From NCBI GenBank assembly GCA_036514715.1, contig DATBWR010000011.1, positions 1 to 46,101 on the forward strand: a DNA stretch of 46,101 bases, in the 5' to 3' direction. How positions within the stretch are numbered: the first letter of the stretch is position 1; each line of letters begins with the position of its first letter. Below are positions 1-46,101 of this stretch, in pieces. The notes beneath the pieces were generated by a model, which was not told where the DNA came from, ran no database searches, and worked only from the letters and a program-made list of their open reading frames with translations. This DNA is from Candidatus Nanoarchaeia archaeon. GTDB lineage: Bacteria > Patescibacteriota > Microgenomatia > Woykebacterales > RBG-16-39-9b. The translations under genes were made by a program, and so were the position numbers.

Positions 1-855
1 ACCCGTGAGGGTAATGAGATCATCGGAAAACCAGAAGAGGCTAAGTACGGCATCCGAGATGACCAAATCATCGAAGCCTACCGTCTGGCAATGGAGCGAG
101 GCGCAAAACGTTTCGGTCTTCACACAATGGTGGTTTCTAACGAAAGAAACTACCGGTATATGGTGGAAACAGTTCGAATGTTGCTCGCCCTTGCTGACCG
201 CCTTTCGATAGAACTTGGGATTAACGTGGAATTCATCAATATCGGTGGCGGTATCGGAGTACCATACCGCCCAGACGACAGGTCCTTCAGTCTTCAGGAG
301 CTAGCCTATGGGGTACAAAAGCTCTACGACAGTTTTAAGGTTTTACGGGCTTCTGTACCAAGGCTTTTCATGGAGTGCGGTCGGCTCGTAACTGGACCCC
401 ACGGAGTCTTGGTTACTCAAGCGATCAACTTGATGAGTAAGTACCGGGAGTACGTTGGCGTGGACGCCTGCATGTCCTCGCTGATGCGCCCCGCAATGTA
501 CGATGCCTACCACCACATCACCGTGGTAGACAGAAGCGGCAACGTCAAGCAAGGTAAAAAAACAGCTGTCGACGTCGTTGGCTCACTTTGTGAAAACAAC
601 GACAAGTTTGCCAAACAACGTTACCTACCCAAAGTAGATGAAGGTGACTTACTTGTCATTCACGACACCGGTGCTCATGGACAAGCCATGGGTTTCAACT
701 ACAACGGACGGCTTTGGCCAGCGGAGCTGCTTCTTCGCCGTGACGGATCCTTAGAACTAATACGTCGTCGGCAGGAGTACGATGATTACCTGGCGACCCA
801 AAGGTTTACACCTTACAGTCTGGAACTACCAGAAAAAGAGAAAGGAGACAAGTAA
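1..855 (+). CDS. lysA: Diaminopimelate decarboxylase (5' end outside window)
   Basis: Frame open from position 1. Motifs NIGGGIG, ECGR, VVGSLCENNDKFA and HDTGAHG.MGFNYN are typical of the Orn/DAP/Arg decarboxylase family, LysA-type. Confidence 0.88.
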   Translation, partial: TREGNEIIGKPEEAKYGIRDDQIIEAYRLAMERGAKRFGLHTMVVSNERNYRYMVETVRMLLALADRLSIELGINVEFINIGGGIGVPYRPDDRSFSLQELAYGVQKLYDSFKVLRASVPRLFMECGRLVTGPHGVLVTQAINLMSKYREYVGVDACMSSLMRPAMYDAYHHITVVDRSGNVKQGKKTAVDVVGSLCENNDKFAKQRYLPKVDEGDLLVIHDTGAHGQAMGFNYNGRLWPAELLLRRDGSLELIRRRQEYDDYLATQRFTPYSLELPEKEKGDK

Positions 856-856
856 A

Positions 857-2044
857 ATGGCACTGCAACCTTGGCTTCCTCAAGGTGGAGTAAACCTCTT
901 CCAGGAGATCAAGCGGGTCCGGTCTGAAGCCGAAAAAAACGGAGTCAAAATCCTCAACCTTTCCATCGGCCAACCGCGGGGTCCAGCGCTACTAAAAGCA
1001 CGAGAAGCAGCGTCAGAGGCTGTAATGAGCGACGAAGAGTCCATGCATGAGTATCAGGACAACGGCAGCCCCGGCGTCCCGGACTTTGCCCGTCGCTTCG
1101 TGGCCTGGCACGTCAACTCACAAGTCGTGGAGACCAATGGGTTGGATTTTCTATCTATCCCAGGCATCAAATCGATGCTGGGAGCGATACCGGAAGCCTG
1201 TGGACTAGTTGGTCATTCGGGGAGTGTTCTCACCACAACCAACCCAGGTTATCCAACGCCGGCAGATCGCTGTCGAGCTAAGTTGATTATCCCGCAGGAA
1301 CCAAAGTTGCACCCAGGAAACGGTTTCCTTTTCACTGTCGGTGAGGTTGGTCAGAGCGTTCGTCTAATCATGACCAACTACCCTCACAATCCCAGTGGTC
1401 AGATTGCCACACGGGGTTGGTGGGAGCGGGTATGCAGCTTTTGCGAAAGTAAAGGCATCAGGATCTTCAACGACGCGGCCTACTTTGGTTTGAACTACAA
1501 TCCAGAGAGTGAGTGTCTAGCCAATGTCGCCATTAAGTTTCCTAATCTTTCTTGGGCGGAGGCCTACTCCGCATCGAAAATCATCGGTAACGGAACTGGC
1601 TGGAGAGTCGGGGCTATGGTGGGATCAAGCGATCTCATCTCCGACATCGAAAAAATCAAGGGCAACATAGACAGCGGTTTTGTGGCCTTCGCTGCCGCTG
1701 GTGCACTGCACGCTCTGGAAACCGATCCAGAGGGCATCAAGGGTGTCCGGGAAACCTATCGACACAGACTCAAGGTACTTATAGAGTGTTTGGAGGTCTC
1801 CTGCGACATGCAGCTAGCAGTTCAGCCTGGTGCAGGCTTTTTCACTCTCTGGAAAGTTCCAAAGCGGGCTTTCGGTGAGGAGATGAGAGACGCCGAGCAC
1901 TTCAACTACACCATGATCGAAAGAACCGGTGTGGTTGGAGTTCATTTCAACCCAGACTACAATCGCTACGCGGTCTGCGGCGACGTGGATTCAATGCTAC
2001 CCGAGATCTACCGCGCTTTCAAACAAGCTGCAGTCGAGTACTAG
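857..2044 (+). CDS. PLP-dependent class I/II aminotransferase, LL-diaminopimelate aminotransferase-like
   Basis: NYPHNPSG, DAAY, S.SK..G.TGWRVG motifs. ATG at 857 follows AAGGAG and the lysA stop. DapL-like role inferred from lysA adjacency. Confidence 0.75.
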   Translation: MALQPWLPQGGVNLFQEIKRVRSEAEKNGVKILNLSIGQPRGPALLKAREAASEAVMSDEESMHEYQDNGSPGVPDFARRFVAWHVNSQVVETNGLDFLSIPGIKSMLGAIPEACGLVGHSGSVLTTTNPGYPTPADRCRAKLIIPQEPKLHPGNGFLFTVGEVGQSVRLIMTNYPHNPSGQIATRGWWERVCSFCESKGIRIFNDAAYFGLNYNPESECLANVAIKFPNLSWAEAYSASKIIGNGTGWRVGAMVGSSDLISDIEKIKGNIDSGFVAFAAAGALHALETDPEGIKGVRETYRHRLKVLIECLEVSCDMQLAVQPGAGFFTLWKVPKRAFGEEMRDAEHFNYTMIERTGVVGVHFNPDYNRYAVCGDVDSMLPEIYRAFKQAAVEY

Positions 2045-2060
2045 GAGACAGATCAACTTC

Positions 2061-2099
2061 GAGGAAGTGTTCTCACATACGAGCACTTCCTCTTTTTTT
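2061..2099 (+). terminator. Intrinsic terminator
   Basis: GAGGAAGTG...CACTTCCTC stem followed by a T-run, just after the aminotransferase stop. Confidence 0.85.
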
Positions 2100-2129
2100 A
2101 TTCTCCGGTCTTTGTTAATATCTTTCTTC

Positions 2130-2897
2130 ATGGCTGATAAAAAACCAATCATTACTGTTAGAAATCTCACTAAAATTTACGATAAGACTACTGCGGTTGA
2201 TAATATTTCCTTTGAAGTATATGAAGGAGAAATTTTTGGGCTTTTAGGACCCAACGGGGCTGGTAAGACTACTACCTTGGAGATAATGGAAACCCTGAGG
2301 CCAGCAACAAGTGGCGAAGTTACTGTGGACGGGCTTGACGTCCAACATCACTCGTGGGATATCAAAAGCCGTATCGGTGTCCAACTACAAGCTTCTGGCT
2401 TTTATCCGGAACTGACTTTAGTCGAACTCTTGAGGATGTTTGCTGGTTTCTATCAGGTAGAGGTTGACCCAATCGCAGTCCTAAGACGTTTTAACTTAGA
2501 GGATAAGAAAAAAGATTTTTGGCAAAAACTTTCCGGTGGGCAAAAACAGCGTTTTTCTTTAGCGACAACTCTTATCCACGAACCAAAAATAATTTTTTTG
2601 GATGAACCAACTACTGGTCTAGATCCTCAAGCTCGGGTCAATTTATGGGAAGAAATCAGAAAAATTCATAAAGATGGGCGTACTATTTTGTTAACAACCC
2701 ACTATATGCAGGAAGCTGAAGAGCTTTGCGACCGTCTGGCTATTATGGACCAGGGTAAAATAATTAAGATTGGGACTCCACATGAGCTGATTGAAGATCT
2801 TTTGAAAACTGGTTTTACACGAGCCCAGGAAGTCAAAAAAGCTACTTTAGAAGATGTGTTTTTAAGTTTAACTGGAAAGGAAATCCGTGATACTTAA
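2130..2897 (+). CDS. ABC-2 type exporter ATP-binding subunit
   Basis: GPNGAGKTT, LSGGQKQR, FLDEPT, TTH. Start moved to MADKKPII at 2130. Confidence 0.9.
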   Translation: MADKKPIITVRNLTKIYDKTTAVDNISFEVYEGEIFGLLGPNGAGKTTTLEIMETLRPATSGEVTVDGLDVQHHSWDIKSRIGVQLQASGFYPELTLVELLRMFAGFYQVEVDPIAVLRRFNLEDKKKDFWQKLSGGQKQRFSLATTLIHEPKIIFLDEPTTGLDPQARVNLWEEIRKIHKDGRTILLTTHYMQEAEELCDRLAIMDQGKIIKIGTPHELIEDLLKTGFTRAQEVKKATLEDVFLSLTGKEIRDT

Positions 2898-3972
2898 ACA
2901 AAAAGCCCCAAGCCAACTGCGGCCGTTTTGGTCTATGGCCTATTTCTCTCTGCGGGCAATGCTGCGCAACCGGGCTACCTTTGCCTTTGGTTTTCTTTTT
3001 CCCGTTGCCTTTATCGCTGTTTTTGGTTTGATTGGTGGCGGAGGGCTTACTATCTCGATTGGAATACCAGATAGTGAGCAGCAGGGCCCAATCTATGAGG
3101 CTCTAAAGCAAATCAAAGCAGTAAAGTTAGAACCTGGCACCGAGAGCTCTCTGCGTCAAAAAGTTTCCCAAGGCTCTATTGCCGCAGTTTTATTACAAGA
3201 GGAAGAGACTTCAGTGCCAACTCTATTTATCTCCGCCGCCAGTCCTCAAACAGCAGCTGCTGCCCAAAGCCTAGTTTCCGGCATTGTTGATAAACTCAAT
3301 CTTGCCCAGTCAGGAATTATCGATCCACCACTTAAACTAAAAGTTGAGGAAATTTCCGGGCGGGCTTTTCGCTATATTGATTTCGCCCTACCCGGAATAA
3401 TTGGTTTCGCCTTGCTGGGTACGGCCATTAACGGGACTGCTTTTGGTCTAATTTTCTTGAAAAAAACTTTAGTTTTAAAGAGGATTTTTGCTACTCCAAC
3501 CAAGGGTTTAACAATACTGCTGGGACAGGGTGGGGCAAGAATGATCGTAGCTTTGGCTCAAGCAGCAGTAATTTTGGCAATAGGCGTCCTTGCTTTCGAT
3601 TTTCAAATTGTCCATGGTTGGTTGACACTTACGGAAGTTTTTGCATTAACAGCCCTTGGACTGGTTGCCTTTTTAGGTTTTGGTTTGATCATTGCGGGTA
3701 TCGCCACCGACGAAAATACTGTTGCTCCGCTAACTAGTCTGATTGTTTTGCCACAATTTTTGATTGGCGGGACTTTTTTCCCGATTGATTCACTACCGAC
3801 CTGGATCCAACCACTTGCTAACGTCTTACCTTTATCTTTCTTTAATACGGCCGTGCGCAAAGTTACTATTGAAGGTGTTTCTCCTGACCAAATCCTACCT
3901 CAACTAGTAGGTCTGGCTGTTTGGGGTATCATCGCCTACCTGGTTGCTGCCAGAACTTTCCGTTGGGAGTAA
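2887..3972 (+). CDS. ABC-2 type exporter permease
   Basis: Multiple TM segments, RYIDFALPG, GTFFPIDSLP, C-terminal FRWE; overlaps the ATPase stop. Confidence 0.88.
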   Translation: MILKQKAPSQLRPFWSMAYFSLRAMLRNRATFAFGFLFPVAFIAVFGLIGGGGLTISIGIPDSEQQGPIYEALKQIKAVKLEPGTESSLRQKVSQGSIAAVLLQEEETSVPTLFISAASPQTAAAAQSLVSGIVDKLNLAQSGIIDPPLKLKVEEISGRAFRYIDFALPGIIGFALLGTAINGTAFGLIFLKKTLVLKRIFATPTKGLTILLGQGGARMIVALAQAAVILAIGVLAFDFQIVHGWLTLTEVFALTALGLVAFLGFGLIIAGIATDENTVAPLTSLIVLPQFLIGGTFFPIDSLPTWIQPLANVLPLSFFNTAVRKVTIEGVSPDQILPQLVGLAVWGIIAYLVAARTFRWE

Positions 3973-4011
3973 GTCTTGGCCACCAAGCAAGCTGTGTGTT
4001 AAACTCTTTTC

Positions 4012-4908
4012 GTGGAAATTGCCATTTCGACCAAAAACCTAACCAAATACTACGGTAAGAACCGTGGTGTTATCGATCTTACTTTCCAAGTCTACAAGGG
4101 GGAAGTTTTTGGTTTTCTCGGACCCAACGGAGCGGGGAAAACTACCACAACTAGATTATTACTAGATTTTATGCATCCAAGTAGCGGCAGTGCGGAAATC
4201 TTCAGTCTGGATTCTCACCAAAAGAGTACTCAAATTAAAGAATTTATTGGTTACTTACCTGGGGAGTTGCATCTCTATGACAGTATGACCGGAAACGATT
4301 TCCTTGCCTTTATGGCTAGCTTCCGAAAAGGGGTGGATTGGACTTTCGTTTTTAACTTAGCAAGCAGATTAAAAGCTGATCTTAAGATCCAAATTCGCAA
4401 ACTCTCTCACGGCAATAAACAAAAAATTGGTCTGATTACCGCCTTTATGCACAAACCCAAAATTCTTATCCTTGATGAACCAACCATGGGTTTGGACCCT
4501 TTAATGCAGCAGGAATTTTACAAGTTAGTTAATGAAGTTTGCGATCAAGGTACCACGTTTTTTGTTTCTTCCCACAATTTGCCTGAGGTGGAGAGAATTT
4601 GTGATCGAGTGGGGATTATCCGCGAGGGAAGGTTAGTTGTCGTTGAAGACATCGCCAACCTCCGTAAAAGAGCCTTAAGACCGCTTGAGGTTCACTTTGC
4701 TAAACCAATTGAAAGCAAGGATTTTGAAAAAATTGCTGGTGTTAAAGATATTTCTATTCAGAACAGCATTTTGCGTTGTACTGTTGTCGGGTCTTTAGAC
4801 AGTTTCATTAAGCAACTGGCTAAATATGAAGTTGTCAATCTGATTAGTGCGGAACCTAATCTGGAAGAAATTTTCTTAGCCTTTTACAAACAAGAGGAAA
4901 AAGTTTAA
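4012..4908 (+). CDS. ABC exporter ATP-binding subunit
   Basis: GPNGAGKTT, LSHGNKQK, ILDEPT, SSH. Confidence 0.9.
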   Translation: MEIAISTKNLTKYYGKNRGVIDLTFQVYKGEVFGFLGPNGAGKTTTTRLLLDFMHPSSGSAEIFSLDSHQKSTQIKEFIGYLPGELHLYDSMTGNDFLAFMASFRKGVDWTFVFNLASRLKADLKIQIRKLSHGNKQKIGLITAFMHKPKILILDEPTMGLDPLMQQEFYKLVNEVCDQGTTFFVSSHNLPEVERICDRVGIIREGRLVVVEDIANLRKRALRPLEVHFAKPIESKDFEKIAGVKDISIQNSILRCTVVGSLDSFIKQLAKYEVVNLISAEPNLEEIFLAFYKQEEKV

Positions 4909-5705
4909 TGGGCAACATTGTTCTCCACCAACTAAAAACTCAAAGAAAATCCCTATTTTTCTGGAGCTTAGGAATTGTAGTTTTAGTGGCCCTTTATATT
5001 CTGATCTATCCAAGTATTCAAGAAAGTTCGGCCGCCTTAAACGCCTATTTAGAAAACCTACCTGATGCTATCAAAGCCTTTGTCGGCGATGTTAGTAGCT
5101 ATACAACTCCAGTTGGTTATATTACCAGCGAGCTCTTTGTTTTCATGATGCCCCTGCTACTAATAATTTTTACAACTGGTTTTGGATCAGGTGCAATTGC
5201 TGGAGAAGAAGAAAAAGGTACTCTTGATCTTCTCCTGACCAACCCAATTGAACGCTCTCAAGTGGTTAAGGAAAAATTTATTGCCATGATTATTTTGGCC
5301 TCTCTTCTAACCGCAGTTGCTAGCCTTGCCCTTATAATTGGCTCTGCTCTTGCCGATATGGGTCTTGAGACGCAAAAAATTGTTGCGATGGTGCTTAGCG
5401 TTGACTTATTGGCCATTGCTTTCGGCTCAATAGCCCTGTTTCTAGGAGCACTCACCGGCAACCGTGGTGTTAGCCTGGGAATTACTGCCGCGTTAGCAAT
5501 CGGATCTTTCTTTCTTAATGCCCTCTCCCCTCTAGTTGATTTTCTCAAGGATTATCAAAAGTTTTCTCCGTTTTATCACTATATCGGCGAAAATCCTCTT
5601 GAAGTTGGTTTAAAGATTGACCACGTTTTAATCTTGGGAGGTATCGCTTTTGTATTTTTGATTCTGAGTTTAATTGCCTTTGAAAAAAGGGATTTGAAAA
5701 TTTAA
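4908..5705 (+). CDS. ABC-2 family permease
   Basis: IAGEEEKGTLDLLLTNPI.R motif, ~6 TM, C-terminal FEKRDL; TAATG coupling to the ATPase. Confidence 0.88.
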   Translation: MGNIVLHQLKTQRKSLFFWSLGIVVLVALYILIYPSIQESSAALNAYLENLPDAIKAFVGDVSSYTTPVGYITSELFVFMMPLLLIIFTTGFGSGAIAGEEEKGTLDLLLTNPIERSQVVKEKFIAMIILASLLTAVASLALIIGSALADMGLETQKIVAMVLSVDLLAIAFGSIALFLGALTGNRGVSLGITAALAIGSFFLNALSPLVDFLKDYQKFSPFYHYIGENPLEVGLKIDHVLILGGIAFVFLILSLIAFEKRDLKI

Positions 5706-5726
5706 GGTTGTGGGTGCTCTTCTTTT

Positions 5727-6083
5727 CTACACAAGGTGGGGAAGAAAAAGTATTAAGCCAACTGCCAGTGAAAAAATACTTATTAAAAGGACCGCAGCAG
5801 CGGCAACGTCTTTGGCAATTTTGGCCTCTGGTAGAAGCTCTTCTTTAACTGCCAAATCAATAACGACTTCAATTACAGTGTTAAGCAGTTCAGCAGTGAG
5901 GACCAAACCAATAGTGATAATTAAAATTAGCCATTCAAAACGGGTAAAATTTAAAACCCAAGCTGAAAGTATTACCAGAACACCAATAACCACTTGCAGT
6001 TGAAAATTAGCTTGGGTAGTTAGGGCGTGGAAAAAACCCGATATTGCCACTTGAAAACTTCTCGCTCGGGTCTGATTGGACAT
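5727..6083 (-). CDS. dgkA: Diacylglycerol/undecaprenol kinase family
   Basis: ELLNTVIE.VID and AKIAKDVAAAAVL motifs, 3 TM. Confidence 0.85.
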   Translation of the reverse strand: MSNQTRARSFQVAISGFFHALTTQANFQLQVVIGVLVILSAWVLNFTRFEWLILIITIGLVLTAELLNTVIEVVIDLAVKEELLPEAKIAKDVAAAAVLLISIFSLAVGLILFLPHLV

Positions 6084-6085
6084 TT

Positions 6086-6478
6086 TTAGCCAGCTAAACT
6101 TGGACCCATCCTGGGGATGTTAAGAATTGATTTTAATTCGGTCACCAACTTGTCTCCAGAAGCTGGAAACCCAATTATCGCCTTAGTTGCTCCCATTTCA
6201 ATATACTCACTTAAATTTTCGCTGGCCTCATCGACAACAGCCAATACTGGTATTGTTGAGACTTTAATGCTGTGAGCTCCTCTTAGTTTAATGAGAAACC
6301 ATAAGGTTTCCTCACGCGGCAGAAAAACAATACAGGCTGGGAAAAATTCATCTGAAAGCCTGTCAAGACCATCTTTAGCGGTACTTTCGGCGACAACATC
6401 AAACCCATTGACGTTGAGAACATCAAAATACATGTCACGAACAGCCTCATCAGAACCAATCAAAAGTATTTTAGCCAT
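6086..6478 (-). CDS. Degenerate (pseudo) receiver-domain protein
   Basis: CheY-like pattern (KILLI...GFDV...DGL...IPVL...GA) but no phospho-acceptor Asp and no conserved Lys. Confidence 0.6.
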   Translation of the reverse strand: MAKILLIGSDEAVRDMYFDVLNVNGFDVVAESTAKDGLDRLSDEFFPACIVFLPREETLWFLIKLRGAHSIKVSTIPVLAVVDEASENLSEYIEMGATKAIIGFPASGDKLVTELKSILNIPRMGPSLAG

Positions 6479-6596
6479 TTTCTAGATTTCCCAAACGTGG
6501 CTCGAGTACAGGATCACTTCGTCCTCTTTTCGCTAGCGCGAATATAACAAATAATTATCTAGCAAGCAAGCGGAATTTGTAGATCGTTTTCGCTTT

Positions 6597-6625
6597 TTGC
6601 AAATCGGAATTTGTTGAATTAAACT
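6597..6625 (+). promoter_or_regulatory. sigma70 promoter of yidC
   Basis: TTGCAA-17-TAAACT, 8 nt before ATG. Confidence 0.65.
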
Positions 6626-6633
6626 TAAGTATC

Positions 6634-7347
6634 ATGGTTGACCTTGTTCTTAACCTTTATACCAATACTCTCTACCAACCGATTTATAACTTAGTGGTGC
6701 TCCTTTACAACTTCTCGCCTGGCCCTAACTTGGGTTGGGCGATTGTCATTTTGGCGATTCTTGTCCGTCTAATCTTCCTACCGCTCACTCTCAAGGGTTA
6801 CCAAACCGACAGCCGCTTAGAAAAAGTGAGTTTCCAAGTCAGACAAATTGAGGACGATATCCACTTTAGTTCTCGGGAAAAGAGAAATAAAATAACTCAA
6901 GTGTTAAAAGACAATGGTATTAATCCCCTTTCGGAAATCTACACTTTAGTGGGGCAACTAATCTTCTTAGCAGTGCTTTTTCAAATTGTTCAAGTTGGTA
7001 TCCACCCTTCGGGATTTGACAAACTCTACAGCTTTGTTGCCCACCCAGCAGGTTCAATTGATACTGTCTTTTTTGGTATCGATATTTCCCGACCAAGTTT
7101 TATTTACAGCTTAGTAGCGGCTGGAATCTTGTTTCTAGAGCAACTTTGGGAATACGAAGACAAAAAAAATATTCCTCAAGCAACTTTTAGTAGCCGCTGG
7201 TATCCCTTGCTTTTGCCTATTTTTACTTTTATACTATTAATGCTTCTTCCAGCTACCAAAGCGATTTTTTTAATTACCTCAATTGCCTTCAGCATGGGAA
7301 TTAGGATGATGGTAGATTTGGGAAGGGGTGCAAGAGAAAATGTTTGA
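6634..7347 (+). CDS. yidC: YidC/Oxa1 family membrane insertase (short form)
   Basis: LYQPIYNL...LGWAIVILAILVRLIFLPL, GINP, FFGIDIS.P. Confidence 0.75.
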   Translation: MVDLVLNLYTNTLYQPIYNLVVLLYNFSPGPNLGWAIVILAILVRLIFLPLTLKGYQTDSRLEKVSFQVRQIEDDIHFSSREKRNKITQVLKDNGINPLSEIYTLVGQLIFLAVLFQIVQVGIHPSGFDKLYSFVAHPAGSIDTVFFGIDISRPSFIYSLVAAGILFLEQLWEYEDKKNIPQATFSSRWYPLLLPIFTFILLMLLPATKAIFLITSIAFSMGIRMMVDLGRGARENV

Positions 7348-7906
7348 TAAACTGGTGGTGGGCTTTTTTGTTGATGAGGTGGCCGGTGGCTTCTTTGTAG
7401 ATGTTCCACCCGGACAAGTTGCCTGTGTCTACGACCGTTTGCGAGGCGTTCTTAAACACACTTGGGGCCCTGGGCTGCATTTTAAACTTCCTTTTTTGCA
7501 AAAAGCCAAACTCTTTAATGCCCAAACTCTCGAGTACGGTATACGAACTGGCTTTAACGCTGAAGAAAATCGGGAAATTCTTGGTGACGATCCAATTACT
7601 GCTACCACTACCGATAACATTAACATCACCGTCCAAGGTACACTTTTGATCCGCATTAACCGTGACCAGGTAGTAAGTCTGTGGGAAAATATTGGCGAAG
7701 GCTTTGTTTCCAAAATTATCAGGCCAGTCGCTCGTAGTCGTATCAGAACTGCGATCTCCGCATTTACTTTTCAACAACTCAATTCTGCAGCTCGCCATGA
7801 AGCCGAAAAAAGAATTAAAGAGCAAATTGAGACTGAACTGGGTCCAAAAGGCTTAGTAGTTGAAGGAGTATTGCTTTCTGATGTGACGATTACTAAAGCT
7901 AGTTAG
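7340..7906 (+). CDS. SPFH/band-7 (prohibitin-like) domain protein
   Basis: VPPGQV...GV...GPGLHFKLPF.Q, KIIRP..RS.IR, GL.VE.VLLSDV. Confidence 0.8.
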   Translation: MFDKLVVGFFVDEVAGGFFVDVPPGQVACVYDRLRGVLKHTWGPGLHFKLPFLQKAKLFNAQTLEYGIRTGFNAEENREILGDDPITATTTDNINITVQGTLLIRINRDQVVSLWENIGEGFVSKIIRPVARSRIRTAISAFTFQQLNSAARHEAEKRIKEQIETELGPKGLVVEGVLLSDVTITKAS

Positions 7907-8147
7907 TCGGTGTTACTTTAACTTGTACTGTTAAGCTATCTTCACGTGCATTGGTGTCTTGGTTATTTTGGTTTAGAACCGGAACGATCCACACTTTACC
8001 GCGTGCGTCCTGTTTTACATTGCTTAAATCCCCTTTAGTATTAATAAAAATCGCTAGACCAATTAAAAAGAGCAGTAAACCTGCCCCAAAGGAGGGGATA
8101 AAATAGTCAAAAATAGCTTTGTCTAAGTAAAACAGCGTAATTTTCAT
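7899..8147 (-). CDS. Small single-TM hypothetical protein
   Basis: One hydrophobic segment; own promoter TTGACA-17-TATGAT 7 nt before the ATG at 8147. Confidence 0.6.
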   Translation of the reverse strand: MKITLFYLDKAIFDYFIPSFGAGLLLFLIGLAIFINTKGDLSNVKQDARGKVWIVPVLNQNNQDTNAREDSLTVQVKVTPTN

Positions 8148-8200
8148 CGCCAGAATCATATCATTACTATGGGTTTTTGTCAATGTCTATGGGTTATTTG

Positions 8201-8229
8201 TTGAGGCTGGGAGTCTAAAGTGGTATAAT
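8201..8229 (+). promoter_or_regulatory. sigma70 promoter of tRNA operon
   Basis: TTGAGG-17-TATAAT with TG extension. Confidence 0.75.
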
Positions 8230-8251
8230 CGTCTTCGAAGCACGCAGACGT

Positions 8252-8326
8252 GCGGCGGTAGTTCAGTGGTAGAATGTCTCCCTTCCAAGGAGAAGGTCGC
8301 CGGTTCAAATCCGGTCCGCCGCTCCA
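8252..8326 (+). tRNA. tRNA-Gly(TCC)
   Basis: Cloverleaf; TCTCC-CT-TCC-AA-GGAGA; GGTTCAAAT; encoded CCA. Confidence 0.95.
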
Positions 8327-8334
8327 TTAAATGT

Positions 8335-8410
8335 GCGCCCATGGCTCAGCGGATAGAGCACGTGGCTTCGGACCACGAGGTCGGGGGTTCGAATCCCTCT
8401 GGGCGCGCCA
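8335..8410 (+). tRNA. tRNA-Arg(TCG)
   Basis: CGTGG-CT-TCG-GA-CCACG; GGTTCGAAT; CCA. Confidence 0.95.
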
Positions 8411-8474
8411 TTTGGGAGTGCGCCTTTCGCCAATTGGCGAATGCGTGTGTTGTCTCCCCGGGGACGCCACTTAT

Positions 8475-8550
8475 GGGGAAGTTAGCTCAATGGTAGAGCG
8501 GCAGTTTGTGGAACTGCATGTTACGGGTTCAACTCCCGTACTTCCCCCCA
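8475..8550 (+). tRNA. tRNA-His(GTG)
   Basis: GCAGT-TT-GTG-GA-ACTGC; encoded G-1 opposite C73; CCA. Confidence 0.95.
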
Positions 8551-8577
8551 TGTAGTGTTCGGAAAGTTAGCAGTCTC

Positions 8578-8606
8578 TTGACAGATTTGCTAAATTAGGT
8601 TACGAT
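8578..8606 (+). promoter_or_regulatory. sigma70 promoter of lon
   Basis: TTGACA-17-TACGAT, 10 nt before ATG, no SD. Confidence 0.8.
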
Positions 8607-8616
8607 CTCACTCTCT

Positions 8617-10980
8617 ATGGATCAAAGAATTTTACCTTTAATTGCAGTCCGGGACGTAGTTGTCTTCCCGGGTAGCTCTATCCCTATCTCTATTAAACGC
8701 GAACAGTCAGTCGCTGCTTTGGAAGAAGCTTTAGGAACCGACAAAGTAGTTTTCTTAACAATGCAAAAAAATAAGGAAACTGATAAACCTTCTCCTGACG
8801 AGCTTTACACTGTCGGAACTATTTCGAAAGTCACTCAAATCCAACGTTTGCCAGACGGTATTATTAACGTTCTAGTCAGTGGCCAAATTAAAGCTAAAAT
8901 TAAAACTTTTGTTCAAGAATCTCCTTTTTTCAAAGTGTCCGTGGACGAAATAGAAGAAGTTGAAATCCCTGTCGAGGAGCTTTCACGACTGCTCTCTCCT
9001 TCAATCGAAAAGTTTAAGAAATTAATCTCTTTTGGAAAACCAACTCCAATTGATGTCCTTGGAGCAATGGCCAACTTTGCCAACCCCTTGCAAACTTTGG
9101 ACGTCATTATTTCCAATTTAGATATCAAATCCAATGAGAGGCAGTCCCTTTTGGAGGAAAACAATTTACGCAAGAGGCTAAAAATAGTTGATCAGTATCT
9201 TGCTAACGAGATTTCAATTCTTGGCACTGCTCGTAAAATTCAGGACCAAACTGCTGAGGAAATTGGCAAGAGTGCTAAAGAAGTTTTCTTAAGAGAGCAA
9301 CTCAAAACTATCGAGAAAGAGCTTGGGATGAAAGAGGAAAAGGAAGAATTTGCCGAACTAGAAAAGAAGATTAGGGCTTGCAGTATGAGCCCTGAAGTTG
9401 AAACTAAAGCTCTCAAAGAGTTAGATCGACTGCGTAGAGTCCCGCCTTTTTCTCCTGAAGTTTCCTACATCCGAACCTATCTAGATCTAATGGTTGATTT
9501 GCCCTGGAACAAGCGTTCCGAAACCAAAATTGATGTTAAAAAGGCAGAAAAAATTTTGAACGAAGATCACTACGGCCTTTATAAAATCAAAGAAAGAATT
9601 CTTGAGTATCTGGCAGTAAAAAAACTGACCGGAAAAATACGCGGGCCGATTCTTTGTTTCTTCGGTCCTCCGGGAGTAGGTAAAACTTCGATCGGCCGCT
9701 CTATAGCCCGCGCCATGGACCGTAAGTTTGTCAAAGTTTCTCTTGGTGGTATACGGGATGAAGCGGAAATCCGCGGTCACCGCCGTACCTACGTTGGTGC
9801 CCTGCCGGGGAGGATTATCCAAGGTATAAAGGATGCCGAAACTAACAACCCGGTCTTTATGCTCGATGAGATTGACAAGCTTGGTTTTGACTATCGAGGT
9901 GACCCATCTTCTGCACTATTAGAAGCTCTGGACCCAGAACAAAATAAAGGCTTTAGCGATCATTATCTTGAAGTTCCTTTTGATCTTTCTGACGTAGTCT
10001 TTATTACCACTGCTAACATGCTCGAAACCATACCACCCGCCCTAAGGGATCGTATGGAAGTAATTGAATTTCCAGGTTATACCGAAGAGGAAAAATTCCA
10101 CATCGCCAAAAACTTTCTCCTGCCCAAGCAGCTAGAAAATCACGGTTTATCAAAGGCCACCTTTGAAATTAAAGATGAAGCTCTTAAAAAGGTTATTACC
10201 AAATACACCCGAGAGGCTGGTGTCCGCAATTTAGAAAGAGAGCTCTCCGCTCTTTGTCGAAAAGTAGCCCGTGATATTGCCGAAAGCAAAACTAAAAAAG
10301 AGATAATCACTTCTAAAAAGCTTAGTAAATATTTGGGTCCGGAAAAGTTTGAACCCTGGACAGTAGGTAAGATAGACGAAGTTGGGGTTTCGACTGGACT
10401 GGCTTGGACTGAAGCTGGCGGTGAGGTCCTTAATATCGAAACTACCCTCATGCCTGGCAAAGGTAATTTAATTTTGACTGGCCATTTAGGAGACGTTATG
10501 AAAGAATCAGCCCAAGCGGCTCTCTCCTTTGTGCGCTCAAAGCTTGCTGAGTTTGGGATCAAGGAAAATCTTGCCCAAAAATACGATATCCACCTTCATG
10601 TACCGGCTGGAGCCATACCAAAAGACGGTCCCAGCGCTGGTACGGCTATGGCTACCTCTTTAATGAGTGCTATGACTAAGATGGAGGTCCGAAAAGAAGT
10701 CGCCATGACCGGAGAAATTACTTTGCGAGGTAAAATCTTGGAGATTGGTGGAATTAAAGAAAAAGTCTTAGCAGCACACCGAGCTGGGTTAAAAACTGTA
10801 ATTCTACCAGCTCGTAACGAGAAAGATTTGAGTGAAATTCCGGCCAACACCAGGAAGGACTTGAAATTTGTTTTTGCTGAAGATATGAGTGATGTTTTGA
10901 AAACCGCTTTGGTTGATTACCCGGCACGAGCCCCCAAAATACAAACTGATGGTAGCTTACCCCGTGTAGCCGCTGCTTAA
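8617..10980 (+). CDS. lon: ATP-dependent protease La
   Basis: LON N-domain, GPPGVGKTS, RGHRRTYVGALPG, LDEIDK, PKDGPSAG (catalytic Ser), GIKEK (Lys). Confidence 0.97.
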   Translation: MDQRILPLIAVRDVVVFPGSSIPISIKREQSVAALEEALGTDKVVFLTMQKNKETDKPSPDELYTVGTISKVTQIQRLPDGIINVLVSGQIKAKIKTFVQESPFFKVSVDEIEEVEIPVEELSRLLSPSIEKFKKLISFGKPTPIDVLGAMANFANPLQTLDVIISNLDIKSNERQSLLEENNLRKRLKIVDQYLANEISILGTARKIQDQTAEEIGKSAKEVFLREQLKTIEKELGMKEEKEEFAELEKKIRACSMSPEVETKALKELDRLRRVPPFSPEVSYIRTYLDLMVDLPWNKRSETKIDVKKAEKILNEDHYGLYKIKERILEYLAVKKLTGKIRGPILCFFGPPGVGKTSIGRSIARAMDRKFVKVSLGGIRDEAEIRGHRRTYVGALPGRIIQGIKDAETNNPVFMLDEIDKLGFDYRGDPSSALLEALDPEQNKGFSDHYLEVPFDLSDVVFITTANMLETIPPALRDRMEVIEFPGYTEEEKFHIAKNFLLPKQLENHGLSKATFEIKDEALKKVITKYTREAGVRNLERELSALCRKVARDIAESKTKKEIITSKKLSKYLGPEKFEPWTVGKIDEVGVSTGLAWTEAGGEVLNIETTLMPGKGNLILTGHLGDVMKESAQAALSFVRSKLAEFGIKENLAQKYDIHLHVPAGAIPKDGPSAGTAMATSLMSAMTKMEVRKEVAMTGEITLRGKILEIGGIKEKVLAAHRAGLKTVILPARNEKDLSEIPANTRKDLKFVFAEDMSDVLKTALVDYPARAPKIQTDGSLPRVAAA

Positions 10981-11042
10981 CCTTAAGCTCCTCCATCAAC
11001 TTTAGTTGACAGGTCAGCTGTTAGTTTCGGATACTTTAAGTA

Positions 11043-12107
11043 ATGCCACAGAAGCCTACCCGTAAATTACTTTTTAAGTTACTCTTCTTTGCTGGCCTCT
11101 TAATTTTACTCGTTAGCTTAATTTTGATTTTAGTTTTTAGCATCGGTAGAAACTCTAAAACAGATTACTCTAACAACAGCACTGTTAAAACTCAAGTTCA
11201 AACAAAGATAACAGAACCTATCAAAGGGGTTAGTTTTTCTCCTAAAAGTTTTGCAGCAAGCGATATTGCAGGCTTTTTTAAACTTGCTACAGAGGCTGGT
11301 ACAGCCATAACTTGGGCAGGCGATTGGTTTGAGCTTGGAGATACCAAAAAATTTCCCCATACCTTCATCAAATACTCAAAGCAGTACAAGTTTACTCCGG
11401 TGATCATTGTTGGGCTTTACAACCAAGGGGAGAAGAAATTAATCCGTCTACTAACTGAAGGTACTTTGGCTAGCTACAAAACTTACGCAGTGGAGTTTAC
11501 CAAAAAGTATCAGCCGCCTTTTTTTGGCATGGGAGTGGAGGTGGACATTATGTACGAAAACCACCCGGCTGAGTTTGAAAAATTTGTCAACCTTTTTAAT
11601 GAAACCGCCAAAGAAGTAAGGAAAGTTTCACTCAACACTAAGATTTTCACTGCTTTTCAGTTGGAACAGACAAAAGGCTTAAGAGGTGGGCTTTTTGGTG
11701 GAAAAAACGATCCAAGCAAGCACAACTGGGCACTACTCTCAAAGTTTATTGAGGCTGATTTTATTGCTTTTACCACTTACCCGCACTTAATTCACAAAAA
11801 TCCTGCCGAAATACCTTCTGATTATTATTCTGAGATTAAAACCCGCACGGCCAAGAAAGTTGCCTTTATTGAGACCGGCTGGCCAAGCGTTAATATTGCT
11901 AGCGGCTGGGAGTCAACAGAAACCGAGCAAGGCCAGTTTTTGGACGTTCTCTTGAGTCAAATTGAAACTTTAGATAAAGTTATGGTGATCTGGCCATTTC
12001 TTTACGATACGGACACAGGGGCCGCTTTCAAAGGCTTAGGCCTAATACCTAAAGAGGGTCACGAAAAACTTTCCTGGGAAAAATGGAAAGGTGCGGTTAT
12101 TGATTGA
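11043..12107 (+). CDS. Membrane-anchored extracytoplasmic protein, glycoside-hydrolase-like barrel
   Basis: N-terminal TM; G.EVD, FTTYP and ETGWPS resemble clan GH-A (GH17/GH53-like) strands. Substrate unknown. Confidence 0.55.
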   Translation: MPQKPTRKLLFKLLFFAGLLILLVSLILILVFSIGRNSKTDYSNNSTVKTQVQTKITEPIKGVSFSPKSFAASDIAGFFKLATEAGTAITWAGDWFELGDTKKFPHTFIKYSKQYKFTPVIIVGLYNQGEKKLIRLLTEGTLASYKTYAVEFTKKYQPPFFGMGVEVDIMYENHPAEFEKFVNLFNETAKEVRKVSLNTKIFTAFQLEQTKGLRGGLFGGKNDPSKHNWALLSKFIEADFIAFTTYPHLIHKNPAEIPSDYYSEIKTRTAKKVAFIETGWPSVNIASGWESTETEQGQFLDVLLSQIETLDKVMVIWPFLYDTDTGAAFKGLGLIPKEGHEKLSWEKWKGAVID

Positions 12108-12708
12108 TTTGAGCGAAAACTCGAGCTGGGGAACCGTCAATTTGGAGTTTTAGGGGTAGTGCATAAACTGTAAAGTTTTTACCTACCAGCACATCGAGGT
12201 TGGTTAAATTCTCGATTATTAAAATGTCGTTCTTAAGAAGAAGCCTATGGATATCAAAAGGCTCATGATCCACACTGCACATATCCACCCCAACCATTTT
12301 TATTTTCTTATTAACTAGGTAATCGGCAATTTCAGTACCAATCGCCGGGTAGTTATCGTAATAAGAAGATTGGAAATACTCTTTGCTCATACCGGTATTA
12401 AAAAGGACAATATCACCCTCCAGAATATCTTCTTCTTTAACTTTCTCCAAAGTTATCTCTTTACCGCAACTTATCACCACTCCCCTACCAATAAATTTTT
12501 CAATTGGGTACTTATCTAAAGACTTTCCACCTGCAAGCATATGACGAGGCGCATCAACGTGAGTTCCAACGTGGGTTCCTACGGAAACATAATGGTCCTC
12601 GTAGCCATCTGTTTCCATAACCGCAGATGGCGCAATCTTTGTGACTGGATCACCAGGGTAGATTGGGGTTTTTTCATTTAAATCAACTGAAAGATCAATA
12701 AGTTTCAT
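12097..12708 (-). CDS. Cyclase / kynurenine formamidase family metallohydrolase
   Basis: HVGTHVDAP.H motif, YPGDP, GVD..SVD, IIENL.NL, DGSPAR. Confidence 0.88.
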   Translation of the reverse strand: MKLIDLSVDLNEKTPIYPGDPVTKIAPSAVMETDGYEDHYVSVGTHVGTHVDAPRHMLAGGKSLDKYPIEKFIGRGVVISCGKEITLEKVKEEDILEGDIVLFNTGMSKEYFQSSYYDNYPAIGTEIADYLVNKKIKMVGVDMCSVDHEPFDIHRLLLKNDILIIENLTNLDVLVGKNFTVYALPLKLQIDGSPARVFAQINQ

Positions 12709-12712
12709 GAAG

Positions 12713-12788
12713 TGGTACGCCCAGAGGGATTCGAACCCCCGACCTTGACGTTAGAACCGTCCTGCTCTATCCACTGAGCTATGGGCGC
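12713..12788 (-). tRNA. tRNA-Arg(TCT)
   Basis: Reverse strand GCGCCCA...GGACG-GT-TCT-AA-CGTCA...GGTTCGAAT...TGGGCGTACCA; A20 present; upstream TGnTATAAT. Confidence 0.88.
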
Positions 12789-12932
12789 CCGAGATTTTCC
12801 TAATTATACCATCCGGAACCACAAATTTGTACTTAATTTGCTCTAGTCGCAAAAATACGCGATCGCTTAAGATTGCGACCGCGTGCTTTATTGAACTTCC
12901 AGCCTTAAAATGTTAAAATGTTCTGGTTTCGT

Positions 12933-13008
12933 GGGCGGCTAGCTCAATCGGTAGAGCAGATGCCTCTTAAGCATCCGGTTCAGGGTTCGAGTCCCTGGCC
13001 GCTCACCA
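12933..13008 (+). tRNA. tRNA-Lys(CTT)
   Basis: GATGC-CT-CTT-AA-GCATC; CCA; promoter TTGAAC-17-TAAAAT at 12891-12919. Confidence 0.95.
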
Positions 13009-13071
13009 ACTTGGTCGGGTAATTCCCCAGCTGTTGGCATTAGAAAAGCGGTCTTCAGGATCTAAGGACGC

Positions 13072-14325
13072 TTAACTTACAAAAAATCTTACCCCTTTAA
13101 ACCAAAGTTTCAAGGCGGTAAGAAAGGGTAAAATCGACAAAAAATACTTTAAGGCTACTACCCGCTTCATCCACCAGGCAGGCATTCCTGAAAACCTCAA
13201 GCCCAGAAATTCACCCAGAGCAAACCCTTTGCCAATCGGTACTATGAAATTGGGTAGTTTGGGCTGGAACTCATCAATCTTCTTACCCCCCGAGATACTT
13301 CTAATCGCCCGTGCTATATATTTCCCCTGAGAAATAGCTAGTTGTGCTGTGGGCGGAACAACACAAGAGCGCTGATAATCGTAACAAAAACTGTTATCCC
13401 CAATTGCGAAAACTCCTTCGAAGCCAACAACTTGCAAGCTACGATTTACTGCTAGACACGCTCCTTTTTCCAACTTTACTCCCTCAAGACTTTCGACTAG
13501 AGGGTTTGCCCTTATACCAGCTGTCCAAATTAGGAGATCAAAATCATAAACTTGTCCGTTTTCCAGCCTTATTTTATGGTCTGTTAATTGAGTTATCTTG
13601 CTGTCTAAGTGGACATTAACACCAAGTTTCTGCAGCCTTCTTAAGGCTTCTGCCTGATACCAAGGTTTAGACCCGTTTAAAAGAGTAGGACAAGCTTCAA
13701 TCACGCTCAGGTCAATTAGTTCAATTGGGTGGTTATGCAGCTTAGCCAAGGTTTTCAAATACCTAACTAACTCTCCGGCAACCTCAACACCAGTAAATCC
13801 TCCTCCGCCCACGACCACGTTAATTGGCTTGTTAGGCTTTTTTTGAACAAACAGCTCATCAACGCTGTTACGAATGTTAAGGGCATCCCCAACGGTTTTC
13901 AAAGGCAGGGCAACCTCTTCAAGGTTTTTCATCCCAAAATAATTAGTCGTGCTACCCAACGCGATGATCAGAATATCAAAGTCTCTTTTTCCGCCCTTTT
14001 CCAAAATCACAAACCTATCTTTAAGATTAATATGGTCAACTTTATCAACAACAACTTCAACATTTTTACCCTTAAAAATCTCCTCAAAAGGTACCATTAC
14101 AGAACCCGCCAAATTTTCAAACTGCAGAGCAGTTTGTGGCTTACTTTCCCCTTCTGGCAAAAAGGCAGCCGCTACCTCGTAGAAGTCAGCGTGAAATTCA
14201 TGAAACTTGTGTTGGTCAATTAAGGCAACATCGACATTTGGTAAATGGGACTTTGAAAGCTCAAGGGCTGATCTGACGCCCCCAAAACCACCGCCTAAAA
14301 TTAAGATTTTGGTTTTTTGTATCAA
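13072..14325 (-). CDS. ndh: Type II NADH dehydrogenase (NDH-2)
   Basis: Two Rossmann motifs (ILGGGFGG; VGGGGFTGVEVAGEL), ALGS, WTAG, FAIGD, PPTAQ.A..QG. Confidence 0.85.
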   Translation of the reverse strand: MIQKTKILILGGGFGGVRSALELSKSHLPNVDVALIDQHKFHEFHADFYEVAAAFLPEGESKPQTALQFENLAGSVMVPFEEIFKGKNVEVVVDKVDHINLKDRFVILEKGGKRDFDILIIALGSTTNYFGMKNLEEVALPLKTVGDALNIRNSVDELFVQKKPNKPINVVVGGGGFTGVEVAGELVRYLKTLAKLHNHPIELIDLSVIEACPTLLNGSKPWYQAEALRRLQKLGVNVHLDSKITQLTDHKIRLENGQVYDFDLLIWTAGIRANPLVESLEGVKLEKGACLAVNRSLQVVGFEGVFAIGDNSFCYDYQRSCVVPPTAQLAISQGKYIARAIRSISGGKKIDEFQPKLPNFIVPIGKGFALGEFLGLRFSGMPAWWMKRVVALKYFLSILPFLTALKLWFKGVRFFVS

Positions 14326-15959
14326 AACTTGTCCCTAATATGGGCTAGAGAATAATTTAGATTAGCATCAGTCTTTTTGTGGGGGTTAAAAATGTTTTTA
14401 GGGTCAAAGATAGTTTTTACTTCTTTGAAGATTGCAAACATCGTCTCTCCATACATTTTCTTTAAATAAGGCCCTCGGATGAGCCCGTCGTTGTGCTCAG
14501 CCGAAATTGACCCTCCAAACCTTAACACCAGATCGTAAACTTCTTCAGCAACAACTGGAATTTTAGCCTTATCTTCATCCTGGCGAAGATCCATCAACGG
14601 GATAATGTGAAAGTTCCCATCTCCCATGTGTCCAGCGATCGTATAAAGAAGTTTATGCTTGTCCAGAATATCCGTAAGTTTCGGGAAAAACTCTAGTAAA
14701 TGCCCGGGGTTAACGATAAAATCATCAATAAAAGGGGCGGTATGTTTGTTTTTAATGTTCTCTCTCAAGAGATTAAAGCTTTCACGGCGTATTACCCAAT
14801 ACTTTTCTGATTTTTTCTTGGTATCGGCAACAGTTGTCTTGATATTGAAATGGGAAATCTGCTCTTTGAGTTTACTTAATTTCTCATCAACCTCACTTTG
14901 AGTTTCCCCAGTGTATTCGACTAACAAGGTAAATTTTGGAATCCCGAGAGTTGCAAACGATAACAACTGCGGTAAGAAATGAACGCCCATATCGATTGTT
15001 CCCTTTAACCCCAGAACTCCGGCAAATTTTGGTATCAACTTTAGTGCTAATCTCAGGGTATGGTCGTCAAAGGCTTCAAAACTCTCCGGCTGAGTTGGGC
15101 TAACTGCGCCAATTAGTTCCGGTAACTTCTCAAGTTCCTCCAAATAGATTACTAACAGACCAGAGAATTCTTTCGTCCGCAGCAGATCTATTTTTGCTTC
15201 AGTAATCAGGCCTAAAGTACCCTGCGAGCCCACAAGCAGTTTGGTGAGGTCAAATTTTTCTTTGTCCCAAACGTCCCAAAGGTTATAGGCAGTCGAGTTC
15301 TTGCTCACCTTTGGTTTAGCTGCCTTAATTGCCTCATAGTTACTCTCGATTAATTTGTAGACAGAACGATAAATCCCACCCTCAAAGTCGCCTTGGCCCA
15401 TTTTTGCCTCTAGCTCATTTCTTGAGATAGGCTGGAAGCTGTACTCATACCCATCGCTTAAAACCGCTTTCAACTGCTTGACATAATCAATGGTTTTTCC
15501 ATGAGTAAGAGTCTTTTCACCACCAGAGTTGTTGGCGATCATCCCTCCCAAAGCGCAAATGCCTTTTGAAGCTGGGTAACTGGGTAAAAACAAATTGTAT
15601 TTGAGAGCCTCACGTTCAAAATCACGGTAATAAACCCCAGGCTCAGTTGTTACCAAACGATCCTCAAAGCCCCTAAGGTGGTTAAAATATTTTGTAAAAT
15701 CGATAGTAATCGAATCGTTAATCGCGCCCCCACTCATGTCTGTTCCACCACTACGCGCCGTGAGGGATAAACTTGGGTAACTATCCTTATTTTTAGAAAC
15801 AAAGTTAACTAATTTACCAACTTCAGAGCTGTCTTGAGGAAAAACAACTACTTGTGGAGTAAGTTGAAAGATACTAGCATCGTGGCTATAGCGGTTAAGC
15901 GCTTCTTTATCAAAGGTTAAACCTTTCACCAGAGATGAGAGTTCTTCGGGCAAGTTCAT
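14322..15959 (-). CDS. FAD-binding oxidoreductase (GlcD/D-lactate dehydrogenase/YdiJ-N-like), no Fe-S tail
   Basis: YSHDAS, ARSGGT, GGMIANNSGG, GSQGTLG, GH.GDGNFH, SAEHNDG, FDP.NIFNP. Confidence 0.85.
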   Translation of the reverse strand: MNLPEELSSLVKGLTFDKEALNRYSHDASIFQLTPQVVVFPQDSSEVGKLVNFVSKNKDSYPSLSLTARSGGTDMSGGAINDSITIDFTKYFNHLRGFEDRLVTTEPGVYYRDFEREALKYNLFLPSYPASKGICALGGMIANNSGGEKTLTHGKTIDYVKQLKAVLSDGYEYSFQPISRNELEAKMGQGDFEGGIYRSVYKLIESNYEAIKAAKPKVSKNSTAYNLWDVWDKEKFDLTKLLVGSQGTLGLITEAKIDLLRTKEFSGLLVIYLEELEKLPELIGAVSPTQPESFEAFDDHTLRLALKLIPKFAGVLGLKGTIDMGVHFLPQLLSFATLGIPKFTLLVEYTGETQSEVDEKLSKLKEQISHFNIKTTVADTKKKSEKYWVIRRESFNLLRENIKNKHTAPFIDDFIVNPGHLLEFFPKLTDILDKHKLLYTIAGHMGDGNFHIIPLMDLRQDEDKAKIPVVAEEVYDLVLRFGGSISAEHNDGLIRGPYLKKMYGETMFAIFKEVKTIFDPKNIFNPHKKTDANLNYSLAHIRDKF

Positions 15960-15978
15960 TTTTCTTTTTCGTTAAAGT

Positions 15979-16305
15979 TTATTTGCCTGCTAAAAAACCC
16001 ACCAGAGGTTCAAAAATCGGAGGGAAAACCATAAAGAAAAAAATAATTGCTGAGATTATGTAAACCCAAAAAGCAGTCTTTTGACTTTTTGGCTTAGTTA
16101 TTAAAAAAATCAAGACAGAGGCAAGAAAAACAACCCCAGAGAAAACAAACAAGCCAAGAAGTGGTCCAACTGACGGGTAAAAGTTAAGGAAATTTTTTGT
16201 CGAACTGAAAGCTTCCTTAAGAATGTTTAGAACCCAAAAAAAGTTTAGGGCGAGAGCGGCTGCCCAAAGAGCAGAATTTAGTGGTTGAACTTTTTGATCT
16301 TCCAT
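15979..16305 (-). CDS. Small 3-TM hypothetical membrane protein
   Basis: Hydrophobic; NFYPSVGPLLG and FPPIFE; GGAGG SD; 2 nt from upstream gene. Confidence 0.75.
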   Translation of the reverse strand: MEDQKVQPLNSALWAAALALNFFWVLNILKEAFSSTKNFLNFYPSVGPLLGLFVFSGVVFLASVLIFLITKPKSQKTAFWVYIISAIIFFFMVFPPIFEPLVGFLAGK

Positions 16306-16307
16306 AA

Positions 16308-16826
16308 TTACCTACCTCCTACTGGTGCTGTTTTGGTCACTAAAACTGCCTCAGCGGCGACGGTCAAAACAAAAACGAGAGAAAGAAGCAGCGAAAACAA
16401 GACTGCCAAACGCAACCACTTATACTTTCCCGCATCAATAAAACTTTCCCCCAATCTAGCGACAACAAAAAACGCAACAGCGGTCATAATTAAGGGCGCG
16501 AAAGCAAGAAATTCCTTGTGTTCGAAAACAATTGTATGCAGCCAGGCAGTAGTTTCTGAGGCTAACAAGTCAAACTTAGCCCCGCCTTCGGCACGGTAAG
16601 GGATATAAACTGTAAGTCCAAATATATCAAGCAAGAAAATATCAAGAAAAAGTACCAAAAGGGTTGTCCTCAACCAAACCACGGCTTCTTTAGTTTTTGA
16701 AGACAAGAAATAAAGGGTTAGCGCTCCCCCAAAAAGCAGCAGAGATAACATCGAGAGCAGTCCGTGGAAATCAGCGAACATGCTCCAGAAAGGAATTTCC
16801 AAAAATCCGTCGAGCAGTTCAGTCAT
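16308..16826 (-). CDS. 4-TM hypothetical membrane protein with His residues
   Basis: ADFHGLL, Y.PYRA, WLHTIVFEHKE; four hydrophobic segments. Confidence 0.75.
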   Translation of the reverse strand: MTELLDGFLEIPFWSMFADFHGLLSMLSLLLFGGALTLYFLSSKTKEAVVWLRTTLLVLFLDIFLLDIFGLTVYIPYRAEGGAKFDLLASETTAWLHTIVFEHKEFLAFAPLIMTAVAFFVVARLGESFIDAGKYKWLRLAVLFSLLLSLVFVLTVAAEAVLVTKTAPVGGR

Positions 16827-16858
16827 AATTTAGTCTCACTTAAATTAGGATGCCATTA

Positions 16859-17503
16859 TTATTGATAATTTGCAAGTTCAGCCTCAATCTGGTTTTTAAA
16901 GAAATCAAGGGAGTAATTGCCGGTCACTTTTCTACCATTGAGATAAAAGGTGGGTGTTCCGGGAACCCCCAAGCTTAGACCATCTTTTTTATCAGTCTCA
17001 ACTTTATCATCAGTAGCTGTACCTTGGTAGTCTTGTTCAAACCTCGTTAGATCCAAATTAAGCTCGGTAGCGTACTCTGCAAATTGTTTCCAAGGATCCG
17101 CTGCCAGTGCCCAGCGGTCTTGGTGTTGGTAAAGTAGGTCGTGGTACTTCCAAAACTTGCTCTGTACGCCGGCTGCTTCGGCGGCTTTGGAAGCAGCAAA
17201 GGCGTTCTTGTGGCTCGAGAGTGGAAAATGACGAAAGACGAATTTAACATTACTCTGGTACGAAACCCTCAACTTCTGTAAGGTTGGTTCAACTGCCAAA
17301 CAGGCCGGACATTGAAAATCGCCAAATTCAACTAAAGTTACTTTAGCATCTTCCGGGCCAACAAATTGGCTATTCTGTCTAACTAAAACTTCAGTTGTAA
17401 CGTCACTATTCTTCCCTCTTGATAAGAAAAACAGAAAACCAAAAGCTGCTAACACAAACAGGATAATACCAACAAAAAAGATTGTTTCACCTTTTATTTT
17501 CAT
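16859..17503 (-). CDS. DsbA-family thiol-disulfide oxidoreductase (membrane anchored)
   Basis: EFGDFQCPAC, FRHFPL, GVPGTPTFYLNG. Confidence 0.92.
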   Translation of the reverse strand: MKIKGETIFFVGIILFVLAAFGFLFFLSRGKNSDVTTEVLVRQNSQFVGPEDAKVTLVEFGDFQCPACLAVEPTLQKLRVSYQSNVKFVFRHFPLSSHKNAFAASKAAEAAGVQSKFWKYHDLLYQHQDRWALAADPWKQFAEYATELNLDLTRFEQDYQGTATDDKVETDKKDGLSLGVPGTPTFYLNGRKVTGNYSLDFFKNQIEAELANYQ

Positions 17504-17931
17504 TTTAACCTCACCACTTCATAAACTGAAATTAGGAACAAAAAAAGCACTACCACTGCCGAGGAAACACACCACGTACAATAAGCTTTGATCTTGAAGG
17601 CCTCCAAATAAGTAAGGTAGGCTGAAATACCTAGACCAAGAGCCGTTAAGATAAAAATCAACTTAGAGGTTTTTCGGAAAAACCTCTCGTCAAAAATAGT
17701 GCGCGAGAAACTGAGACCAAAAATTCCCAGATACATCAAACCACCATAGGCCGGAAGAGGCACGTTTAAAAAGTACGCGTAGTCACTTGCCCTGACTTGC
17801 TCACAACCACTATTTACGCAAATAATTGGGGTTCCACTAACGTAAGTGTACAGTAAATACCCTGAAATGATTAATCCGACCAACGAAAGCAAAAAAATTA
17901 AACGGTTACTAGCTCGTAAACCTCTTGTCAT
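17500..17931 (-). CDS. Vitamin K epoxide reductase (VKOR) family
   Basis: Loop cysteines C.NSGC..V..S and active-site CTWC; overlaps the DsbA start. Confidence 0.92.
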   Translation of the reverse strand: MTRGLRASNRLIFLLSLVGLIISGYLLYTYVSGTPIICVNSGCEQVRASDYAYFLNVPLPAYGGLMYLGIFGLSFSRTIFDERFFRKTSKLIFILTALGLGISAYLTYLEAFKIKAYCTWCVSSAVVVLFLFLISVYEVVRLK

Positions 17932-17967
17932 ATATACCTAATTTACATTTTGGGTAGACTCTCAGGC

Positions 17968-17983
17968 GGTGATATTTATCACA
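17968..17983. promoter_or_regulatory. TGTGA-N6-TCACC palindrome (CRP/FNR/Rex-like operator) upstream of VKOR operon
   Basis: Inverted repeat GTGATA-tt-TATCAC; about -42 relative to the -10 TAAATT at 17940-17945. Confidence 0.5.
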
Positions 17984-18041
17984 CCATGGCCGCCACAACA
18001 GTAAAACTTGTTATGCTTTAACTGAAGACAAACTATCTTAA

Positions 18042-19640
18042 TCACCAGATAGGTCTGTTGATTACCCAACTATCAGCTTGGGCGAAACGGTCTTGGGGTT
18101 CAAGGAAATTTTTTAAGTCAACTTGAGTTATTCGATTGGAGTGTACCCAAACGTAGCGTGGGTAGTACAAAAAGATCGCTGGTGCTTCATCAAGTAAAAG
18201 ACGGGCAAACTCCTGGTACTTCTCTCTCCTAACTTTTTCATCTAAGTTCTTTCTACCATCTTCCAAAAGCTTGTCGAGTTTTGGCGAAGTGATGCCAGAA
18301 ACATTCGCCTCAGTAGTTTGAGTTGTGTGCCAGAGAACATATTGATCTGGATCTGGATTTAAAAGCTGTGAGGTGAGTAAAACGCTGAAACTGCGGTTGG
18401 GAACAATTTGATTTTTCAGCTCTTGCCCGGCAACTATATTGACCGCTACTTCTGCCCCAACTTTCTCCCAAGCTTCTTTTAGCTTTAAAGCTGTGTGTTC
18501 AAACTCGCTATCCTCAACTGTAGTAATGGAAAAGGCAAGCTTTTTACCCTCTTTATAGCGTTTCCCGTCACCGGCCAGTACCCAGCCGGCAACGTCAAGG
18601 TTTGAGTTAGTTTTCTCGAGGTTGAAAAGATACTTTTCTTTGGCTTCTTTTTGAAGGGTGTCAAGGAGTGAAAAGGAATTAAGCGCTACCCTACCTTTAG
18701 ATCCTTTCCCTATTTTTAATAATTCCTCTTTGGGGACCGCGTAAGAGAAAGCCTGACGCACTAACTTATCGGCAAAAATTTCGTCCCTAAGGTTAAAAAA
18801 GGCGGTTACTAATCTAAAAGGTAAAACTTTTTCCTCAATTTCAAAATTATCCCAATTAGCCAAACCATTGTTTTGAGAAGGAAAATTAGCTAAACCGTGC
18901 ACTTCACCCAGTTTCAGGGCAGTTAAGGCTGCCTCGAAGCTAGGGTAAAACTTAAACTTAAGTTTATTTTTCGCTCCTTCCAGAGTGACTTCACTTTCTT
19001 TCACGTTAATAAATCTAAACTCTCCTGTCCCAACCGGTCGGTATTTGTTTAGGGGGATATGGGACGGTATGATACCGACAGTAGTCGCGGTTAAAAACGG
19101 TGCAAAAGGCTCCTTAAGACGAAAGACCACAGTGTAATCGTCAACTTTGTTGACCTCGACGTCACGAAAATTAGAGGAGAGTTCCGATTCATACAGCGGA
19201 TTTTGGGCTATCTTCACCGTATAAACTACGTCGCTGGCGGTGAAGCGCTTACCATCGTGCCATTTGACATCTTGTTTAAGAGTAAATTCGTATTCAGTTG
19301 AGGATTTCACCCTGAAACTTTTGGCCAGATCGCTTTCCAAGACTCCTTGAGAAGAAACTTTCATTAACCCTCGGAAAACTAAGCTGTTAATTTCTTTTTC
19401 GCTTTCTGTCTTGCTAAAAAGGGGGTTAAAAGTATTGGGCTTGCCAACAACCGCCTCACTATACAATGGTTTAATTAGCTTGTTAGTTGTTTGCGCTATC
19501 CGACTCTGTAGAAAGGGAGCAAAGGCAAAAAAGATAAAAACTGCAAGTAGTAGTAGCAGAACGCTCAAGGAAACTTTTTTCCACTCCTTCTTCAAGAGAG
19601 CCAAAATTAGAAGGTAGTAGAATCTTAATTTACGCAACAT
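18042..19640 (-). CDS. OppA/DppA-like (family 5) solute-binding protein with N-terminal TM
   Basis: P.TFNPL, DLAKS, WHDGK.FTASDVVYT, PVGTG.F, PAIFLYY. Confidence 0.85.
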   Translation of the reverse strand: MLRKLRFYYLLILALLKKEWKKVSLSVLLLLLAVFIFFAFAPFLQSRIAQTTNKLIKPLYSEAVVGKPNTFNPLFSKTESEKEINSLVFRGLMKVSSQGVLESDLAKSFRVKSSTEYEFTLKQDVKWHDGKRFTASDVVYTVKIAQNPLYESELSSNFRDVEVNKVDDYTVVFRLKEPFAPFLTATTVGIIPSHIPLNKYRPVGTGEFRFINVKESEVTLEGAKNKLKFKFYPSFEAALTALKLGEVHGLANFPSQNNGLANWDNFEIEEKVLPFRLVTAFFNLRDEIFADKLVRQAFSYAVPKEELLKIGKGSKGRVALNSFSLLDTLQKEAKEKYLFNLEKTNSNLDVAGWVLAGDGKRYKEGKKLAFSITTVEDSEFEHTALKLKEAWEKVGAEVAVNIVAGQELKNQIVPNRSFSVLLTSQLLNPDPDQYVLWHTTQTTEANVSGITSPKLDKLLEDGRKNLDEKVRREKYQEFARLLLDEAPAIFLYYPRYVWVHSNRITQVDLKNFLEPQDRFAQADSWVINRPIW

Positions 19641-19662
19641 ACCACAAGTTTAAGCTAAGGGT

Positions 19663-19887
19663 TTATTTGTTTAAAATCACCGCTACCAACGAGATTAAGG
19701 CAAGTAAGACAGCGCTCACAATTGTTGCATAATGCAACATCTTCTCCACACCTCGTCTGGAGCGGTAAACAACTGTTTCTCCACCAAAAGCAGCTCCCAC
19801 CCCACTACCTTTAGCCTGAAGAAGAACAAAGGCAACTAGAGAAATTGCAACGACGATTTGAGCAACTAGTAAAACGTTTTCAAGCAT
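19663..19887 (-). CDS. secG: Preprotein translocase subunit SecG
   Basis: VLLQAKGSG.GAAFGG...RRGVEK, 2 TM. Confidence 0.92.
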   Translation of the reverse strand: MLENVLLVAQIVVAISLVAFVLLQAKGSGVGAAFGGETVVYRSRRGVEKMLHYATIVSAVLLALISLVAVILNK

Positions 19888-19935
19888 ATAAGAAGCTAGA
19901 TTAACACAAGTAGCCAGAAGAAAGCAAACGTATTT

Positions 19936-20337
19936 CTAGCGGAAGAGCGAGAAGAGGACAGTGGAAATTAAGCCGATGAAAAAGGAGGCAACTAGAGCAG
20001 ACACAAGTTGGCTCAAATCCCAAGCAGGAACAATAAAACCTGAGTAAGTGAACCCGGAGAAGTGCCAACCGACAATTTTAAAGTCGGTGACTAAAGTAGA
20101 GACACCATAGAGAACAATTAAATTAATTACAAAGCTAAAAATGCCGAAAGTCAACAAATTAAAGGGAAGGGACAGTAGCGTAATGACTGGTTTAACAAAG
20201 ATGGTCAAAAGCGAAAAGACTGCTGCTGCAGAAAGCAAAATAGTAAGGTTACCGTTGTAGTTAAAACCCGGATAATAATAAGCAACTAGACTAAAGGCAA
20301 TTAAAGAAATAACTAAGGAACGGGCATGTTTTTTCAC
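19936..20337 (-). CDS. YvlD/DUF360-type 4-TM 'phage holin family' membrane protein
   Basis: VKP....LSLP.N.LTFG.F.FVIN motif; promoter TTGACC-17-TAAACT. Confidence 0.75.
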   Translation of the reverse strand: MKKHARSLVISLIAFSLVAYYYPGFNYNGNLTILLSAAAVFSLLTIFVKPVITLLSLPFNLLTFGIFSFVINLIVLYGVSTLVTDFKIVGWHFSGFTYSGFIVPAWDLSQLVSALVASFFIGLISTVLFSLFR

Positions 20338-20372
20338 ATTAAAAGTTTAGCGAAAACCACCACTTTGGTCAA

Positions 20373-21635
20373 TCAGCCACCAACTAAATTTAAAAGTTGC
20401 TTGCTTCTTAAATAACGGTGGTAGCGGAGGGCAAAGCGGTGAGACTCGTCTCTAATTCTTTGAAGAAGTTGCAAAGCTGGCGAGCTTCGTTCCAAACGGA
20501 GTGGTTTTTTTTCGTTGGGTAAATATATCTCCTCCAGTTTTTTAGCTAAGCCAACTACCGGGATTTTTAAATCTAAGTCCCTCAGAACCGATAGTGCTAC
20601 TGACAGTTGTCCCTTACCTCCGTCCACAACAATTAAATTTGGGTGTTCCCAGTCATTCTTGAACCGGCGACCTAAAACCTCAGCCATCATGGCAAAATCA
20701 TTACTGGTCGAAAGAGTTTTAATTCTAAAGCGTCGGTAATCATCTTTACTTATTTGACCGCCAGTCAAAACTACCATGGATCCAGTCGCATTAGTTCCCA
20801 TAATATTGGAAATATCGTAACACTCAATCCTTAAGGGTTTTTCTTTAAGTTTAAGAACCTGCGTAAGATTCGCCAATTGCCTTTCGTAGAAACTCTCCAA
20901 AACTGCCGGTCCTTCCAAATACTTTTCAACATCCTCAACCCTCTTCGTAATGTGGGCGATAGCTTCGATTTTGGTTTTAGTTTTAGTCGCTTCTTCAAAC
21001 TCTAGATTTTTTGCTTGTAACCTCATTTCTTTTTCTAACTCGTCCACAACACCCCTTGTATCGCCGCTGAGAAATTTAATTAATTTTCTTAAAATCTTCT
21101 GATAGTCTTTTTTGGTAAGAGCTCCAACACAAACTCCAGGGCAAAGACCTAAATGAAAACCCAGACAAGCACGGGCCGAATTAGGCCGACAGCCAGTCCT
21201 AAAGCTAAAAATCCGGCGGGCAATCTTTAAAGTGGTTCTGGCGGCAGAGGCACTAGTAAAAGGGCCAAAATACTCTTTAGCGCCCGCTAAATCACGCTTA
21301 CGACCAGTGGTTACTCTAGGGTAGTCTTCCTTGGTGATAATAATGTAGAGATAATCCTTATCGTCTTTCAACTGATGGTTGAAATAGGGCTGATGCTTCT
21401 TAATGAGGTTTGCTTCTAGTAGAAGTGCCTCGATGTCAGAGTCTACTCGAATGTAATCAAGGCTAACTGCTGCCCTCACCAAGAGACGGGTTTTTGCTGA
21501 AAATACGTTTTTGGCAAAGTAGCTTCCAACTCGATCTTTTAGATTAACTGCCTTACCCACGTAGATAACTTTCCCTTTTTTCCCTTTAAATAGGTAAACT
21601 CCTGGTGAAGAAGGTAAGTTTTTTACATTTTCCAT
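20373..21635 (-). CDS. uvrC: Excinuclease ABC subunit C (short, no HhH tail)
   Basis: LPSSPGVYLF, IYVGKA, Cys cluster, RIECYDIS, VDGGKGQL, IRDESHRFA. Start reset to MENVK at 21635. Confidence 0.92.
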   Translation of the reverse strand: MENVKNLPSSPGVYLFKGKKGKVIYVGKAVNLKDRVGSYFAKNVFSAKTRLLVRAAVSLDYIRVDSDIEALLLEANLIKKHQPYFNHQLKDDKDYLYIIITKEDYPRVTTGRKRDLAGAKEYFGPFTSASAARTTLKIARRIFSFRTGCRPNSARACLGFHLGLCPGVCVGALTKKDYQKILRKLIKFLSGDTRGVVDELEKEMRLQAKNLEFEEATKTKTKIEAIAHITKRVEDVEKYLEGPAVLESFYERQLANLTQVLKLKEKPLRIECYDISNIMGTNATGSMVVLTGGQISKDDYRRFRIKTLSTSNDFAMMAEVLGRRFKNDWEHPNLIVVDGGKGQLSVALSVLRDLDLKIPVVGLAKKLEEIYLPNEKKPLRLERSSPALQLLQRIRDESHRFALRYHRYLRSKQLLNLVGG

Positions 21636-21645
21636 TTGGTATATT

Positions 21646-23553
21646 TTACCGCTTTTGAAAAGCCGCCCGCAGCCGGAGCATTTGGGGCTGTACCCAAGAG
21701 AGAACAACTAGAATAAAAATTCCCAAAAGAACCAGTTGAGGTATTTCCAAACTAAAGAAAGGTTTGACGTTTATTTCTTTCTGAACACTGACTTTAAGCT
21801 CTTGGTCTTGGTTCACTCCTGTTAGGTTAACAAACAGAATTTCCTGCCGGTTGTCCAAAAAAGAAGAGCTGCGCAATTTCAGATCGTAAGTGTTCTTCGC
21901 AAAAGGTAAGAGTGTTCCAACTTCGATAACTTTGGGATTAATCAAACCTAAGGCACTACTTCCGGTAACTGTTATTTTGGTTTTAAAGAGAGCTCTTCCA
22001 GAAACATTTTCCAAGCTTAATTTGGTAAGAGAGGGAAAACCGGAAATAACTTTGTCTGTTTCTAGTGCAAGAACCGGATTTGGTGCCATCTCAAAGGTTT
22101 GATCAACAACTTCAACTTTAACATCGTCCACTTCATTTTCAGAAAGCTTGTAGGCTCCAGCTGGATAGGGAAACTGGCTCGAAGTACCATAAATAGCAAA
22201 GGCGAAATGGTTAGTGTCTAACCGGTTAAAATAATCCACACCGCCGGTAGTTACTCCCCAGGTTGGGTCAACTTGCACCCAATGACCTCTCTGCCGGTCA
22301 TAATACTCAGGCCAAGCATGCAGCACAGTAGTATCCACCAAACCCTCAATTTTAGTAGGCCTCAGGTCAGAATTATCAGTATAAGCAAAGCCAATCAGAC
22401 CACGGGCTGGAATACCTTTGGCACGAGCCAAGGCAACAAAAAGGTCGGAAAAATCAGTACAAATTGACTGTTCGGGTTTATTGAAAGCAGTTAAGGCCCC
22501 TCGTCTACCTAAAGAATCGTTTTCTAACCGACTGAAATCGTATTTTAGGGTGGAGACTACAAAATCATAAATCTCACTGACATTTTTAAGTTCTTTGGCT
22601 TTCTTTTGAATTTGCGAATTTTCACTTTCGATGTACTTATCGCTCTTGGTAAAAGCTTTTAACTCTTCTTCGCTCCACATTTTAGGAACTTGAAACGGCT
22701 TCTCTGCATCAACTAACTTTGCATAGCCTTGAGCGATAACCTCTAAAATCTTCCCGCCACTAACTTTGTAAGTGGCTAAGTAATTTCCGTTCTCGTCCAT
22801 CTCGATCTCTGGAGGCTTTGGGTCAATGGAATTGTAATAAAGGGCTTGATACTCTGTGTCGGGGGGCAGGGCGACAGTTGCCTTAGCTACTGTTAAATTG
22901 GGGTTTTTGTAGCGGTATTTAAGGGTAAACTTAAAAAGTTGGTAATCACCGAAACTTGCTCCAATACCACTGTCCACTAAAGAGTCTTGACTAAAGATGT
23001 AGTTAGTTCTGGTAGTCTCATCAACAACTTGGGAAGGTTGAGGGGCGATCTTGCCAAGTTTACCAAAATTCTTTGGGACTGACACTGTCAGTTTATAAGC
23101 CGAAACGTTCTCACTGGTAACAATCTGAGGAATGTTGACTTCCCAAATCCGACCGCGTTTGACCGCCAGGGAATCAATGGTGTAGAAGATTTTAAAATTA
23201 ACTGACTTTCCCTTACCAACTATTTTTTGGTTCAGAGTAGCTACTAAAATAGTTGAGTTATTTTGGGTTTTAGTAATGATCGGAATAGTGCCCAAGCCAT
23301 CGCTGCCCGAAACGTTGGTAACCCGATCTGAACTTATCGTCAGACTGTATTCTGAAGCGTAAAAGTTATCGGTTAGATTCTCGAGCGTGATGCTTTGGGT
23401 CACCAGTGCTTGACCAGCCTCTGCAAAAACAAAATTAATATCGTAACCAGTCGAAAACTGAGCGCTGGCGGAAACTTTAAGGGGGACTTGCGAAAAAACA
23501 AAAGTAGCAAGGAAAAGAACAACAAGCAGTTTTTTAGAAAATATTTTAACCAT
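21646..23553 (-). CDS. Exported transglutaminase-like protein with C-terminal TM anchor
   Basis: Signal peptide; triad ICTDFS / HAWPE / VDPTW. Confidence 0.85.
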   Translation of the reverse strand: MVKIFSKKLLVVLFLATFVFSQVPLKVSASAQFSTGYDINFVFAEAGQALVTQSITLENLTDNFYASEYSLTISSDRVTNVSGSDGLGTIPIITKTQNNSTILVATLNQKIVGKGKSVNFKIFYTIDSLAVKRGRIWEVNIPQIVTSENVSAYKLTVSVPKNFGKLGKIAPQPSQVVDETTRTNYIFSQDSLVDSGIGASFGDYQLFKFTLKYRYKNPNLTVAKATVALPPDTEYQALYYNSIDPKPPEIEMDENGNYLATYKVSGGKILEVIAQGYAKLVDAEKPFQVPKMWSEEELKAFTKSDKYIESENSQIQKKAKELKNVSEIYDFVVSTLKYDFSRLENDSLGRRGALTAFNKPEQSICTDFSDLFVALARAKGIPARGLIGFAYTDNSDLRPTKIEGLVDTTVLHAWPEYYDRQRGHWVQVDPTWGVTTGGVDYFNRLDTNHFAFAIYGTSSQFPYPAGAYKLSENEVDDVKVEVVDQTFEMAPNPVLALETDKVISGFPSLTKLSLENVSGRALFKTKITVTGSSALGLINPKVIEVGTLLPFAKNTYDLKLRSSSFLDNRQEILFVNLTGVNQDQELKVSVQKEINVKPFFSLEIPQLVLLGIFILVVLSWVQPQMLRLRAAFQKR

Positions 23554-23579
23554 TTAAGGGTTCTTGTGTTACCAGCGGG

Positions 23580-23960
23580 TTAGTCTTCGTTAAACCAAGT
23601 TTTAGCTTTAGCGGATAGCTCGGCAGGGTTGAACTGGGATTTAATCAGATACTCGTTAGCTCCTAGTGTCAAACCTTTTTCGATCATCTCCTGCTCGTCA
23701 AAATTGGAGAGGATCACTATTGGTGTTTTCTTAGTAACTTCACTCTCCCTCAAGTGCTTCAAGACTTCAAAACCATCCATCCCGGGCATTTTTATATCCA
23801 GGAAAATAAGCTCGGGTTTTATCTCCAAGGCTTTCTTCAAACCACTTTCTCCATCTTCGGCTACTTCAACTGAGTAACCGTCCAACGTCAATTTTAGCCG
23901 GTAAAGCTGGGCTACTTCTTTTTCATCTTCGATAAGCAGAACAGTTAGTTTGTCTGACAT
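23580..23960 (-). CDS. Single-domain response regulator
   Basis: LIEDE, FLDIKMP.MDG, LSN, YLIKS. Confidence 0.92.
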   Translation of the reverse strand: MSDKLTVLLIEDEKEVAQLYRLKLTLDGYSVEVAEDGESGLKKALEIKPELIFLDIKMPGMDGFEVLKHLRESEVTKKTPIVILSNFDEQEMIEKGLTLGANEYLIKSQFNPAELSAKAKTWFNED

Positions 23961-24006
23961 AAATTTCCCTTAAAGCTCAAAGCAGATTTTAGCAAGAAAA
24001 AGTTTG

Positions 24007-26097
24007 TCATGCAAACTTCCTTGGCAAGCTAAAAGTAAACTTAGAACCTTTGCCTGGTTCTGACCAAACTTCTAAATGGCCCTTATGCAGTTCCACTAGC
24101 GACTTAACAATAAATAACCCTAAACCAGTCCCGCGGTTTTCTTTTAAATAACTCCCCGGCACTTGCTGAAACTTCTCAAAAATTATTGACTGAAGTTTTT
24201 TGGGTATTCCAACCCCATTGTCCTTAACTGCCACGTAAACCTTTTCGTCCTCTTGCCAGTAGGTAAGCACTACCTCTCCACCAGGGTTGGTAAATTTAAG
24301 CGAGTTATCAACCAAATTCAACAAAACTTCATAAATCTTGCTCTTATCAAAAAAAGCGGTTGTTTTTGCCTCCTTATTCGTACGCTCAACACGCAAGTTA
24401 ACTTTTTTCTGAAAAGCAACGTAGCCTAACTCTTCCACGACTTCATCAATCACCTCTTTAAGAAGATATTCCTTTCGGTTGAGTTGGACTCTCTTTTCCT
24501 CAATTCTCGACACGTTTAAAAGATCACTTACCAGGTCAGTTAAACGCTCAGTTTCGTTGTAAACTTTATTTAAAACCTCTCTTAGTTGTTGTCGGGACTG
24601 ACTATCAGAAAAATCTCCCAAATCACCGTTAATTAACAGTGATAAGTAGCCATTAATGACTGTCAGTGGAGTTCTAAGCTCATGTGAAGCAACGGAAACA
24701 AACTGACTCTTAGCTTTCTCGATTTCCTTGACTGAGTTAATATCACGAATAACTAAAACTATTTCCTGGATCTCACTAGAGGCGTCCTTAATCGGAGAAG
24801 CACTAACCCCAACCCAAACATCCTCCGAACTTGCGTTTGTATGTAGATACTCTTCATATGGAATTGGTTCTTTAGTAATCAGAATTTTCTCTAAAGGGTT
24901 AAAATCAGGGTAGTACAGGCCGTTGCCTGTATGGCATTTGAAAACTTTATAGTAATTCTGCCCGAGTACTTGTCTCAAGCCCATACCACTAAAGTTCTCG
25001 CAAGTTGAGTTCATATGCGTAATCTTAAACTCCCTATCGATTAGACAAACTGCCTCATCAACATTAGAAAAAACCGCGTTCCAACGGTCCCTTTCTTTTT
25101 GAATCCTCTTAAAGTTAGTCGCAAGGTCCTGTTCCTGCTTTCTTTCCTTAGTAACGTCTCGGTAAGCTGCTGCCATACCAGCAAAATTTCCATCTTTAAT
25201 AACTGGGTAGTAGTTAGCTTCAATAACTTTCGGAGGATTGGAATGGATGATCATTAAACCACCTAGAAAAGGCTTTTTGTCTTCGTAAACTGTTTTTTTC
25301 ATCTCCTCAATATCGTAAAGACGGGTCGCTTTGTACTTATGATATTTATCCCAGTTTCCAATTAACTCTTCGCGTCTTAGGCCAATAGTACTAGCAGTAT
25401 TACCAAAAAAGTGGCTGATCGCCCGATTTGCATAGTAAATAACCCCGTCTGGTCCGTGCAAGGCCAAGCCTTCTCCAACACTGTTTTGCAACAACTCTAA
25501 CGTCTCATTTTGAACCTTGACTGAGGAGAGCAAATCTTGGTTATGCATCTTTAGGCCAAGGTGAAGGCCGATAAGCTCACCAATCTTAATATCTTCACTG
25601 GAAAAAGAAGTTCGTCGATTGGAAAAAAGAGCAAAAACTCCTAAAGCCTCTTCTTTAAGTAAAACTGGGAAAAAGATGCCGCTTTTAATACCTACCTTTT
25701 TTAGAGAAACAGGGATTTCGCTAGCGGCAGTTAGAACCTTCTTCTTACGAAAGGAACGTGAGAGTGGGTAATCAGAATTAAGCGGCAGCTGTCTTATTAA
25801 ATTAATTTCGGCAATTCCTTTTTGAGCAGCCTCGCTACTGCTAATGTAAGCTGCAGTTAGTTTTCTTTTGGTCTCATTGGGAAAATAGATAGCACAGACT
25901 TCGGCGCCAAAAATCTTCAAACTGTAGTTGGTGGTAAGTGAAAAGAGACGTTCTTTACTCTTGGCTTTGGCTAGCTCATGCATAAGATGCAAAAGCAAAT
26001 TATTTTTAGTGTTCAAATCTTTTAAGTTTTCATCGTGAGCAACGTTTAGTTGGCCACTGCTCAACTTAAACTTCTTAAGAAAAGTTTGTTTTTGCAT
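24007..26097 (-). CDS. Cytoplasmic GAF-PAS-PAS sensor histidine kinase
   Basis: SHELRTPL, NLVDNSLKFT, DNGVGIP, GTGLGL; no TM segment. Confidence 0.9.
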   Translation of the reverse strand: MQKQTFLKKFKLSSGQLNVAHDENLKDLNTKNNLLLHLMHELAKAKSKERLFSLTTNYSLKIFGAEVCAIYFPNETKRKLTAAYISSSEAAQKGIAEINLIRQLPLNSDYPLSRSFRKKKVLTAASEIPVSLKKVGIKSGIFFPVLLKEEALGVFALFSNRRTSFSSEDIKIGELIGLHLGLKMHNQDLLSSVKVQNETLELLQNSVGEGLALHGPDGVIYYANRAISHFFGNTASTIGLRREELIGNWDKYHKYKATRLYDIEEMKKTVYEDKKPFLGGLMIIHSNPPKVIEANYYPVIKDGNFAGMAAAYRDVTKERKQEQDLATNFKRIQKERDRWNAVFSNVDEAVCLIDREFKITHMNSTCENFSGMGLRQVLGQNYYKVFKCHTGNGLYYPDFNPLEKILITKEPIPYEEYLHTNASSEDVWVGVSASPIKDASSEIQEIVLVIRDINSVKEIEKAKSQFVSVASHELRTPLTVINGYLSLLINGDLGDFSDSQSRQQLREVLNKVYNETERLTDLVSDLLNVSRIEEKRVQLNRKEYLLKEVIDEVVEELGYVAFQKKVNLRVERTNKEAKTTAFFDKSKIYEVLLNLVDNSLKFTNPGGEVVLTYWQEDEKVYVAVKDNGVGIPKKLQSIIFEKFQQVPGSYLKENRGTGLGLFIVKSLVELHKGHLEVWSEPGKGSKFTFSLPRKFA

Positions 26098-26150
26098 GTG
26101 TATATGAGTTTATAACCTAAACTAACAATGGGAGTATAATATAACTTTGT

Positions 26151-29024
26151 TTAGGATTTCAAGAGTTTTCTTGAAAGCGTTTGATAAAGGTACTGTCCGG
26201 TTGAACTTTTCCTCGAAGAAGCGACCTGATTAATGGTTCCGCTGGCAATCAAATACCCACCTTGATTTCCCCCACCCGGACCCAAGTCAATAACCCAGTC
26301 AGCTGTCTTAACAATGTCTAGGTTATGCTCGATAATTAAAACCGTATTTCCTAGCTCTACCAAACGGTGGAGAACGGAGAGAAGGTTGTCAATATCAGCA
26401 AAGTGTAAACCAGTGGTGGGCTCATCAAGAATGTAAAGAGTTTTGCCAGAAGAGCGTTTGGCAAGCTCAGTTGACAATTTTATTCTTTGGGCTTCCCCAC
26501 CAGAAAGGGTCGTCGCGGCCTGCCCAAGCTTCATGTAACCCAAGCCAACTTGGTTTAGGGTGTCTATTTTAGCGGCAATTGTGGGGATTTTGTCAAAAAA
26601 ACTGCTTGCCTCTTCAACCGTCATCTCCAAAATTTCGGCGATATTCTTGCCTTTATAGTTAATTTCCAGAGCTTCTCGGTTGTAGCGCTTACCGTTGCAG
26701 GTCTCACAAGTAACATAAACGTCTGGTAAAAACTGCATTTCAATTTTTATCACTCCGTCGCCCTGACAAGTTTCACATCTACCGCCCTTAACGTTAAAGG
26801 AAAACCTACCGGCACTGTAACCCCTAAGCTTGGCTTCTGGAGTGAGAGCAAAAATTTCCCGGATATGCGTAAAAGCACCAGTATAGGTGGCTGGATTACT
26901 ACGGGGAGTACGACCGATTGGGGATTGATCAATATCAATAATTTTATCTAGATTTTCAACTCCTAAAATTGCCTCGTGTTCACCCGGCTTTTCTTTGGAA
27001 GAATAAAACTTCTGAAACAGGGCTTTTTTCAAAATATCCTCCACCAGGGTTGATTTTCCACTACCGGAAACACCAGTAACACAGACAAATTTTCCTAAAG
27101 GTATTTCAACATCAATATTCTTTAAATTGTGCTCTCTGGCGCCTTTAATAATTAGTTTCTGGCGGTTTTCCTGACGAGAAAATTTTTTCCCAATATCAAA
27201 AGCCACTTGTCTTTTTCCTGCCAAGTATTGTCCGGTTAAAGAGTTTGGGTCTCTGATAATTTGGCTTGGAGTACCACTTGCAATTACCCTTCCACCGTGT
27301 TCTCCTGCCCCTGGACCAATATCTACTAAATAGTCAGCTGCGAGCATCACCTCACGATCATGCTCAACCACTAAAACCGTGTTGCCTAAATCTCGCAAAG
27401 AAAGTAAGGTTTTGATTAACTTGTCGTTGTCTTTAGGATGCAAGCCAATCGTCGGTTCATCCAAAACGTAAAGAACTCCGGATAAACCGGAACCGATTTG
27501 AGAAGCCAGTCTTATCCTCTGGGCTTCCCCACCCGCCAAGCTAGAAGATTTACGGTTAAGTGTCAGGTAATTGAGACCAACGTCAACCAAAAAGCGCAAG
27601 CGAGAGTTGATTTCTTTCAAAACTTGCTTGGAAATGAGCTCTTCTTTACTGGTGAGTCTTAGGTTCTCAAACCACTCTAGTGCGTCTTCAACGGCAAGAC
27701 CTGCAATATCGACAATCGACTTACCGTTGATGGTAATGAACAAGGCTTCCCCCTTAATACGGGCTCCCCGACAGACCTCACAAGTTTCTTCTCGCATATA
27801 TTTCTCAATTTCACGTTTTACCCAGTCACTTTCACTTTCTCTATAACGGCGTAAAAGTTCAGGTACCAACCCTTCGAAAGTGGTGTCAAAAGAAATTGTT
27901 CGTCCAAAACGGTTACGGCCAGTGACCCGGAAAATCTCTTGATCACTTCCGTAAAGAATAATCGAGAGTACCTCTCTGGGTAGCTCAAAAATAGGATCGG
28001 AGAGTGAAAAACCTAGATGTTCTGCCAGTCCCTCCAAGCGCCGAGCTGACCAAGTGTCGTGAGAAAGCATTCTGCTCCAAGGGTGGACCGCTCCTTCGCT
28101 AATGGAGAGGTGTTTATTGGGGATAACTAAATCAGGATCCACCGTCATCTTCGTGCCTAAACCACTGCAAGCGCTACAGGCTCCTTGGGGAGAATTGAAG
28201 GAAAAAGTTCTTGGCTCAATTTCTGGTAAGGAGAGACCATGCTCCGGGCAGGCAAAGTTTTCGGAAAAAAGTCTGTCCTCTAAACCTTCTTGGGAGACGA
28301 TCAAAAGCCCTTCACCTACTCTCAAAGCAGTTTCTACTGATTCAGTTAAACGCTGTCTTTCCACCCCTGAAACTAAACGATCAATAACTACTTCAATATT
28401 ATGAATCTTGTAACGGTCGAGCTTGGGTGTTTCGCTAATTTCGTAAACGTTCCCATCCACACGTACTCTCACGAAACCTTGTTTTTGAAGATCACGAAAG
28501 ATATCTTCGTAAATACCCTTACGGGCGCGGACTACTGGCGCCAAAACCAAGACAACGTTTTCCTTATTACTTTTAACTTCTAACTTCTTACTTAGGCTTT
28601 CGATTTGGTCAACAATTTCCTGAGATGTTTGGGCTTTAATTTCCCGTCCGTCAACCGGACAGTGCGGTACACCAATTCTAGCCCAAAGTAGCCTCATATA
28701 ATCATAGATTTCCGTGATCGTTCCGACAGTAGAACGGGGGTTGCGGGAAGCGGTTTTTTGGTCAATGGAGATGGCTGGCGACAAACCCTCAATTTGGTCA
28801 ACGTCCGGCTTTTCCATTAAGCCTAAGAATTGGCGAGCGTAAGCTGATAAACTCTCAACGTAACGGCGCTGGCCTTCAGCGTAAATAGTGTCAAAAGCCA
28901 GGGAGCTTTTGCCGCTACCGGAAATTCCGGTTAAAACCACCAGAGAATTTTTAGGGATTTCCAAATCAACGTTTTTGAGATTATGCTCGCGAGCGCCTCG
29001 TATGACAATTTTATCTACAACCAT
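26151..29024 (-). CDS. uvrA: Excinuclease ABC subunit A
   Basis: GAREHNLKN x2, GSGKSS/T x2, Zn fingers, LSGGEAQRIKL. Confidence 0.98.
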   Translation of the reverse strand: MVVDKIVIRGAREHNLKNVDLEIPKNSLVVLTGISGSGKSSLAFDTIYAEGQRRYVESLSAYARQFLGLMEKPDVDQIEGLSPAISIDQKTASRNPRSTVGTITEIYDYMRLLWARIGVPHCPVDGREIKAQTSQEIVDQIESLSKKLEVKSNKENVVLVLAPVVRARKGIYEDIFRDLQKQGFVRVRVDGNVYEISETPKLDRYKIHNIEVVIDRLVSGVERQRLTESVETALRVGEGLLIVSQEGLEDRLFSENFACPEHGLSLPEIEPRTFSFNSPQGACSACSGLGTKMTVDPDLVIPNKHLSISEGAVHPWSRMLSHDTWSARRLEGLAEHLGFSLSDPIFELPREVLSIILYGSDQEIFRVTGRNRFGRTISFDTTFEGLVPELLRRYRESESDWVKREIEKYMREETCEVCRGARIKGEALFITINGKSIVDIAGLAVEDALEWFENLRLTSKEELISKQVLKEINSRLRFLVDVGLNYLTLNRKSSSLAGGEAQRIRLASQIGSGLSGVLYVLDEPTIGLHPKDNDKLIKTLLSLRDLGNTVLVVEHDREVMLAADYLVDIGPGAGEHGGRVIASGTPSQIIRDPNSLTGQYLAGKRQVAFDIGKKFSRQENRQKLIIKGAREHNLKNIDVEIPLGKFVCVTGVSGSGKSTLVEDILKKALFQKFYSSKEKPGEHEAILGVENLDKIIDIDQSPIGRTPRSNPATYTGAFTHIREIFALTPEAKLRGYSAGRFSFNVKGGRCETCQGDGVIKIEMQFLPDVYVTCETCNGKRYNREALEINYKGKNIAEILEMTVEEASSFFDKIPTIAAKIDTLNQVGLGYMKLGQAATTLSGGEAQRIKLSTELAKRSSGKTLYILDEPTTGLHFADIDNLLSVLHRLVELGNTVLIIEHNLDIVKTADWVIDLGPGGGNQGGYLIASGTINQVASSRKSSTGQYLYQTLSRKLLKS

Positions 29025-29058
29025 CGGCTTTGTCCTTTGGGCAAGTTAGATCCGTAAA

Positions 29059-29087
29059 ATTTTACCCCTTTTGGCAAGTTTGTGCAA
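29059..29087 (-). promoter_or_regulatory. sigma70 promoter of uvrA
   Basis: TTGCAC-17-TAAAAT on the minus strand. Confidence 0.7.
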
Positions 29088-29111
29088 GACTAGGGAGCTG
29101 TTAACACGGAA

Positions 29112-29140
29112 TTGACTTACAGTCGAAAAAGTTATAAGAT
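29112..29140 (+). promoter_or_regulatory. sigma70 promoter driving the non-coding element
   Basis: TTGACT-17-TAAGAT with no + strand ORF downstream. Confidence 0.7.
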
Positions 29141-29146
29141 CTGCCT

Positions 29147-29806
29147 GTTGATTGGAGTAGAGTGGATGTGTTTTCAAGACTGGTAGGGTTTGAGGGTTTC
29201 CTCCATGGGTAAGTTGAAAAAACTTGGCTATGGTTAATACCCTCACTAACTTTGGTTACGTTCCTAGGAGGCGGGGCCTAGGGGCTAACATCTAGAGCGG
29301 CTCGCACCCTCGTGGTCGCTTGGGTCGCTCTACGATAAACTAACAGACGTGTGGCCTTTCGCAGTCAAGGCCCGTCTGTTTTTCGAGGGAGAGGTTGACC
29401 GACCGACGGATCCTAGACTCTGATGTCTAGTCCAGTTCTCGTAAACCCCGAGCGAGACTGGGGCCTCTCCCTAAACAAGGTGAAAACGGACTGGCTGGGC
29501 ATTAGTCAGGACGTTTAGATCCGGCAAGGGCCGTTGTCTTGCTCTCGAGTAAGTAAACCTTAAAGGGTTCGAAGGTCTCGACCGGAGATAACTTATAGGT
29601 GGTCTGAAAGATCCGAAAGGATAAAAGGGCATTTGGCAGGTGGTTCACCCATCTTAAAACCTTGCCGTAAAAACAATTAATTCTGACTGTGTTAATGGTG
29701 CTAGCAGTCAGAATGGACCGCAGTTCCTCCTTTCGCAGGGTCCAACGTCGCCCCGAGGACCCTAATAGCTCTCTTGTTTGCACCGGCAAGAGAGCTCTTT
29801 CTTTTT
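29147..29806 (+). ncRNA. Candidate large (~660 nt) multi-helix non-coding RNA, family unidentified
   Basis: Promoter, more than 10 helices with G-U pairs on the + strand, a GAAA tetraloop, 5' end pairing with 29674-29681, and an intrinsic terminator. Confidence 0.7.
29767..29806 (+). terminator. Intrinsic terminator of the ncRNA candidate
   Basis: AGCTCTCTTGTT-loop-GGCAAGAGAGCT then CTTTCTTTTT; wobble pairs and T-run orient it +, opposite to both flanking genes. Confidence 0.8.
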
Positions 29807-29814
29807 CTCAAGAA

Positions 29815-29838
29815 ATATATGAATGATTATTCATATAT
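29815..29838 (-). terminator. AT-rich hairpin after uvrB
   Basis: ATATATGAAT-gatt-ATTCATATAT, 9 nt past the uvrB stop. Confidence 0.45.
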
Positions 29839-29847
29839 CTTTGTGGC

Positions 29848-31851
29848 TTACTTTTTGGTAACTGTTTTGGGAATTTTTACTTCGCTGCCTTTCAGCTCCA
29901 AAATCTGATCGCGAATTAAGGCCGCTCGTTCAAAATCCAAAGTATCCGCAGCCAACTTCATTTCCCTTTCCAAATCGCCGATTAAACGACGTAGTTCTGT
30001 TTTAGGAACGCGGGTTAGATCCAGCTCCTGGCTAGTCGTAGCTTGGGGCTGAATTTCAGAGAGTCTTTCCGAAATATCGTGAATGGTTTTGTTAATTGAT
30101 TGGGCGGTGATGCCGTGCTTGTTGTTATATTCAACCTGAATTTGCCGGCGGCGGTTAGTTTCGTCAATGGCTGCTTTCATTGACCCTGTAATATTGTCGG
30201 CGTACATGATCACCTTGCTACCAACTCGACGGGCAGCTCTACCGATAGTTTGGACAAGCGCGGTTTTACTGCGCAAAAACCCCTCTTTGTCCGCATCCAA
30301 AATGGCCACTAACGCTACTTCCGGCAAATCAAGTCCTTCACGCAAAAGGTTTACCCCAACTAAAACATCGTAAACCCCCCTGCGCAAATCCGCCAAAACT
30401 TCCACCCTCTCTAAAGTATCAACTTCGTGGTGAATATACATTACTTTGACTTGCCTCTCACGCAAGAACTCGGTCAAATCTTCAGCCATCCTTTTAGTCA
30501 AAGTAGTCACCAATACTCGCTCGCCTTTTTCAACCCGACTGTTAATTTCCTTAATAAGATCTGGGATTTGCCCCTCAGTTTCCCGAACTTCAACTTCTGG
30601 GTCTACAATCCCAGTGGGTCGAATAATTTGCTCCACAACAGAATCCGAGATTGAGAGCTCGTAATCAGATGGTGTCGCGCTGGTATAAATTACTTGGCGC
30701 TCTTTGCGGGCAAATTCATCAAAAGTTAAAGGTCGGTTATCGGCTGCCGAAGGCAAGCGAAAGCCGTTATCAATAAGAACAGTCTTTCGAGCGCGTTCTC
30801 CATGCCACATACCCCGCAGTTGGGGCAGGGTCATGTGGCTTTCATCAATAACCAGCAAGAAATCCTTGGGAAAATAATCTAGCAAGGTGTAAGGCGGTTC
30901 ACCGCTCTTGCGGCCATCAAAATAACGGCTGTAGTTTTCAATACCGTTGCAATAACCTAAGTTTTCAATCATCTCAAGATCATAGTTAGTTCTACTCTCC
31001 AATCTTTGAGCTTCCACCAATTTGTTTTGCTCTTTTAAGTTTTTTAGACGCTCTTTTAGATCTTTACGAATTTCTGCTAAAGGACTAGTAAGGTTTTTCT
31101 CAGGCATGACGTAATGCCGGGCTGGATAAATGTCGATTTCGGAAAGTTGCCCTTCTTTTACAAACGAACGCGGGTTCAGTTGCTCGATTTTCTCAATTTG
31201 GTCACCAAGCAAACTAATCCGCAGAGCAAAATTTTCATAGGCTGGGTAAATTTCAAAAATATCACCTTTAACCCGGAAGGTGGAGCGCTTTAACTCAAAA
31301 TCATTTCGTTCGTATTGGATCTCATTTAACGACCTAAAAAGATCATGCAAACGGACGTGTTCTCCCACTTTTAATTCAACTAAACTTCTCTGAAAAGCTA
31401 GGGGTGATCCTAAGTTATAAATACAGGAAACGCTGGCGACAATCAGCACGTCGGCTCGTGTGAGGAGAGCTTTGGTGGCTGCTAGACGCAGGCGGTCAAT
31501 TTCTTCGTTGATAGCTGCATCTTTTTCAATGTAAAGATCAATTTGGGGGACGTAGGCTTCCGGCTGGTAATAGTCGTAGTAGGAAACAAAATACTCGACT
31601 GCGTTTTTGGGGAAAAACTCTCGGTATTCGCTGGCTAGTTGGGCTGCTAGGGTTTTGTTGTGGGCAATTACCAGAGTTGGTTTATTAATTTGTGAAACAA
31701 CATTAGCCACGGTGAAAGTTTTGCCAGTACCGGTCGCGCCCAGCAATGTTTGGTGTTTATCACCTTTTTTTAAACCTTGTACCAACTTCTCAATCGCCTG
31801 TGGTTGATCTCCGGTTGGTTGGAAAGGGAAAGCTAGTTCAAACTTGTCCAT
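29848..31851 (-). CDS. uvrB: Excinuclease ABC subunit B
   Basis: PTGDQPQAI, GATGTGKT, YYDYYQPEAY, DESH, NLLREGLD, C-terminal UVR. Start MDKFEL at 31851. Confidence 0.98.
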   Translation of the reverse strand: MDKFELAFPFQPTGDQPQAIEKLVQGLKKGDKHQTLLGATGTGKTFTVANVVSQINKPTLVIAHNKTLAAQLASEYREFFPKNAVEYFVSYYDYYQPEAYVPQIDLYIEKDAAINEEIDRLRLAATKALLTRADVLIVASVSCIYNLGSPLAFQRSLVELKVGEHVRLHDLFRSLNEIQYERNDFELKRSTFRVKGDIFEIYPAYENFALRISLLGDQIEKIEQLNPRSFVKEGQLSEIDIYPARHYVMPEKNLTSPLAEIRKDLKERLKNLKEQNKLVEAQRLESRTNYDLEMIENLGYCNGIENYSRYFDGRKSGEPPYTLLDYFPKDFLLVIDESHMTLPQLRGMWHGERARKTVLIDNGFRLPSAADNRPLTFDEFARKERQVIYTSATPSDYELSISDSVVEQIIRPTGIVDPEVEVRETEGQIPDLIKEINSRVEKGERVLVTTLTKRMAEDLTEFLRERQVKVMYIHHEVDTLERVEVLADLRRGVYDVLVGVNLLREGLDLPEVALVAILDADKEGFLRSKTALVQTIGRAARRVGSKVIMYADNITGSMKAAIDETNRRRQIQVEYNNKHGITAQSINKTIHDISERLSEIQPQATTSQELDLTRVPKTELRRLIGDLEREMKLAADTLDFERAALIRDQILELKGSEVKIPKTVTKK

Positions 31852-31861
31852 CGAAAAGTGT

Positions 31862-31890
31862 ATTTTAACCCAAGCGCTACCCTCTGTCAT
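31862..31890 (-). promoter_or_regulatory. sigma70 promoter of uvrB
   Basis: ATGACA-17-TAAAAT, 10 nt before ATG. Confidence 0.7.
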
Positions 31891-31892
31891 CT

Positions 31893-32164
31893 GCTGACTA
31901 GTGGATTGTTAGTCTGAGACAATTTCTACGATCGTAGATTCTGTCTCACTGGTTAGCTCTGCAAAGTTTTGGAGAAAGAAATCCGCAGCCAGAGCAGTGT
32001 AACTGGATGTTACAAAGTTCTAACTGCGGATGCGTCGGAAAGATGGCAGGAGAGGATGTGAGTTCCCCAACACATCAATTCACAACTTACGCTGTGTTTC
32101 TCTCCTGCCCTTGCTCACTCAAGTGGTAGGACCCGCATCAAACCACTTGAGGTATTGCTTTTTT
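31893..32164 (+). ncRNA. Candidate structured RNA (four consecutive stem domains)
   Basis: GCTGACTAGTG/CACTGGTTAGC, TGAGACA/TGTCTCA, ATCCGCAG/CTGCGGAT, GGCAGGAGAG/CTCTCCTGCC, CTCAAGTGGT/ACCACTTGAG then T6. G-U pairs favour +; no clear promoter. Confidence 0.5.
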
Positions 32165-32176
32165 AGGGGAGGATTT

Positions 32177-32443
32177 AACAGTTGCCCACTCGTAGCCAAA
32201 CAACCGTGATCCGGGCCGCCTGTGCGTCCCGAACCACACTCCGCCAGTCTCTCGCAAGCAGGGAGCGCGCAGGCCTGCTTACGGTTTACCCACTCTCTCT
32301 TAATAGGGACATCTCGACGGTGGCAAGTCGTATGGACGCATTAACTTGCCCGACTCGTACCCGGGTGTCAACGAGGAGTAGCCAGAGATACGGTCACGAC
32401 AACCGCAACGTCCGCTCTGCAAGGGGCTTCACCCAACTACCCA
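32177..32443 (-). ncRNA. Candidate ~270-nt structured RNA divergent from lexA
   Basis: Promoter TTTACA-16-TATAAT (32449-32476, minus); terminal helix GGTAGTTG/CAACTGTT; internal helices TGCGGT/ACCGTA, GGCAAGTT/GACTTGCC, AACCGT/ACGGTT. Confidence 0.6.
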
Positions 32444-32507
32444 TCATTATTATAATTAAAAAGAACATTTTGTAAAGTCTGATCATTTCTGAGTCTATAA
32501 GATCCAG

Positions 32508-32537
32508 TTGACAGAGTCTCCGAAAAAAGGCAATAAT
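32508..32537 (+). promoter_or_regulatory. sigma70 promoter of lexA
   Basis: TTGACA-18-AATAAT. Confidence 0.55.
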
Positions 32538-32568
32538 TTAACCAGAAATTCACCAAAAGGAAAACTTT

Positions 32569-33189
32569 ATGCCACCAGTAGTTTACCGCCGCCAACGCGA
32601 CTTGTTAGAATTTATTTCTCAGTACATGCAGAAAAAAGGCTACGCTCCAACCCTAGCAGAAATTTGCGATGGCATTGGTTTGCGTTCTCCGGCCACTGTT
32701 CATGAGCATATCGAAAATTTAATCGAAAAAGGGATTTTAAAAAAAACCGAAGGAGCTCGCCGGGGCCTAGAAATTGTTGATCAAAAGGCTATGGGTTGGG
32801 TTCCGACTGGTGTTGAAGTACCAATTTTTGGCAAAATTGCCGCCGGCCACCCTCTTGAGGCAATTAACGACCCTACCCAAACTCTCACTATTCCGGAAGA
32901 TATGGTTGGTAACAAGCGGACCTATGTTTTACAAGTCAAGGGCGATTCAATGATTGAAGCAGCTATTTTGGATGGGGACTTTGTCTTAGTTGAGGCTACA
33001 GAAACTGCCAATAACGGCGAAATTATTGTGGCTCTTATCAACGATAATTTTGCTACGCTCAAACGTTATTTCAAAGAAACAGACCACATCCGCCTGGAAC
33101 CAGCCAACTCTTCCATGAACCCAATTATTGTGCGCGGCAATATCCAAATCCAAGGCCGCGTGACTGGGGTTATCCGTAAGTATAATTAG
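32569..33189 (+). CDS. lexA: SOS repressor LexA
   Basis: GYAPT..EI...SPATVHEH HTH; IAAG cleavage site; GDSM (Ser); TLKR (Lys). Confidence 0.96.
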   Translation: MPPVVYRRQRDLLEFISQYMQKKGYAPTLAEICDGIGLRSPATVHEHIENLIEKGILKKTEGARRGLEIVDQKAMGWVPTGVEVPIFGKIAAGHPLEAINDPTQTLTIPEDMVGNKRTYVLQVKGDSMIEAAILDGDFVLVEATETANNGEIIVALINDNFATLKRYFKETDHIRLEPANSSMNPIIVRGNIQIQGRVTGVIRKYN

Positions 33190-33264
33190 GTCAACCTCAC
33201 TAGCAAACTATTTCTTACGCACTTCAGCTTGCCATAGCTTCCAATTTAGCTTATAATATTAGTA

Positions 33265-34635
33265 ATGCCCGAAGAAGTCATTGAAAAGGTTGCCGAAGCA
33301 CCGGCAGTTGCGGTGGAAAAGGCAATCGACACTTCTAAACAAATCTCCCAAAAAATCTCAAACCAACCGTCGGTTAAAAAAGCCCGCGCCTATTGGAAAC
33401 TGCTAGGCCCAGGCCTCACTACCGGAGCATCCGACGATGACCCCTCTGGTATCGCCACTTATTCCCAGGCTGGTGCAAGGTATGGTTTTCAATTACTTTG
33501 GCTAGCACCCCTAACTTTTCCTTTTATGGCTGTCGTGCAAGAAATGTGCGCTCGTATTGGCCTGGTAACCGGCAGAGGCTTAGCAGCTAACATTAGGATT
33601 AATTTTCCCAAATGGGTACTTTATACCTGTACCATCCTTCTTTTTGGAGCCAATACCTTAAACATCGGGGCGGACATTGGGGCCATGGCCAAAGCAACCC
33701 AACTGGTTTTCCCTTCTTTTAATTTCGGTCTGCTAGTAGTTGGTTTCACTCTTTTGAGTTTAATTTTGCAGATTTTCACTACTTATGAAAAATACGCTAG
33801 GTACTTGAAGTGGCTGGCTTTAATCTTACTCGCCTACGTTTTCTCTGCTTTGAGCCTAAGTTTGAATTGGGGTGAAATCTTTAAAAACACGCTTGTTCCA
33901 ACTATTAGTTTCTCGAAAGAGCAAATTATTTTAATCGCGGCAGTTTTGGGTACTACTATCTCTCCCTACTTATTCTTCTGGCAAACTTCCCAGGAAGTGG
34001 AGGAGGAGATTTTGGGAGGTAAAACTTCTATAAAGCTGCGGCAGGAGGAAACTACAGAAGCTGAAATCAAAAATATGCGTATTGATGTTTGGTCAGGAAT
34101 GTTTCTTTCCAATTTAGTTATGTTCTTCATTATTGCCGCTGCCAGCGCAACCCTACACGCGAGCGGAATTTTCAATATCACCTCTGCTGATCAAGCCGCT
34201 AGCGCCCTAAAACCAATTGCCGGGGATTTCACTTTCTTACTTTTCGCAGTTGGAATTATCGGCACCGGACTTTTGGCAGTGCCGGTACTAGCCGGATCGG
34301 CCTCTTACGCGCTTTCCGAGAGTTTAGGTTGGCGCCAAGGCCTTTACCACCGACTAAAAGGGGCCTATGCCTTTTACGGAGTAATTATTATTGCGATGCT
34401 AATTGGTTTATTAATTAATTTCTTAGGAATTCCGGCTTTTAAAGCTTTGATTTACTCAGCTATTGGTAACGCGCTGGTTGCTCCGATAATTCTTTTCCTA
34501 ATAGTTCTCATCAGCAGCAACAAGAAAGTGATGGGTAACCGGGTAAATAGTCTTTTTACTTCTACCTTAGGTTGGGTAATTACGCTGATAATGACCGGTG
34601 CTGGCGTTGCCACCATCCTTTCACTTCTTCTTTAA
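33265..34635 (+). CDS. NRAMP-related divalent metal transporter
   Basis: LGPGL.TGASDDDPSGIATYSQAG, GTTISPY; promoter TTGCCA-17-TATAAT at 33229-33257. Confidence 0.88.
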   Translation: MPEEVIEKVAEAPAVAVEKAIDTSKQISQKISNQPSVKKARAYWKLLGPGLTTGASDDDPSGIATYSQAGARYGFQLLWLAPLTFPFMAVVQEMCARIGLVTGRGLAANIRINFPKWVLYTCTILLFGANTLNIGADIGAMAKATQLVFPSFNFGLLVVGFTLLSLILQIFTTYEKYARYLKWLALILLAYVFSALSLSLNWGEIFKNTLVPTISFSKEQIILIAAVLGTTISPYLFFWQTSQEVEEEILGGKTSIKLRQEETTEAEIKNMRIDVWSGMFLSNLVMFFIIAAASATLHASGIFNITSADQAASALKPIAGDFTFLLFAVGIIGTGLLAVPVLAGSASYALSESLGWRQGLYHRLKGAYAFYGVIIIAMLIGLLINFLGIPAFKALIYSAIGNALVAPIILFLIVLISSNKKVMGNRVNSLFTSTLGWVITLIMTGAGVATILSLLL

Positions 34636-35000
34636 GAAAGCAGAGATTTTACTTCCTTAACAACTCTTTCCGGCGTATAGGTACTTTTAACAATGTAAGC
34701 AGAAGCACCCTTCTCAAGGGCCTTATTAATATAGGATTCTTCGCCTAAGTTACTTAAAACTAGTATCACTAACCCCTCTTTGGGTTTTTCCTTCAAATGA
34801 TCCAAGATCTGAAAACCACTCACATCGGGAATGTTAAGATCAAGCATAAGCAGGTTGTAGGAGTTTTTTTCTATAAGCTCGAGAGCTACCTTACCGCTAA
34901 AAGTAGCTTCCACACTAAAACCGGATAACTTGAGTTGGCGCTCGTAAAGCTCGCGGATAAACTGGTCATCCTCAACAACCAAGATCTTCTTTTGTTCCAT
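34632..35000 (-). CDS. Single-domain response regulator
   Basis: VVEDD, MLDLNIP, LSN, YIVKS. Confidence 0.9.
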   Translation of the reverse strand: MEQKKILVVEDDQFIRELYERQLKLSGFSVEATFSGKVALELIEKNSYNLLMLDLNIPDVSGFQILDHLKEKPKEGLVILVLSNLGEESYINKALEKGASAYIVKSTYTPERVVKEVKSLLS

Positions 35001-35126
35001 AATTGTATGATATCATAATCAATTCTTATTGGTCATATCGCGCGTCAGATCAATTTCATAATTTCTTAATTATATGTCTGCTTATAATTTCTCAGAAATT
35101 ACCTACGGCGCGATATAATAGTTTTT

Positions 35127-35792
35127 ATGGCTTTATATGTTGTAGCAACACCAATTGGCAATATTAAGGACATTACTCTACGGGCTCTTGAGGTTCTTAA
35201 AGAAGTTGAGCTAATTTTATGTGAGGACACCCGCCATAGCGGGCAATTACTTCACCATTACAGCATCAACAAACCACTACTGTCTTTTCACGAACACAAT
35301 GAAGTTCAAAGAATTGATGAAGTTATCGCTAAATTAAAGCAGGGCCAAAATATTGCTTTAATTAGTGACGCGGGCACACCTTTAATTTCCGATCCTGGTT
35401 TTAAATTAGTTCGCGCCGCCAGAGAAAATGGTCTTCAAATAAAAGTTGTTCCCGGTCCTTCAGCAGCTGTTGCGGCTCTGTCAATCGCCGGCCTACCCTC
35501 AGATAAGTTCCTTTTTGTCGGTTTCTTACCAAAAACCACCGGCAAAAGAGAGGCGTTGTTAAAAAGATTAGCTGAAATCAGGCGGCTTTTACCTATGAGT
35601 TTAATTTTTTACGAATCTGGCCACCGGCTCTCAAAAACTTTAAAGGAGTTGGCTTTTCTTTTCCCTGATCACCAAATCTCTCTGCAAAGAGAGTTGACCA
35701 AAGTACATGAAGAAGTGGTTAATAATAAGGTCAGTGAACTCGCGGCGAGACCTCCCAGCGTTAAAGGTGAGATTACCTTAGTAGTCTACTAA
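35127..35792 (+). CDS. rsmI: 16S rRNA C1402 2'-O-methyltransferase
   Basis: LYVVATPIGN..DIT.RA, CEDTR, SDAGTPLISDPG, RELTK.HEE. Confidence 0.95.
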   Translation: MALYVVATPIGNIKDITLRALEVLKEVELILCEDTRHSGQLLHHYSINKPLLSFHEHNEVQRIDEVIAKLKQGQNIALISDAGTPLISDPGFKLVRAARENGLQIKVVPGPSAAVAALSIAGLPSDKFLFVGFLPKTTGKREALLKRLAEIRRLLPMSLIFYESGHRLSKTLKELAFLFPDHQISLQRELTKVHEEVVNNKVSELAARPPSVKGEITLVVY

Positions 35793-35793
35793 T

Positions 35794-37383
35794 CTAGTCC
35801 AAGAGAGCTTTATTCAAAACCTTAACTTCCAAAAGATCCTGGCCAAACATAGAGACTCCTTTAGGTAGCCCCATTAGACTTAAAACGGTTGGGGCTACGT
35901 CTGCCAAAATCCCAGAGGGAAACTGCAAAGTTGACGAATGATTAAACTCATTAGCAACCACGATAAAAGGAACTTTATTAGTGCTGTGCTCAGTATCAAC
36001 CCCACCAGTTTGAGCGTTTAACATGGCCTCCGCATTACCGTGGTCAGCAGTAACTATCATCGCACCATTTTTAAGCAAAACTTCTCTTCCAATAACCCTC
36101 AAGCAAGTATCCAAAAACTCAACTGCTTTGATGGTTGCCTCAATTGAACCAGTGTGAGCTACCATATCAGCGTTAGCAAAATTGACAACATAAAATTCGT
36201 AAACATTACCTCTTAGTTTGTTACTTACGTAATCAGTAATTTCGCCAGCTGACATTTGGGGTTTAAGGTCGTAGGTGGATACTTTAGGTGAGGAAATATG
36301 AACACGATCTTCCAAAAGAAATGGCTCTTCTCTACCACCGTTAAAAAAGTAGGTTACATGAGCGTATTTCTCCGTTTCTCCAATATGCAACTGCTTCAGG
36401 GAATAATTAGAAATGACTCGAGAAAGAGGTTCGTTAATCTTTTGGTGCGGAAAAGCAACTGGTAGTGAAGAGCCTGAATCATACTCAGCCATACAAACAA
36501 AGTAGAGGTCTTTTAAGACAATTTTACGGCTAAAACCCTGAAAATCACTTTCAGTCAAACTTTTGGTCAACTCTCGTGCTCGATCAGGACGAAAGTTGAA
36601 AAAGATTAGACTGTCGCCGTTACGAACGGTAGTAATCGTTTTACCCTCGGCAGCAATTAAGGTTGGTTCAATAAACTCGTCAGTAACTTTTTTAGAATAC
36701 GAGCTTTGTATCAGAACCCGAGGGCTAGTGGCCAGACTAGCTTGGCCGTTAACTAAAGCTTCGTAGGCTCTCTTTGTTCTCTCCCACCGCTGATCGCGGT
36801 CCATCGCCCAATACCTTCCCATCACACTGGCAATTTTTCCAACCCCAATTGTGGAGATTTTGTACTCAATTTGGGCAATAAGCTGCAAACCAGAAGTCGG
36901 TGAAGAATCTCGACCATCGGTAAACAAATGCAAGAAAACGTTTTGAAGTCCAGCCTCTTTAGCTGCCCAAAGTAGAGCGTAGAGATGTTCAACGCTAGCG
37001 TGAACGTTCCCGGTTCCAACTAACCCCATCAAGTGGAGGTTAGACTTATTAGTCTTGACGTGATCAAAAGCCCTCTTAAAAGTCTCGTTTTTCAAAAAGG
37101 ATCCATCAGCAATTGCGCTATTAATCCGCGGTAAGTCCTGATAGACAATTTTCCCGGCACCAATGTTTAAGTGACCAACTTCCGAATTCCCTGCTTCTCC
37201 TGAAGGTAAACCAACTGAAGGTCCTGAGGCTTCCAAGACCGTGTGTGGATAGCTAACGTTAATTGAGTGAAAGTAAGGTAGATGGGCAAGAGTTATGGCG
37301 TTACCAGCACTTTCCGGCGCTACTCCCCACCCATCGAGGATAACTAAAACAACAGGTTTCAAAGGTTTGGACAGTTGGATCAT
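35794..37383 (-). CDS. gpmI: 2,3-BPG-independent phosphoglycerate mutase
   Basis: ILDGWG, GNSEVGH, DGRD, GRYWAMDRD, ETEKYAHVTYFFNGG, TADHGN. Confidence 0.96.
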   Translation of the reverse strand: MIQLSKPLKPVVLVILDGWGVAPESAGNAITLAHLPYFHSINVSYPHTVLEASGPSVGLPSGEAGNSEVGHLNIGAGKIVYQDLPRINSAIADGSFLKNETFKRAFDHVKTNKSNLHLMGLVGTGNVHASVEHLYALLWAAKEAGLQNVFLHLFTDGRDSSPTSGLQLIAQIEYKISTIGVGKIASVMGRYWAMDRDQRWERTKRAYEALVNGQASLATSPRVLIQSSYSKKVTDEFIEPTLIAAEGKTITTVRNGDSLIFFNFRPDRARELTKSLTESDFQGFSRKIVLKDLYFVCMAEYDSGSSLPVAFPHQKINEPLSRVISNYSLKQLHIGETEKYAHVTYFFNGGREEPFLLEDRVHISSPKVSTYDLKPQMSAGEITDYVSNKLRGNVYEFYVVNFANADMVAHTGSIEATIKAVEFLDTCLRVIGREVLLKNGAMIVTADHGNAEAMLNAQTGGVDTEHSTNKVPFIVVANEFNHSSTLQFPSGILADVAPTVLSLMGLPKGVSMFGQDLLEVKVLNKALLD

Positions 37384-37460
37384 TCTGACAACATTCTAAC
37401 AAATTCACCAATTTCTTGGATCCTTGTCAGGTTTGCTAAAAACTGTTATAGTAACTGGCT

Positions 37461-37829
37461 ATGAAAAAAAGTCCTGATGAGAGTATCGAGGCTCTAGTTA
37501 TTCGTTGTATTGACTATCGTTTTGTCACCCAGTCACGAGAGTTTAAGGAAGCCAAGGGATGGATTAATCAGTATGATTTACTTACCTTTCCAGGAGCCTC
37601 AAAAAATATCCACCATCTTTTTGACGCTATTGAAATTTCCAACCGCCTTCACCAACCCAAAAAAATTGTTATCATGGACCACGAAGACTGCGGTGCTTTT
37701 GGAGAAGACGACTCTTTTGAAGACCACCGCCGGTCATTAAAAAAAGCAGAAAAGTTATTAAACGTTGTTTTCCCTGAAATACCAGTTGAATTATACTACG
37801 TTAAATTCTCTGGGGTTGAAAAAATCTGA
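37461..37829 (+). CDS. Small beta-carbonic-anhydrase-like protein
   Basis: CIDYR and HEDCGA (Cys/His/Cys Zn ligands plus Asp-Arg); promoter TTGTCA-17-TATAGT at 37424-37452. Confidence 0.7.
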   Translation: MKKSPDESIEALVIRCIDYRFVTQSREFKEAKGWINQYDLLTFPGASKNIHHLFDAIEISNRLHQPKKIVIMDHEDCGAFGEDDSFEDHRRSLKKAEKLLNVVFPEIPVELYYVKFSGVEKI

Positions 37830-37838
37830 TAACTATCT

Positions 37839-38579
37839 ATGGAACAAGAAGTTACTCTTGCCGCTGAAAAAATTGCACAAATTGGGCCTTTCATCATAAA
37901 TAACTCTCTTTTAACTACCTGGGTAGTCATGGCTGTAATTATTATTTTTGCCTATTTTGCCGGAAGGAATATAAATAAAGTTCCTGGCCCTTTACAAAAT
38001 TTTGCAGAAATAGTTGTTGAGGGTCTTTACTCCACAGTAGAATCTTTAGCCGGACCAAGAACTAAACGCTTTTTTCCAATTTTGGCCACATTTTTTGTTT
38101 TAATTATCACTGCTAACTATGTTGGTCTTTTGCCTGGAATAGGCACAGTTGGAATCTTCGAACAACACAACGGTAAAGAAGTCTTAGTCCCCCTCTTTCG
38201 CTCCGCTACTGCGGATCTGAACCTCACCCTTGCTTTAGCACTAATTTCTGTTAGCGTAACCCATTATTTCTCAATCACTTCTCTTGGGCTAACTAACTAT
38301 TTAGCTCGTTACATCAGCTTAAACCCAATTTACTTGTTTGTTGGAATTCTCGAAGTTGTTGCCGAGTTTACCAAGATAGTCTCGCTTTCTTTCCGGCTTT
38401 TTGGTAATATCTTCGCCGGCGAGACCCTTCTAGTAACCATCTCCGGAATACTCGCTTTTATTGCGCCTTTACCTTTTATGATGTTAGAACTGCTGGTTGG
38501 CTTTGTTCAAGCCGCGGTTTTTATGATGTTAACTTTAGTCTTCATGACAATTTTAACTGAGAGACATGAAGCGCATTAA
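37839..38579 (+). CDS. atpB: ATP synthase F0 subunit a
   Basis: VPG.LQN, TADLN.TLALA, SLSFRLFGNIFAGE, QA.VF. Confidence 0.95.
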   Translation: MEQEVTLAAEKIAQIGPFIINNSLLTTWVVMAVIIIFAYFAGRNINKVPGPLQNFAEIVVEGLYSTVESLAGPRTKRFFPILATFFVLIITANYVGLLPGIGTVGIFEQHNGKEVLVPLFRSATADLNLTLALALISVSVTHYFSITSLGLTNYLARYISLNPIYLFVGILEVVAEFTKIVSLSFRLFGNIFAGETLLVTISGILAFIAPLPFMMLELLVGFVQAAVFMMLTLVFMTILTERHEAH

Positions 38580-38605
38580 CTTGGAAGGGGGTGTTGGTTA
38601 ACAAA

Positions 38606-38812
38606 ATGGAATTTACTGTAACAGGTGGTCTTATTGTTGCTATCGGTGGTGCCTTGCCTGGTTTAGCCATCGGTTTAATTGGTGCAAAAGCTATGGAAGC
38701 GATTGGCCGCAACCCGGAAGCACAAGGTAAAATCGTTCCCGCGATGCTTTTGGGCATGGCTTTTGCTGAAGCTATTGCTATTTACGCTTTAGTTCTGGCA
38801 TTTATCGGTTAG
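38606..38812 (+). CDS. atpE: ATP synthase F0 subunit c (H+-type signature)
   Basis: GRNPEA loop, FAEAIAIY; lacks the Na+ Q/ES(T) signature. Start at ATG 38606. Confidence 0.95.
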   Translation: MEFTVTGGLIVAIGGALPGLAIGLIGAKAMEAIGRNPEAQGKIVPAMLLGMAFAEAIAIYALVLAFIG

Positions 38813-38903
38813 TTTCGTTATTGAACGAATGCGAATTATATCGCGCTGAAAGTAAGTCTTAAGAACCCGAAATTATATTTCGGCCGATATTATTTCAAGA
38901 AAC

Positions 38904-39404
38904 ATGAAAATTATTGAAGAGTTTGGAATTAATCCTTATTTACTGCTTGCGCAAGTCGTTAATTTTACGATTTTACTCTTTCTGTTGAAAAAAATTCTCT
39001 ACAAACCAATCCTTAAAGTTTTAGAGGAACGGAAAGTAAAAATTGTTCGTTCACTAAAAGAAGCGGAGGATATTGAAAAGAGGTTAGTAGAAACTGCAAA
39101 AGAGCAAGAGAAAATCTTAGAAAAAGCTCGGTCTGAAGCAGCTAACTTAATTTCAGAAGTAAAAAAAGAGTCCAAAGAGCTCTCGGAAAAAATGCTTGCT
39201 GATACCAGAGCGACCGTTGACGAGGCGATGAAACGCGGTGAAGAGAGGTTAGAGTTAGAAAAACAGCAAATGATGAGCGAGGTTAAAAAAGACCTTGCGG
39301 GTTTGGTAATTGCCGCAACTGCTAAGGTAACCCAAAAAACCATGGATGAGCCCTCCAATCGAAGATTAGTTGAGGAGGTGGTTAGGGAAATGTCAAAATC
39401 GTGA
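38904..39404 (+). CDS. atpF: ATP synthase F0 subunit b
   Basis: AQVVNF.IL..LL....YKPI...LEER, coiled coil. Confidence 0.93.
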   Translation: MKIIEEFGINPYLLLAQVVNFTILLFLLKKILYKPILKVLEERKVKIVRSLKEAEDIEKRLVETAKEQEKILEKARSEAANLISEVKKESKELSEKMLADTRATVDEAMKRGEERLELEKQQMMSEVKKDLAGLVIAATAKVTQKTMDEPSNRRLVEEVVREMSKS

Positions 39405-39799
39405 AGATCTCAAAGAAAGCTTTAAAAATCGCTAAACCTCTTTTAAAGGCTGCATTTATTGGCGGGAAAATTAACGAAGGAAAGGTGAGGGGTTTCCTTA
39501 AAATTTTAAAAAAGCACCCAAGCAAGATAGGGAGCGAAGTTGTTTTTTCACTGCAGAAACTGATCGAGGCAGAAACTCTAAAAAAGCAGTTGGTCCTCGA
39601 AACTCCCTTTCCGCTTCAGGCGAAAACTGTTGACCGACTGAAAAATGAGTTTGAAGCACTGCTAAATAGGCAGTTAACTGTAGAAATCAGGGAAAATAAA
39701 GAACTCATTGGTGGTTTGCGTATCAAAAACTCGGACAACGTTTGGGAAAATACGGTTGAAAGTACTTTGCAACAATTAAAAGGAGCTTTAGTGCGATGA
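39401..39799 (+). CDS. atpH: ATP synthase delta subunit (short)
   Basis: Operon position; ELIGGLRIK motif. Confidence 0.8.
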
Positions 39800-41289
39800 G
39801 TAATCTTGTAGAAGAACTAAAAAAAGAAATTGCCTCTTTGAAAACTGCCGCCCAGAAGAAAAATGTCGGGGTTATCACTGAGATAAGTGATGGTGTCGCC
39901 CGCGCCGAAGGCTTAAGTGAAGCTGGCTATAATGAGCTGGTTAGCCTTCCCCACGACTTAACTGGTTTAGTTTTAAATTTAGAAGAAGATAGTGTCGGCA
40001 TTGTGGTTTTTGGCGACTATAAACTCTTAAAGGAGGGGGACGAGGTTACTACCACTGGTAAAATCCTCTCTATTGGCGTGGGTGAGAACTTGCTCGGCCG
40101 TGTAGTTGACTCCTTGGGAAAACCTGTTGATGGTAAAGGGACCCTCAAAACTGCGAAAGACTATCCAATTGAGAAAATTGCCCCGGGTGTAGTTTTCAGA
40201 GAACCAGTTAACACTCCCCTGCAAACTGGAATTGTCGCCATTGACACTATGATCCCCATTGGACGGGGTCAAAGAGAGTTGATCATTGGTGACCGAGGAG
40301 TGGGTAAAACCGCCATAACAATCGACACTATTATTAATCAGAAAAATTCCGGAGTAATTTGCATTTACGTGGCTGTAGGTCAGAAAACTTCTAAAATTGC
40401 CTTGGTTGCCGACATCTTAGAAAGATATGGGGCCCTCAAACACACTATTATTGTGGCTGCTCCAGCTTCTGAATCAGCGACCATGCAATATTTAGCACCC
40501 TACGCTGGGTGCGCTATCGGTGAATATTTCATGGATGAGGGTAAGGATGCTCTAGTGATTTATGATGATTTAACTAAGCACGCCTGGGCCTACCGACAAC
40601 TTTCTCTACTTTTGCGCCGTCCGTCCGGACGCGAGGCGTACCCAGGTGATGTTTTTTACCTCCATTCTCGTCTCTTAGAAAGAGCAGCTAAACTAAACAA
40701 AGACTTGAGCGGTGGGTCACTGACTGCTTTACCGATTATTGAAACACAAGCCGGGGACCTGTCTGCCTACATTCCCACTAATGTAATATCAATTACCGAC
40801 GGTCAGATTTATCTTGAAGCTGATATGTTTAACGCCGGTACCAGACCAGCCATTAACGTCGGTTTGTCAGTCTCACGTGTTGGTGGAGCAGCTCAAAGGC
40901 CCTCTATGAAGCAAGTTGCCGGAAGCCTACGTTTGGACTTGGCCCAATTTCGTTCCTTAGAGGCCTTTGCCCAATTTGGCTCAGACCTTGACGAGGCCAC
41001 TAAGAAACAGCTGGACCGGGGACAGCGGATTGTGGAAGTTTTGAAACAACCTCAGTATCAACCGACAGAGGTAGAAAAACAAGTTGCTCTTATTTGGTTA
41101 GTAACCAACGGCCATATTGATGATATTGAAATTACCAATATTGCCAATTTCCAAGAGAAGTTCTTAGACGCTCTTTCCACGCGTGGCAAGAAACTCTTGG
41201 AAGAAATAGGTAAAGAAAAGACTCTAACGGACAAACTTACTGGCGACTTAGAAAGATTTGTTCAAGACTTTAAGAAAGGTTTTAAGTAG
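39796..41289 (+). CDS. atpA: ATP synthase alpha
   Basis: [35 protein letters not shown]. Confidence 0.98.
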
Positions 41290-41290
41290 T

Positions 41291-42148
41291 ATGGCTAACA
41301 CCAAAGGGTTACGTAACCGAATTAAATCAGTAAGGAATACGGCTAAAATTACCAAAGCGATGGAACTAGTTTCCGCAGCCAAAATGCGCCGAGCTCAAGA
41401 CCAAGCCCTTGGAGGTCGTCCCTACTCTATTTTAATTAACAATGTGCTGGGCAATATTGTCACCAAAATTGATCCAGAGGCTCACCCACTGCTAGTAGGT
41501 AAGGGGAAGGGGAAAGATGCCGCTCTTTTAATTAGTACTAACCGCGGGCTTTGTGGTGCCCTCAACACTAACCTGTTTCGAAAAGCTTTTGATTTGGGTG
41601 ACGACGCTTCTTTTATTACCGTTGGTAAAAAGGGCCGGCTTTTTGTTTCTAAAAGCGCCCGTCCACTCTCAGCAGATTTTGAACTCTTAGAGCGGCCTAG
41701 CCTTGAGTCTGCTCGAACTATCAGTAAGTTCCTAAGTGACTCTTTTCTTTCGGGAGAATTTGCCAAGGTTAACTTGGTTTACACTAGTTTTGAATCAACT
41801 CTAAAACAAACTGCTATTTCAAAAACTCTCCTACCAATAGTAAATATGGATCTTGTTAATCAAATTGCTCAAGAAAAACAAAATGAAATTAGACAGTACT
41901 TGTTCGAACCTAACCCGGACCAAGTTTTGGAGACAATTTTACCCCACTATATACAGATGGAGGTTTACCAAACACTACTGGAAGCCTCTGCCAGTGAACA
42001 CTCTGCCCGCATGGTGGCCATGAAAAACGCTTCTGACAATGCCTTTGATTTGGTTAGCGATCTTACTCTTATTTTTAACCAGGCTCGCCAAGAAGCGATT
42101 ACTAATGAACTGCTTGATATTACTACAGCGACCCTCGCCTTGGAATAG
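41291..42148 (+). CDS. atpG: ATP synthase gamma
   Basis: KITKAMELVSAAK, RGLCG, SEHSARMVAM, RQEAIT.EL. Confidence 0.97.
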   Translation: MANTKGLRNRIKSVRNTAKITKAMELVSAAKMRRAQDQALGGRPYSILINNVLGNIVTKIDPEAHPLLVGKGKGKDAALLISTNRGLCGALNTNLFRKAFDLGDDASFITVGKKGRLFVSKSARPLSADFELLERPSLESARTISKFLSDSFLSGEFAKVNLVYTSFESTLKQTAISKTLLPIVNMDLVNQIAQEKQNEIRQYLFEPNPDQVLETILPHYIQMEVYQTLLEASASEHSARMVAMKNASDNAFDLVSDLTLIFNQARQEAITNELLDITTATLALE

Positions 42149-43528
<1,380 letters not shown>

Positions 43529-43592
43529 AAGAACCCGGCCGATTCATGCATTTCTGCACAAACCTTCCGGGTCAAAGTAGCGAGTACGTATT

Positions 43593-43847
43593 TTATCCTT
43601 CCACACTAATGGGAAAAGGACCGTCGAGCGCCAGCGGAAAGAGTCGCTGCAACCGAGGCCAAAGATCGTCTGCAGCTACCTTAGACGGCAGTTTGCCCGA
43701 TCGTATCGATCTTTCAATTTCCGATCTAAGCTCTTGCAAATCCGGCCAATTTCTCGGCTCAAGAGCTTCACTTGGACTGAGCTTTGTCCTCTCCTCCCAC
43801 CAAGCGACTATTCGTTCGACTTCTACTTGGTACAATTTAGCCTCCAT
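43593..43847 (-). CDS. Small hypothetical protein
   Basis: Promoter TTGACT-17-TAAAAT overlaps the ORF-track ATG (43886), so the start is probably MEAKLY at 43847. Confidence 0.5.
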   Translation of the reverse strand: MEAKLYQVEVERIVAWWEERTKLSPSEALEPRNWPDLQELRSEIERSIRSGKLPSKVAADDLWPRLQRLFPLALDGPFPISVEG

Positions 43848-43924
43848 AGGTTTAATTGGCACAATTTGATACCAATATTTTAGCATAAATCATGGTTAAA
43901 GTCAAGTTACTATGGGTTTATGGG

Positions 43925-45241
43925 TTACGGTTGTTTATCTTCGAGTGGGAGTTTTTGTTGGGAGTTAGAGCGTTTTAACCAAACTTTCTTGACCGAGTAA
44001 ACAATTCCGTAGGCAGCAACCATCGCTAGAACAAAAAGTAGTAGATAAACTAGAGCGTTGCTGATCTTAGCAGCCACCAAACTTCCCGAAACACTGGCAA
44101 CTGCAACTGCTCCATTGTTGGAAAGGGCACTTACAATCAGTTTATTGACTCCCTCCGCCAAACTAACCTCGCCCGAAAACTCTCCCGAGGCAGTAGCCAC
44201 TTTTAACTTCCCCAAATCTTTGTTGTTAAGCCGGGCAGAGACGCTAGCAGTTGGGTCGGAAACAACTCCTCTCAAGGTAGCTTTCTCATCGTTAGTCTCA
44301 AAACCGTCTTTGGGTTCTTTAATCTCCACTGTCGGTACTGCGGTAAAAATCGAAAAGTGGGTAACGTCAAAGGTGAGAGTTCCTTTTTCGTATTTTATAT
44401 TCGAAACTACGGTTTTATCCTCTTTACCATCAACGTGGACCTTAGGGGTTTTTAGAAAAGGCAGGTTTTTCATTACCACAGTCGCCTTTTTGTTCAAAGC
44501 TGATAAATTAACGCTGTCAAGTGAGAGAATGCCAACCTCACTAACATCAACAAACTGATCAAGAACTTTGAACTTATCTTTCGTGTCACTGGCAGATAAG
44601 TCAACTGGCTCATTAAATTTGATTTTGTTGTTCTTTGAGTCTAAGGTTAAATCCTCAACCTTGGCTGGATCGCTAATTTTACTCAAATCAGTGGTCTCAC
44701 CTTCTTTGAAAACAGTCGGCAAACTTACGTCTTTAATTGTCTCTGGTGGAGGCGGTGGTGGAGGAACGTATTTGGTGAGGTAGATAGTCGGGATATCACC
44801 TTGGTAGTAAGCTAAATTAGCGGTTTTAATGTTGTAGCCGCTTTTAGAAATCTTAATTTGCATAGTTAGCGCTTCCTGGCAAGTAATTTTGTAGAGACCA
44901 CTGCCAAAGTAGGACCAAGTAAAATCGGTTCCACCCTCGCCGCAGTGAAATGAAGATTTATTAACAATAGTAATAGTCGCACCGGAAATTACGCTGCTAT
45001 CACTTTCGCTTTGGCCGGTGGTGTTTTGCGCGCTGCTATCTTTAAGATAAAATTTGTAGAAATAGGAGCCAGAGCTTTCGGAAAGAACTTCACCAATTTT
45101 GTTGACCGCTTCTACCAGGTCGGTTTTATTTTTAGGAGTTTTGTCTATTTTGTCAGCACTTACCTTGACAAAATCAAGTGTAATTAGGGACAAAAGTAGC
45201 ACTGACAAAATAAAGGCGATACGGGCATGGTTGGCTTGCAC
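43925..45241 (-). CDS. Cell-surface protein: signal peptide, beta-rich domains, poly-Pro linker, Ig-like domain, C-terminal TM
   Basis: N-terminal hydrophobic signal, VPPPPPPPE, G.F...V.L.EG.N Ig-like pattern, TM followed by basic tail. Confidence 0.75.
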   Translation of the reverse strand: MQANHARIAFILSVLLLSLITLDFVKVSADKIDKTPKNKTDLVEAVNKIGEVLSESSGSYFYKFYLKDSSAQNTTGQSESDSSVISGATITIVNKSSFHCGEGGTDFTWSYFGSGLYKITCQEALTMQIKISKSGYNIKTANLAYYQGDIPTIYLTKYVPPPPPPPETIKDVSLPTVFKEGETTDLSKISDPAKVEDLTLDSKNNKIKFNEPVDLSASDTKDKFKVLDQFVDVSEVGILSLDSVNLSALNKKATVVMKNLPFLKTPKVHVDGKEDKTVVSNIKYEKGTLTFDVTHFSIFTAVPTVEIKEPKDGFETNDEKATLRGVVSDPTASVSARLNNKDLGKLKVATASGEFSGEVSLAEGVNKLIVSALSNNGAVAVASVSGSLVAAKISNALVYLLLFVLAMVAAYGIVYSVKKVWLKRSNSQQKLPLEDKQP

Positions 45242-45247
45242 TATTTT

Positions 45248-45298
45248 ATCTTAAAGAAGGCAGGCTCTATTGTCAATCAAAATTAGATCCCTTATAAT
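45248..45298. promoter_or_regulatory. Bidirectional promoter with overlapping -35 elements
   Basis: + strand TTGTCA-17-TATAAT (atpC); - strand TTGACA-17-TAAGAT (surface protein); both use TTGTCAA at 45270-45276. Confidence 0.7.
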
Positions 45299-45307
45299 CC
45301 AAATCTA

Positions 45308-45742
45308 ATGTTGCTTGAGATAATTACACCAGAGAAAAAAGTTTATAGCGGTGAAGCAGACCAAGTTTCCCTGCCAACTTCTGAAGGGGAGATCACTGTT
45401 TTACCCAACCATCTTCCGCTTGTCACCGAGATTAACCCCGGTGAAATCACCATAAAAGCAGCGGGAAAGATCCATCATTTAGTGACTGGAAAAGGCTTTG
45501 CAGAAGTGACGGCAAAGACAGTCTCTGTACTAACCAATCTGGCTGAAAGTGGCGGAGAACTTGACGAAAAGAGGATCGAAGAAGCTAAAAAAAGAGCTGA
45601 GGAAGCTTTGAAGGAAAAACATCTAATGAGCGAGGAAGAGTATGCCGCTACTGCCGCTGCTCTAGAACAGAGTTTAGCTCGATTAAGATTTGTCCGCAAA
45701 CACCACACTCGAGGTCGTATTTCTACTGAACAAGAAGCGTAA
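45308..45742 (+). CDS. atpC: ATP synthase epsilon
   Basis: LEIITPEK, GEITVLPNH.P, GFAEV, C-terminal helical hairpin. Confidence 0.95.
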   Translation: MLLEIITPEKKVYSGEADQVSLPTSEGEITVLPNHLPLVTEINPGEITIKAAGKIHHLVTGKGFAEVTAKTVSVLTNLAESGGELDEKRIEEAKKRAEEALKEKHLMSEEEYAATAAALEQSLARLRFVRKHHTRGRISTEQEA

Positions 45743-45818
45743 AAAAACTGGGTGGCCCTTTTCTTTCGAAACGAACCACCCAAGATGAACGGGGATTAGC
45801 TAAAGTTGTTTAGGAGGC

Positions 45819-46037
45819 TTAGGTTTGCAACTCCAAGATTTCCGCCTGGAAATTGCAGCCCCCGTAGTTACACCCGATTGAGCTGTCGTCGTTCTCGACG
45901 AGACAGTGAGTATGGGTACCGTTCATACCTGTCGCAAGCACCCTCAGCCGGCCTTCCTTTTCGGCCAGACTGAACCGTTTGTCAAGATCGAGCATCTGAC
46001 CAACGGTCATCGACTGACGGGACTTTGCCTGTGCCAA
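45819..46037 (-). CDS. Small hypothetical protein (72 aa) with His/Cys cluster
   Basis: Strong SD AAGGAGG before TTG; HTHC...C....C. Confidence 0.55.
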   Translation of the reverse strand: MAQAKSRQSMTVGQMLDLDKRFSLAEKEGRLRVLATGMNGTHTHCLVENDDSSIGCNYGGCNFQAEILELQT

Positions 46038-46101
46038 GATTAGCTCCCTCCTTACTTCTATACCCCAACGGGGTTTCTCTGGTAGCAGTGCGATATTATA
46101 C

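Follow-up and report, generated by a model that had tools for sequence, protein, structure and literature searches.

Two candidate structured noncoding RNA genes beside uvrA, uvrB and lexA in a candidate-phyla-radiation genome

Introduction

The raiA motif, OLE, GOLLD and ROOL are orphan large structured noncoding RNAs of bacteria. An SOS-associated small RNA locus is present in E. coli, where istR lies beside tisAB, and the Pedo-repair RNA motif, which has its own Rfam family, occurs close to DNA-repair genes in Pedobacter. The raiA motif is presented as a large structured class of bacterial noncoding RNA (PMC10861870).

The window analyzed here (the whole stretch of 46,101 nucleotides) belongs to a tiny candidate-phyla-radiation genome, G000, and a first-pass annotation had proposed that structured RNAs are interleaved with its uvrA, uvrB and lexA genes. 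We describe two candidate RNA genes at this locus and weigh what they may be.

Results

Two large spacers separate uvrA, uvrB and lexA

The gene names were confirmed with Pfam, and the locus is arranged as follows.

26151-29024, minus strand: uvrA
29025-29847: first spacer, 823 nt, between uvrA and uvrB
29848-31851, minus strand: uvrB, with its start shifted from 31890 to the ATG at 31851
31852-32568: second spacer, 717 nt with uvrB starting at ATG 31851 (678 nt by the longest open reading frame)
32569-33189, plus strand: lexA

The first-pass annotation had estimated gaps of about 820 and 720 nt with no convincing open reading frame, and both points held: the frames in the spacers reach at most 97 amino acids and their translations are implausible. 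It had also put all other gaps below about 160 nt; the two spacers are indeed the sole large non-tRNA spacers in the window, but the remaining non-tRNA gaps extend to 177 nt. Three bigger gaps in a rough gap list were rejected, as open reading frames cover them. The GC content of the spacers was 0.50-0.535, compared with 0.38-0.48 in the flanking coding DNA. Contigs from three other DNA runs showed 0 differences over stretches within both spacers, contig X2 covering the whole first spacer and contig X3 the second from 31966 on, and the spacers are therefore not an assembly artefact. The 11 sequencing runs listed include none recorded as RNA.

When folded in 150-nt segments, the spacers reached z-scores of -3 or lower in three stretches only: 29175-29474 and 29700-29849, partly on both strands, and 31950-32174 on the minus strand. 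Segments across 32175-32474 (z of -0.6 to +1.3) folded no better than shuffled sequence. The first spacer as a whole gave -281.8 kcal/mol (z of -5.1) on the plus strand and -219.9 kcal/mol (z of -1.9) on the minus strand; the corresponding values for the RNA-2 region (see below) were -185.6 kcal/mol (z of -3.1) on the minus strand and -164.4 kcal/mol (z of -2.2) on the plus strand. Because a coding control (window 1-790) reached z-scores of -4.0 and -2.5, whole-region z-scores are weak evidence. With this control at z = -4 and 32175-32475 folding like shuffles, the description of the gaps as "almost entirely helical" was overstated.

A candidate plus-strand RNA in the uvrA-uvrB spacer

The following features were assigned in the first spacer.

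29059-29086, minus strand: predicted uvrA promoter, TGCACA-16-TAAAAT (promoter scan, 9/12)
29112-29140, plus strand: predicted RNA-1 promoter, TTGACT-17-TAAGAT (promoter scan, 9/12)
29147-29806, plus strand: RNA-1, about 660 nt, its 5' end placed from the promoter and its 3' end from the terminator
29249-29340, plus strand: conserved module of RNA-1, comprising UUUGGUUAC, hairpin P1 (apical loop AGGCGGGG) and hairpin P2 closed by AUC...GAU
29343-29384, plus strand: internal hairpin with a U5 run (terminator scan), which may be hairpin P3 of RNA-1 or an early terminator dividing RNA-1 in two
29767-29806, plus strand: intrinsic terminator of RNA-1, whose 12-bp stem is capped by a GCACC-containing loop and followed by the tail CUUUCUUUUU (terminator scan)
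29815-29840, no strand assigned: palindrome ATATATGAAT-N4-ATTCATATAT, in the gap that separates the RNA-1 terminator from the uvrB stop codon

The -35 boxes of RNA-1 and uvrA stand back-to-back, 26 bp apart, and by eye G002, G008, G003 and G001 have TTGACA-type promoters in the corresponding position. The block at 29053-29087, which holds the uvrA promoter, is kept in G003, and a 14-nt direct repeat (D11, at 29034-29047 and 29067-29080 in the repeat scan) flanks the promoter in G000. The pattern TTTGGTTRC-N8-38-AGGCGRGG matched the uvrA-uvrB spacers of G000, G002 and G008 among the 21 order genomes searched; a fourth match, in G011, lies inside a 438-amino-acid open reading frame and was rejected. 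The P1 stems of the three genomes differ in sequence and all still pair (by eye), and RNAalifold placed 20 pairs in the three module sequences, 10 of them with compensatory change, on what is a poor alignment.

The RNA-1 terminator is 82.6% identical to that of G008, and in a six-genome alignment 4 of its 9 pairs showed compensatory change and all six sequences carried the U-rich tail. This U-tract terminator, together with the 62 kcal/mol by which the plus strand is more stable than the minus strand, places RNA-1 on the plus strand. RNA-1 may be one RNA or two, depending on the hairpin at 29343-29384; the matching hairpin of G002 and G008 has no clear U-run, and RNA-1 in these genomes is about 250 nt long with the conserved 5' and 3' modules present. 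The palindrome at 29815-29840, of which the genome has 21 copies in all, lies outside RNA-1.

A candidate minus-strand RNA in the uvrB-lexA spacer

The second spacer contains the following features.

31862-31890, minus strand: uvrB promoter, ATGACA-17-TAAAAT (promoter scan, 10/12)
31915-31948, no strand assigned: palindromic hairpin (inverted repeat I4), lying past the RNA-2 terminator and upstream of the uvrB promoter
31966-32444, minus strand: RNA-2, about 480 nt, its 5' end placed from the promoter and its 3' end from terminator hairpin A
31966-32031, minus strand: hairpin A (31981-32031) with a U-rich tail, the intrinsic terminator of RNA-2 (model R2)
32045-32109, minus strand: stem B, in which GGCAGGAGAG (32109-32100) pairs with CUCUCCUGCC (32054-32045)
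32098-32151, minus strand: hairpin C (32118-32151), linker GUGAGCAAG and the 5' arm of stem B (model R1)
32449-32476, minus strand: predicted RNA-2 promoter, TTTACA-16-TATAAT (promoter scan, 11/12, tying for best in the region)
32508-32537, plus strand: lexA promoter, TTGACA-18-AATAAT, with conserved blocks CCGAAAA and AACCAGAAAT (promoter scan, 11/12)

The RNA-2 and lexA -35 boxes are likewise back-to-back, 32 bp apart. The lexA promoter is conserved across the family, and a TATAAT or TAAAAT box was seen by eye at the place equivalent to that of RNA-2 in G002, G006, G008, G009, G011 and the metagenome contig L049. The architecture of RNA-2, whose 3' domain runs hairpin C, linker GUGAAAGCA, stem B, hairpin A, recurs in G002, G008, G003, G015, G006, G011 and L049. 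Model R1 matched G000, G002, G006 and G008, which are also its four training sequences, with E values of 2e-11 to 2e-13, and model R2 gave eight strong matches (E of 1e-10 or lower) in the 21 order genomes, all eight within the family and just upstream of uvrB.

Base pairs covary in the related loci, a point that the first-pass annotation had suggested checking. Compensatory change was found in 7 of 9 pairs of hairpin C and 11 of 18 pairs of hairpin A; the proportion of cells paired was 88.9% and 91%, respectively, compared with at most 49% and 42% when the structures were slid, and neither covariation score was reached by any of 500 shuffles. These counts come from 5 and 9 related sequences (from only 3 for RNA-1), kinship inflates the shuffle control, and the structures were derived from the same sequences as those tested. 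Stem B encloses a variable insert (45 nt in G000, reaching about 107 nt among relatives), and its arms are near-invariant in 7 of the 9 aligned RNAs; because they hardly vary, its pairing is unproven by covariation. By eye, an A-to-G change in G008 gives a G.U pair on the minus strand only, and two pairs are changed on both sides in G015.

RNA-2 is assigned to the minus strand because hairpin A contains a U.G pair in 5 of 9 sequences (the plus-strand equivalent being A.C), because a U-rich tail follows it in all nine, and because the minus strand is 21 kcal/mol more stable than the plus strand. The separate plus-strand RNA-3 of the first-pass annotation was rejected, being the antisense of the 3' half of RNA-2: the terminator-like site that had suggested it carries a T-run in G000 but just part of one in G006, and the promoter scan found no plus-strand promoter of at least 9/12 ahead of that site. 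Its three-RNA layout thus keeps RNA-1 on the plus strand, while its RNA-2 and RNA-3 become a single minus-strand RNA. Similarly, of the divergent partners proposed for each SOS gene, each back-to-back with that gene's promoter, those of uvrA (RNA-1) and lexA (RNA-2) stand, but uvrB is left with none of its own, as there are two RNAs and not three.

uvrB retains its own promoter

From ATG 31851 the G000 UvrB reads MDKFEL, and the UvrB proteins of relatives begin M[DNEG]KF[EK]L, their start codon following immediately on an extended -10 box. In G000 the -10 box ends only 10 nt before the ATG, and the uvrB mRNA is therefore nearly leaderless. In the 10 relatives inspected, with or without RNA-2, a GGTTAAAAT-like -10 box was located 6-10 nt ahead of the start codon, and no Shine-Dalgarno sequence preceded the uvrB ATG in these or in G000.

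Hairpin A, whose terminator abuts the uvrB promoter region, could on another reading be an attenuator within a long regulatory uvrB leader, with read-through set by the B/C domain as in a riboswitch or protein-binding leader. RNA-2 does lie directly upstream of uvrB on the same strand, a conserved structured domain followed by a terminator is the usual riboswitch layout, and G005 keeps hairpin A with no readable RNA body, its spacer being partly masked. However, the conserved promoter of uvrB lies between hairpin A and the ATG, also in relatives that lack RNA-2, and transcripts reading through would be expected, given leaderless initiation, to place the start codon in an RNA without a ribosome-binding site. 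In G000, 95 extra nt with their own hairpin separate the RNA-2 terminator from the uvrB promoter; this hairpin (31915-31948) is specific to G000, and in the relatives inspected the promoter directly follows hairpin A. As uvrB has retained a -10 box of its own and lacks a Shine-Dalgarno sequence, RNA-2 is not taken to be its leader, and we consider the leader reading very unlikely.

Distribution within the family and search for known RNAs

The comparison covered 16 family genomes and one metagenome contig, and both RNAs were seen only in this family and in part of it. Of the 17 family genomes, 8 have hairpin A and 4 have the R1 core, which also occurs in the metagenome contig; models R1 and R2 matched little besides their own training sequences. 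Stem B arms, linker and hairpin A recur in at least seven RNAs, and the RNA-1 5' motif and terminator in G002 and G008; these motifs are kept although UvrB is only 66-77% identical across the family, a distance at which neutral sequence would be expected to have lost its resemblance. The full RNAs could not be aligned with MAFFT, leaving the RNA-2 5' domain and the middle 400 nt of RNA-1 without comparative support. About half of the family lacks the RNAs despite keeping lexA-uvrB-uvrA synteny, and spacers in other relatives are compact or hold unrelated genes (methyltransferase, TPR protein, LysE).

The spacers might accordingly be regarded as decaying remnants of genes or mobile DNA at a variable locus, their hairpins being leftovers or plain terminators with no RNA function. 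The unrelated genes at the same spots fit such decay, as do the highly variable spacer lengths of the family (81 to about 2,700 nt and 91 to 1,366 nt), the shortage of detectable homologues for most of the G000 spacer sequence and the unstructured stretch at 32175-32475. Nevertheless, tblastx detected no six-frame similarity between the two G000 spacers, nor between these and the initial 1.5 kb of the spacers of relatives, and specific motifs and hairpins are kept across genera with compensatory changes. Promoters and terminators are also retained in the correct order and strand, and spacer GC is above the coding level, compared with 16-36% in the short spacers of the family (45% in G013). Decay is thus an unlikely account of the two spacers.

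An Rfam search of the whole window returned 5 tRNAs and nothing else. On the two spacers, 11 matches were obtained at E values up to 10, the best at 0.77 and all far under the cut-offs; there was no match at the gathering score in the loci of 17 relatives and none at an E value of 1 or lower in those of 9. Known housekeeping families were thus not assigned to the spacers, here or in relatives, and RNase P RNA and tmRNA are located elsewhere in the genome. That one RNA is a very divergent SRP or 6S RNA missed by the Rfam models in this lineage would fit the lack of an SRP RNA (RF00169) match in all 17 family genomes and of RF01854 and 6S matches in G000. Such an identity is nonetheless highly improbable: both RNAs are missing from many family members, including G010, whose spacers measure 81 and 96 nt and in whose 83%-complete genome R1 and R2 match nothing elsewhere. 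Moreover, no motif resembling SRP helix 8 was found in either spacer by eye or by a regex scan of the genome, and the 250- to 660-nt range of RNA lengths also counts against a housekeeping role.

The link to the SOS genes is positional

The first-pass annotation had proposed a DNA-damage-linked system: either LexA operators in the divergent control regions would induce the RNAs together with uvrA, uvrB and lexA, or the RNAs would be pieces of a multipartite RNA. The short -35 spacings at both divergent promoter pairs favor co-induction, as does the position of the homologues: all strong matches of R1 (4/4) and R2 (8/8) lie between lexA and uvrB, and all three true RNA-1 matches lie between uvrA and uvrB. 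In addition, the RNA-1 promoter spacer contains CGAAAAA, which by eye resembles the conserved CCGAAAA in the lexA promoter spacer. On the other hand, no LexA operator common to the upstream regions of lexA, recA and uvrA was found: of the 10-mers conserved upstream of lexA in at least 8 of 15 cases, none was shared with more than one of the 14 recA upstream regions or one of the 11 for uvrA, and a direct-repeat scan for an operator gave noise only. Measured from the RNA-2 -35 box, the conserved blocks of lexA are 45-70 bp away, inside the lexA promoter or downstream of it, and relatives with the same SOS gene order do without the RNAs. Vertical descent inside a single family may by itself account for the linkage.

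Pairing of the RNAs with neighboring mRNA 5' regions was not detected. Nothing points to a multipartite RNA, as a repeat scan of 28900-32700 gave only one 13-nt, 85% complementary pair between the RNA regions, and the RNAs number two instead of three. The SOS link of both RNAs appears to be one of position alone, and a damage-linked system has only a small chance of being correct. The expectation of undescribed RNAs is consistent with the Rfam results; the DNA-damage part of that expectation is not borne out by a common operator.

Discussion

We consider it probable that each spacer holds one independently transcribed, previously undescribed, lineage-specific structured noncoding RNA gene. The computational evidence comprises conservation of the elements across genera, covarying pairs, an assignable strand for each and, besides terminators, sigma-70-like promoters at the expected places (9-11 of 12 in the promoter scan). 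Judged from sequence, the two genes are most likely confined to close relatives, and their location beside SOS genes most likely reflects inherited old insertions into a variable locus and not a shared function.

RNA-1 would be transcribed on the plus strand from a sigma-70-type promoter back-to-back with that of uvrA to an intrinsic terminator facing the uvrB 3' end, and RNA-2 on the minus strand from a promoter back-to-back with that of lexA to hairpin A, its U-tail running into the uvrB promoter region. Hairpin A would also shield the uvrB promoter from upstream transcription. As to functions, targets and regulation, both are presumed to be stable RNAs that act as products, as riboregulators or protein-binding scaffolds, and not as leaders of their neighbors. 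Both RNAs display G-rich motifs resembling Shine-Dalgarno sequences, GGAGGCGGGG in the loop of P1 and CAGGAGAG within stem B, each at a conserved position, and our best guess, a speculative one, is that the RNAs bind a C/U-rich partner, RNA or protein.

Among known systems, istR is similar: its noncoding RNA gene diverges from a promoter region under LexA control. Its RNAs are short regulators, antisense to the adjacent toxin mRNA, with a mapped LexA box, whereas RNA-1 and RNA-2 range from 250 to 660 nt, with no toxin open reading frame, no LexA box found and no pairing detected with neighboring 5' regions. The Pedo-repair motif is also a candidate structured RNA defined by adjoining DNA-repair genes, but it is much shorter, has a distinct motif and belongs to Bacteroidota, and no match to it appeared at any threshold, provided that it is included in Rfam 15. 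RNA-2 resembles a riboswitch or attenuator leader in having a structured domain and an intrinsic terminator upstream of a same-strand gene, and differs in the separate conserved uvrB promoter past the terminator and in a near-leaderless uvrB with no ribosome-binding site. The raiA motif, OLE, GOLLD and ROOL occur across phyla or in many genera and have Rfam entries, none of which matched here, whereas RNA-1 and RNA-2 come from one candidate-phyla-radiation family, with alignments of 3-9 sequences. With those RNAs they nevertheless share an intergenic, GC-enriched, multi-hairpin form of several hundred nucleotides, their own promoter and terminator, conserved motifs linked by variable inserts, and a function that was unknown when they were discovered.

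Spacers around uvrB

The window forms the initial 46.1 kb of contig C11 in the source genome (G000; 882 kb in 17 contigs, 96% complete), which belongs to the candidate phyla radiation (Patescibacteria) and whose relatives all have genomes of 0.6 to 1.8 Mb. The genes flanking the two spacers of interest were named correctly in the first-pass annotation, as the Pfam matches agreed with uvrA (26151-29024, minus strand), uvrB (minus strand), and lexA (32569-33189, plus strand). With the longest ORFs taken as genes, the spacers would span 29025-29847 (823 nt) and 31891-32568 (678 nt). The uvrB start implied by the longest ORF, 31890, was rejected since the 13 codons that begin there make up the uvrB promoter (ATGACA-17-TAAAAT, with the -10 box TAAAAT at 31867-31862). 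The true start is the ATG at 31851, from which MDKFEL is read, and the uvrB products of relatives begin with M[DNEG]KF[EK]L straight after an extended -10 box. This places the second spacer at 31852-32568 (717 nt), and the lengths of about 820 and 720 nt first reported for the two gaps were borne out. The GC fraction was 0.50 to 0.535 within the spacers versus 0.38 to 0.48 in the flanking genes, and no convincing ORF was present, as had been claimed, the spacer ORFs being noise-like and at most 97 aa long. The contrast drawn with short gaps elsewhere in the window held with a bound of 177 nt rather than about 160 nt, longer intergenic stretches outside the two spacers consisting of tRNA clusters only. 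Contigs from other DNA runs matched parts of both spacers with 0 differences (four DNA runs compared; no spacer variants); one of these, X2, spans the whole first spacer, and another, X3, spans the second from position 31966 on. Of the 11 sequencing runs listed, none is recorded as RNA.

uvrB was present in 17/17 genomes of the family. In 15 of the 16 relatives lexA was its divergent neighbor, the contig of the sixteenth being cut, and uvrA lay on its other side in 15 of 16, the remaining contig ending there. The uvrA-uvrB spacer ranged from 81 nt (G010) to about 2,700 nt (G004) and the lexA-uvrB spacer from 91 to 1,366 nt. Short spacers were AT rich (16 to 36% GC, except 45% in G013), long spacers were at or above coding GC, and some of the long ones contained unrelated genes (a methyltransferase, a TPR protein, and a LysE exporter). 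These variable lengths and contents indicate that the two sites are variable regions in an otherwise fixed gene order. A small ORF adjoining uvrA in the uvrA-uvrB spacer was common to three relatives (G012, G015, and G007; loci L039, L040, and L041), with 75 to 78% tblastx identity over 68 to 76 aa and without a counterpart in G000.

On balance, we think it fairly likely that these variable spacers contain two new, narrowly distributed structured noncoding RNA genes, termed RNA-1 (plus strand, about 29147-29806) and RNA-2 (minus strand, about 32444-31966). As judged from consensus matches, each has its own predicted promoter and intrinsic terminator on the same strand.

Predicted features of RNA-1 and RNA-2
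29112-29140, plus strand: RNA-1 promoter, TTGACT-17-TAAGAT, back-to-back with the uvrA promoter
29767-29806, plus strand: RNA-1 terminator, with a GCACC-containing loop and a CUUUCUUUUU tail
32476-32449, minus strand: RNA-2 promoter, TTTACA-16-TATAAT, which ties for the best promoter match in the region
Start of RNA-2: 5' domain, variable, 56 to about 390 nt across genomes
Next, minus strand: hairpin C, different in sequence in each genome, with pairing always kept
Next, minus strand: linker, GUGA(A)AGCA
Next, minus strand: stem B, formed by GGCAGGAGAG and CUCUCCUGCC, which enclose a variable insert (45 to about 107 nt)
Next, minus strand: second linker, short or long
32031-31966, minus strand: hairpin A and a U-rich tail

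RNA-2, between lexA and uvrB

The RNA-2 architecture was common to G000, six relatives (G002, G008, G003, G015, G006, and G011), and a metagenome contig (L049), on the uvrB-sense strand. Pairs in both hairpins were kept by compensatory change. In hairpin C, 7 of 9 pairs had changed on both sides, and 88.9% of cells were paired versus at most 49% when slid (n = 5); in hairpin A the corresponding values were 11 of 18 pairs and 91% versus at most 42% (n = 9). The observed covariation score was not attained in any of 500 shuffles for either hairpin. We take these counts as supportive rather than conclusive because few, related sequences were sampled and the same sequences had served to derive the structures. 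Full-length MAFFT alignments of RNA-2 were structurally incoherent or exceeded 400 columns, and therefore only two short modules were modeled, R1 (hairpin C, the linker, and the 5' arm of stem B) and R2 (hairpin A).

The strand was indicated by several features. A U.G pair found in hairpin A in 5/9 sequences would be A.C on the opposite strand, an A-U to G-U change in stem B of G008 preserves pairing on the minus strand only, the U-tail followed hairpin A on the minus strand in 9/9 sequences, and the minus strand of 31966-32444 folded 21 kcal/mol better than the plus strand. The first-pass annotation had placed a separate plus-strand RNA, RNA-3, facing RNA-2 in this spacer; the strand evidence points instead to one minus-strand RNA of about 480 nt. 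The terminator-like plus-strand site at hairpin C, which would suggest an RNA-3, depends on a T-run, arising from an A-run, that is full in G000 alone and partial in G006, and no plus-strand promoter was found ahead of it.

In relatives, the RNA-2 -10 box (TATAAT or a close variant) adjoins the lexA promoter block. In two relatives (G006, locus L128; G009, locus L132) and in L049, a TTGACT lies just 7 to 8 nt before the TATAAT, versus the usual 17, which is either an odd promoter geometry or else a regulator site.

RNA-1, between uvrA and uvrB

RNA-1 was recognized in G000 and the two genomes closest to it, G002 and G008 (UvrB 76 to 77% identical). The three have in common a TTGAC-type promoter that is back-to-back with that of uvrA, a UUGGAGAGAG-like 5' start, and the motif UUUGGUUAC. 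They also share a long hairpin, P1, whose stem differs among genomes and whose apical loop is AGGCGGGG (the loop in G003 is a variant, AGGCGAGG). Another hairpin, P2, has AUC...GAU as its closing pairs. The predicted structure, including P1 and P2, rests mainly on inspection of these three sequences; RNAalifold gave compensatory changes in 10 of 20 pairs with the same three sequences in a poor MAFFT alignment. In 21 genomes of the order, the pattern TTTGGTTRC-N8-38-AGGCGRGG had true matches just in the spacers of G000, G002, and G008; a fourth match, in G011, was attributed to chance as it falls inside a 438-aa ORF. RNA-1 is about 250 nt long in G002 and G008, and a distance of 660 nt separates its conserved 5' and 3' modules in G000. 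As G000 also has an internal hairpin with a trailing U5, at 29343-29384, RNA-1 there may be one RNA or two. Both RNA-1 and RNA-2 are probably free-standing RNA products.

Downstream of the RNA-1 homolog of G002 (locus L031), at about 360 to 930 of the uvrA-uvrB spacer, a second promoter-terminator unit was observed that includes six tandem GCGTCT units; it may be another RNA gene, and no counterpart was detected in G000. The uvrA promoter region of G002 also has closely spaced boxes resembling those ahead of RNA-2 in G006, G009, and L049. In G000, a 14-nt direct repeat, CCTTTKGGCAAGTT, lies at 29034-29047 and 29067-29080, on either side of the uvrA -10 box.

Folding strength

Both spacers had been described as almost entirely helical. 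This was an overstatement, since in 150-nt windows z scores of -3 or lower were confined to 29175-29474, 29700-29849, and 31950-32174, and windows across 32175-32474 gave -0.6 to +1.3. The first spacer as a whole folded at -281.8 kcal/mol on the plus strand (z = -5.1) and -219.9 kcal/mol on the minus strand (z = -1.9). A coding control of similar length and GC, window positions 1-790 within a 5'-open ORF (1-855, GC 0.51), gave z scores of -4.0 on the plus strand and -2.5 on the minus strand. Whole-region z scores of about -4 to -5 are thus not specific to RNA genes in G000, and folding energy by itself proves little here.

Known RNA families and repeats

The window was searched with the 4,227 models of Rfam 15, membership being a score at or above the gathering cutoff of a family. 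Five tRNAs were the sole members, and, in line with the first-pass suggestion of undescribed RNAs, neither spacer belongs to any Rfam family; at E values up to 10 the best spacer matches scored 10 to 22 bits against cutoffs of 35 to 80, which is chance level. The loci of relatives gave no match at the gathering score (17 loci) or at an E value of 1 or lower (9 loci).

SRP RNA and 6S RNA are expected in every genome of the lineage, and SRP RNA is marked by a helix 8 GNRA loop with an AGCA motif. The SRP RNA model RF00169 had no match in 17/17 family genomes, several of which are closed or 100% complete, and the large-SRP and 6S RNA models had none in G000. RNase P RNA was found on contig C6 at 91.4 bits, under the 100-bit Rfam cutoff. 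The missed SRP and 6S RNAs and the low RNase P score suggest that the housekeeping RNAs of this lineage are very divergent. RNA-1 or RNA-2 could then be an overlooked SRP or 6S RNA; this was rejected because their distribution is patchy and neither spacer has a helix 8-like motif by eye or by regular expression. An SRP motif regular expression run over G000 yielded no convincing SRP RNA; among its matches was a GUAA-loop/GGAAGCAG motif at C4:34952-34970. ARAGORN found no tmRNA in the window, the tmRNA being on contig C3. A CRISPR or TIGR-type guide array was also rejected, as the repeats were just short two- or three-copy ones at chance level and one 10-nt two-copy tandem.

Hairpin A and the uvrB promoter

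In relatives, hairpin A is followed by a U-tail that leads directly into the uvrB promoter, with about 11 nt left before the extended -10 box. G000 alone has 95 additional nt, including a palindromic hairpin (31915-31948), between the RNA-2 terminator and the uvrB promoter. In G000 and 10 relatives the uvrB -10 box is 6 to 10 nt before the start codon and there is no Shine-Dalgarno sequence, suggesting that uvrB mRNA is nearly leaderless in the family. This bears on whether RNA-2 is a leader, riboswitch, or attenuator of uvrB, as its position on the uvrB-sense strand upstream of the gene might imply. We rejected this reading because a conserved uvrB promoter lies downstream of hairpin A and is kept both with and without RNA-2; a read-through RNA would, moreover, bury a uvrB start codon that has no ribosome-binding site.

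In G005 (locus L037), hairpin A is kept and no RNA body is readable; about 100 nt of its lexA-uvrB spacer, including the lexA promoter block, are masked as N, leaving only hairpin A and the uvrB promoter readable. The retention of hairpin A there suggests that its near-invariant 3' arm may serve as both terminator and upstream promoter DNA. On the favored reading, the RNA-2 terminator would also be an insulator on the leaderless uvrB promoter.

Distribution

DNA homology recovered by BLAST of the spacers against 61 genomes and by nhmmer was limited to short pieces, namely, the promoter blocks of uvrA and lexA, the G003 copy of hairpin A, and the G008 terminator. When metagenomes were scanned with UvrB, 80 loci were returned, the best 73% identical and 6 belonging to the family, with no species-level relative of G000 among them. 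The strong R1 matches in 21 genomes of the order were restricted to G000, G002, G006, and G008, all between lexA and uvrB, these four being the training sequences of the model; R1 found nothing under strict filters in 144 sampled genomes of the class's other families. R2 had 8 strong matches in the same 21 genomes, all in family members and all just upstream of uvrB. Outside their training sequences, both models recover little. Across all species-representative genomes, three matches to a strict hairpin A pattern were found, one at the G003 locus; the other two matches were dismissed as chance, being GC rich and without uvrB or lexA nearby. As far as searched, RNA-1 and RNA-2 are confined to part of one family.

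Relation to the SOS genes

Each of uvrA, uvrB, and lexA had been credited with a divergent RNA partner starting back-to-back with its promoter. This arrangement stands for RNA-1 with uvrA (-35 boxes 26 bp apart) and for RNA-2 with lexA (32 bp apart) and fails for a third RNA at uvrB. The Patescibacteria SOS network and LexA motif are the subject of Sanchez-Osuna et al. (2017), as cited in PMC8565304 and PMC7739468. The lexA promoter contains two conserved nonpromoter blocks, CCGAAAA and AACCAGAAAT. No motif common to the lexA, recA, and uvrA upstream regions was found that could be a shared LexA operator; 10-mers conserved in at least 8 of 15 lexA upstream regions recurred in at most 1 of 14 recA and 1 of 11 uvrA upstream regions, and a direct-repeat regular expression for the operator returned noise only.

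RNA-2 holds GGGCAAGUU at 32343-32351, complementary to AACUUGCCC in the uvrA 5' UTR beside the ribosome-binding site. When RNA-2 was compared with the uvrA and lexA 5' regions of its own genome (6 and 7 genomes), no significant duplex was found (P = 0.115 to 0.965), in G000 or in relatives, and we therefore regard this 9-bp match as chance. The conserved G-rich, Shine-Dalgarno-like motifs might, speculatively, hint at the binding of a C/U-rich partner.

The link of the RNAs to DNA damage is positional only, and the case for it is weaker because the RNAs are missing from relatives that share this gene order. We consider it improbable that RNA-1 and RNA-2 constitute an RNA arm of the family's DNA damage response. 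In such a system, the control regions that serve the LexA-controlled genes uvrA and lexA would each also drive one of the RNAs, the RNA-2 terminator on the leaderless uvrB promoter would mechanically couple RNA-2 transcription to uvrB initiation, and a C/U-rich partner would be titrated by the Shine-Dalgarno-like motifs during damage recovery.

A 24-bp palindrome, ATATATGAAT-N4-ATTCATATAT, was observed at 29815-29840. It has 21 copies with near-perfect arms in the 882-kb genome (e.g., C4:8185, C6:19666, and C13:15832), and the sites inspected seemed intergenic, beside terminators or promoters. We take it to resemble the ARG-box operator consensus, a likeness that suggests the binding site of a global regulator.

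Significance

Candidate phyla radiation genomes are under 1 Mb, with very little noncoding DNA. That two conserved RNA genes (250 to 660 nt) use 1.1 kb of 882 kb argues for a function worth the cost. The layout corrects the uvrB start and puts a predicted RNA terminator directly on the promoter region of a near-leaderless uvrB, so that possible coupling of a repair gene to an RNA gene can be tested at this locus. No prior description of such RNAs in the lineage was found in the literature searched, including the main texts of PMC5737381 and PMC11109978. RNA-1 and RNA-2 would be two new, concrete RNA families to seek in groundwater and soil metatranscriptomes and, if the SOS link were true, the first RNA component of a damage response in the candidate phyla radiation.

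Follow-up and report, generated by a model that had tools for sequence, protein, structure and literature searches.

The gap between uvrB and uvrA in the window (the whole 46,101-nt stretch of DNA that was analyzed) measures 823 nt and raises the question of what occupies an interval of this size in a genome of 0.88 Mb. A preliminary description had placed RNA-1 there, a noncoding RNA candidate that has a promoter and a terminator of its own, and the observation of a structured unit bounded by these two signals was confirmed (Table 1). Sub-megabase genomes shed nearly all dispensable DNA, and an 823-nt gap carrying a promoter, a terminator and ~215 predicted pairs in such a genome is therefore unlikely to be junk. 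RNA-1 lies on the strand opposite to both uvrA and uvrB, and its G+C content is 0.52 to 0.54 compared with ~0.44 in the surroundings. Its promoter and that of uvrA are arranged back-to-back within a common control region of ~120 nt, and the position of lexA beside uvrB-uvrA places the locus in an SOS context. The evidence, taken as a whole, leans modestly toward RNA-1 being a self-transcribed, strongly folded noncoding RNA gene of a small, fast-evolving, lineage-restricted family that is undescribed in databases, with a putative SOS-linked role in trans. Contigs from other public runs span the passage from uvrA into RNA-1 (28952-29358) and from RNA-1 into uvrB (29694-29875) with zero differences; within RNA-1, no variants were seen in fragments of 4 DNA runs, which were identical at low depth and left 29368-29691 uncovered. 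The public runs containing the region comprised 12 DNA runs and no RNA run.

Both of the boundary signals proposed earlier, the promoter and the strong terminator, were recovered by scans, and with uvrA and uvrB on the minus strand they bear out the description of RNA-1 as a separate plus-strand unit opposite in orientation to its two neighbors. A conserved protein-coding signal, the finding that would have pointed away from a noncoding RNA, was absent from the region: the plus-strand frames of RNA-1 contain 13 to 18 stops each, genetic codes 4 and 25 opened no plus-strand frame, and four small ORFs, including one of 95 aa on the minus strand, gave zero Pfam matches. The 95-aa ORF was without a homolog among proteins of 52 to 167 aa, and 12 proteins encoded in the corresponding gaps of relatives left no trace in RNA-1 by tblastn (all E ≥ 0.24). 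Among the RBS-preceded ORFs of 12 to 80 aa in 10 units of the proposed family (see below), the maximum hydropathy of a 15-aa window was 0.89 and none of the ORFs was conserved. RNA-1 thus shows the general attributes of a stand-alone noncoding RNA gene, namely a promoter, a terminator, no ORF and a better-than-chance fold on one strand.

Table 1. Genes, transcription signals and predicted structural elements at the RNA-1 locus (window coordinates).
Feature	Position	Strand	Description
uvrA	26151-29024	-	Flanking repair gene
uvrA promoter	29059-29086	-	-35/-10 spacer with word TTGCCAAAAGG; block kept across the family
RNA-1 promoter, sigma-70-like	29112-29140	+	TTGACT-17-TAAGAT; 9/12 consensus positions (scan)
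RNA-1, putative ~660-nt noncoding transcript	29147-29806	+	Ends inferred from promoter and terminator
5' word GTTGATTGG	29147-29155	+	Also after the outward promoter in G001; GTTGATTG found in G009
Closing helix, 5' strand	29150-29165	+	Pairs with 29718-29736, P 0.94-0.99
Hairpin H1	29184-29254	+	TGAGGGT/ACCCTCA around CCATGG/CTATGG and TAAGTT/AACTTG
Hairpin H2	29255-29289	+	8-nt loop AGGCGGGG at 29269-29276, preceded by TTTGGTTAC
Hairpin H3	29290-29336	+	ATC-TAGAGCGGCTC ... GGGTCGCTCTA-CGAT
Hairpin H4	29342-29380	+	AACAGACG/CGTCTGTT around GGCCTT/AAGGCC
Multi-branch domain H5	29386-29472	+	Closing pair AGGGAGAGGTT/GGCCTCTCCCT
Hairpin H6	29479-29521	+	CTGGCTG/TAGTCAG
Multi-branch domain H7	29522-29667	+	Closing pair CGGCAAGG/CCTTGCCG; holds ATCC-GAAA-GGAT
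Hairpin H8	29680-29714	+	ATTCTGACTGT/GCAGTCAGAAT
Closing helix, 3' strand	29718-29736	+	Contains GTTCCTCCT, a 9-mer common to G008 in the same order
Penultimate hairpin	29737-29763	+	AGGGTCC/GGACCCT
RNA-1 intrinsic terminator	29767-29806	+	12-bp stem at 29767-29796, GCACC apex, tail CTTTCTTTTT
uvrB	29848-31890	-	Stop codon 41 nt past the RNA-1 end
lexA	32569-33189	+	TIGR00498, 199 bits

The minimum free energy (MFE) of RNA-1 was -262.3 kcal/mol on the plus strand (z = -7.35, 0 of 20 shuffles as good) and -206.2 kcal/mol on the minus strand (z = -3.67), i.e., better than shuffled sequence in the two-strand comparison suggested beforehand; a rerun gave z values of -6.1 and -1.7, respectively. 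The RNase P RNA and the tmRNA of the same genome scored -10.1 and -2.7. All 7 overlapping 300-nt windows with starts from 29000 to 29600 fell between z = -2.1 and -5.5 on the plus strand, and the six starting inside RNA-1 (29100-29600) ranged from -2.9 to -5.5, compared with a mean of -0.64 (sd 1.63, 9% below -3) for 86 random genome windows of 300 nt scored with 12 shuffles. Thus, the fold signal of RNA-1 is sustained along its length and in no single window extreme. The MFE fold comprises 215 pairs, 28 of them G-U, which is consistent with the plus strand and with the earlier remark that wobble pairs favor it. It is predicted to close into a ring made of hairpins and junctions, with pair probabilities mostly above 0.9, and every helix that had been listed is present, ATTCTGACTG/CAGTCAGAAT among them. 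The proposed 5' closure by GTTGATTG and CAATTAAT had to be replaced: it is formable, but its ensemble probability is 0.0 and forcing it costs +6.4 kcal/mol, while the favored closure joins 29154-29157 to 29727-29730 and 29162-29165 to 29718-29721 (P > 0.93).

The size and complexity of RNA-1 resemble those of large ornate RNAs, and both SRP RNA and 6S RNA are undetected in this genome, so we considered a diverged member of a known family (OLE, ROOL, GOLLD, 6S, SRP and introns included) as well as a type I toxin mRNA. When positions 28950-29950 were scanned on both strands with cmscan against all 4,227 Rfam families, however, the matches at E ≤ 10 amounted to six chance hits (E ≥ 1.1) to eukaryotic or unrelated families; OLE, ROOL, GOLLD, HEARO and raiA were not among them, and Rfam 15 applied to the whole window at the gathering score returned 5 tRNAs and nothing else. 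The Infernal search envisaged in the preliminary description therefore connected RNA-1 to no known family, and its statement that hallmarks of RNase P, tmRNA, SRP and introns are missing agrees with this outcome. A full-length RNase P RNA is encoded elsewhere, on contig C6 (91.4 bits, E = 6e-29), as is the tmRNA, on contig C3 (111 bits), and the RNA-1 locus gave neither an RNase P match in Rfam nor a tmRNA match in Rfam or ARAGORN. The SRP models RF00169 and RF01854 and the 6S model RF00013 were unmatched in the genome and in the region, and the RNA-1 fold is multi-branched, whereas 6S RNA is a rod of about 180 nt with a central bubble. Because no ffh gene, Ffh M domain or SRP54-type GTPase domain occurs in the genome, SRP RNA is not expected there; none of 21 order genomes had an Ffh/SRP54-type domain, whereas 14 of 14 control genomes did, and the lineage is without Ffh and FtsY. 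A group I or II intron was rejected because RNA-1 is intergenic, interrupts no gene, leaves both flanking genes intact and has no match to the Rfam intron models, which divergent intron subtypes may slip past. Type I toxin loci whose mRNAs are folded and paired at their ends occur in the SOS regulons of other bacteria, tisB/istR, dinQ/agrB and symE/symR being examples from E. coli. RNA-1 is like these loci in its LexA-regulon surroundings, its long folded RNA and its paired 5' and 3' ends but unlike them in that no conserved small hydrophobic ORF (no window above 0.9 in the 10 units) and no antisense partner were detected. We regard a known family or toxin mRNA in disguise as extremely unlikely. 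A literature search, in the portions of the sources available to it, found no published description of a large structured RNA and no published account of SRP loss in Patescibacteria/Saccharibacteria.

Sequence similarity to RNA-1 proved difficult to find even among close relatives. BLAST gave 0 matches in 40 relatives and 0 in 20 genomes of the order, where only matches of 18 to 20 nt appeared (E = 0.056 and 0.076), and the nhmmer homolog search that had been recommended, run on 80 uvrA loci and on 19 syntenic loci of the order, yielded nothing significant. The same BLAST recovered the RNase P RNA of this genome in 19 of 20 relatives and RNA-1 in none, which indicates that the RNA-1 body is under weak sequence constraint. 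Three covariance models (R1, R2 and R3) were built from the window sequence alone. R1 (29337-29481) had no match in 16 genomes of the family or in 150 of the class, and R2 (29518-29672) had none in 40 relatives (best E = 3.2). With filters off, the best scores of R1 and R2 in the 19 syntenic loci were 13 to 14.5 bits (E = 0.06 to 0.14, below significance); the top three R1 matches fell within the gap and had the correct orientation, but structured G+C-rich sequence attracts such matches. R3, made for the H2 module, scored 11.9 bits (E = 0.5) at the site in G008 and nothing in G002. A metagenome scan with the variable UvrB C terminus produced 237 pattern matches, 0 of which encoded a relative, and a second scan with a two-block DNA pattern gave at least 119 stretches; in the 80 loci examined there was no R3 match at E ≤ 1, no uvrA or uvrB neighbor, no combination of landmarks and no nhmmer match, so these are taken to be chance matches. 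On these comparisons the sequence of RNA-1 is almost unconserved even inside its own taxonomic family, and conservation is as yet too weak for covariation to back the fold.

The arrangement of the locus was more persistent than its sequence. Of 13 loci examined, 9 had an outward TTGACA-type promoter at a distance of 48 to 88 nt from the start of uvrA, including L107, L109 and L111, in which uvrB is not adjacent. Between uvrB and uvrA, relatives have gaps of 368 to 1,373 nt free of ORFs, and units of ~240 to 1,200 nt, likewise ORF-free and often structured, could be delimited across the family, in several relatives filling a longer gap only partly. In a strand-fold comparison that covered 11 of 20 loci, some gaps folded mainly opposite the uvrA strand (L106, -3.0/-3.1 versus -0.2/-0.3). 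On the outward strand, 6 of 20 loci (7 units) had a hairpin whose apex reads (G/A)CACC and which is followed by a T-rich tail, and genome-wide this apex occurs in 3 of 220 terminator-like hairpins, RNA-1's own included. A 46-nt alignment links the RNA-1 terminator to G008 (82%, E = 6e-7). Relatives retain the apex on altered stems; the terminator alignment has 75% of its cells paired and 5 of 10 pairs changing on both sides, figures to be read with the selection of its rows as hairpins in mind. Of all the modules, the terminator has the widest distribution in the family.

Shorter traces of relationship were found in the body. Collinear exact blocks of ≥9 nt shared with RNA-1 summed to 43 nt in G008 and 37 nt in G016 among 17 relatives, sums reached in 0 of 1,000 shuffles (P about 0.001) and compared with reverse-strand values of 10 and 0; RNase P RNA identity places G008, G016 and G002 nearest to this genome, and the blocks common to RNA-1 and the closest genus are 9 to 12 nt long and collinear. 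A repeat of the block-chain run gave the same outcome (4 of 45 pairs at P < 0.02), and the chain statistic with 7-nt words was no better than shuffles in 17 of 17 relatives. The family link is one of short blocks plus the terminator, the T-rich tail being part of each chain. The H2 flank and its AGGCGGGG loop recur in G008 and G002 with different stems, and a counterpart of H3 stands as a hairpin between ACATC and GAT in both (three sequences, poorly aligned); RNAalifold on the three-sequence MAFFT alignment of this internal module misplaces H2. With an outward promoter, an ORF-free body and a (G/A)CACC-apex terminator followed by a CTTTCTTTTT-type tail, RNA-1 displays all the features by which we provisionally propose a uvrA-divergent RNA family, apparently restricted to one lineage.

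Hypervariability of this kind is also what a neutral spacer or a decayed insertion (mobile element, phage fragment or dead gene) would produce, the apparent signals then being functionless by-products. Gap length ranges from 56 to 1,373 nt across the order, two species of one genus have gaps without similarity by blastn, no search returned a significant homolog, and 9% of random genome windows fold as well as z < -3. Several observations argue against such an origin, however. No terminal repeats or target duplications flank RNA-1, blastn in 'distant' mode against 50,697 phage and 72,556 plasmid records was negative, RNA-1 is present as a single copy, and no protein remnant is detectable. In addition, the fold signal is strand-specific and spans the RNA-1 windows, relatives have the promoter and the special terminator at the corresponding site, and 823 nt of neutral sequence would be unlikely to persist in a genome this small. 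A spacer or relic is accordingly, in our judgment, quite unlikely. The gap between uvrB and lexA (31891-32568), a second structured gap, aligned locally with RNA-1 no better than shuffles did.

A more serious competitor, although still an unlikely one, is that selection maintains transcription or its boundaries and that the RNA product is irrelevant. Divergent transcription could tune the uvrA promoter, either by supercoiling or because the two promoters compete, uvrB could be insulated from uvrA by the convergent terminator, and the body would be drifting filler, structured just enough to withstand Rho and nucleases. The best-kept features are indeed the position of the promoter and the type of terminator, while the body varies from ~240 to 1,200 nt with its sequence almost all lost and evolves far faster than a housekeeping RNA, as judged by the RNase P control; in three relatives (G007, G012 and G015) a MarR-type gene occupies the slot in place of a unit. 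Filler, however, would have no need of a z of about -7 and well-defined helices over 660 nt, nor would it be expected to retain the AGGCGGGG loop and its flanks on different stems in G008 and G002 or a constant terminator apex on changing stems. Moreover, G010, which is among the four closest relatives, has a gap of 84 nt and no unit, and the gap in G018 is 56 nt, so that the arrangement itself is dispensable.

The location of the unit, flanked directly by two repair genes that both run in the direction opposite to its own, could also suggest a cis antisense RNA to uvrB-uvrA read-through that controls uvrA expression or bicistronic processing through a long duplex. The sole candidate terminator 3' of the uvrB stop is an A+T-only palindrome (29815-29838), which makes read-through conceivable. 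Against this, uvrA has its own conserved promoter, the unit of several relatives leaves part of a longer gap uncovered, the outward promoter is maintained in the three loci without an adjacent uvrB, and perfect antisense pairing requires no internal structure. We consider control by such a duplex very unlikely.

The preferred reading, a folded noncoding RNA gene acting in trans, would work as follows. The family would have a fixed slot within the lexA-uvrB-uvrA cluster, defined by a promoter that points outward, back-to-back with that of uvrA, and RNA-1 would represent an expanded form of ~660 nt, the units of its closest relatives being ~240 to 270 nt. The modules common to RNA-1 and the short units would be the AGGCGGGG-loop hairpin, the hairpin next to it, a CCUCC-containing 3' strand and the terminator. 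Stability would come from the pairing of the 5' and 3' ends together with the dense helices, and over most of the body drift and growth by helix insertion would be tolerated. The missing unit in G010 and the MarR-type gene in the slot of three relatives count against this reading. The most likely mode of action would be that of a protein-binding or scaffold RNA, with the few conserved exposed elements, i.e., the GGAGG-containing loop and the terminator apex, as probable contact points.

A bolder version of this reading, which as a whole we deem improbable, is that RNA-1 is an expandable RNA of the candidate phyla radiation (CPR) wired into the SOS/nucleotide excision repair locus, its ~250-nt core having reached ~660 nt in RNA-1 and ~1.2 kb in a sister genus, and that it is induced with uvrA and binds a repair or transcription protein. 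The core would consist of the 5'/3' closing helix, the GGAGG-loop hairpin and the conserved-apex terminator; growth would proceed by whole helical domains, much as in rRNA expansion segments, and the RNA, under an operator region shared with uvrA, might serve as a scaffold or decoy. If transcribed, RNA-1 would join a very short list of large structured RNAs known from the candidate phyla radiation and would be physically tied to a DNA-damage locus, and the relatives would offer a rare natural size series (~240, 270, 620, 660 and 1,200 nt) for the growth of a structured RNA.

The resemblance to OLE, ROOL and GOLLD suggested in the preliminary description stood in part. Members of these classes share with RNA-1 a length of several hundred nucleotides, many helices, multi-way junctions, a promoter and terminator and the absence of coding capacity, so size and predicted complexity agree. 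The classes have many conserved nucleotides and strong covariation and occur in many genera, whereas RNA-1 has no Rfam match, is nearly unconserved and belongs to units that vary ~five-fold in length; the conserved nucleotides and covariation that the likeness would entail did not materialize, there being no significant homologs in 40 relatives, 150 class genomes and 20 order genomes. Size and predicted helices alone do not make an OLE/ROOL/GOLLD-like RNA. According to a recent report, RNAs of these three classes form homo-oligomers (Nature 2025, PMC12286853).

RNA-1 also has points in common with trans-acting sRNA genes, including an intergenic stand-alone unit with a sigma-70 promoter and a Rho-independent terminator, fast sequence turnover, a narrow range and a position divergent from a stress gene. 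It differs from typical sRNAs in being three to six times longer and almost fully base-paired and in showing no seed-like preference for the starts of SOS mRNAs: in a crude duplex method, uvrB, lexA, uvrA and recA ranked 168, 311, 328 and 473 of 737 as antisense targets. RNA polymerase-binding RNAs of the 6S/Ms1 type are, like RNA-1, stable, highly folded and conserved more in structure than in sequence, but they form a long rod with a central bubble, unlike the ring of hairpins and junctions predicted here.

RNA-1 is probably co-produced with uvrA from the common control region, and such co-production makes damage-responsive control of RNA-1 plausible; we infer co-regulation with the SOS response from this arrangement. 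An operator search over 39 loci found no conserved palindrome upstream of uvrA. Candidate sites for such control are the interval from 29025 to 29146, which holds both promoters, and two AACTTGCC(C/A)AAAGG words.

The candidate non-coding RNA designated RNA-1 occupied the 823-nt gap from uvrA to uvrB, and because lexA lay beyond uvrB the locus order was lexA, uvrB, RNA-1, uvrA. The window forms part of contig C11 of a genome (G000) of 881,917 bp, 96% complete and assembled into 17 contigs; its closest UvrA relatives (at most 66% identity) were metagenome-assembled and catalogued as Patescibacteria, Candidatus Saccharibacteria or Saccharimonadia. Both junctions between RNA-1 and the flanking genes were confirmed by contigs of other public runs. 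The element had a promoter, a terminator, a dense strand-specific fold and no coding capacity; the feature is real and unusual, and it is probably a non-coding RNA gene.

Positions of RNA-1 and associated features (window coordinates unless a contig is named)
Feature	Position	Strand	Remark
Promoter-like site TTGACT-17-TAAGAT	29112-29140	+	scan
RNA-1 (candidate)	29147-29806	+	about 660 nt
Terminator of RNA-1	29767-29806	+	scan; 12 bp, T-rich tail
uvrA	26151-29024	-	neighbour of RNA-1
uvrB	29848-31890	-	neighbour of RNA-1
lexA	32569-33189	+	just past uvrB; TIGR00498, 199 bits
A+T-only palindrome	29815-29838		perfect, 10 bp
lexA-uvrB gap	31891-32568	-	678 nt
Promoter TTTACA-16-TATAAT	about 32476 to 32448	-	near-consensus
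AACTTGCC(C/A)AAAGG, two copies	29034-29047; 29067-29080		gene sense, upstream of uvrA
Near copy of the same word	C6 near 14954		recA ribosome-binding site
Fourth exact copy	C9 near 28046
Gaps with no ORF of at least 100 aa	20338-21645; 2045-2886		1,308 and 842 nt
RNase P RNA	C6:5595-5990		full-length match

Scans recovered both the promoter and the terminator named in the preliminary description. Folding against shuffles on both strands, a check proposed there, gave -262.3 kcal/mol (z = -7.35) for the + strand and -206.2 kcal/mol (z = -3.67) for the - strand, with an independent shuffle rerun at z = -6.1 versus -1.7; as yardsticks from the same genome, RNase P RNA scored z = -10.1 and tmRNA z = -2.7. 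Seven overlapping 300-nt windows (starts 29000-29600) ranged from z = -2.1 to -5.5 on the + strand, the six within the element (starts 29100-29600) from -2.9 to -5.5, and the minus strand of the same windows was mostly around background as defined by 86 random windows (mean -0.64, sd 1.63; 9% below -3). GC content was 0.52-0.54 within the element versus ~0.44 in its surroundings, and 28 of the 215 pairs in the minimum-free-energy (MFE) fold were G-U. All helices listed in the preliminary description were present in this fold, mostly at P > 0.9, with the exception of the proposed 5' closure GTTGATTG/CAATTAAT, which had an ensemble probability of zero and cost 6.4 kcal/mol to force; the fold was closed by GGAG/CTCC and GTGG/CCGC, pairing 29154-29165 with 29718-29730 (P > 0.93).

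The region matched no known RNA family: Rfam yielded nothing at gathering score and, at E <= 10, no more than six hits, all attributable to chance and to families with no relation to it. A protein-coding signal, which the preliminary description had named as grounds for abandoning the candidate, was looked for and not found: each + frame held 13-18 stops, alternative genetic codes opened none, and the region bore no remnant of the proteins encoded in relatives' own uvrB-uvrA gaps. Small hydrophobic ORFs preceded by a ribosome-binding site were likewise absent from RNA-1 and related units.

Several specific identities were considered and rejected. The sole sizeable ORF (95 aa, minus strand) had no Pfam match and no homolog among proteins of 52-167 aa, and RNA-1 was not a recognisable mobile element, being single-copy with no flanking repeats and resembling no phage or plasmid record. 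The genome's own RNase P RNA and tmRNA lay elsewhere, on contigs C6 and C3, respectively; the former (91.4 bits, E = 6e-29) fell below the Rfam gathering score of 100 and would therefore be missed by gathering-score annotation. Because small SRP RNA, large SRP RNA and 6S RNA all went undetected in G000, a hidden SRP RNA was also considered and was set aside, since the genome lacked ffh, the Ffh M domain and any SRP54-type GTPase domain, the last of which means that FtsY is missing as well. None of the 21 genomes in the order had the SRP54-type GTPase domain, which all 14 control genomes had; the same 21 also lacked small SRP RNA, as did 100 of the 101 class genomes sampled. The SRP pathway seems to be absent from G000 and its order, and no report of such an absence was listed in a literature search.

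Direct searches for homologs were negative. BLAST with RNA-1 found no match in 40 relatives or across the 21-genome order, the nhmmer search suggested in the preliminary description found none in 80 uvrA loci or 19 syntenic loci, and two metagenome scans included no relative among the matches listed. Three covariance models derived solely from the window also failed: R1 (29337-29481) hit none of 16 family genomes and none of 150 class genomes, and R2 (29518-29672) none of 40 relatives; with filters off at the syntenic loci, R1, R2 and R3 reached at best 11.9-14.5 bits (E = 0.06-0.5). The same BLAST recovered the RNase P RNA of G000 in 19 of 20 relatives (full-length identity 77% in G008 and 74% in both G016 and G002), and the relatives were therefore close enough for the RNA-1 search. 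RNA-1 evolves much more quickly than a housekeeping RNA.

The element occupied a fixed position, back-to-back with the uvrA promoter in the lexA-uvrB-uvrA cluster. When the uvrA-upstream region was taken from the order (uvrA present in 20 of 21 genomes), uvrB adjoined in 12 of 19 relatives, the uvrB-uvrA gap measured 56-1,373 nt, mostly without an ORF of at least 100 aa, and the uvrA promoter was conserved, with a TTGC(C)AAAAGG word in its -35/-10 spacer. At 9 of the 13 loci examined out of the order's 20, the uvrA promoter had an outward TTGACA-17-TAnnnT promoter placed back-to-back, at a distance of 48-88 nt from the start of uvrA. This promoter region was followed in three genomes (G007, G012, G015) by a conserved MarR-type winged-helix gene of 109-125 aa, whose product may regulate uvrA there, and at other loci by ORF-free sequence, several cases being structured mainly on that strand (11 of 20 loci examined). 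In those three genomes (loci L102, L110 and L113), the MarR-type gene (PF12802, 31 bits, in L113) took RNA-1's slot, immediately next to uvrA on its upstream side and on the other strand.

At 6 of 20 loci (G000, G016, G008, G002 with two tandem units, G005 and G001), the hairpin at the end of a unit had a (G/A)CACC apex and was followed by a tail of CTTTCTTTTT type; G009 and G003 had similar hairpins with other loops, the G009 stem being nearly identical to the window's. The RNA-1 terminator matched G008 at 82% over 46 nt (E = 6e-7), and the apex occurred in 3 of 220 terminator-like hairpins across G000, RNA-1's included, the other two being unrelated to RNA genes. In the terminator alignment, whose rows were chosen as hairpins and included two out of register, 75% of cells were paired and 5 of 10 pairs had changed on both sides; the alignment of the internal module held three sequences and was poor, and formal covariation is weak.

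Internal similarity was scored as collinear chains of exact words of at least 9 nt against 17 relatives, two gaps under 200 nt being left out. RNA-1 shared a 43-nt chain with G008 (blocks TTTGGTTAC, GGAGGCGGGGCC, GTTCCTCCT and TCTTTCTTTTTCT) and a 37-nt chain with G016, values reached by 0 of 1,000 shuffles and compared with 10 and 0 on the reverse strand; one of the four G016 blocks lay upstream of the likely G016 promoter and could be coincidental. When the comparison was repeated over 45 unit pairs, four reached P < 0.02 versus about one expected by chance, and with 7-nt words no relative stood out. Kinship with the shorter units of the closest genera was weak yet non-random. In G008 and G002, whose units span about 250-270 nt, a TTTGGTT(A/G)C word and a AGGCGGGG loop framed a hairpin with a stem unlike the window's, and a second hairpin followed between ACATC and GAT; RNA-1, with predicted helical domains H1-H8, resembles this frame enlarged by H1 and H4-H8. 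The G001 unit (about 620 nt) carried RNA-1's 5' word GTTGATTGG, and that of G005 (about 1.2 kb; L108) had a promoter inside it and, on the same strand as the unit's closing family-type terminator, a gene for tRNA-Pro. Four tRNA genes lay upstream of uvrA in G004 (L107). Just upstream of the terminator, the second G002 unit (L105) bore seven tandem GCGTCT copies and G001 (L115) four spaced CGTCT words; helix H4 of RNA-1 is ACAGACG/CGTCTGT.

Extreme turnover and replacement by a MarR-type gene would both be explained if only transcription or the unit boundaries mattered and not the RNA product, which is the main rival reading; it leaves unexplained the kept loop and apex and a z-score of -7. On the whole, we lean, by somewhat more than an even chance, towards reading RNA-1 as a non-coding RNA gene of a fast-evolving, lineage-specific family; within this reading, we are least sure of the trans-acting, SOS-linked mechanism. 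RNA-1 would then be made as a separate transcript of about 660 nt, with base pairing between the 5' and 3' ends lending it stability. It would share the damage-responsive control of uvrA, given that no more than about 60 nt, around a conserved word, separate the two promoters; it would act in trans through a few conserved exposed elements, with most of its body free to drift and expand. Antisense action on SOS mRNAs was looked for and received no support. The likeness to OLE, ROOL and GOLLD drawn in the preliminary description held for size and predicted complexity, yet RNA-1 lacked the deep conservation that defines the large ornate bacterial RNAs and belonged to none of them. The most fitting classification is a family of its own among stand-alone structured non-coding RNAs, one that is new, narrow and fast-evolving; we know of no described counterpart, and none was found among literature titles and abstract openings.

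The lexA-uvrB gap was a second large structured non-coding region (-237.2 kcal/mol, z = -6.57; 300-nt windows down to -9.2), with no Rfam match at E <= 10. It was preceded by a promoter with no terminator between it and the uvrB ATG and therefore resembles a uvrB leader, structured and ~550 nt long. It was unrelated in sequence to RNA-1, and only G003 had a piece of it (56 nt, 88%). The two other long ORF-free gaps of the window showed no fold signal (z = -2.2 to +2.0), differing from the two gaps around uvrB. Between the RNA-1 terminator and the uvrB stop codon, the A+T-only palindrome (ATATATGAAT/ATTCATATAT) may be a weak uvrB terminator. The word AACTTGCC(C/A)AAAGG, which is not palindromic, had only four exact copies genome-wide; of the two at uvrA, one lay at the ribosome-binding site and one in the promoter spacer, the spacer copy being kept across the family. 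We regard this word as a candidate site for an operator or for translation control in the damage regulon.
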